From: Ktedonobacterales bacterium
GTDB taxonomy: Bacteria; Chloroflexota; Ktedonobacteria; Ktedonobacterales; JADMIN01
Direction of reading: 5' to 3'
NCBI GenBank assembly: GCA_030167145.1
Contig: CP126532.1
Location: 1,620,001-1,652,000, forward strand
Length of the DNA: 32,000 bases
The notes under the pieces were generated by a model. It was not told where the DNA came from. It ran no database searches and worked only from the letters and a program-made list of their open reading frames with translations. The position numbers and the translations under genes were made by a program. Shown piece by piece: positions 1 through 32,000 of this stretch; within the stretch, counting starts at the first letter, position 1; the number at the start of each line of letters is the position of its first letter.

Positions 1-684
1 GGCCGGAGTGGCCGATTTGGCCGGTTTTGCAGTTGGCGGTGTGGCTGGAGTCACAGTTGCCGATTTTGCCGATTTTGCAGTTACCGGAATGGCCGTAGTT
101 GCAGTGACATGAGTTGCCGATTTTGCCGATTTCGGGGTGGCGGGAGTGGCGGGAGTTGCCGATTTTGCCGAATGCACAGCGGCCGATTTGGGCGATTTTG
201 TTGTTGTGGCTGGGACGGTGGTACGGCGGGTGGGAAGGCGGTCGGGTTGTTCGGCGTCTGGGGTGAGCCAGCCAGAGACGCGCTTGATGGGGTCGCCTGC
301 GGCGATGCCGATGAGGAAGTAGTGCGGCTTGAGGTGGTCGTTTGGCTCAAGGCGCAGAGTGGGAATCGGTGGGGCGATGGGGGCGGCGAGGTGGTTGCCG
401 TTTTTGCCGTTTTTGGCGCGTTGGTGGCGCATGGAGCTGTCGGTGGCGCTGGGGTCGGTGGCATGCGCGCGGCGGGTGCGGCGGCGCGGAGGTGTGTTGC
501 TCTCATTGGCGGCTCCGTTGCCAGAAAGCGTGGGGAGCGCTGAGGCGAGGAGGGTAGGATGTAGCTCGCAGGTGGTTGGCTCGTAGCCGGTGCGGTCGCG
601 GTAGCGCTGGGCGGCGTTGGCGATTTTCAGGGCGATGGGGCGGCGAATATCGTCGTCGTACCAGAGCAATCCAGAGATAATCAT
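1..684 (-). CDS. hypothetical protein, partial (C-terminus beyond left window edge, at least 228 aa), Lys/Ser/Ala/Thr/Pro-rich repeat tail
   Basis: Not in the supplied ORF track. Plus-strand triplets 1-3 through 682-684 contain no tta/cta/tca. ATG (cat) lies at 682-684 and an in-frame upstream stop at 745-747. Translation begins MIISGLLWYDDDIRRPIALKIANAAQRYRDRTGYEPTTCELHP and ends ...TKSPKSAAVHSAKSATPATPATPKSAKSATHVTATT.... Third codon positions are GC-rich, as in neighbouring genes. No family recognised. Confidence 0.55.
   Translation of the reverse strand, partial: MIISGLLWYDDDIRRPIALKIANAAQRYRDRTGYEPTTCELHPTLLASALPTLSGNGAANESNTPPRRRTRRAHATDPSATDSSMRHQRAKNGKNGNHLAAPIAPPIPTLRLEPNDHLKPHYFLIGIAAGDPIKRVSGWLTPDAEQPDRLPTRRTTVPATTTKSPKSAAVHSAKSATPATPATPKSAKSATHVTATTAIPVTAKSAKSATVTPATPPTAKPAKSATPA
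55..171. repeat. 18-bp perfect direct repeat agttgccgattttgccga x3 (55-72, 112-129, 154-171) inside the partial CDS
   Basis: Read directly from the sequence. On the coding (minus) strand each copy encodes the S-A-K-S-A-T type units of the low-complexity tail. Confidence 0.8.
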
Positions 685-825
685 GGGACTGTATCCTGCC
701 GTTCGGTGATGGATTCGGATGGGCGCGCTATTTAGAACTTCCGTTCAATGGACTGTAATCCGGTTGTGGGGTGGTGTCAAGGGCGCTGCTCAAGATTGGC
801 GACGAGTTTTGGGGCTGGCTAGTAG

Positions 826-985
826 CGATGGGCGAGGGGGGTGGGACTTCGGGGTGCGGGGAGAGAGTGGAGCGAGCAGATGGGAATGGGCAGGATGGAG
901 GGTGGACAGCGGAGGGTGGACAGTGGAGGGAGATGATGAGGTGGACATGGGACGGGGGAGTGGAATACGCTGGGGGGCAAGGAGA
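826..985 (+). other. G-rich, C-poor strand-asymmetric tract in a divergent intergenic region, with tandem 14-mer ggagggtggacag(c/t) at 897-910 and 911-924 plus a partial copy at 925-930
   Basis: Hand count gives about 15 C against far more G in ~160 nt, with many GGG to GGGGGG runs. It lies between the minus-strand gene starting at 684 and the kinase gene starting near 1217. Confidence 0.7.
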
Positions 986-1216
986 TGCGGTGTCGCCACG
1001 TAGCATACGACGCGAGAGATGGGGCGTTAGGATGCTGTGCGGAGGTGGCGGAACGGCGCTGGCGAAGCTCGCCGAAGCTCAGCATAGGGGAGCATTCGGC
1101 ATGTATTATGCTGAGATCTATGCCCCGACTGGCCATGTGGAAATCGGGCTGGTAGTGTGCCAGACGAACGAGCGACACCAGGTTGCAACACGCGAAAGCG
1201 GGGGGCGAGAAGCGGC

Positions 1217-4030
1217 ATGGATGAGACAGACGATGCTCAGATAGTAGTTGAGACATGCCATCTAGCTGGTGGGATGGCAGGGGGGACTGAGCAGCACGGT
1301 AGCAATGGAGTGGGGCCATTGGACGCAGAGGCGCGCGCACGGCGAGCGGAAGAGCAGCTTGAGGCGTTTTGGAATCGGTATCAGGCGCTGGCGCAGACGT
1401 TGGCGCAGATTCTGTGGACGACTCCGGCTGATGGTCTGGTGGATGATATGCCGATGTGGCGGGCGTTCACGGGGCAGAGTGTGGAGCAGGTACGGGGATG
1501 GAACTGGCTGGAGGCGGTTCACCCGGAGGATCGGGCGCGAGTGAAGCGTTTGTGGAAGCGTGCGGTGATGACGGCGACGCAGACGAACCTGGAGTATCGT
1601 GTGCGGCGGCGCGATGGGGAATATCGGTGGTTTCTGGATCGTGGGACGCCGGTGCTGGAGGCTGATGGGCGCGTGCGCGAGTGGATTGGCTTTTGTACGG
1701 ATATTACGGAGCATAAGCAGGCGGAAGAAGAGCGGGCGCGGCTGTTGATGCGCGAGCAGGTGGCGCGGATGGAGGCGGAGGAGGCGCGGACAGCGGCGGC
1801 GATAGGCGAGCGTGAGTCGGAGGCAGTGTTCGAGGCGATGACGGATGGGGTGGTGGTGCTGGATCGGGTGGGGCAGATCATCCGCATGAATCGTGCGGGA
1901 ATCAAGCTGGTGGGGCTGGATACGCTGGCCAATCCGGGGGCGGACTTTTATGAGTTGCCGGTGGCGGAACGCGCGGCGCGCATTGAGATGCGGGATGCGC
2001 AGGGGCAGGCGCTCGCGCCGGAGCAATTGCCATTTGCGCGGATTATGCGTGGGGAGACGCTGACTGGCGCCAACGCGATGGACATCTTGCTGCGGACGAT
2101 GGCCGGGGAGTCGCGGTATTGCAACTTCGCGGGCGCGCCGATTCGCGATGCGCGGGGGAAGGTGACCGGAGGAGTGCTGGTCTATCGGGATGTGACGAAG
2201 CGGCGGGAGTTGGAGCGAGAGCTGGCGGAGCGGGTGCGGCAGCGAGAGGGGATTTTTCAGACGATTGCGGATGCGCTGGTGGTCTATGACGCGGATGGAA
2301 ATGTGGTGCTCCATAACCTGAAGGCGCGGGAGTTGTTCGGGCGACATGCGCTGGCGCAGACATTCCGTGCGCAATCGGCAGAGGAGCGTGAGTCATCGTA
2401 TGATCTGCGCGATGCGCAGGGGCAGCCGCTGGCGCGAGGGGTTGGCCCGTTGCGGCGTGTGTTGCGCGGGGAGACGCTGACCGGAAGCCAGGTGATGGAG
2501 TTGCGCATTGGTTTCCCCGATGGCGAGGAGCGGATGCTGAGTGTGAGCGGCGCGCCGATCCGCGATGAGCAGGGGAAGATGCTGGGGGCGGTGTGTTCGT
2601 TTCGGGATGTGACGGAGCGCTGGCGGCAGGAGGAGCAGAGCCGGGCGACGTTTACGGCGCTGGTGGAGATGGCGCGGGCGCTGGTGCGGGGTCCGGAGGC
2701 GCCGATCACTGGCGCGCGGGATACGGCGGACGGCGGCATGGAAAGCGGTCGGATGGCGAGCGGGAATGAGACGCCGGATACATTGACGCGGATGGCGAGT
2801 GTGGAGGGGCAGCGGTTGGTGGAACTGACGCGCGAGGTGCTGAAATGTAAGCAGGTGAGCTTGCAGCAGATTGATGCGAAGACGCAGGAGGTGATGCCGC
2901 TGGCGCAGGCGGGTCTGAGCGCTGAGGATGCGCATCAGTACTGGAGGATGGCGCCACGTTCGCACATGCTGGACTATCTGAATGGAGAGCAGGCTGATGC
3001 GCTGCTGCGGGGCGAGGTGGTGCTGGTGGATGTGGTGAAGGAGCCGCCGGGGGAGCGGGAGTATTTTGGCTTTGCGCGGACGTTGCTGGCGCCGCTGTGG
3101 GTGGATGAACGGTTGGTGGGGGTGATGGCGGTGGATTGGGGAGAGGAGGGGCGGCGAGCGCATACGCGGGACGAGGAGGCGCTGGTGCTGGCGGTGGCGC
3201 AGTTGGCGGCGGTGGTGGTGGAGCGCGAGCGGCTGATGCTGGAAGGCGAGGCGGCGCGGGCGCATGCGCTGGCGCTGGAAGAGGCGACGCGACGGATGGA
3301 CGAATTTTTGGGGGTGGCGAGCCACGAGTTGCGGACACCACTGACGAGCGCGAAGGCAAGTGTGCAGTTTGGGTTGCGTAAACTGGACCGCTGGCTGGAG
3401 ATGGGCGAGGGGCTGGATGGGGAAGCGGCCCAGGCGGCGCTGGCGCAGGTGCGGGAGTTGCTGGCGCGGACGGAGCGGCAGATCAATAAGCAGCAGCGGT
3501 TTGTGAAGGAGTTGGTGGATATTACGCGCATCCAGGAAGGGAAGCTGGAGATGACCATGGAGGCGTGTGATCTAGGGGCGGTGGTGCGGGAGTGTGTGGA
3601 GGATCAGCGGGCGGCGCACCCTGAGCGGGTGATGACGTTGGAGGCGCCAGAGAGCGAGACATGGGTATATGGAGATGCAAGCCGATTGGGACAGGTGGTG
3701 ACGAATTATCTGACGAATGCGCTGAAGTATTCGCCGGTGACGGGGGCTGTGGCGGTACGGTTGCTGGTGCGGGGCGGGATGGCGATGGTGGAGGTGCGGG
3801 ATGAGGGGCCGGGGCTGCCCAAGGAGGAACTGAAACTCATCTGGAAGCGCTTTTATCGCGCAAAGGGGGTGGAGGTGCAGTCTGGCTCGGAGGTGGGGCT
3901 GGGGCTGGGGTTGCATATCAGCAAATCCATTATCAAACGGCATGGGGGCAGGGTGGATGCGGAGAGCGCGCCGGGGGTGGGGTCTACGTTCTGGTTTGCG
4001 GTGCCGGTGCTGGCGTCGCGGGGCGGATAG
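1217..4030 (+). CDS. soluble multi-PAS/GAF sensor histidine kinase
   Basis: ORF 1157-4030. ATG at 1217 is preferred over GTG at 1157, but the start is uncertain. Three PAS-like modules are visible (WRAFTGQSVEQVRGWNWLEAVHPEDR...YRVRRRDGEYRWF; VFEAMTDGVVVLDRVGQIIRMNRAG; IFQTIADALVVYDADGNVVLHN). A GAF-like segment follows (LLAPLWVDERLVGVMAVDW), then the HisKA H-box FLGVASHELRTPLTS and HATPase boxes (VVTNYLTNALKYS, DEGPGLP, GLGLGLHISKSII). No TM segment. Confidence 0.9.
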   Translation: MDETDDAQIVVETCHLAGGMAGGTEQHGSNGVGPLDAEARARRAEEQLEAFWNRYQALAQTLAQILWTTPADGLVDDMPMWRAFTGQSVEQVRGWNWLEAVHPEDRARVKRLWKRAVMTATQTNLEYRVRRRDGEYRWFLDRGTPVLEADGRVREWIGFCTDITEHKQAEEERARLLMREQVARMEAEEARTAAAIGERESEAVFEAMTDGVVVLDRVGQIIRMNRAGIKLVGLDTLANPGADFYELPVAERAARIEMRDAQGQALAPEQLPFARIMRGETLTGANAMDILLRTMAGESRYCNFAGAPIRDARGKVTGGVLVYRDVTKRRELERELAERVRQREGIFQTIADALVVYDADGNVVLHNLKARELFGRHALAQTFRAQSAEERESSYDLRDAQGQPLARGVGPLRRVLRGETLTGSQVMELRIGFPDGEERMLSVSGAPIRDEQGKMLGAVCSFRDVTERWRQEEQSRATFTALVEMARALVRGPEAPITGARDTADGGMESGRMASGNETPDTLTRMASVEGQRLVELTREVLKCKQVSLQQIDAKTQEVMPLAQAGLSAEDAHQYWRMAPRSHMLDYLNGEQADALLRGEVVLVDVVKEPPGEREYFGFARTLLAPLWVDERLVGVMAVDWGEEGRRAHTRDEEALVLAVAQLAAVVVERERLMLEGEAARAHALALEEATRRMDEFLGVASHELRTPLTSAKASVQFGLRKLDRWLEMGEGLDGEAAQAALAQVRELLARTERQINKQQRFVKELVDITRIQEGKLEMTMEACDLGAVVRECVEDQRAAHPERVMTLEAPESETWVYGDASRLGQVVTNYLTNALKYSPVTGAVAVRLLVRGGMAMVEVRDEGPGLPKEELKLIWKRFYRAKGVEVQSGSEVGLGLGLHISKSIIKRHGGRVDAESAPGVGSTFWFAVPVLASRGG

Positions 4031-4071
4031 ACCTAACCCCCGGCCCCTTCCCTCGTAGGGAAGGGGAGAGG
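4031..4071. repeat. REP-like element family A, copy 1 (acctaacccccggccccttccct-cgt-agggaaggggagagg)
   Basis: Perfect 10-bp stem ccccttccct/agggaagggg (4044-4053 / 4057-4066) immediately after the kinase stop codon. Near-identical copy at 4985-5025. Confidence 0.85.
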
Positions 4072-4104
4072 CGGAGGGCCTCGCCCGCACCGATACATCG
4101 CTCA

Positions 4105-4194
4105 CGGGCGTCCGCCGGACGCCCCTACGGGTGGCGGGGCGGCTGGCAAAGAAAAAAGGGAAACGGGCGCCCATCGGACGCCCGTTCGTGGTGG
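4105..4194. repeat. REP-like element family B, two copies (stems gggcgtcc-gcc-ggacgccc at 4106-4124 and gggcgccc-atc-ggacgccc at 4165-4183)
   Basis: GC-rich 8-bp hairpins with 3-nt loops in the convergent kinase/greA gap. A third copy lies at 20994-21012 and a stem variant at 20888-20906. Confidence 0.8.
4148..4186 (-). terminator. intrinsic terminator of greA, built from family-B hairpin copy 2
   Basis: The minus strand reads AACGGGCGTCC-GAT-GGGCGCCCGTT, an 11-bp stem with one G.U pair, followed by TCCCTTTTTTCTTTG. It sits 19 nt past the greA stop. Confidence 0.7.
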
Positions 4195-4204
4195 TAGGGT
4201 GGGG

Positions 4205-4723
4205 TTATTTGATGGCGCGAATGGTGTAGACCTGGGAGCCGCCAGGAGTGGTGATTTCGACCTTGTCGCCTTCTTTGTGGCCAAGGAGGGCGCGCCCGAC
4301 GGGGGATTGGTCGGAGACTTTGTTGTTAGCGGAGTTGGCTTCGACGGTGCTGACGAGTTGTAGCGTTTTCTCGCCGCGTGGGGTTTCGACGGTGACTGCT
4401 GAGCCGAGGCGGACGACGCGCTTGCCGCCGGTGACTGCGGGCAGGTCGTCGAGGATGGCGGCGTTGTCTATGATGTGCTGAAGCTCCTGGATTTCGCCTT
4501 CGACGAGGGCTTGCAGGTTTTTGGCGTCTTCATAGGCGCTGCTTTCGCTGATGTCGCCGGCTTCCTTGGCTTCGTGGATGTAGTCGGCGACCTCGCGGCG
4601 GCGCTTGGTGACGAGGAAGTCGAGCCGCTCTTTCTTTTCTTCGTAGCCCTCACGGGTGAGGTAGATTTTTTCTTTTTCGCCAGCACGGGCGCTGTTGTTG
4701 CCATTTCCAGCGGTCGTCGCCAT
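4205..4723 (-). CDS. greA: transcription elongation factor GreA
   Basis: Internal ATG at 4723 is preceded by GTAGGAGGACACATC, a strong RBS; the longer track ORF reaching 4900 is rejected. 172 aa. N-terminal coiled-coil part is IYLTREGYEEKKERLDFLV..RRREVADYIHEAKEAGDISESSAYEDAKNLQALVEGEIQELQ. C-terminal part is SPVGRALLGHKEGDKVEITTPGG..Y.I..I. This is the typical GreA/GreB architecture. Confidence 0.93.
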   Translation of the reverse strand: MATTAGNGNNSARAGEKEKIYLTREGYEEKKERLDFLVTKRRREVADYIHEAKEAGDISESSAYEDAKNLQALVEGEIQELQHIIDNAAILDDLPAVTGGKRVVRLGSAVTVETPRGEKTLQLVSTVEANSANNKVSDQSPVGRALLGHKEGDKVEITTPGGSQVYTIRAIK

Positions 4724-4869
4724 GATGTGTCCTCCTACTTGGTGCTCCAAAGGGATACCAGATATATGCCGCGATACCGGTGCGCTGATTGGGGCGCGTG
4801 ACCCGGCATGTTCGCGGAAACTGCTGCCCACGCTGCACGCGGGTGATGGTGTTGTGATGTTGCGGCAGT

Positions 4870-4904
4870 AAAGAAAACAGCGTAGCCCGCACTGGGGCAC
4901 GCTG
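4870..4904 (-). terminator. terminator-like hairpin plus U-tract inside the greA 5' leader
   Basis: The minus strand reads CAGCGTGCCC-cagtgc-GGGCtACGCTG, a 10-bp stem with one bulge, followed by TTTTCTTT. It lies about 20-55 nt downstream of the predicted TSS and about 150 nt upstream of the greA ATG. Confidence 0.55.
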
Positions 4905-4931
4905 CCAGACTGCTGCTCAATTGGCTGTTAC

Positions 4932-4961
4932 ACTATATGCGCGGGATTGCAGAATTGTCAA
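4932..4961 (-). promoter_or_regulatory. sigma70-type promoter for greA (TTGACA-18 nt-TATAGT)
   Basis: Minus strand -35 TTGACA is tgtcaa at 4956-4961. The -10 TATAGT is actata at 4932-4937. The spacer, counted by hand, is 18 nt. Confidence 0.55.
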
Positions 4962-4984
4962 GTGTGGTGGCAGGCTGGTGGTGA

Positions 4985-5025
4985 ACCTAACCCCCGGCCC
5001 CTTCCCTACGAGGGAAGGGGAGAGG
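4985..5025. repeat. REP-like element family A, copy 2 (loop acg instead of cgt)
   Basis: Flanks and 10-bp stem (4998-5007 / 5011-5020) are identical to copy 1. It lies 64 nt past the stop of the minus-strand secreted-protein gene, so it probably acts as that gene's terminator hairpin. Confidence 0.85.
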
Positions 5026-5088
5026 ATGGTGGTCCGGCGCGGTGGCGGCTACGCCGGACCTGAGATGACTGACTGGTGTATGGATGGG

Positions 5089-6279
5089 CTATAGATTGCC
5101 GTTGGGCAGGGTGAGGTCGAGGTGGGTCATGCAGTAGGTGGTGTCGGCGCCGTAGGGTCCACCGCAGTCAGTGGTTTGCTTGAATTGAGCGCCTCTGCCG
5201 AAGTCGCGGGTGGTGCCGGGGTAGTCGCCGCCGTAGGTGATGGCCTGGAGGGTGGCGTTGTAGGCGTACCAGGGATACTGGCAGAAGGGCTGGCCGTAGT
5301 TGGCGGCGCCGCAATACTGGTTCACTTCGGCTTTGCCGCCGTAATCGCTCACGACGGCCCACTGATCGGGGTGGCGTCCGTTTGCGAAGGTGACATTTTT
5401 GATTTGCAGCGGTGAGAACTGGAGCCAGGAGGGGATGTTGTAGGAGTAGCAGGCCGGGCTGGTGGCGCTGCCGGGGAGACAGAATTGCCCGGCGGGTTTG
5501 GTGAAATTGCCGGTGTGGCCGATCTCCCAGACGAGCGCGTTGGGGGCGTCGTTGACAAGACCCCAGCCAAGGGCGTTGCCGATTTTCTGGTTGCTGTAGC
5601 CGGGCATGAGCGGACCATCGGTTTTGCTCTTGAGGATGATGGTGCCGCTGTGGCCGGTGGTGAGGTCGGTAATGGTGATGTGCATGCCGTCGGCGGCGGG
5701 GGTGATGTATTGGTGGTCGGAGATGGTGTCGCCCGCATGCATGACGAGGGGGCCGGCGCTGGCGCTGTCTTTGAGCATGGCGTTGAAGGCGGCGACCTCG
5801 TTATTGTTACTATTCACCTTCCAGACGGGTGAGCATACCGTATAGACGTTTGGGGCATAGGAGACGTTGTAGCCGCCGCCCGCGTAGCATTTGTTGACCA
5901 TGCTGTTGGGGTAGAACTGGACTTCGAGGAAGGCCTGACCGAGGAGGCTCTGGGGATCGCTGACGGTGCCGCCGGTCCAGAAGGTGGGGCCGACGCCGTC
6001 TACGTTCATCGCGCCATTGGTGGGGAGGATGAGGGTCCAGGTGATGTCCTGGGCGGTGCCGGGTTTGTCGAGCACGGGGTCAATTTCTGGCTCGTCGTGG
6101 CCGGTGCAGTTGTCATAGTAGTGAACGAAGGGCTGTGGCTTGTGGCCGATGCAGATACCCGTGTAGGATTCGGCATGGGTGCTCTTGGCTGGCGCGGCAA
6201 CAACACCGACAAAGAGCACGCCGACGATGGCGGTGATGGCGCCAGCGATGGCGACGCCGCGCAGATGGCGAAAAAGCAT
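5089..6279 (-). CDS. secreted Cys-rich hypothetical protein (396 aa)
   Basis: ATG at 6279 is preceded by GAGGGGAG 8 nt upstream; the track start at 6297 is a TTG that overlaps this RBS. Signal/anchor sequence MLFRHLRGVAIAGAITAIVGVLFVGVVAAPA. Ten Cys by hand count. No family recognised. Confidence 0.75.
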   Translation of the reverse strand: MLFRHLRGVAIAGAITAIVGVLFVGVVAAPAKSTHAESYTGICIGHKPQPFVHYYDNCTGHDEPEIDPVLDKPGTAQDITWTLILPTNGAMNVDGVGPTFWTGGTVSDPQSLLGQAFLEVQFYPNSMVNKCYAGGGYNVSYAPNVYTVCSPVWKVNSNNNEVAAFNAMLKDSASAGPLVMHAGDTISDHQYITPAADGMHITITDLTTGHSGTIILKSKTDGPLMPGYSNQKIGNALGWGLVNDAPNALVWEIGHTGNFTKPAGQFCLPGSATSPACYSYNIPSWLQFSPLQIKNVTFANGRHPDQWAVVSDYGGKAEVNQYCGAANYGQPFCQYPWYAYNATLQAITYGGDYPGTTRDFGRGAQFKQTTDCGGPYGADTTYCMTHLDLTLPNGNL

Positions 6280-6366
6280 ACGCGACACTCCCCTCAACCG
6301 CCCCTATGTGCGAGGCGTGGCGATGATGACAGCGCGCCAGAGCAGGCGCACATAAACCCTGTACGG

Positions 6367-6395
6367 ACTATACCATGGAGAAAGCGAGTTTTGAA
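6367..6395 (-). promoter_or_regulatory. candidate promoter for the secreted-protein gene (TTCAAA-17 nt-TGgTATAGT, extended -10)
   Basis: Minus strand: tttgaa at 6390-6395 gives TTCAAA. actata at 6367-6372 gives TATAGT, preceded by TGG (6373-6375). Confidence 0.35.
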
Positions 6396-6544
6396 GCGAA
6401 ACAGTCAAAGGTCGTGGCGTGGAAAATGCAAGGGGCGGTGTGCATAGAATGATGTAGGCGCTGGTTGGCGAAGTGGCGTGGTGATGGAACTCAGCTGGAA
6501 CGCGGTGTTGGATGTTTCGCGGTAGTGAGCAAAGGAGCGACGGC

Positions 6545-7579
6545 ATGCGAAACAGGGGATTTTTGGGTGCTGGTGGAGTGCGTGGACGCGCGTTCGCGCC
6601 GGTGGGTCTGGCGCTGGTGGCAGCACTGGTGGTGAGCATGATGGCGTTTGGTCCGGCACGGGCCGACGGCAGTGGCAATCGCTCGGACCTGAAGAACTTT
6701 CAGCATGTGTTCATCATCATGATGGAGAACACGAGCTATTCGAGCCTGATCGGCAATCCAAACGCGCCGTGGATCAATTCGGCTGCGGCGACGTATGGGC
6801 TGGCGGCGAACTACTTCGGCGTGACACATCCTAGCCAGCCGAACTATATCGCCGCGACCTCTGGCTCGACCAATGGCGTGACGACGGATAACGACGTGAC
6901 GATTGACGTGCCGAATATCGTGGATCAGCTTGAGAGCCACGGGAAGACGTGGAAGGCGTACATGCAATCCATCTTCGCGGACGGCAATACGGATAAGCTG
7001 GCGTCGTCGGCGGGGAATCAGTTGTACGAGCGGAAGCACAATCCGTTCGTTTCGTATCTGGATGTGCAGACGAATGCGGCGCGCATGGCGAATGTGGTGG
7101 ATTTGAGTCAGTTCGATACGGATCTGGCGAACAATACCGTGCCGGACTATTCCTGGATTAGCCCGGACCAGTGCCATGATATGCATGGGCGCGGCAGTTC
7201 GGACCCGAACGATCTGTGCAGTTTCAGCCACGAGCAGGATCTGATCGCGGCGGGGGATGCGTTCTTGAGCGCGACGGTGAGTGAGATCATGCAGTCGCGG
7301 GCATGGACGGGCAATTCGGTGATCTTCATCACTTGGGATGAGAGCGATTTCCCCTTCGGTGATACGGGCGGCTGCTGCGATGCGAATCCGGGCGGCGGGC
7401 ATGTGGTGACGCTGACGATTTCGCATTCGGATCACTCGGCGCGCAGCTCGAACGTGGCCTATAACCACTATTCGATGCTGGCGACGATTGAGGGCGGGTG
7501 GAAGCTCGGCTGTCTGGCGTTTACGTGCGATAGCGCGAATGTGCCGCCGATGAGCGATCTCGTCGGGCCGCAGGGATAG
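6545..7579 (+). CDS. secreted phosphoesterase-family protein (acid phosphatase / phospholipase C-like)
   Basis: ATG at 6545 is preceded by AAGGAG 7 nt upstream. Signal peptide ...LALVAALVVSMMAFGPARA. Motifs FQHVFIIMMENTSYSSLIGNPNAPWINS...NYFGVTHPSQPNYIAATSGS and ITWDESD match the phosphoesterase family as I recall it. Confidence 0.8.
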   Translation: MRNRGFLGAGGVRGRAFAPVGLALVAALVVSMMAFGPARADGSGNRSDLKNFQHVFIIMMENTSYSSLIGNPNAPWINSAAATYGLAANYFGVTHPSQPNYIAATSGSTNGVTTDNDVTIDVPNIVDQLESHGKTWKAYMQSIFADGNTDKLASSAGNQLYERKHNPFVSYLDVQTNAARMANVVDLSQFDTDLANNTVPDYSWISPDQCHDMHGRGSSDPNDLCSFSHEQDLIAAGDAFLSATVSEIMQSRAWTGNSVIFITWDESDFPFGDTGGCCDANPGGGHVVTLTISHSDHSARSSNVAYNHYSMLATIEGGWKLGCLAFTCDSANVPPMSDLVGPQG

Positions 7580-7728
7580 AGCTGGTAGCCACGCCATTTC
7601 GCCATTGCGCCAATGCGCTGACGTGGTTTGTATCCGGCCTGGCCAGGTGATATACCTTGCCAGGCCGGATACTATATGGAGGGGCGAAACCGCGCGGCAC
7701 ACATTGCGATATCGGAAGTGAGTTTCGT

Positions 7729-8931
7729 ATGTTCGAGGGCGGCGATGCGGTGGGAGATGAGCGTTCACAGCCGGTGGCGGAGGTGGGACGGCAGTTTTTG
7801 CTGCGTTCGGGGATGGCATTTCTGAATCATGGCAGCTTTGGGGCGTGCCCACAGCCGGTCTTTGCGGAGTATCAGCGGTGGCAGCGGCGGCTGGAAGAGC
7901 AGCCGGTGGAGTTTTTGGGGCGGCGGCTGGATGGGCTGCTGGCGGAGGCGCGAGCGCCGCTGGCGGCGTATCTGGGGACGAGCGCGGAGGATGTGGTATT
8001 CGTGCCGAATGCGACGCACGGGATGAATATCGTGGCGCGGTCGCTGGCGCTGGCGCTGGAGCCGAGGGATGAGGTGTTGGGGACGGACCACGAGTATGGG
8101 GCGGTGGAGCGGACGTGGCGATTTCTCTGCGGGCAGCGCGGGGCGCACTATCGCAGCCAGCCGGTGGCGCTGCCGGTGACGGACGCGGCAACGGTGGTGG
8201 AGCAGGTGTGGGCGGGGGTGACGGCGCGGACGCGGGTGATCGTGGTAAGCCATATCACATCGCCTACGGCGCTGGCGTTGCCGGTGGCGGAGATCTGCCG
8301 GCGGGCGCGGGAGCGGGGAATCATCACGGTGGTGGATGGGGCGCATGCGCCGGGGCAGATGGATCTGGCGCTGGATGCGCTGGGGGCGGATTTCTACACC
8401 GGCAATTTGCATAAGTGGGTTTGCTCGCCAAAGGGGGCGGCGTTTTTGTATGCGCGGCGCGAACGGCAGCCGATGCTGGAGCCACTGGTGGTGAGCTGGG
8501 GGTGGGAGGCGCGGGAGCCGGGTCCGTCGGTATTTCAGGATTTGTTTGGGTGGATTGGGACGGATGATCCGGCAGCGTATTTGAGTGTACCTGCGGCTAT
8601 CGCGTTCCAGCGGGCGCACGATTGGGATGCGGTGCGCGCGGCGTGTCATGCGCTGGCGGGCGAGGCGCGCGAGCGGATCGCGGCGCTGACGGGGCTAGGG
8701 CAGATCTGCCCGGACGGGATGGCGTGGTGGGGGCAGATGTGCGCGGCGCCGCTGCCGCAGCGGGATGATCTGTCCGCGTGGGAACTACAAGGGCGGTTGT
8801 GGGAGGAGTATCAGGTGGAGGTTCCGCTGGTGGAGTGGCAGGGGTGGCGGCTGGTGCGGGTTTCGATTCAGGCGTATAACACGCCGGGGGATGTGGACCG
8901 GCTGTTGGCGGGGCTGACGAGGCTGCTGTGA
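7729..8931 (+). CDS. class-V aminotransferase (isopenicillin-N epimerase / cysteine desulfurase-like), PLP-dependent
   Basis: ATG at 7729 (start uncertain; the track ORF starts at 7657). FLNHGSFGACPQPV near the N-terminus. DEVLGTDHEYGAV, VVSHITSPTAL, DGAHAPGQ, and the PLP-lysine motif GNLHKW. Confidence 0.85.
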   Translation: MFEGGDAVGDERSQPVAEVGRQFLLRSGMAFLNHGSFGACPQPVFAEYQRWQRRLEEQPVEFLGRRLDGLLAEARAPLAAYLGTSAEDVVFVPNATHGMNIVARSLALALEPRDEVLGTDHEYGAVERTWRFLCGQRGAHYRSQPVALPVTDAATVVEQVWAGVTARTRVIVVSHITSPTALALPVAEICRRARERGIITVVDGAHAPGQMDLALDALGADFYTGNLHKWVCSPKGAAFLYARRERQPMLEPLVVSWGWEAREPGPSVFQDLFGWIGTDDPAAYLSVPAAIAFQRAHDWDAVRAACHALAGEARERIAALTGLGQICPDGMAWWGQMCAAPLPQRDDLSAWELQGRLWEEYQVEVPLVEWQGWRLVRVSIQAYNTPGDVDRLLAGLTRLL

Positions 8932-8980
8932 GGCAGAGCGATGGGCATTGGGCAAGGAGGGCATCGCGCCGTGGAGAGAG

Positions 8981-9011
8981 CGGACAGACAGGAATGTTTG
9001 TCCTACCATGG
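8981..9011 (+). repeat. REP-like element related to family C (GGACAGACA-GGAA-TGTTTGTCC hairpin), in a convergent gap
   Basis: 9-bp stem with one G.U pair on plus-strand RNA (8982-9003). The core cagacaggaatgt is shared with copies at 21062-21124. No U-tract, so terminator function is unproven. Confidence 0.6.
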
Positions 9012-9022
9012 CGTGACGCTGG

Positions 9023-9454
9023 TTATCGGGGGAAGACGCGACCAAAGCGGGCGACGAGACGCATGTGAGTGGCGAAGGCGTCTGGGGTGATGGGTTTGAC
9101 GAGGAAGTCGTCGGCGCCGGCCTGGAAGACGGCGATTTTGTCGCTGACGGTGGTGCGGCGGGTGAGGGCGATCAGCAGGATGCGCTGTGTGGCGGGGGAG
9201 GTGCGCAGGGCGCGGATGAGTTCGAGGCCAGAGCCGTCGGGGAGGTCTAGCTCGGTGACGACGAAGGTGGGCAGCAGGTGGCTGAGGGCGGCGCCAGCAG
9301 CCTGGCCGGAGGGAACGATGGCGGTGAGGAATTGTCCGGCGAGCGGCTGGGTGAGGGCCTGGGCGCTGGCGAGGTCGGGATCAACGAGGAGAATGGATGG
9401 CAGCGATCTTCGGATCAGACGTCCGCCCGCATCGTTGTAATTGGCTGCGCTCAT
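9023..9454 (-). CDS. stand-alone response-regulator receiver (CheY-like) protein
   Basis: ATG at 9454 chosen (start uncertain; the long track ORF to 9799 is rejected as an N-terminal extension). SILLVDPD, phospho-acceptor context VVTELDLPDGSG, LIALT, and conserved Lys in DDFLVKP. No output domain. Confidence 0.8.
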   Translation of the reverse strand: MSAANYNDAGGRLIRRSLPSILLVDPDLASAQALTQPLAGQFLTAIVPSGQAAGAALSHLLPTFVVTELDLPDGSGLELIRALRTSPATQRILLIALTRRTTVSDKIAVFQAGADDFLVKPITPDAFATHMRLVARFGRVFPR

Positions 9455-9558
9455 TGCTCTATGCTCGTTTTCTCTGCTAGGGGTGTGGGTGTGTGTGAAT
9501 GTGGAACCGCGGTCCAGGGACATGTCCGGGCCGTGGTCGTGTCTATAAGGTTGGCTTG

Positions 9559-9567
9559 ATTGTATCA
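9559..9567 (-). promoter_or_regulatory. possible extended -10 element TGATACAAT upstream of the receiver gene
   Basis: Minus-strand reading of tgatacaat (plus attgtatca at 9559-9567). No convincing -35. Confidence 0.25.
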
Positions 9568-9662
9568 CTGATGTGAGTCTGCGTGGGGTGTGGCGACCAC
9601 ACAATGGTACTGAGATATGTGCGTTTGCTGTTGTGAGGGCGAAGAGTGGAGCGGTGCAGGTT

Positions 9663-10091
9663 CTAAACAGCTTTTGAGGAGTGGTCCAGGAAGAGGCGTA
9701 TCCACTTGGCGAGGATGCGTGGGTTTTGGGGCAGCTCGAACCGGTAGGGCTGGTCGTGGTCGCCACCAGCGCCACGCTCAATTTCCCAGCGGCGCGCATC
9801 CAGGATATGTGGTGCGGCGCTGGCGGCTGCTTTGTGCGTAGGGGGCAGAGCGGCGGCGGAGGACGGCGGCAAATGCCATACGGGCGCGGCGGCGGTCAGC
9901 GAGCCGCTGAGGAACAGGCGTACACGGTCGCGCAATTCTGTGGGGTTCTCGGCCTGGATGACGGCGAGCACCGCGGCGGACGTTCGTGCCTGGCGCAGAA
10001 GGCCGGTGAGGATCTCTTGATGGGGTGTGGGCAATCCATAGGTCTCCCACGCATCTTCAGTTTGCTTACGAATGACGACTCGATACCACAT
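9663..10091 (-). CDS. hypothetical protein (142 aa)
   Basis: ATG at 10091 with GGAG about 9 nt upstream. MWYRVVIRKQTEDAWETYGLPTPHQEILTGLL...RRWEIERGAGGDHDQPYRFELPQNPRILAKWIRLF. No family recognised. Co-oriented with the receiver gene. Confidence 0.55.
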   Translation of the reverse strand: MWYRVVIRKQTEDAWETYGLPTPHQEILTGLLRQARTSAAVLAVIQAENPTELRDRVRLFLSGSLTAAAPVWHLPPSSAAALPPTHKAAASAAPHILDARRWEIERGAGGDHDQPYRFELPQNPRILAKWIRLFLDHSSKAV

Positions 10092-10686
10092 GATGCTGCT
10101 CCAGTACCACCCCGTTACCCGTTGTCATGCGTCGCTCGCATGCCGCGCCGCTTGTAAGCGAGAGAGCTACTCAGCCAGATACGGATACCTCAGCACAGCA
10201 GGGTTGAGATGCACGGCACTCGCGCGTAACGAAGAATGCACACGCCGGTGGGCAATATGAATGAGGGACGGCGCGTAGCTCAACATATTGTAGCGGAAAA
10301 CGGCGAGGATGGCATAGCTTATGCGACTTTCATCTGTGGCGATACACAAGATATTGGGAGTGAGGGGGTGGATGGAGGTGGGGGAGCTGTGAGGCCAGCG
10401 CTGATAGCCTCATGGCAACGACGCGAGGGCTACACCGCTCCGAAGGGCTACGGCGCGCCATTTGTAGGCAGCGAGAAGCGTAGGTAAGAGACTGATCTGG
10501 CAGCAAACCAGCAGGATGCAGCACCGAACGTGCCACGCCAGATCCTTCAGGCCGACGAGCGTAGGTTCACGTTTCCTCAGAGAGCCGGATTTTGCCGGTA
10601 TGTTGTGTTGCGCGACATGTGCGCGATGTTTATGATCCACCACGATAGGATGAGCCGGTCACGGTTCAGAAAGGGAGTTGCTCAAG

Positions 10687-12378
10687 GTGGAAACCTATGA
10701 TGTGATCGTGGTGGGCGGAGGGGTATCCGGGGGGCTGCCCGCAGCGGCGTATTTGCAGAAAGCGGGGCTGAAAGTCGCGATCATTGAGGCGCGACCCGAA
10801 CTCGGAAACTTCTGCCCGACCCACGAGACCTGGCCAGAGACGCTTGACAGTCCACACGCATCCATCAACTTTTCGGGGAATTCGCCGGCCATAGAAGATC
10901 TCGAACTGGAGCGCTATGGTTACCGGCTGCGCACGACACCGGTGGTGCTGGGGACCACGCACCGCGACGGTACGAACTGCCTGATTTGCTATGACCCCGA
11001 ACTGACGGCGAAGAACTTCGCGCGGCACTCGCAGCGCGATGGTGAGACGGTGTTCGCCATCCAGAATCGCGTTTTGGAGAAGATGATCGAGATGAATGAG
11101 CTGGCGTTCTACAGCCCGCATCCCGATCCAGTGAAGTTGGAGCAGATTCTGGATCTGTGTTCCTATGTGACGGGTGTGCCGCTGGATGAGATGTCTTCGA
11201 TGACCGCGCCGGAACTGATCGAGCATTTGTTCGAGTCGGACCGGGTGCGGCAGACCTTCCTCTGCCCGGTGGCGCTGCACCTGCAGGGTGCGCCGCTGGC
11301 GCGCGGGCAGGGCGCGTTCGCGGTGGCGCTGAGCCTCTTCTATACCACGGGCATTGCTATCGGGGGCAATGAGGCGCTGGTCGAGGCGCTGGCGCGGTGC
11401 TTCCTGGGGTATGGGGGCACAATCTACACCAATTGCCCGGTGGAGCGGATCGAGGTGAAGGACGGCAAGGCGGATGCGGTGATCCTCGCGGCGGGAGCGG
11501 CGCTGCCGGGCGCGCGCTTCGAGGCGCGGCGCGCGGTGATTTCGGGCGTGGGGGCGCGCAAGACGCTGGAACTGCTGAGCGAGGATGTGGTGCGGGCGGT
11601 TGATTCGCGGCTGGCGTCGAAGATGAAGCACTGGAAGATGGATGAGCGCGGCTCGACGGTGACGTCGTGGCTGATCAATGGTGAGATGCCGTGGGGATCG
11701 GTGGATTTCGATCCGCTGATTGCGCGGGCACACTTGATCTATCGGGCGTATGACTCGTGGCAGGGAGCGAAAGACTATCTGGTGGCGATTACCACCAATG
11801 ATACGTGGCGCGCGTTTGGGAACATGATCGAGATTCTGGATTACGGGAAGTGCGATCCGAATGCGGTCTCGCCGGAGGGCTATCGGGTGATTCGCGGCGA
11901 GGAGGCGCTGCCCTATCCGCTGCGCGGCCTGGGTGGGCCGGAGGCATGGGATGGTGAGATTCGCGATGAACTGGTGCGCAGGCGCAACGAGGTGATGGAG
12001 TCTATTGCGCCGGGGTTCAACAGCCGGCTGCTAGATGTGTATCAGTGGACGCCGGTGGACATCTGGCGGGTGAATCAGGCGGCCACCTTCGGGCAGGTAC
12101 TGGGCGGAGACTTCTCAGAGGATCAGTGGATTCTGGACCGCATGCCCTATCGGATGCCGATTGGTGGGCTGTACATGTCCACTTCGACCTGGCCGCTGGC
12201 GTTGACCTGGATGGCGGCGGGATATAACGCGGCGCAGGTGGTCGCCGAGGATCTGGGGATTCGCAATCAGGGATGGTGGAAGGCACGCCCGGTCGCATGG
12301 TTCCTACACAACATTGGAGAGCTACTTGAGCCGCTCGCGGTGAAACCCATCGAGCGCCAGCCCGTGACTACGAGGTGA
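10687..12378 (+). CDS. FAD/NAD(P)-binding oxidoreductase, phytoene-desaturase (CrtI)-like family, paralog 1
   Basis: Rossmann dinucleotide motif YDVIVVGGGVSGGLPAAAYLQKAGLKVAIIE at the N-terminus. GTG at 10687 sits about 9 nt after AAAGGGAG (the track start is TTG at 10678; start uncertain). About 563 aa. Confidence 0.8.
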   Translation: METYDVIVVGGGVSGGLPAAAYLQKAGLKVAIIEARPELGNFCPTHETWPETLDSPHASINFSGNSPAIEDLELERYGYRLRTTPVVLGTTHRDGTNCLICYDPELTAKNFARHSQRDGETVFAIQNRVLEKMIEMNELAFYSPHPDPVKLEQILDLCSYVTGVPLDEMSSMTAPELIEHLFESDRVRQTFLCPVALHLQGAPLARGQGAFAVALSLFYTTGIAIGGNEALVEALARCFLGYGGTIYTNCPVERIEVKDGKADAVILAAGAALPGARFEARRAVISGVGARKTLELLSEDVVRAVDSRLASKMKHWKMDERGSTVTSWLINGEMPWGSVDFDPLIARAHLIYRAYDSWQGAKDYLVAITTNDTWRAFGNMIEILDYGKCDPNAVSPEGYRVIRGEEALPYPLRGLGGPEAWDGEIRDELVRRRNEVMESIAPGFNSRLLDVYQWTPVDIWRVNQAATFGQVLGGDFSEDQWILDRMPYRMPIGGLYMSTSTWPLALTWMAAGYNAAQVVAEDLGIRNQGWWKARPVAWFLHNIGELLEPLAVKPIERQPVTTR

Positions 12379-12383
12379 TCGTT

Positions 12384-13958
12384 ATGGCCACAGAGCGATA
12401 CGACGTGATCGTCATCGGTGGAGGTCCGAACGGCCTGACCTGTGCAGCATATCTCGCCAGGGCGGGGGCGAGCGTGGTGGTGCTCGAAAAGCGGTTCGAG
12501 TACGGCGGCACGCTGTTCAGCGACGACTATTCCACCCCGTTTACGTATAATGTTGCGCAGTTTACGTTGCCATTGGGCAAGGATTTGCCGCCGTATGTGG
12601 ATCTGGAGTTGGAGCAGCAGGGGATCCGTCTGCTGGAGCCTGATGTGCCGGTGGCGTTTGTGCCAAAGGGGACGGGGAATGCGCTGATCGTCGGCCGGGA
12701 TGGGTCTGGGTTACCGGATGAATTGCGCGGGCTATTGGAGGCGGCGAGTCGTACAGTGTTGCCGCTTCTGTATACGCCGCCGGTTCCCATCGAGGAAGTG
12801 GAGCGGGCGCTGGGCGGGACGGATGACGGCAGGCGCGCACTCGACCTGGCGCGGCGGACGCCCAACGATCTGGCGCAGATGGCACAGGATGGGCGCGTGG
12901 GGGCGCTGTTGCGATATTTGTGCGGCGCGGTTGGTTACGTTGATGGCGGGGAGCCACTGGGAGTGCTGGGGGCGTTCGCGCTGGCGCGGCTGTTGCGTCC
13001 AGTGATCGTGATGGGCGGCTCGAAGAGCCTGGCAATTGGCTTGTTGCGGGCGGGTGTGGCTGCGGGGGCGCAGTACCGGCCGGTGGCCGATGTGTATCGC
13101 ATTGACGTGAGCGGCGGCGAGCCGCGTGTGATCTGTCGGGATGGACGGGAGTTCACGGCGCGGGCGGTGGTGTCTACGCTGGATCCCAAGACGACATTCC
13201 TGGAGTTGCTAGAGGCAGGCGCGGCGCCGGAGGCGTTACGGCAGCGGGCGACGGACTGGCGCGTTGATGCGGCGGGGTCGTTCGTGGCGCACTTCGGCAT
13301 CAAGGGTGAGCCGCCACGGCTGGCATCTGAGGAGGCGACACGTGCGCTGATACAGGTGATCGGGTTTGAGCATGAGGCGGAGGTGGCGGCGCATCTGGGG
13401 GCGTCGGCGCAAGGCCAGATGCCGACAACGCCCGCGGGTCATCTGTCGGTGACGACGCGCTACGATCCGTCGCAGGCGGCGCCAGGGCCGTATGGGCCGC
13501 TGCATACGCTGCGCTACGAGACCATTGTCGCGCCCAGGCCGGAGCAGGCATGGGATCGGCGACGGGCGGCAGAGTATCGCACGGACTGCTGGAATCTGAT
13601 CGCGGGCCAGACGAGTGGCTTGGAGCGTGTGCGGCTGCTGGCGGCGTTCGCGGAGAGTCCGCTGGATCTAGAGCGGCGGTTCCGCACGACGCGCAATGGC
13701 TCGGTGCGGCAGGGGATGCTGACGCGGGGCCAGACGTTTAATAACCGGCCATATGTAGACTGCGCGACGACACGCACGCCGATCCGGGGGGTGTATCTGG
13801 CTGGCGGTGGGGTACATCCGGGGATTCCGGGCAGCCTGGCTGGTGGCTATCTGGCGGCGGGAACGGTTTGCCGCGACCTGGGGCTGCGGATCTGGTGGGC
13901 TGAGCCAGCGGCGGTGGAGCGGATGCGCGCGGCGACGGGCGCAGCATCGCCGGCGTAG
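12384..13958 (+). CDS. FAD/NAD(P)-binding oxidoreductase, phytoene-desaturase (CrtI)-like family, paralog 2
   Basis: YDVIVIGGGPNGLTCAAYLARAGASVVVLEKRFEYGGT, and the C-terminal motif GVYLAGGGVHPGIPGSLAGG typical of this family. ATG at 12384 is 6 nt after the stop of paralog 1 (an alternative GTG at 12375 overlaps the stop as GTGA). Confidence 0.85.
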   Translation: MATERYDVIVIGGGPNGLTCAAYLARAGASVVVLEKRFEYGGTLFSDDYSTPFTYNVAQFTLPLGKDLPPYVDLELEQQGIRLLEPDVPVAFVPKGTGNALIVGRDGSGLPDELRGLLEAASRTVLPLLYTPPVPIEEVERALGGTDDGRRALDLARRTPNDLAQMAQDGRVGALLRYLCGAVGYVDGGEPLGVLGAFALARLLRPVIVMGGSKSLAIGLLRAGVAAGAQYRPVADVYRIDVSGGEPRVICRDGREFTARAVVSTLDPKTTFLELLEAGAAPEALRQRATDWRVDAAGSFVAHFGIKGEPPRLASEEATRALIQVIGFEHEAEVAAHLGASAQGQMPTTPAGHLSVTTRYDPSQAAPGPYGPLHTLRYETIVAPRPEQAWDRRRAAEYRTDCWNLIAGQTSGLERVRLLAAFAESPLDLERRFRTTRNGSVRQGMLTRGQTFNNRPYVDCATTRTPIRGVYLAGGGVHPGIPGSLAGGYLAAGTVCRDLGLRIWWAEPAAVERMRAATGAASPA

Positions 13959-14007
13959 CGCTGGGAAGCATGCCATTGGGGGCGAGAGTGGGATGTGGGG
14001 AAGGAAG

Positions 14008-14052
14008 GGCGCGGGCGGGAGTGGGATGCGTTCGCATCTCGCCCGCCGCGCC
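14008..14052. terminator. imperfect GC-rich inverted repeat in a convergent gap (putative bidirectional terminator)
   Basis: ggcgcgggcgggag ... ctcgcccgccgcgcc, pairing with bulges. It lies between the stop at 13958 (+) and the stop at 14063 (-). No clear U-tract. Confidence 0.35.
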
Positions 14053-14062
14053 CCTGCTGGCA

Positions 14063-14308
14063 TCATGCCCTCATGGCGCTGGGGGCAGCGGGTTGTTCCT
14101 GTTCTTCTTCGTCTGGTTGCGCGAACTGGTTGGGGTCTTCACCACGAGCGCGGGCGGCTTGGCGACGCTGCAAAGCCGCCTCGACCATTGCGGGGAATTC
14201 AGGGTTTTTCGCGGTGATCTCAGCGATGAGATCGTCCAAGTCATTCCGCTCGTCGTCCTCCCATACGTCGTGGTTATCCGAGGAGTTCGTGATAGTATCT
14301 CTGGCCAT
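14063..14308 (-). CDS. small acidic protein (81 aa), paralog of the 87-aa protein at 17969-18232
   Basis: ATG at 14308 preceded by GGAGGGAGGA. MARDTITNSSDNHDVWEDDERNDLDDLIAEITAKNPEFPAMVEAALQRRQAARARGEDPNQF.... About 65% identity by eye to the 87-aa paralog, and the similarity is also visible at DNA level. It starts 31 nt downstream of the hicA stop. Confidence 0.75.
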   Translation of the reverse strand: MARDTITNSSDNHDVWEDDERNDLDDLIAEITAKNPEFPAMVEAALQRRQAARARGEDPNQFAQPDEEEQEQPAAPSAMRA

Positions 14309-14338
14309 ACGAAGAATCCTCCCTCCAAGTGCCTCGTG

Positions 14339-14524
14339 TTACGGTAGAGGAATGTCAAGGTCGCGGCAGATTTTGCGCGCCAGCAGATCGGCAATCTCGG
14401 TATGACGTGGAACGGCGGAGGTACGGTTGTTCGCCGGATTAACGTATACCGAATGTCGTCCGCCTTCGCGCAACAGCACGCATCCGTGCTGCTGGAGATG
14501 TTTCATCAGCGCAGTTCGTTTCAT
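14339..14524 (-). CDS. hicA: type II toxin HicA (mRNA interferase)
   Basis: 61 aa. MKRTALMKHLQQHGCVLLREGGRHSVYVNPANNRTSAVPRHTEIADLLARKICRDLDIP matches the HicA/YcfA consensus (L...L...G....R..GSH.......G....VP.H.E....L...I.K.LGI). Confidence 0.9.
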   Translation of the reverse strand: MKRTALMKHLQQHGCVLLREGGRHSVYVNPANNRTSAVPRHTEIADLLARKICRDLDIPLP

Positions 14525-14530
14525 GCACGG

Positions 14531-14752
14531 CTAGACCGTTACATCTAACGATTCGCGGATAACAGACTTGCCGACGCTTTCGCGGCGCGCCAACTCGCGA
14601 TTAGCTTCGATGATGAGTGCGACCGCTTCTTTCAGGTTTTCGCGCGCTTCATCGAGTGTGGCGCCCTGGGTGTTCGCGCCGGGCAGTTCCTCGACGTAAC
14701 CGACCCACCAATCGCCATCACGCTCGAAAACGGCGGTAAAGGTATTGGTCAT
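14531..14752 (-). CDS. hicB: HicB-family antitoxin, short form (73 aa, no obvious DNA-binding domain)
   Basis: FTAVFERDGDWWVGYVEELPGANTQGATLDEARENLKEAVALIIEANRE is the HicB/UPF0150 N-terminal fold motif. The protein ends about 20 aa later without an RHH/HTH-sized extension. GAGG RBS 6 nt upstream. Confidence 0.85.
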   Translation of the reverse strand: MTNTFTAVFERDGDWWVGYVEELPGANTQGATLDEARENLKEAVALIIEANRELARRESVGKSVIRESLDVTV

Positions 14753-14767
14753 AGCAACCTCGTTTCA

Positions 14768-14804
14768 CTGGCGGCTTCCGCCAGCGTTGGTGTGATTCTA
14801 TCAC
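14768..14804 (-). promoter_or_regulatory. hicBA promoter/operator candidate: extended -10 TGATAGAAT inside the palindrome GTGAT-aga-ATCAC, followed by a 7-bp leader hairpin
   Basis: Plus-strand gtgattctatcac at 14792-14804 is a 5-3-5 palindrome containing attcta (TAGAAT on the minus strand) with TG one nt upstream. The hairpin ctggcgg-ctt-ccgccag lies at 14768-14784, just before the RBS. Confidence 0.4.
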
Positions 14805-14964
14805 ATCAAGTAGGAACATAAGATGCTGACGGCTGGCGAGCGCGGGTGGTGGTGATGCTGGCTGTGGCGCAGGCGCGCAACCCGCGCCCGATGCAATGGC
14901 GTATGCGCATGCTCTGGGCGCAGGGTTCGTTGTCGCGCGGCGTCAGCCGGTGGAATGGTGTGTG

Positions 14965-16422
14965 TTAGATGGCGGTGTCTATGGCGCCAGGGTTCGCGGG
15001 CGGGATGTTCTGGTTGAGGTGGAAGAGGTTGGTTGGGTCGTAGGTGTTTTTGAGGGCGACGAGCCGGGCGTACTGTGGACCGAACGCGCCGCGCATCATC
15101 TGGTTGCCTTCTTCCTGGAAGCCAGCGAAGTTGAGATAGCGACTGCCATCAGAGAACTCGCGCATATCTTCGACGAACTGGCGCACCCAGCGGATATTGG
15201 CGGCGTCGTCGCGCGGGTCCTCCCAGTTGGCTTCGGGGTTGAGCAGGAACGCCGCGTCGCGTCCGTGGAAGGCGGCCTCGTCGGCGCTGGGGCGCCGCAC
15301 CGCGCCGCCAATGTGCCAGAGGTCGGTGGTGCTGAGCACGGATGGCTGCTGACGAGCGTGCTCGACGAGCCGGTTGATGACCGCGTCGTCCAGCCGTGTG
15401 AGGTTGAGTGATTTCCAATAGTAGCGCAGGCCGTCCGGGAAGTCGGCGTCGAACAACTGCTGAGCTTCGACGTATGGCTTGACGCCGCTAAAGTCTAGCA
15501 GCGGCGTGCCGAAATCTATCAGCGGACGCAGGGCGCGCTGCCCCTCGGCGACAGGTCCGGCGTAGAGCGCGCCAAAGAGGACAAAGGGACGGTGGTGGAT
15601 GGCGGCGGGGTAGATCTCATCCTGGGGCGGGATGATGCCGCAGACGGCGATGGAGTTGATCGCGTTGGGGGCGGTGGCGCAGAAGTCGCGATAGAAGCGG
15701 ATGGCGCGCGCCATGTGTTCGCCGCTGCCGTCGTGGAAGACGAAGGCGAACATGACTTCCGGCCCGACAGGACGCAGGCGATACTCGAATTCGGTGACGA
15801 CGCCGAAGTTGCCGCCGCCGCCGCGCAGGCCCCAGAGGAGGTCGCGGTTCTCGGTTTCGCTGGCGCGGATGACGCGCCCATCGGCGGTCACGACCTGGGC
15901 GGCTACGAGGTTGTCGCAGGCAAGGCCGTAGGTGTTGCGCAGCCAGCCAAAGCCGCCGCCAAGCGTCAGCCCGGCGATGCCGGTGCGTGAGTAGACACCG
16001 CCGGGGGTCGCCAGGCCATGCGCCTGGGTGGCGGCGTCCAGCTCGCCCCAGGTGACGCCGCCTTCGGCGCGGGCGAGGCGGGCATCGGGGCTGACGGTGA
16101 TGCGCTTCATCGGCGAGAGGTCAATGACCAGCCCGTCATCACAGGTGGCATGGCCGGCGACGTTATGGCTGCCGCCACGCACGGCGATGGGAAGCCGCTG
16201 CTCACGGGCATAGGTCACGGCGACGACGACATCGCTCGTATCCTGGCAGCGAACGATGAGCGCGGGACGGCGGTCAATCAGGCCATTCCAGACGGCGCGC
16301 GCTTGATCGTAGTCGGTGTCGCTGGGGCGAATGACGCGCCCACTCAGGCGTGCGTCCAGCCCGGTGATGGTGCTCTGGTTTATGGTGGCGCTGGCATCGG
16401 GAGTTTCGCTGTGTAGTTCCAT
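14965..16422 (-). CDS. FAD-linked oxidase with C-terminal berberine-bridge-enzyme (BBE)-like domain
   Basis: ATG at 16422 preceded by AAGGAG (the track ORF to 16542 is rejected). GRVIRPSDTDYDQARAVWNGLIDRRPALIVRCQDTSDVVVAVTYAREQRLPIAVRGGSHNVAGH is the PCMH-type FAD-binding domain. C-terminal KNTYDPTNLFHLNQNI is the BBE motif. Confidence 0.88.
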   Translation of the reverse strand: MELHSETPDASATINQSTITGLDARLSGRVIRPSDTDYDQARAVWNGLIDRRPALIVRCQDTSDVVVAVTYAREQRLPIAVRGGSHNVAGHATCDDGLVIDLSPMKRITVSPDARLARAEGGVTWGELDAATQAHGLATPGGVYSRTGIAGLTLGGGFGWLRNTYGLACDNLVAAQVVTADGRVIRASETENRDLLWGLRGGGGNFGVVTEFEYRLRPVGPEVMFAFVFHDGSGEHMARAIRFYRDFCATAPNAINSIAVCGIIPPQDEIYPAAIHHRPFVLFGALYAGPVAEGQRALRPLIDFGTPLLDFSGVKPYVEAQQLFDADFPDGLRYYWKSLNLTRLDDAVINRLVEHARQQPSVLSTTDLWHIGGAVRRPSADEAAFHGRDAAFLLNPEANWEDPRDDAANIRWVRQFVEDMREFSDGSRYLNFAGFQEEGNQMMRGAFGPQYARLVALKNTYDPTNLFHLNQNIPPANPGAIDTAI

Positions 16423-16537
16423 GATGTCGCTCCTTAGGGGGCGCTCCTTGCGCCCGCCTGTTTTGAATCGAAGTATGGGTGGGATTGGGACTTCGGAAGG
16501 TGGAGGGGAGATGTGTGCGCATGCTGCTCTTAGTGAG

Positions 16538-16696
16538 GGCATTCACGGGGGTGCGTGTCAGGGGTAATTGTGCGGAAGGGCGATCCGTAATTGCCCTGCT
16601 CGAAGGGCATCCAGAGTACCCAGCATCACTACTCGCTGCGCTGTGCCGATTGGCATTCACGGGCGTGATCGTACGGGATCGTACAGGATCGTATGG
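16538..16696. promoter_or_regulatory. repeat-rich divergent control region: ggcattcacggg x2 (16538-16549, 16652-16663) and 10-bp tandem gatcgta(c/t)(g/a)g x3 (16667-16696)
   Basis: Read directly from the sequence. It lies between the divergent oxidase (-) and TIM-barrel (+) genes. The 10-bp periodicity equals one helical turn. Confidence 0.4.
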
Positions 16697-16839
16697 GAGC
16701 GAATGGGGAGAGTATCGCGCGAGCCACGCGGACATTGGCGGCTGCGCTATACTGGATAGCGACATGGCGCAAAGCGAGTTGTGGAAATGATGTGTGCGCA
16801 GAGCAGTTCTGCCAAAAAGATGTGAGATAGGAGCGTGGC

Positions 16840-17928
16840 ATGAGCAGTTCTTCAAATGAGTCACAGCAGCCTGCGGCACGAGTGAAGAATAGTGTGGGCA
16901 TCTGGGCGTTCGGGCCGAACGCGACCCGTTTCGTGCCGCCGGGGTATCATCCCGAGACGGCGCACGAGAGCATGCCGGAGCGCACGCGGCGCGTGGTGGC
17001 AGGGTTGAAGGGGTTGGTAGATGGTCTGGAGTATCACCATCCGGGCGAACTGAATGAGGAGAATGTGGATGCGGTGAAGGCCGAACTCGGCGGCATGGAT
17101 ATTTACTGCGTCTGCGCCGGTCTGCATCCCGACCCGACCTATAAGCTGGGCGTGTTCGTGAATCCCGATGAGCGGCTGCGGCGCGAGGGCATCGCGACGC
17201 TGAAACGCGGAGTGGACCTGGCGGCGGCGCTGGGCGCGCACTACATCATCTGGCCGGGGGCTGAGGGCTATAACTATAACTTCCATCGCGACTATGCGGC
17301 GACGTGGGACTTGTTTGTGGCGGGAGTGGGCGAGGTGGTGGCGCATGCGGCTGAGCGCGGTGTGACGGTGTTTCTGGAACACAAAAACTCTGAGCCAGCG
17401 ATGAATATTCTGATGCGCAATATCGGCATGACGCTGTATACGATTGATCGCGTGCGACGCCTGGGGGTGGATGTCTCGCGGGTGCAGGTGAACATGGACT
17501 GGCAGCATCTGATCATGAACGGCGAGAATCTGGCGGAATATGCGGCACTGCTGGGGAGCGAGGGGCGCATGGGCCATCAGCACGCGAATAGCGGCTGGGG
17601 CACGTTTGACGATGACAATATGACGGGGGCGAGCTTCTTCTTCCAGACACTGGATCTGGCGCTGACGCTGCAAGATATGGGGTATGGCACGCGGGGCGAG
17701 CGGGTGGGCTTCGATCTGTATCCGTATACCGAGGATCAGGTGGCGGCGGTGCGGCGGAGCGTGCTGCAATGGGAGTGGATTGACGATCTGGCGCGGCGGG
17801 TGGATCGCGCGGGGCTGGCGGAGGCGCGGGCGCGGGTGGATGCGGTGCGCGCGTATGAGGTGGTGTATCGCGCGCTGGGGTTGGACGCCGACTATGAGCG
17901 CATGATTATCGAGCGCCACCGCGCATAG
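16840..17928 (+). CDS. xylose-isomerase-like TIM-barrel protein (sugar isomerase/epimerase family)
   Basis: ATG at 16840 preceded by TAGGAGCG. WPGAEGYNY (compare WGGREG of xylose isomerases) and FLEHKNSEP (compare EPKPNEP). Metal-ligand-like residues in NMDWQHL and HQHANSGWGTFDDDN. Substrate unknown. Confidence 0.75.
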   Translation: MSSSSNESQQPAARVKNSVGIWAFGPNATRFVPPGYHPETAHESMPERTRRVVAGLKGLVDGLEYHHPGELNEENVDAVKAELGGMDIYCVCAGLHPDPTYKLGVFVNPDERLRREGIATLKRGVDLAAALGAHYIIWPGAEGYNYNFHRDYAATWDLFVAGVGEVVAHAAERGVTVFLEHKNSEPAMNILMRNIGMTLYTIDRVRRLGVDVSRVQVNMDWQHLIMNGENLAEYAALLGSEGRMGHQHANSGWGTFDDDNMTGASFFFQTLDLALTLQDMGYGTRGERVGFDLYPYTEDQVAAVRRSVLQWEWIDDLARRVDRAGLAEARARVDAVRAYEVVYRALGLDADYERMIIERHRA

Positions 17929-17968
17929 AACTCAGGTGTTACGGCGTTGCGTTAGGGGCGGCGGACTG

Positions 17969-18232
17969 CTATTCTTCCTCTGCTTGTGGGAAGTCGTTTG
18001 GGTCTTCGCCACGTGCGCGTGCGGCTTGGCGGCGCTGCGCGGCGGCCTCAATGAGTTTGGGGAACTCGGGATTGTTTTTTGTGCGTTCGGCAATCAGTTC
18101 GTCCAAGTCATCACGCCCGTCATCACGCCCGTCATCACGCCCGTCATCACGCCCGTCATCACGCCCGTCATCACGCCCGTCATCATCCCAGGTGTGGTCT
18201 ATTGAGGAGTCAATGTTGGTATGTCTGGCCAT
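17969..18232 (-). CDS. small acidic protein (87 aa) with (GRDD)6 repeat, paralog of 14063-14308
   Basis: ATG at 18232 preceded by GGAAGGGGGAT. MARHTNIDSSIDHTWDDDGRDDGRDDGRDDGRDDGRDDGRDDLDELIAERTKNNPEFPKLIEAAAQRRQAARARGEDPNDFPQAEEE. It starts 5 nt after the stop of the 134-aa gene. Confidence 0.75.
   Translation of the reverse strand: MARHTNIDSSIDHTWDDDGRDDGRDDGRDDGRDDGRDDGRDDLDELIAERTKNNPEFPKLIEAAAQRRQAARARGEDPNDFPQAEEE
18107..18187. repeat. perfect 12-bp tandem repeat gtcatcacgccc x6 (18107-18178) plus a partial 7th unit, in-frame in the 87-aa CDS
   Basis: Counted unit by unit in the sequence. It encodes DDGR/GRDD x6 on the minus strand. Confidence 0.95.
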
Positions 18233-18236
18233 ATTA

Positions 18237-18641
18237 TCATCCCCCTTCCGACTTCACTGTATTGAACGGTTCTTTATAGGCACTATATTTTGCAAACCAG
18301 CCATTCGCGCCAAACAGTTCGCCATGCATTCCGTCACTCAATGTCGCCACATTCACACCGTCGACCACGACTTTGATACGGTCGTCGTAATCGGTCTCTT
18401 CCTGCAGAAAGAATAGGAAATCGTGCAAGGCAGCATCCAGAGATGCTATGAGGCACTGGCGAACAATTGTCTGTTGCTGTTTGTCTAGTGAGGCTAAGTT
18501 AGCCTGTAACTGACCAAGCGCAGGAGCTTTCCAATGGTTCTGTGCCAAGCCATCATAGAAACTGATTGCGCGGTCTCGTAGACGCTTCATGAGCACTTCG
18601 CCAAACGTTTCCAATGGCTCACGATTTGATCTTTGGTTCAT
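18237..18641 (-). CDS. hypothetical protein (134 aa), AT-richer than its surroundings
   Basis: ATG at 18641 preceded by GCGGAGGTAGCTTGT (the track ORF to 18692 is rejected). MNQRSNREPLETFGEVLMKRLRDRAISFYDGLAQNHWKAPALGQLQ...LHDFLFFLQEETDYDDRIKVVVDGVNVATLSDGMHGELFGANGWFAKYS. No family recognised. Confidence 0.65.
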   Translation of the reverse strand: MNQRSNREPLETFGEVLMKRLRDRAISFYDGLAQNHWKAPALGQLQANLASLDKQQQTIVRQCLIASLDAALHDFLFFLQEETDYDDRIKVVVDGVNVATLSDGMHGELFGANGWFAKYSAYKEPFNTVKSEGG

Positions 18642-18819
18642 ACAAGCTACCTCCGCAAACTGCTCGTTAAAGTAGTTACTCTTCGTCACCAATACAAATC
18701 ATCATTCCTTTAACCATAATCTCATCGTGGCGATTAGCCCAACCTGGCTCACCACTATTGAGGATGCCCGCAGCGCGCAAAAGCGGATGGGCGCGCACCG
18801 CCATAATGCTGTTTCAGAA

Positions 18820-18847
18820 TTGACGGTGGATGCGCCGGATGTATACT
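18820..18847 (+). promoter_or_regulatory. candidate promoter for the 4-TM protein gene (TTGACG-16 nt-TATACT)
   Basis: ttgacg at 18820-18825 and tatact at 18842-18847. The hand-counted spacer is 16 nt. Confidence 0.45.
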
Positions 18848-18977
18848 CACGGAAGCGCAGCGCACCCACCTTCATGACGTGATAGTCTAGCATGTCTTGA
18901 CGATCCAGTTTTAGCGGACGGGGTTGTGCCCGCCCGCCATCGCAACCACTGCCACCAGCGCGCCTGAGGAGGTGACC

Positions 18978-19670
18978 ATGAATGATCCATTGACCACCCC
19001 GCCCACGCTATCGGATCGGAGCGGCGTCACCGATGCGGTGCGCACGCAGATTCTGGCAACCGAGCATTGGAGTCTTCTCGCGACCCGCAGCATGACCTGG
19101 AACGAAGTCTTCAGCCGCGCCACAATGTTCATCACGGTACTCTCGGCTGCTGTCGTGGCGCTCGCGTTGGTCGCGCAGGTGACGGCTTTCGGCACGGGCT
19201 TCCGCGTCTTCGCTTTGCTGGTGCTTCCCGTGGTGCTCATAGTGGGCGTGGCCACGGTCATCCGCCTGGGCGATGCCAACGGTGAGGACTTCATATACGT
19301 CCTGGGGATGAACCGGCTACGCCATGCGTACATGGAGTTGGCGCCCGAACTTGAGCCGTACTTTGTGACGGGATACCATGACGACGAGGCCAGCATCATG
19401 CAGACGTATGGTCAGGGCAACAACATTCGCCTCAGCCGCATCATTGCAGGGACGCCTTCGCTCGTGGCCGCCATCAATATCGTGGTCGCAGGCGTGCTCG
19501 CGGCCCTCATCGCCGCGACATTGGGAGCGCCAGATGTGACCGCCGTGGTGATCGGAACTGTCGCTGGGCTAGCGGCAGCCGCCGGCTTTGGCGCGCTGGC
19601 GTCTCGTTCAATCGCGCGTACACGTCGGGCATACCGTGCTCGCTTCCCGCGCTCACACGCGAACGCATGA
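18978..19670 (+). CDS. integral membrane protein, about 4 TM helices, unknown function
   Basis: ATG at 18978 preceded by GAGGAGGTG. Hydrophobic segments MFITVLSAAVVALALVAQV, FRVFALLVLPVVLIVGVATVI, LVAAINIVVAGVLAALIAATL and VTAVVIGTVAGLAAAAGFGALA. Confidence 0.7.
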   Translation: MNDPLTTPPTLSDRSGVTDAVRTQILATEHWSLLATRSMTWNEVFSRATMFITVLSAAVVALALVAQVTAFGTGFRVFALLVLPVVLIVGVATVIRLGDANGEDFIYVLGMNRLRHAYMELAPELEPYFVTGYHDDEASIMQTYGQGNNIRLSRIIAGTPSLVAAINIVVAGVLAALIAATLGAPDVTAVVIGTVAGLAAAAGFGALASRSIARTRRAYRARFPRSHANA

Positions 19671-19784
19671 CCTACTTTCTTGCCAAACACCGAATAAACT
19701 GTTCTTATGGCATTGCTGTGTGCGGTTGCTGAATAGTGCCCGGCGCGCCGCCATGCTGTCAGATTGGGATCGCATCCAGGTCGC

Positions 19785-20573
19785 CTACAGTGAATAGACT
19801 TTGAAGTCGCTCAGCCGAAGCGCAACGCCGGTGGTGGAGAAGTGGAGCGCCCCTGCGGAGAGCTGCGGCGCTTTGGCGCTGAGCGCTCGACTGACGACAC
19901 GGCCATCTATCAGCAGTGTGACGCCGGAGCCACGCACCTCCACGCGATAGGTCCGCGCGAGGGTTCCTAGCTCGAAATCGTGGATTTGGAAGGTATTCAC
20001 ACCGGTGTCTTGCTGATCTATCATGGGGTTGATGTACACCACGACGTGTGGGTGATCGGGAAACAATCTGCCCTGGCTGAACACGATGTGCTCGAACAGC
20101 GCGATGTAGCCATCTATGCTTGCGGTGGGATCGGCGCTCAGTTCATACTGCGTGGGGCCACTCTGCAATGCATTCATGATCTGGAGGCGTAGCTCCACGG
20201 CATAGTTGGGCGTGGTGGGCTGAAATGGACTGGTGATCTCGCGGTCGCTGGCCATATCGCTCTGCAAGACGCCGCCTGAGACGGACCATCCCGGCGTGGC
20301 TTTCCACCCAGCCAGCCCGTGTGACCAATCGGCCTGGTACACCAACTGTGGCGCGGCGGTCGCGCTGGCCTGCACTGTGGCTGTCGGCGCTTTCACACTC
20401 GGCTGCGCTGGCGCGCATGAGGCGAGAGCGGAGACGCCCAGGAGTATCGAAAGGATTGCGGCAAGTGTGCTAGCAGTGGCTTTTCCGCTCCTTGCCGTGT
20501 GGGTAGGTGGCCACGTTCCGCGCGTAACTGCATGCTCCTTTGGCCGTGCCCGCCTGCCCGTCGAGATCGTCAC
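19785..20573 (-). CDS. putative lipoprotein, unknown function
   Basis: GTG at 20573 with GGGGAG 7 nt upstream. Signal sequence with lipobox ...LAAILSILLGVSALASC. The C-terminal beta-rich region (TYRVEVRGSGVTLLIDGRVV...LRLSDFKVYSL) may be a jelly-roll/LamG-like fold, which is an unverified guess. Confidence 0.65.
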   Translation of the reverse strand: MTISTGRRARPKEHAVTRGTWPPTHTARSGKATASTLAAILSILLGVSALASCAPAQPSVKAPTATVQASATAAPQLVYQADWSHGLAGWKATPGWSVSGGVLQSDMASDREITSPFQPTTPNYAVELRLQIMNALQSGPTQYELSADPTASIDGYIALFEHIVFSQGRLFPDHPHVVVYINPMIDQQDTGVNTFQIHDFELGTLARTYRVEVRGSGVTLLIDGRVVSRALSAKAPQLSAGALHFSTTGVALRLSDFKVYSL

Positions 20574-20720
20574 GATAGTTCTCCCCTCTTGCGTTTGCCT
20601 TCATTCGCCATGGCGCGGCTTAGAAATAGGACGTTTTGGGGTGGGCAATCATTACGGGGCTGGGCGACAAAGAGAACCCAGGCGGCAAGGGGACTTGCGA
20701 CCTGGGTATGTGAGGGGAGA

Positions 20721-20795
20721 TGGCTCCTCGGACAGGATTCGAACCTGTAACCTTGCGGTTAACAGCCGCCTGCTCTACCGTTGAGCTACCGAGGA
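20721..20795 (-). tRNA. tRNA-Asn (anticodon GTT), CCA encoded
   Basis: Reverse complement is TCCTCGG-TA-GCTC-AACGGTA-GAGC-A-GGCGG-CTGTTAA-CCGCA-AGGTT-ACAGG-TTCGAAT-CCTGT-CCGAGGA-G-CCA. Cloverleaf folded by hand. 7-bp acceptor stem, GTTCGAAT T-loop, anticodon loop CT-GTT-AA. One G.A mismatch at positions 27:43. Confidence 0.93.
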
Positions 20796-20887
20796 ATGGG
20801 TTGGGTGGTGTGGGGCGTTACGGCCTCACAACGTTGACCAGTGTACACCCTCAGCGGTTGCCGCGTCAAGGGGAAGTTTGCGCTGAA

Positions 20888-21124
20888 GGGCGCACGCCGT
20901 GCGCCCCTCTTCGGAACGGCTCAGAGGGGCTGCGCTCTGCTTGCCCTACGGATGGATGCGCGCTCAGCCGTTCGTTGCGGGATGCGCGTGAGCGGGCGTC
21001 CACCGGACGCCCCTACGCAGGTGGGCAGCGTGCGCGCGAGAACGCCTGCGGTACAGGTGAAGGCAGACAGGAATGTCCGCCCCACTGGTCAGGGGGTGGG
21101 CAGACAGGAATGTCCGCCCTACTG
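20888..21124. repeat. cluster of REP-like hairpins between tRNA-Asn and secF
   Basis: B-variant gggcgcac-gcc-gtgcgccc (20888-20906). Family D gcccctct-tcggaacggctc-agaggggc (20903-20930). Family B gggcgtcc-acc-ggacgccc (20994-21012). Family C ggcagacaggaatgtccgccc(c/t)actg x2 (21062-21087, 21099-21124; 37-bp period). Confidence 0.85.
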
Positions 21125-21183
21125 ATGGAGAAGGCGCGCGGAGGAGAGTTCCCCCACGCGCCTTCCCAATACCGACCCAAGGC

Positions 21184-22608
21184 TTAGCGGCTGCCCGCGC
21201 CGGTGAGCGTGCCGACACGCTTGGTGGCGGGTGCGGCGGGCGCGCGCTTGCGGAACCAGGTGCGGTACTCGCGATTCTCCCAGATGCTCAGGATCATACT
21301 GGCGTTGAAGATCGAGGAGTAGGTGCCGGAGGCGATGCCGATGAGCAAGGCCAGCACGAACTCGCGGATACTTTCGCCGCCGAAGAGGGTCTGCGCGGCG
21401 AGCACCAGCAACACCGTGAGCGACGTGTTGAGCGAGCGCGACATCGTCTGGATCAGACTGGTATCCACGACGGAGTTGAAGGACTCGCCAGTGCGGCGGC
21501 CCAGGTTCTCGCGGATGCGGTCGAAGACCACAATCGTATCGTGGACCGAGAAGCCGATGACGGTGAGCACGGCGGTCAGGAAGAGGGTGTCTACCTTGAA
21601 GTTGAAGAAGTGGCCGAAGATCGCCCACAGGCCAAGCACGACGAGGGCGTCGTGCAGCAGGGCGATGACGGCGCTGGCGCCGAAGCGGGCCGCCTGGCGC
21701 ACGCTGCCAACCTTGCGGAAGGCGATGGCGATGTAGCCCAGGATGGCGAGCGAAGCGATGGCGACGGCCAGGAAGGCGGCGCGGGTGGTCTCACCGGCGA
21801 TGGCACCGCCGATGACGTTCTTATCGAGCACGTAGAGCGGGCCGAACTGATCTTGCAGCTTGGTGATGATCTGCGGCAGCGTGTTCTTGCCCGCCGAGGT
21901 ATTTACCAGGTCGGTTTGGGTGTTGACCTGATAGATCTGGTTGTTCTCACCGAGCATGACGCTGGTGACGTCAACCGGGAAGGTCTGGGCCGTGGGCGCA
22001 GGTGTGCCGGTCGCGGTCGGCGTGGCGGTGCTCGTCGCGGTGGCCGCTGGCGATGCCGTGGCCGATGCGGCGGCGGTTGGCGTGGCGGACTGGCCGCTGT
22101 TGGTCGTGGCGGGTGGCAGATCGGTGGCGGGCAGATTTTGTAGCGCCGCCTCGACCTGCTTCGTGGTCACCGCGCTATCGAAGAGGAAGACGATCTGCGA
22201 GACCTGCTTGCCGCCGACGGTGATGTCGTAATCGGTCTTGACGATGTTCGCATTCGGCAGCTTGTATTTGGGGTCGGCGAGCCGCTGCTGGACGGTTGCC
22301 TCTTCGCTTGTGCCGATAGGTCGGCTGAACTGAACGTAGACATAGCGCGAGGGCGGAATGGACGCGCTCTTGATGTCGGTGGAGGCGTAGACCGAGGTGT
22401 CTTGCGCGTTGAAGGGCTTGCCAGCGAAGACGTCTTGAATCTGGGTGGGGGTGACGTTCTTGGTCTGGAAGACGATATCAACGGTGGTGCCGCCGGTGAA
22501 GTCAATGCCGACGTTGAGGCCCCAGAGCGCCAGCGCCAGCAGGCCCGGCACGATGACGATGCCAGAGATCAGAAAGAACCAGTAGCGGTATCGCGTCAGA
22601 TGAAACAC
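21184..22608 (-). CDS. secF: protein translocase subunit SecF, with an enlarged periplasmic loop
   Basis: GTG at 22608, 3 nt after the secD stop. N-terminus FHLTRYRYWFFLISGIVIVPGLLALALWGLNVGIDFTGGT. C-terminal core FGASAVIALLHDALVVLGLWAIF...GFSVHDTIVVFDRIRENL...VDTSLIQTMSRSLNTSLT. 474 aa against about 300-320 for typical SecF as I recall. Confidence 0.92.
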   Translation of the reverse strand: MFHLTRYRYWFFLISGIVIVPGLLALALWGLNVGIDFTGGTTVDIVFQTKNVTPTQIQDVFAGKPFNAQDTSVYASTDIKSASIPPSRYVYVQFSRPIGTSEEATVQQRLADPKYKLPNANIVKTDYDITVGGKQVSQIVFLFDSAVTTKQVEAALQNLPATDLPPATTNSGQSATPTAAASATASPAATATSTATPTATGTPAPTAQTFPVDVTSVMLGENNQIYQVNTQTDLVNTSAGKNTLPQIITKLQDQFGPLYVLDKNVIGGAIAGETTRAAFLAVAIASLAILGYIAIAFRKVGSVRQAARFGASAVIALLHDALVVLGLWAIFGHFFNFKVDTLFLTAVLTVIGFSVHDTIVVFDRIRENLGRRTGESFNSVVDTSLIQTMSRSLNTSLTVLLVLAAQTLFGGESIREFVLALLIGIASGTYSSIFNASMILSIWENREYRTWFRKRAPAAPATKRVGTLTGAGSR

Positions 22609-22611
22609 GTT

Positions 22612-24174
22612 CTATTCCTCCATCCCGCCGGACTTGCCGGTCGCATTGGCGCGGCTGGCTGTGGGGCTGTTGCCGTTGCTGACGTTGCCGACCGGCTCCA
22701 GGGATTCGTCGTCTTCGTCGCTCTCCTCGTCGTTCGCGCTGGCCGCACGCGCGGGTACGAGCACGGCGCGTTCGGGCTGGCTGGCCAGACGCGAGGTCGG
22801 GCGGTTGTAGCGCGAGACCGGCAGCGCCTTCAGCGGCAGGCCGTAGAGCGCGGGGTGATTGGCGACACCGGCGAAGAGCAGGACGTTCAGGAAGTTGCGG
22901 GTGACGGTCACGGCGGTGAAGAGACTGATGAGCACGCCGAGCGCGAGGTTGATGGCGAAGCCGATGATCAGCGTTGCGCCGAAGTTGCTGCCGAAGAAGT
23001 AGAGGATCACGCAGGTGATGAGCGTGGAGGCGTTGGAGTCGCGAATGGAGGGCCAGGCGCGATGGAAGCCGATGTCAATGGCGGCGGCCATGGTTCTGCC
23101 CGCGCGTAACTCTTCTTTGATGCGCTCGAAGATCAGCACGTTGGCGTCCACGGCCATACCAACGGTGAGGATGGTGGCGGCGATGGAGGGCAGCGAGAGG
23201 GTGACGTTGAGGAACTTGAAAATCGCGAAGAGGAAGCCCGCGTAGAGCAGCAGCGCGATGTCGGCGAGCAGGCCCGGCAGGCGGTAGTAGATCAGCATGA
23301 AGATCATGACCATCACCAGGCCGATGATGGCGGCGCGCAAGCTGTCATACAGCGCCTGCTGGCCGAGAGTCGGGGCGAGCTGGCGCTCGCTGGCGACGGT
23401 TAGCGGCAATGGGAGCGCGCCGTACTTGAGGAAGGAGGCGAGGGTTTGCGCGGCGTCAATATTTTGCAGGCCAGTGATCTGTCCGTTGCCGTCAATCTCG
23501 CTCTGGATCGTCGCCGATTCGATGACCTTGTTATCGAGGATGATCGTCAGGTACTTACCGATGTTCTCGCGCGTGTAGGTGCCGAAGCGGGAGCGGGCGT
23601 CGCCGGAGAAGGCGAAGGTGACGATGGGGCCGCCGCCCTGTTGGTCAATCTGCGCGGCAATCGAGTTGGGGTCGAGTTCGTCGCCGCGGAAGACGATTTT
23701 GAACTGGCCGGACTGGCAGGTGACGGTGCAGGTTTGTCCGGTCACGTCCTGGCCCTGCTGGAGTTGCTGCGAGCCGGTGTCAATAACGTACATCTGGCCG
23801 GTGTTGCCGAGCAGCGCCAGGGCTTGCTGGTCGTCTTTGAGGCCGGGAAGCTCGATGGTGATGCGGTCGCTGCCCTGCTGACGCACGACGGCGTCATTGA
23901 GGCCGAGGCCCTGGGAAACGCGGCGATTCACATTGTCAATGGTGGCCGACATCTTGGAAGGAATGTCACAATTTTGCTTGTCCTGCGGGCAGGTGGCCTG
24001 CAATGTGAGCTGGATGCCGCCGGTGAGGTCGAGGCCCTGGCCGACGGTCAGAGTGTTTGTGTAGCCCGCGAAATTGATGGTGGATTTCTTGCCGCCCCAG
24101 CCGATGTCCACCCAGAAGGTGCCCAGGGCGAGTAGTGCGATAAACGCAAGCATAATCCATGTGCGACGACGCAT
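22612..24174 (-). CDS. secD: protein translocase subunit SecD
   Basis: ATG at 24174 preceded by GAGGGAG. LDLTGGIQLTLQA, ITIELPG, YLTIILDNKVIESATIQSEI, TM core GLLADIALLLYAGFLFAIFK..LSLPSIAATILTVGMAVDANVLIFERIKEE, and RAWPSIRDSNASTLIT. Acidic low-complexity C-terminal tail. Confidence 0.93.
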   Translation of the reverse strand: MRRRTWIMLAFIALLALGTFWVDIGWGGKKSTINFAGYTNTLTVGQGLDLTGGIQLTLQATCPQDKQNCDIPSKMSATIDNVNRRVSQGLGLNDAVVRQQGSDRITIELPGLKDDQQALALLGNTGQMYVIDTGSQQLQQGQDVTGQTCTVTCQSGQFKIVFRGDELDPNSIAAQIDQQGGGPIVTFAFSGDARSRFGTYTRENIGKYLTIILDNKVIESATIQSEIDGNGQITGLQNIDAAQTLASFLKYGALPLPLTVASERQLAPTLGQQALYDSLRAAIIGLVMVMIFMLIYYRLPGLLADIALLLYAGFLFAIFKFLNVTLSLPSIAATILTVGMAVDANVLIFERIKEELRAGRTMAAAIDIGFHRAWPSIRDSNASTLITCVILYFFGSNFGATLIIGFAINLALGVLISLFTAVTVTRNFLNVLLFAGVANHPALYGLPLKALPVSRYNRPTSRLASQPERAVLVPARAASANDEESDEDDESLEPVGNVSNGNSPTASRANATGKSGGMEE

Positions 24175-24320
24175 GAATGCAGTCTCCCTCGCTATTCGTC
24201 CCGGGTATCGGCGGATTCCGCCCCATCACGAGAGCCGGCCCGGCGGATGCTTCCTCGCGCTGGAACGCGGGCGGTAGGCATCAAGTGCAACAAGTGCAAA
24301 CAGATACGATATTCAGGCGC

Positions 24321-24349
24321 AGTATAGCCGAGACCCTGGGGTGTGTCAA
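24321..24349 (-). promoter_or_regulatory. near-consensus sigma70-type promoter for secDF (TTGACA-17 nt-TATACT)
   Basis: Minus strand: tgtcaa at 24344-24349 gives TTGACA. agtata at 24321-24326 gives TATACT. The 17-nt spacer was counted by hand. The resulting 5' UTR of about 140 nt contains TTGCACTTG x2 (plus strand caagtgcaa x2, about 24281-24298). Confidence 0.55.
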
Positions 24350-24498
24350 ACGACTAGGTATCCCGTCGCGCCGCAATTTGCCTGAACTGGCGGGCTACGA
24401 GCCGTATTCGTGTGGGCGCCTTCCATAAGGGTCTACGCACAAAGACGCATGAGGGTGGCGGATGGCTACAAATGGGGCATATTGCCGTTTGCTTCAGA

Positions 24499-27400
24499 TC
24501 AGTGGGTGTCGGTGTGGCGGGGGGCGGCGGCAGGTACGGCGGCGGGTTCGTCTTCGGGCGCGGGACGCAGGTGCAGCGCCTCGCGGGCGATGAGGCCGTT
24601 GGGCATCTGGCGCAGACGGTAGGCGGTGGCGTAGTTGACGCCCTCGGCGAAGAGGTCGAGGTTGGGGCTGGCGATGACGAGGCCCATGCCCAACTGCTGC
24701 GCGAAGCGAATCACGAGGTCGGCGTTGCGCTGGTCCATGCGGGCGAAGGCTTCGTCGTGCATCAGCAGGCGCAATGGCGCGTTGGAGACGGCGAACTGCA
24801 TCGCTGCCGCCGTGAGCAGCAGCACATAGACGGGCACGCGCTGCTCGCCGCCGCTGCCGAAGCCAGAGACGGCGCTATCCCACGGACGGATGCGGGCGTC
24901 CACGTCGTCGGAGTGGAGCAGTGAGACATCTACCCAGCGGCGATAATCAAGCTGGTCTACCAGGGCTTCGACGGAGGCCTGGGCTTGGCCCTGCCCTCCT
25001 CGGAACGGCTCGGAGGGGCTGCGCTGCCCTTGCATCTGTTCGTCGAGCCAGCCCGCGAAGATGGCGGTAAGCTGGCCCTGCACGCTGGCGGGCATCGCGC
25101 GGCCATGCTCCATCAGCGCGGTGGCGATGGTGACGTGGTCGAAGGGGACATCGGGCAGGCGCGCGAGGCGCACGGAGAGCTTGAGGTAGAAGCGGGTGTT
25201 GCGCGCGAAGAAACGGGCGTGGGCGAGGCGTTCGTTCAGGCCTTCGATGATGCCCTGGGCGCGGACCAATTGCTCGACGAGGTGGCTGACGACTTCGCCG
25301 AGGATGATGTCGCGCACGACGCGGGTGACACGCTGGGCGAGGGTTTGCTGCAATTGTTCAATCGAAGTGTCGAGGAACGTGAGCAGCAGGCGGGTATCGT
25401 GGGTGCCCTCCATGCGCGGGGTCACGTCGAGCAGCCAGCCCTGCGGGGCGAGCGCCAGCTCGCGCTTGACTGGCGGGCGCAGGCCGAAGCGGTCATCGGC
25501 GCCGACCAGCGCCTGATATTCGGCGACGGCGACAAGAAAGCTATTCTGCTCGCGGTCGGCGGCGCTGAAGGCGCGGGGCAGGTCGTCTTCGAGGCGCTGG
25601 CGACTGTCGCGGCCACGCGTGAGGCCGCGGGCGTAGCGCACAGGGTCATCCACCTGGTTGGCGGGGAGATCAAGGCTATCGGCGACGGCGTTGAGCAGCG
25701 CGCCAAAAGCGGTGTTGCGCTTTTGGAGCTGCGCGTTGGCGTCGGCGGCGGTGGCGGCGTGTGTCTCGCGCGCCTGCTTGGCGGCCTCCATCTGGTGCAT
25801 GGCGATGCCGCGCGCCACGGCGGTCTGGCGGGCGCGCTCTTCGGCGGCTTTGAGGCGGCGCTGCAACTGGGTGATGCGCGCCTCCACATCTTGCAGGCCA
25901 GCGGCATGTAGCGCGCTGCGCGCCTGGTTCAGCAGGCGTTGCGCCTCCTGCACGTCGTGGTCGGTGGTGTCCATCTGGGCGCGGGCCATGCCGTAGACTT
26001 CGTATTCCGCGCCGTGCGATTCCTCGGCTGAGCGCAGGCGCGTATGCAGTTGGGTGAGGCGTGCGCGCGTTTCGCCGGCGCGAGCGCCGGCATCGGCGAC
26101 GGCCTGAGCCAGTGCGGCGCGGGCGCGAGCAAGGTGGGCGGGATCGGCCAGGGCGGGATAGGCGCGGGTGGTGTCGCGCCAGCGGTCGCGCTCATCCGCT
26201 TCATCGGCGGCGGCGTCTTCGGCTTCGCGGGCGGCGGCGGCGAGCTTGACCGAGGCGGCGTCTTCGGCTTCGCGCAGGGCGCGCATGTCGTTGCGCCGCT
26301 GTTCGATCTCTTCGAGCATGTGGCTGAGTTCGCTGAGGTTGCGTGCGCGCTGCTCGGCGGTCTGCGCGGCGGCGCGCTGGGCGCGCAGGCTGTCGCGCTC
26401 GCTTTCGCGTTGCGCGGCGAGGGTATCGCGCTCGCGGGCCAGCTCGTCGCGGCGGGCGGCGGCGGCGGCCTGACGGCGCACCACGCCGATCAGCGCTTCG
26501 GAGCGTTTGGCGCGGCGGACGGTGCCGGAGCGGTCGCCCAGACGATAGCGGCCATCGGGGCAGAGATAGTCGCCGCTGCGCTGTGGCTCCTGAGCGAGGG
26601 CGACGGAGCCGAAGACGGCATCGAGATAGCGGCGCAGGTCGGGGTGGGCGGTGGTCAGCACGGAGGCGAGCGAGCCGCGCGCTGGTTTGCCTGCCTGGGG
26701 ATTGGGCAGCAGCGCGTGCCAGTCCACTTCGTTGCCCAGCGCGGCGCGCACCTGCTCGATGGGGAGGCTCAGGGTGAGCAGGGTGAGGGTATCGAGATGT
26801 TCGAGCAGCCCTTCGATGGCCTCACCCCAGGGCGCGCCTTCGCGGGCGAGGTCCAGATGGCGATAGGCGGGGGCGCTCTGCTGATCTATCGCGCGCAGTT
26901 GGGCCAGGGCGCGCTCACGTTCGGGGGAGAGCGCGGGGCGCGGCTCGGTCTGCGTTTGGCCGATCTCGCGTTCGATCTCGGCTAGCCCGGATTCGATTTC
27001 GGCGATGCGGACCTCGTGGCGGGCGGCGTGGGTGGTGGCGGCGCGCACCTGTTCGTGGGCGGCTTCGATCTCGGTCTGGCAGGAGGCGAGCAGCGGCGGC
27101 AGGAGCATCGTGCTCGGTTCTTTGCTGGGCACATCGCCGATGCCACTGGGCCAGCGCTGGATCATCTTGTCCCAGCGAGTCCAGAGCGACTGCCGGATAG
27201 TCTGCACGGCGCGGACCGCTGCCTCTTGCTGCACGCGGGCGTCGCGTTCGCTCTGGCGTGCGGTGGTCGTGGCGGCGTGGGCCAGTTCGATGCGCTTGAC
27301 GTGGGCTTCCAGAGCGGTGAACTCGGCTTCTGCCGTGACCCAGGCGGCATGGAGCGCGTCGGCGCGCGATTGGTCGGCTGGCTCGGCGAGCAGGTGTTCC

Positions 27401-28740
27401 CAGGCGGCGCGCAGCCCTTCGGGCAGGCTGCCAAGTGCGTCATTGCCACGCTGGCGAAGTTCGCCCAGGCGCGTGACGGCGCTTTCGCGCTCGGAGTCGA
27501 GCGAGTGACGGGCTGCGGCGACGGCGCGCTCGGAGCGCTGCAAGCGTTCTTCGGCCTGGCGCAGATCGCGGGCCACGCGGTCCTGGGCATGCTGCGCGGC
27601 GGTGAGGGTTTCGTTGGCGCGGGCGACGGCCTGGACGACTTCGCCCTGGTGCAACTGCTGAAGGGCTTCTAGCTCGCGGCGGGCGGCGTGTTCTTCGGCG
27701 TAGGCGGCCTCTTCGTCGGATTCGGCCTGGCGCGCGCTGGATGCGGCTTCGCGCAGGGCAGCGTCGGCCTGATCGAGAGCGAGCGCGGCGTCGTCATGCG
27801 CCCAGGCGGCGCGCAGCCAGGAGAGCGCGCCGTGATGCAGCGCGGCTTCGTGGTATTTCTTGCGCGCCTCGACCACGCCCGCCAGGGTCGCGCGGAGCTT
27901 GGCGTATTCCTCGATGTCGTGGTGGATGCGCTGGATGCTCTCAAGGCCCTCCACGAGGCGTTCCAGGTGGGGACGGTCTACGACGGGAAGGAACTGGCGC
28001 ACGACGCCACTGGGGTCGGAGACGAGCGCGTCATCTACGCGCAGACCGAGCATACGATGCAGCACATCGCAGAGCGCATCGTAGCGGCGCTGCCAGTCAG
28101 CGCCTTCGATGTTGAGCAGACGGCGGGCGACGAGACGGTTGTAGTCTTCGCTCTGGCTGGCGTTGAAGACCGCGCCGCCGGTGTTGATCAGCGTGTCGTT
28201 GGCGGCGCGGAATTGCGGCATTTCGAGCGGCGTGTGCCCCTTGGGGGTGATGTCGAGGAAGGCGACCTGCTCCAGGCTGGCGGGCAGCGCGTAGTAGAAG
28301 GGATGGGCGGAGTTGGGAGTGGCCAGTGCGGCGGAGCCGTAGACCCAGCGGCCTTCGCCCTCATGTTCGATCTCGGCGGCGCAGTAGCCGACGGTGCGCT
28401 GACGCCGCCAGCCCTTGTTGGGGCGGTCTATGCCGTGGGGATCGAAGAAGAGGATGGTGTTGCTGAGCGTGCGCTTGCTGGTGCGACCACCTTCGCGGGC
28501 GGCGAGGTTGAATTGCTTGCCCTGCACGGGGAAGAGCGCCCAGTCGAGGGCGTCGAGGATCAGCGATTTGCCGGAGCCGTTTTCGCCGATGATGGCGAGC
28601 ATGTCGCCCATGACATCGAGAATGGCGTTCTCGTGGCCGTGCCAGTTGACGAGCCGGATGCGGCGAATCCAGGCGCGGCCCGGACCTTTGCCGTTCGGTC
28701 TGCTCGTGCCGTTGGCTCCGTTGCGGGCGCTGGCGCTCAT
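24499..28740 (-). CDS. SMC-like ATPase of the MukB/MksB/JetC type (1413 aa)
   Basis: ATG at 28740 preceded by GAAGGAGG; it overlaps the upstream stop as ATGA. N-terminal head IRRIRLVNWHGHENAILDVMGDMLAIIGENGSGKSLILDALDWALF (Walker A). Very long Ala/Arg/Glu-rich coiled-coil arms. A central globular hinge-like block is encoded near 26480-26830 (...SVALAQEPQRSGDYLCPDGRYRLGDRSGTVRRAKRSEALIGVVRRQ...). C-terminal head LDYRRWVDVSLL...GFGSGGEQRVPVYVLLL...LRLLMHDEAFARMD...LVIASP. This parallels E. coli MukB (LDYRNYLEMEV...STGEA...LLFLDEAARLD...IIAAP) as I recall it. Confidence 0.85.
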   Translation of the reverse strand: MSASARNGANGTSRPNGKGPGRAWIRRIRLVNWHGHENAILDVMGDMLAIIGENGSGKSLILDALDWALFPVQGKQFNLAAREGGRTSKRTLSNTILFFDPHGIDRPNKGWRRQRTVGYCAAEIEHEGEGRWVYGSAALATPNSAHPFYYALPASLEQVAFLDITPKGHTPLEMPQFRAANDTLINTGGAVFNASQSEDYNRLVARRLLNIEGADWQRRYDALCDVLHRMLGLRVDDALVSDPSGVVRQFLPVVDRPHLERLVEGLESIQRIHHDIEEYAKLRATLAGVVEARKKYHEAALHHGALSWLRAAWAHDDAALALDQADAALREAASSARQAESDEEAAYAEEHAARRELEALQQLHQGEVVQAVARANETLTAAQHAQDRVARDLRQAEERLQRSERAVAAARHSLDSERESAVTRLGELRQRGNDALGSLPEGLRAAWEHLLAEPADQSRADALHAAWVTAEAEFTALEAHVKRIELAHAATTTARQSERDARVQQEAAVRAVQTIRQSLWTRWDKMIQRWPSGIGDVPSKEPSTMLLPPLLASCQTEIEAAHEQVRAATTHAARHEVRIAEIESGLAEIEREIGQTQTEPRPALSPERERALAQLRAIDQQSAPAYRHLDLAREGAPWGEAIEGLLEHLDTLTLLTLSLPIEQVRAALGNEVDWHALLPNPQAGKPARGSLASVLTTAHPDLRRYLDAVFGSVALAQEPQRSGDYLCPDGRYRLGDRSGTVRRAKRSEALIGVVRRQAAAAARRDELARERDTLAAQRESERDSLRAQRAAAQTAEQRARNLSELSHMLEEIEQRRNDMRALREAEDAASVKLAAAAREAEDAAADEADERDRWRDTTRAYPALADPAHLARARAALAQAVADAGARAGETRARLTQLHTRLRSAEESHGAEYEVYGMARAQMDTTDHDVQEAQRLLNQARSALHAAGLQDVEARITQLQRRLKAAEERARQTAVARGIAMHQMEAAKQARETHAATAADANAQLQKRNTAFGALLNAVADSLDLPANQVDDPVRYARGLTRGRDSRQRLEDDLPRAFSAADREQNSFLVAVAEYQALVGADDRFGLRPPVKRELALAPQGWLLDVTPRMEGTHDTRLLLTFLDTSIEQLQQTLAQRVTRVVRDIILGEVVSHLVEQLVRAQGIIEGLNERLAHARFFARNTRFYLKLSVRLARLPDVPFDHVTIATALMEHGRAMPASVQGQLTAIFAGWLDEQMQGQRSPSEPFRGGQGQAQASVEALVDQLDYRRWVDVSLLHSDDVDARIRPWDSAVSGFGSGGEQRVPVYVLLLTAAAMQFAVSNAPLRLLMHDEAFARMDQRNADLVIRFAQQLGMGLVIASPNLDLFAEGVNYATAYRLRQMPNGLIAREALHLRPAPEDEPAAVPAAAPRHTDTH
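24993..25025. repeat. family-D REP-like element copy embedded in-frame in the SMC-like CDS
   Basis: gccctcc-tcggaacggctc-ggaggggctgcgct against intergenic gcccctct-tcggaacggctc-agaggggctgcgct (20903-20936). About 31 of 34 nt are identical, with an identical 12-nt loop and changed but still pairing stems. It encodes ...QRSPSEPFRGGQ... just before the C-terminal head. Confidence 0.7.
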
Positions 28741-29576
28741 GCGTCGCCTCCTTCGGGGTTCAACTCGTCATGGGTGACGAGGCCAGCGGGCGGCAGGAAG
28801 CGGTCTATCAGGTCGGTAAATTCGTAGACGCCGCCGAATTCGCGGTCATCCAGTTTGTAGCGCTCGTCAGCGCGCTGGCGGTCGTCGGCGCCGATGCGGC
28901 GTAGGAGGCGGTAGCGCTCGAAGGCGGCGAACGCCTGGTAGAAGGCGCGCTGGTTGGCGCGCACGCGCTGCGCCGCGCCCATGCGCTGCGGTTGGGCGAC
29001 GGCGGTCTTGCGCGGTTTGCTGGCGACGCCCAGAGCTGCGGCGACGCCGTTGGTCTTCTTGCGCGAGCGGCTGGTGGCGGCGGCCAGTTCGGCGAGTTCT
29101 TCGTCGTCGGTGTCGTCGGCTTCGCCGCGCGTGGCGAGCGCCTCGTTGATGATCGCTTCGTCGAAGCTGAGCCAGGGCGACTGGCGCTGGCCCTCTTCGG
29201 CGACGTAGCGGAAGAGGTCGGCGAAACGGAAGGTGTTGGCGGATTCACCAGCCTCTAACAGGCGGACACTGCGATACGCGCGGATCAGGCAGGCGTAGGC
29301 GGTCTGTTTGCGGGCGGTCAGCTCAAAGATGTCGGCGATGCAAAACTCGCGCTGGCGGGGCGCGGTGGGCCAGTAGGCGCGCGCCCAGCGGCCCAGGCGC
29401 AGCTCCAGGTATGCGCCGAGTTCTTCTTCGAAGAAACGCTGCTCTTCGGGGTAGTGCTTGGTGAGCCAGGCGAACTCATCGGGGGCATCTTCTTGCAGGA
29501 GCGCGCTCTGCTCGATCAGCATGCGGCGGACGCGCCGCGCTAGCTCTTGCTCGCGTGCTCCCGTGTAAGTTGGCAT
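28737..29576 (-). CDS. MksE/JetB-like (KITE-type) accessory subunit candidate (279 aa)
   Basis: Position and size relative to the SMC-like gene, with a 4-nt ATGA stop/start overlap. The N-terminal pattern RRVRRMLIEQSALLQEDAPDEFAWLTKHYPEEQRFFEEELGAYLELRLGRWARAY resembles the 'W..L......v..yf..lGl.L......G.A.L' pattern I associate with MksE/JetB (DUF4194). The acidic stretch DDTDDEELAE is followed by a basic low-complexity insert. Assignment rests on synteny and weak motifs, not on a search. Confidence 0.45.
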   Translation of the reverse strand: MPTYTGAREQELARRVRRMLIEQSALLQEDAPDEFAWLTKHYPEEQRFFEEELGAYLELRLGRWARAYWPTAPRQREFCIADIFELTARKQTAYACLIRAYRSVRLLEAGESANTFRFADLFRYVAEEGQRQSPWLSFDEAIINEALATRGEADDTDDEELAELAAATSRSRKKTNGVAAALGVASKPRKTAVAQPQRMGAAQRVRANQRAFYQAFAAFERYRLLRRIGADDRQRADERYKLDDREFGGVYEFTDLIDRFLPPAGLVTHDELNPEGGDA

Positions 29577-29631
29577 AGAATGCTGCTCCGATGAGATGAT
29601 GAAAACACGTTATACAGGCCTGGCTTGTATT

Positions 29632-30534
29632 CTATCGTTCTTCGCCCGTTTCCGTATCAGCGGTAGGACCGTTCAACTGGGCGAAGAGGCCCAGGCGGTC
29701 TTGTTCTTCGATGTGTTGCCGCCGGGCTTCCTCGCGCCGAAGCTGCTGGATGCTCTTGGCGGGCGTGGCAAGCTGCTCAGGAGGCGGCACGCCCGCGTCT
29801 TCCATCGCCTTGCGGACGATATGACCCGCTTTGTGATGGGTGTGGTTGGCGTCGCTCTTGCCCTGGATGCCATCGCTGCGCAGCATTTCGCGGGCAAGCG
29901 CCGCGCGGAAGCCATTGGCGGCGGTTTCGGTGCTGCCCATGTAGTCGGCGATGTTCTGGTTGGGCTTCAGCCCCTTGCGCGCGGCGATGTCTTGCGCCGT
30001 CTCGCCATTGTAGAGGCCGCGATAGCCATGATCTTCGAAGACCGCGAAGTCGTCTGGCGTGATAACGCCCGCATCGCGCGCCGCCTTGAACAGTTCGCGA
30101 TGATAGCGTTTGAGTTTGTCGCGCTCCTCGATGCGCAGGCGTGCTTCCTCGCGGTCCTCGGCCAGTTCATCGCGGCGCGTGCGAACGGCGAAGTAGGTCT
30201 GCCCCAGGGCGACGATCTCTTTGGAGGGGTCGGCGTTCTGGACAATGAGATAGCAAGCGTAGCGCGATAGATGCACGTCATCTACCGCGCGTTGCGAGCC
30301 AGAGCCAAGTTGCACCATATGCACCATGTGGTGCATATGGTCTTCCACAGGTTGTCCGCTATTCTTACACGCCTCTTCCGCCTTCTTGATGACATCCGTG
30401 AATTTCTGCCAGCGGCTGTAATCGAGGAGTTTCGCTAGCTCGCGGGCGGACCAGAATTCGCCGTCGGCATCGGTGTGCTTGATGCGTTCGAAGGGCGAGA
30501 TGCGTCCGGTTGTGGTGGTTGGGTCGTCTGGCAT
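29632..30534 (-). CDS. dinD: DNA-damage-inducible protein D (DinD/RhuM-like) homolog
   Basis: ATG at 30534 preceded by AAGGTGAG (track start GTG at 30543). Collinear motif matches to E. coli DinD as I recall it. [27 protein letters not shown] matches PFEEIK...G.[47 protein letters not shown] matches [73 protein letters not shown] and [14 protein letters not shown] also match. Confidence 0.85.
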   Translation of the reverse strand: [300 protein letters not shown]

Positions 30535-30600
30535 GTGGCTCACCTTTCATCATCGAGCATATGGCTGACGGTGTTTCGCTGGTTCGTGGTGGCGTGTGGG

Positions 30601-32000
30601 CTAGTCGCCGCTCCGGACGCCTGGCGGCGCATCGTGGTCGTTGGTGCGCCTGCCGCGCCCGAAGGGCCAGAGGCGGCGTCCCGGCTGCGATGCGGAAGGC
30701 GGCGGCGTGGCAGTGGCCGAGCCGAGCGAGCCAGTGGTGGGTGGGCGCTGTGGCGGAACGGGCGCAGAGTAGCCCTCTAGCGGGCGCGTTGGGCGCAGGG
30801 TGTTGGGGTCAATGGCTTGCAAGGGGCGCGTGATCTGCCCGGCATCGGGGTCCAGGTCTTCGAGCGGATGCGTGGCGGCAACCGGCGCGAGGACGGAAGC
30901 CGCCGATGCGGCGGTTGCGACGTGCTGGCTGCCGGGCGCAGGCGGTGTGCTGGGCGCGGCGGCCATGGCGGGCTGTGGGCGCGCGGAGGGAGCCGGAGCA
31001 TCGGCATCGGCCAGCGCGCTGAGCCGGTCCATTGCCTCGCGGGCGGTGCGTTTCGCATCGGCGTCTGCCTGGCGGGCAGCGGTGGTGGCGAGGAAACGAT
31101 AGTTATCTAGCTCCACCACGAAGCCAGGGCCATAGAGCCGTGCCTGGCTGGCCATGCCCGCGCCCGGCGGCTGGATGCGCAGCCCCAGGCGGCGCAGTGG
31201 GGCGCTATCACGCGGGAGCCAGAGTAGCGAGGCCAGCAGGCGCAGATCGTCCATGGATTCAAGATAGCGCAGGCCACCAGCGGAGCCAGCGGCGATGAGC
31301 CGCTCGACAAGCCGCTGGCGCGCTTCTTCTTGCTCGCGGACACGCGGGTCTTCGCCGGGGTTCCAGTCTTCGGCGGTGACGAGCGCGGAGGGCGGTGGCG
31401 GCGGCGCGGGACGGTGGCGTGGGCGCAGCGACTTGAGCCAGATGTCGTCGTCCACCAGCGGCAGGGGCGAGCCGCCATGCAGTTCGAGCCAGCGGTCGAG
31501 CCGCACCTGGGCGTCGCTCTGGGGGCGCTGCTGCACCCAGATGGCGGCGTGGATCGCGCCGGAGGCGTTCCAGAGGTACTGGCGCGCGCGCTGGGTGGCG
31601 TCCTCGCCGCCCTCGGCCAGATCGCGCGAGCGGCGCAGCAGCGCGGCGATGGCCTGGGTCTGTTGCAAGCGCAGCGAGATGGCGGAGTGGATGCGCTCGG
31701 TGAGGTCCACCAGCGCCAGGCTGATCGCTTTCGCGCCCTCGCGCCACGAACCGGGGCCGCTTTCGGCCATCAATCGCTCGAAGATGACCAGTTCGTGCGC
31801 GACATCGCGGGCGACCTGATCGAGTCGTTCGCGGCGCTCGTCTTCGGTTTCGCCGAGGCCGACGCTCCATTCTTCTTCGCGCTCGCGCAGGGTTTCTTGC
31901 AGGCGGCGCACGTTCTCGCCTTCGTGGCGTTCGTCGCGCAGCGCGTCCAGCCGCTCGCGCACCTTGGCCGCACCCTCGGCGGCGACGCGGAAGAACTTCT
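30601..32000 (-). CDS. kleisin-like (MksF/JetA-like) subunit candidate, 5' end beyond the right window edge, with a Pro/Ala-rich C-terminal tail
   Basis: The reading frame stays open from 30601 to the window edge: the in-frame triplets at 31963-31998 contain no stops, and the GTG at 31962 in the track is probably internal. It is first in the operon order large-small-SMC, as in mukF-mukE-mukB and jetA-jetB-jetC. No motif that I can verify by eye, so the assignment is by synteny only. Confidence 0.4.
   Translation of the reverse strand, partial: KFFRVAAEGAAKVRERLDALRDERHEGENVRRLQETLREREEEWSVGLGETEDERRERLDQVARDVAHELVIFERLMAESGPGSWREGAKAISLALVDLTERIHSAISLRLQQTQAIAALLRRSRDLAEGGEDATQRARQYLWNASGAIHAAIWVQQRPQSDAQVRLDRWLELHGGSPLPLVDDDIWLKSLRPRHRPAPPPPPSALVTAEDWNPGEDPRVREQEEARQRLVERLIAAGSAGGLRYLESMDDLRLLASLLWLPRDSAPLRRLGLRIQPPGAGMASQARLYGPGFVVELDNYRFLATTAARQADADAKRTAREAMDRLSALADADAPAPSARPQPAMAAAPSTPPAPGSQHVATAASAASVLAPVAATHPLEDLDPDAGQITRPLQAIDPNTLRPTRPLEGYSAPVPPQRPPTTGSLGSATATPPPSASQPGRRLWPFGRGRRTNDHDAPPGVRSGD

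Follow-up and report, generated by a model that had tools for sequence, protein, structure and literature searches.

A Wadjet II-like SMC operon without a linked nuclease in Ktedonobacterales, a candidate chromosomal condensin

A soil bacterium of the order Ktedonobacterales encodes an SMC motor and two partner proteins in a chromosomal locus to which no nuclease gene is linked. With somewhat better than even confidence, the locus is read here as a domesticated, nuclease-less condensin of Wadjet II-like type, either derived from type II Wadjet or sister to it, with a vertically inherited chromosomal function. Wadjet is also known as EptABCD.

Organization of the locus

The window analysed is a stretch of 32,000 nucleotides (contig CP126532.1, positions 1,620,001 to 1,652,000), and positions below are counted within it. 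On the minus strand the order is gene A (693 aa), dinD, gene B (279 aa), gene C (1413 aa), a 324-bp gap and secDF:

30601..32000, minus strand: gene A, candidate kleisin, 3' part (466 of 693 codons), frame open to the window edge
L001:6059-8140, on the source contig: gene A, whole, 693 aa, with its start about 680 bp outside the window
30646..30678, minus strand: motif RRLWPFGRGRR, residues 669-679 of A at the end of its tail (alignment of 73 homologues)
29632..30543, minus strand: dinD, intact (Bro-N and DinD C-terminal region), between A and B (NF008573)
28737..29576, minus strand: gene B, 279 aa, candidate single-lobe KITE (sub-threshold DUF2398 and JetB2 matches)
28737..28740, minus strand: ATGA in which the stop codon of B overlaps the start codon of C (sequence read directly)
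24499..28740, minus strand: gene C, 1413 aa, JetC-II-like SMC ATPase (JetC2, TIGR02680, motifs)
24321..24349, minus strand: sigma-70-like promoter match TTGACA-17-TATACT (11 of 12 positions)
22612-24174, minus strand: secD (Pfam)
21184-22608, minus strand: secF (Pfam)

A first-pass annotation of this DNA had described three minus-strand frames, of at least 466, 279 and 1413 aa, as one gene set; all three are present, the upstream one with 693 aa in full, but they are not contiguous, as the intact dinD, which that annotation treated as a finding of its own, separates A from B. The ATGA coupling of the 279-aa gene to the SMC gene, proposed at the same time, was confirmed by direct reading, and GGAGG and GGAG are found 7 nt upstream of the gene C start and 11 nt upstream of the gene B ATG, respectively. 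The order A-B-C, the translational coupling of B and C and the weak JetB2 signal in B mirror jetA-jetB-jetC. The gap between gene C and secD (24175-24498, 324 bp) holds the predicted TTGACA-17-TATACT, which is the sole promoter-like site across 24000-32000; because shuffled versions of these 8 kb hold 0.7 such sites on average against the one observed, the match is good, yet no statistical outlier. The site probably drives transcription of secDF, which would place the end of the SMC operon here. The genes secD and secF (21184..24174) are a conserved syntenic downstream neighbour and belong to the context of the SMC system, outside it.

The SMC subunit

Protein C has the parts by which SMC ATPases are recognized, namely Walker A, signature and Walker B motifs, long coiled coils and a hinge-like block. 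Walker A, GENGSGKS, lies at residues 52-59 (28564-28587, minus strand), the signature SGGEQ at residues 1296-1300 (24841-24855, minus strand) and LLMHDEAF at residues 1325-1332, with Walker B at 24751-24768 (minus strand); an LDYRRW motif is also present, and a conserved central block (residues ~640-760, ~26461-26943, minus strand) is compatible with a hinge. The head motifs, coiled coils and hinge-like block reported in the first-pass annotation are therefore all present, and the ATPase motifs are invariant across 46 homologues, down to 55% identity.

The family to which this ATPase is closest is indicated by profile comparisons. C matches PADLOC JetC2 with an E-value of 2.5e-61 over residues 184-1362, and its residues 52-1359 align with positions 31-1317 of the 1356 of TIGR02680, with a score of 143.2 bits where the curated cut-off is 462.85, so that by sequence C is a distant relative of TIGR02680, below the NCBI membership threshold. 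The match to PADLOC JetC1 (E 1.2e-45) covers the N-terminal third only, while AAA_29 and SbcC_Walker_B matches exceed the Pfam cut-offs. Scores for MukB stayed below the membership thresholds (16.7 vs 699 bits for NF003422 and 13.2 vs 23 for Pfam MukB), as did those for Smc (42.4 vs 567 bits for TIGR02168 and 22.3 vs 729 for TIGR02169), in which only coiled-coil stretches were aligned. A PDB sequence search with the C profile matched Rad50 heads only, in the Walker A or P-loop region. The end-to-end alignment to JetC2 and TIGR02680 upholds the earlier SMC-class assignment and supports the placement of C among the Wadjet/MukB-class SMC ATPases, nearest to type II JetC. Type I JetC is shorter, at about 1100 aa, and the excess length of C remarked on in the first-pass annotation is accounted for by the type II models, since JetC2 and TIGR02680 have about 1356-1365 positions.

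The candidate KITE and kleisin subunits

Protein B carries a faint but recurrent type II signal. DUF2398 (JetB-II) was matched with an E-value of 8.9e-4 and 18.9 bits, against a cut-off of 26.9, over residues 8-60 only (profile positions 194-247 of 363), and the same family is matched below threshold by 40 of 45 B homologues, with a best E-value of 3e-5; the PADLOC JetB2 model gave an E-value of 0.015. The alignment of B consists of conserved blocks at 1-150 and 200-272, separated by a variable acidic and basic linker. Its length of 279 aa is the size of one KITE lobe and differs from the type II tandem architecture, exemplified by nvJetB of the Neobacillus vireti nvJET-II system, a 388-aa tandem KITE with four winged helices. 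On these similarities B is a candidate KITE with one lobe, akin to the type II tandem. AF2 modelled B too poorly (mean pLDDT 48) for a fold search, a PDB sequence search with the B profile returned chance-level matches only, and hhalign against the type I JetB of a Streptomyces plasmid was not significant.

No match to JetA, MksF or MukF was found for protein A among the Pfam, PADLOC and NCBIfam models, and a Pfam scan of 73 A homologues at E-values up to 10 gave no kleisin family, with none of the 73 matching the DUF2397/TIGR02677 kleisin. An A profile HMM, run on 1.84 billion representative proteins, retrieved fragments of the A family and nothing else, and no bridge to DUF2397, DUF3375 or MukF appeared. 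A PDB sequence search with the A profile yielded nothing, and hhalign against the type I JetA of the Streptomyces plasmid was not significant.

The AF2 model of A (mean pLDDT 73.6) predicts an N-terminal four-helix domain at 1-95, provisionally a winged helix, a helical bundle at 135-373 and a C-terminal winged helix at 445-560 with a pLDDT of about 95, a layout also seen in MukF and JetA. Its top PDB fold match is MukF (9gm7_C, E 0.02, probability 0.38), which is not significant, and further MukF chains recur lower in the list of fold matches. Protein A carries a tail of about 130 aa that is hypervariable, proline-rich and unalignable, with pLDDT below 50; the motif at its end is conserved, with W672 present in 70, R670 in 68 and R678 in 67 of the 73 homologues, and has the look of a docking peptide. 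On the grounds of gene order, co-evolution and predicted fold, A is a candidate kleisin.

The kleisin-KITE-SMC assignment of the first-pass annotation therefore stands in part. Its SMC member holds; the DUF2398/JetB2 signal of the 279-aa protein is consistent across homologues and weak, below threshold throughout; and since A lacks HMM similarity to JetA, MksF or MukF, which that annotation had itself named as the test, the kleisin part fails at the sequence level, while fold, gene order and co-evolution fit it.

Search for a nuclease or a fourth gene

The earlier claim that no jetD adjoins the SMC gene was borne out. No JetD, Toprim, DUF2399, DUF2220 or DUF3322 gene occurs in 42 kb, comprising the window and 10 kb beyond its edge, to the right of which a DUF3322/DUF2220 Toprim gene had been suspected, and no Mre11/SbcD-type nuclease was found linked to the locus. 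Clustering of flanking ORFs in 53 related loci revealed no conserved fourth gene: the only widely conserved real genes are A, B, C and secDF. For a further 36 metagenome loci the coverage was limited to A, B, C and DinD, as tblastn queries. As A, B and C become unlinked within the lineage, a JetD-like gene could also sit elsewhere in the genome.

The dinD-like gene had been put forward as an alternative partner. It is a genuine DinD, matching NF008573 over its full length at 335.8 bits (E 2.1e-100; cut-off 242), with a Bro-N domain and a match to PADLOC PDC-S13 (E 1.7e-99), and its likely start is the ATG at 30534, giving 300 aa. The gene resembles E. coli dinD in this full-length match above the curated cut-off, but differs in standing inside a Chloroflexota SMC operon with which it is not conserved. 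It occupies this position in 6 of about 90 related loci, is disrupted in one locus (L039), and its product shows 52-72% identity in comparisons that give 75-82% for A, B and C. The gene was accordingly rejected as a partner of the system, and by sequence it appears to be a sporadic later insertion in the A-B spacer, not the gene of a subunit. A beta-propeller membrane protein (family f38) and other genes inserted in spacers were also considered as effectors and set aside, being sporadic and not nuclease-like.

Distribution, inheritance and selection

All homologues found belong to Ktedonobacterales, and the three genes are vertically inherited in this order under purifying selection stronger than that on SecD. 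In comparisons of 28 genome pairs, SecD is 67.7% identical while A reaches 77.6%, B 81.0% and C 77.3%, and the identities of A, B and C track those of SecD (r = 0.95-0.97), with A co-evolving with C (r 0.98). SecD has a median dN/dS of 0.31 and the three proteins have lower medians (A 0.22, B 0.22, C 0.23); for the closest pair the ratios fall to 0.078 (A), 0.072 (B) and 0.061 (C), with 0.164 for SecD.

Synteny is stable in many genomes, where the operon is flanked by secDF on its downstream side and by the gene of a di-iron protein on the upstream side, and secD lies downstream of gene C in 18 related loci. The neighbourhood comparison proposed in the first-pass annotation singled out A, B, C and secDF alone as widely conserved over the 53 clustered loci. 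In a deeper clade, whose C proteins have about 55-59% identity, the three genes lie apart from one another, each surrounded by housekeeping genes, and the lineage offers graded stages, from the operon beside secDF through B-C without A to three fully unlinked genes. A mobile defence cassette would not be expected to disperse in this way. Since the inheritance of A, B and C is that of housekeeping genes, chromosome folding is likelier than plasmid destruction, and the complex probably folds the host chromosome, judging from its vertical inheritance, constraint and gene dispersal. Of the two alternatives offered in the first-pass annotation, the nuclease-less condensin is favoured by the co-evolution with SecD and by dN/dS.

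Relation to known systems

The closest known counterpart is type II Wadjet, which the locus resembles in the SMC size class (~1350-1400 aa) and the full-length JetC2/TIGR02680 alignment, as well as in the order kleisin, KITE, SMC and the weak DUF2398 signal of the second gene. Type II Wadjet, however, has a JetD (DUF2399/TIGR02679), for which no counterpart was found at this locus, a tandem JetB longer than B, and a DUF2397 kleisin that A does not match; it is also sporadic and fast-evolving, whereas A-B-C is vertical and slow. With MksBEF and MukBEF the locus shares three subunits without a nuclease, a chromosomal location and MukF as the top fold match of A, but no MukB, MukE, MukF, DUF3375 or DUF4194 model was matched here, and C lies closer to the type II branch than to type I/Mks. 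The SMC heads of type I Wadjet (DUF3375, DUF4194, JetC1, DUF3322/DUF2220) are homologous to those of C, but its partner families are others, and canonical loci, such as that of the Streptomyces plasmid, include JetD.

A plasmid collection gave no match to a canonical type II locus when queried with full-length C; its C-terminal head as query retrieved SMC-like matches, and the three examined are type I or type I-like. The nvJET-II entries 9QE0 and 9QE1 were absent among the PDB sequence matches of the A, B and C profiles, and a literature search for condensins in Ktedonobacteria found nothing.

Alternative explanations

Silencing of foreign DNA by compaction has been proposed for Smc5/6, and the locus could likewise be an immunity system, in which JetABC either acts through an effector encoded elsewhere (for instance a JetD at an unlinked site, or a protein that the conserved tail motif of A recruits) or silences DNA by compaction without cutting. 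The nearest recognizable family of C is indeed a plasmid-restriction SMC, the unlinking of A, B and C in part of the lineage makes an unlinked nuclease conceivable, and the conserved C-terminal motif of A resembles a docking peptide on its flexible tail. In several genomes the operon also has defence-type genes as neighbours or insertions, including dinD (PADLOC candidate PDC-S13), a DUF262/GmrSD-like gene beside it in L017 and HicAB in L004. We nevertheless consider immunity rather unlikely, because the distribution is not patchy, there is no sign of transfer, and the divergence of A, B and C parallels that of SecD at a slower rate, the reverse of the fast diversification reported for Wadjet (bioRxiv 10.1101/2025.03.10.642339). 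In addition, the 53 clustered loci hold no conserved candidate effector, and dinD is sporadic and decaying.

It is improbable that C is instead a repair ATPase of SbcC, RecN or Rad50 type, or another ATPase, accompanied by lineage-specific A and B proteins unrelated to kleisins and KITEs. This would suit the lack of a detectable relative of A outside the clade, the Rad50 heads as the only PDB sequence matches of the C profile, in the Walker A region, and the DNA-damage gene dinD inside the operon in six loci. The alignment of C to JetC2/TIGR02680, however, extends through the coiled coils and the hinge over the full length, while the Rad50, RecF and SMC matches of C span only P-loop or coiled-coil pieces; B repeatedly matches the JetB2 family, the domain plan of A fits MukF, and no Mre11/SbcD-type nuclease is linked. 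A decaying, non-functional Wadjet remnant that lost jetD would explain the absent nuclease, the insertions in spacers and the few homologues that appear truncated (e.g. P0080, 1161 aa), but it is already disfavoured and very improbable, given dN/dS of ~0.06-0.23, below SecD, invariant ATPase motifs in 46 sequences down to 55% identity, and the persistence of A, B and C even once unlinked.

Proposed mechanism and implications

For a nuclease-less chromosomal condensin, kleisin and KITE roles, stoichiometry, loop extrusion and chromosomal target are inferred by analogy with MukBEF, MksBEF and nvJET-II. C would dimerise through its hinge and its ATP-engaged heads. A, as the kleisin, would bind one C head through its C-terminal winged helix and the neck of the other C through the N-terminal and helical part, with the N-terminal domain probably pairing two motor units, and the conserved unstructured stretch of A at ~389-445 would carry a homodimer of B, the single-lobe KITE. 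ATP hydrolysis would then drive DNA loop extrusion on the host chromosome and, without JetD, no cutting would follow. If a Wadjet II motor was domesticated here, as suggested below, the motif of the A tail (RRxWPF...GRR) may serve to attract a partner or loader, and the complex might even stand in for Smc-ScpAB in the clade. Within the 1.16 Mb of lineage sequence covered, which consists of parts of genomes, a canonical Smc probe matched gene C alone.

Nuclease loss has been proposed as the route from Wadjet to MukBEF and MksBEF (bioRxiv 10.1101/2025.03.10.642339). It is tentatively suggested, at a little short of even confidence, that a Wadjet II motor was independently domesticated for chromosome folding in this uncultured lineage, with the nuclease lost, the KITE in single-lobe form and the kleisin diverged beyond recognition; the single lobe would be either ancestral to the type II tandem or reduced from it. 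If true, the case would be a present-day counterpart of the origin proposed for MukBEF. For the origin of MukBEF and MksBEF, this lineage would be a second, independent case from the type II branch, and comparison of its graded stages could show which changes accompany a switch from plasmid cutting to chromosome management. The candidate single-lobe KITE, the kleisin candidate without sequence relatives among 1.84 billion representative proteins and the conserved motif of its tail, testable as a possible docking site for a partner, are worth study in themselves. Existing annotations list A, B and C as hypothetical proteins or generic ATPases.

Organization of the operon

The first-pass annotation described a three-gene kleisin-KITE-SMC operon at the right end of the window. 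All of its features are present, but the genes there are four in a row, since dinD lies among them:

30601 to beyond 32000, minus strand: gene A, candidate kleisin, with 466 codons inside the window and 693 aa on the source contig
29632-30534/30543, minus strand: dinD, intact, with a Bro-N domain and a match to NF008573 (335.8 bits, cut-off 242)
28737-29576, minus strand: gene B, candidate KITE, 279 aa
24499-28740, minus strand: gene C, SMC ATPase, 1413 aa

Genes B and C overlap at ATGA, the gene C start falling inside the stop codon of gene B, and GGAGG precedes that start by 7 nt. The JGI call for gene B misses the first 18 codons (window 29523-29576, minus strand) and gives 261 aa in place of 279; the extended N-terminus, MPTYTGxREQELARRVRRM, is preceded by GGAG and is conserved across the alignment, in which a few homologues are truncated at this end. 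A gap of 324 bp lies 3’ of gene C, followed by the housekeeping genes secD and secF. A scan of 8 kb gave a single sigma-70-like match, the TTGACA-17-TATACT in this gap. From this promoter-like site to the start codon of secD is about 145 nt (window 24175-24320, minus strand), a possible leader that matched no Rfam family. A tRNA-Asn(GTT) gene (20721-20795, minus strand) lies downstream of secF and is the sole Rfam/ARAGORN match in the window.

The three proteins

Protein C is an SMC ATPase and belongs to the Wadjet/MukB class. The Pfam models AAA_29 and SbcC_Walker_B both exceed threshold, and the motifs quoted by the first-pass annotation are all there, invariant across 46 homologues. The top PADLOC model is JetC2 (E 2.5e-61, residues 184-1362), and TIGR02680 aligns with residues 52-1359 at 143 bits, against a curated cut-off of 462.85. 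Protein C is thus a distant relative of JetC from the type II Wadjet system (JetABCD-II), and this relatedness explains its length. MukB and canonical Smc were rejected as identities on the scores of NCBIfam-type models. A conserved central block (residues ~640-760 in the alignment with the 46 homologues) fits a hinge.

Against DUF2398, the type II KITE family, protein B scores 18.9 bits where the cut-off is 26.9, and this sub-threshold match recurs in 40 of 45 homologues (best 3e-5). The N-terminus is placed at profile position 194 of 363 by DUF2398 and at model position 3 of 388 by the PADLOC JetB2 match, and both positions are lobe starts; the published type II structure divides the 388-aa JetB-II into two diverged lobes in tandem (5-205 and 206-388). 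The protein B alignment shows two conserved blocks joined by a variable linker, so that protein B has the size of one lobe. From this we infer that protein B is a single-lobe KITE and would function as a homodimer. The AF2 model of protein B (pLDDT 48) was too poor for use.

Protein A and its 72 aligned homologues matched nothing in Pfam, NCBIfam or PADLOC, protein A had no sequence match in the PDB, and its profile retrieved only fragments of its own family from 1.84 billion representative proteins. Its AF2 model (mean pLDDT 73.6) has four helices in an N-terminal domain, then a long helical bundle, then a C-terminal winged helix modelled with confidence; residues ~389-445, between the bundle and the winged helix, are conserved but unstructured. 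This predicted domain plan is that of the MukF and JetA kleisins; in a PDB fold search with the model, MukF chains came first and several more appeared later, at a non-significant level (E 0.02). Gene order, fold plan and co-evolution, with no sequence homology, thus suggest a kleisin role. Residues 560-693 form a hypervariable Pro/Ala-rich tail of ~130 aa, closed by RRxWP[F/L]x(1-5)G(R)RR (window 30646-30678, minus strand) in 67-70 of 73 homologues, the deepest clade included; in protein A itself it reads RRLWPFGRGRR. This motif looks like a tethered docking peptide, and we know of no counterpart in MukF or JetA.

Linked genes and the search for a nuclease

As the first-pass annotation had proposed, no gene resembling that of JetD, the Toprim nuclease of Wadjet, lies beside the operon. 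None is found in the 10 kb past the window edge, which hold a 103-aa ORF, a lipoprotein-like gene, a di-iron protein gene, PadR and an ABC transporter, and the remaining window content is ordinary chromosomal (histidine kinase, GreA, aminotransferase, two FAD oxidoreductases, tRNA-Asn). Related loci were obtained from GTDB species genomes (47), metagenomes (36) and exact-protein matches (five). When all ORFs of 53 loci were clustered, the only real genes to recur widely were those for A, B, C, SecD and SecF; for the 36 metagenome loci, tblastn covered just A, B, C and DinD. Downstream of the operon, the genes in related loci are secDF or variable.

A role for dinD as a partner of the SMC genes, raised in the first-pass annotation, was rejected in favour of a passenger, because dinD lies just upstream of gene B in only six loci (L001, on the source contig, and L028, L039, L040, L046 and L091), is split across frames with its middle missing in L039, and is more diverged than the SMC genes (52-72% identical where these are 75-82% identical). 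In four other genomes a gene for a PQQ-like beta-propeller membrane protein occupies the A-B spacer, which is therefore an insertion site. Both the A-B (window 29577-30600) and C-secD (24175-24498) spacers take varied insertions, sporadic among related loci (L008, L017, L027, L028, L037, L039, L040, L046 and L091), including PadR-type genes and, in the C-secD spacer of L017, a 731-aa DUF262/GmrSD-like putative type IV restriction enzyme.

Inheritance and distribution

Every A, B or C homologue found belongs to a Ktedonobacterales or Ktedonobacteria MAG. Eight genomes have all of A, B, C and SecD complete. With SecD as the evolutionary yardstick, their mean pairwise identities are 77.6% (A), 81.0% (B), 77.3% (C) and 67.7% (SecD), and the identities of A, B and C correlate with that of SecD (r = 0.97, 0.95 and 0.97, respectively). 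Median dN/dS is 0.22, 0.22 and 0.23 for A, B and C against 0.31 for SecD, and in the closest pair 0.078, 0.072 and 0.061 against 0.164. In many genomes a di-iron protein gene lies on one side of the operon and secDF on the other; in several, gene A is separated from B-C. A deeper clade (C 55-59% identical) has the genes as solo copies, C in seven loci, A in two and B in at least one; where flanks were read, these solo genes have ordinary chromosomal neighbours, e.g. IF3, pentose-phosphate, pantothenate and permease genes.

In one related locus, L004, the solo gene C is followed immediately by HicA/HicB toxin-antitoxin genes (8783-9210), and a HicA gene is found in the window’s genome ~10 kb left of the operon (L001 24217-24242; window ~14500).

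Function and relationship to known systems

Vertical descent, constraint above that of SecD and survival after unlinking together mark a host function; Wadjet has been described as sporadic and fast-evolving (bioRxiv 10.1101/2025.03.10.642339). The reading that we favour, by a little over even chances, is a nuclease-less, Wadjet-II-related kleisin-KITE-SMC complex that would extrude loops on the host chromosome, like MksBEF/MukBEF. The data establish that protein C is an SMC, that no nuclease gene lies close by and how the genes evolve; the subunit roles, stoichiometry and chromosomal target of the A-B-C complex are what we infer. Its main rival, a defence function through an unlinked or unknown effector or through nuclease-free silencing, draws on the dispersal of A, B and C in this lineage, as JetD could be unlinked too; set against the host-function signature, it seems rather unlikely. 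A repair-type, SMC-like ATPase whose partners are unrelated is still less probable beside the full-length alignment of protein C with JetC2/TIGR02680, and a decaying remnant, beside the low dN/dS of the three genes, is very improbable.

Nuclease-less relatives of Wadjet are already known as a class, in MksBEF and MukBEF. A further nuclease-less Wadjet-like locus (L055) is found on the Agathobacter rectalis plasmid NZ_CP143948.1 (3747-9339), where a type I JetA-DUF4194-SMC operon lacks JetD and the next gene encodes a carbonic anhydrase. The general idea of a nuclease-less Wadjet relative is therefore not new. In contrast to these relatives, the Ktedonobacterales complex stands on the type II branch, joins a single-lobe KITE candidate and an unrecognisable kleisin candidate to a JetC-II-like motor, is fixed throughout an entire lineage in which it descends vertically, and has genes that unlink stepwise. 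It falls below or outside the curated membership criteria for Wadjet II, MukBEF and Smc-ScpAB.

Strand composition of the window

The baseline strand asymmetry of the window is unusually strong. GC skew is positive in all 1-kb bins but one (+0.02 to +0.43; -0.10 at 18-19 kb), regardless of gene strand, and cumulative GC skew climbs nearly throughout window 1-32000.
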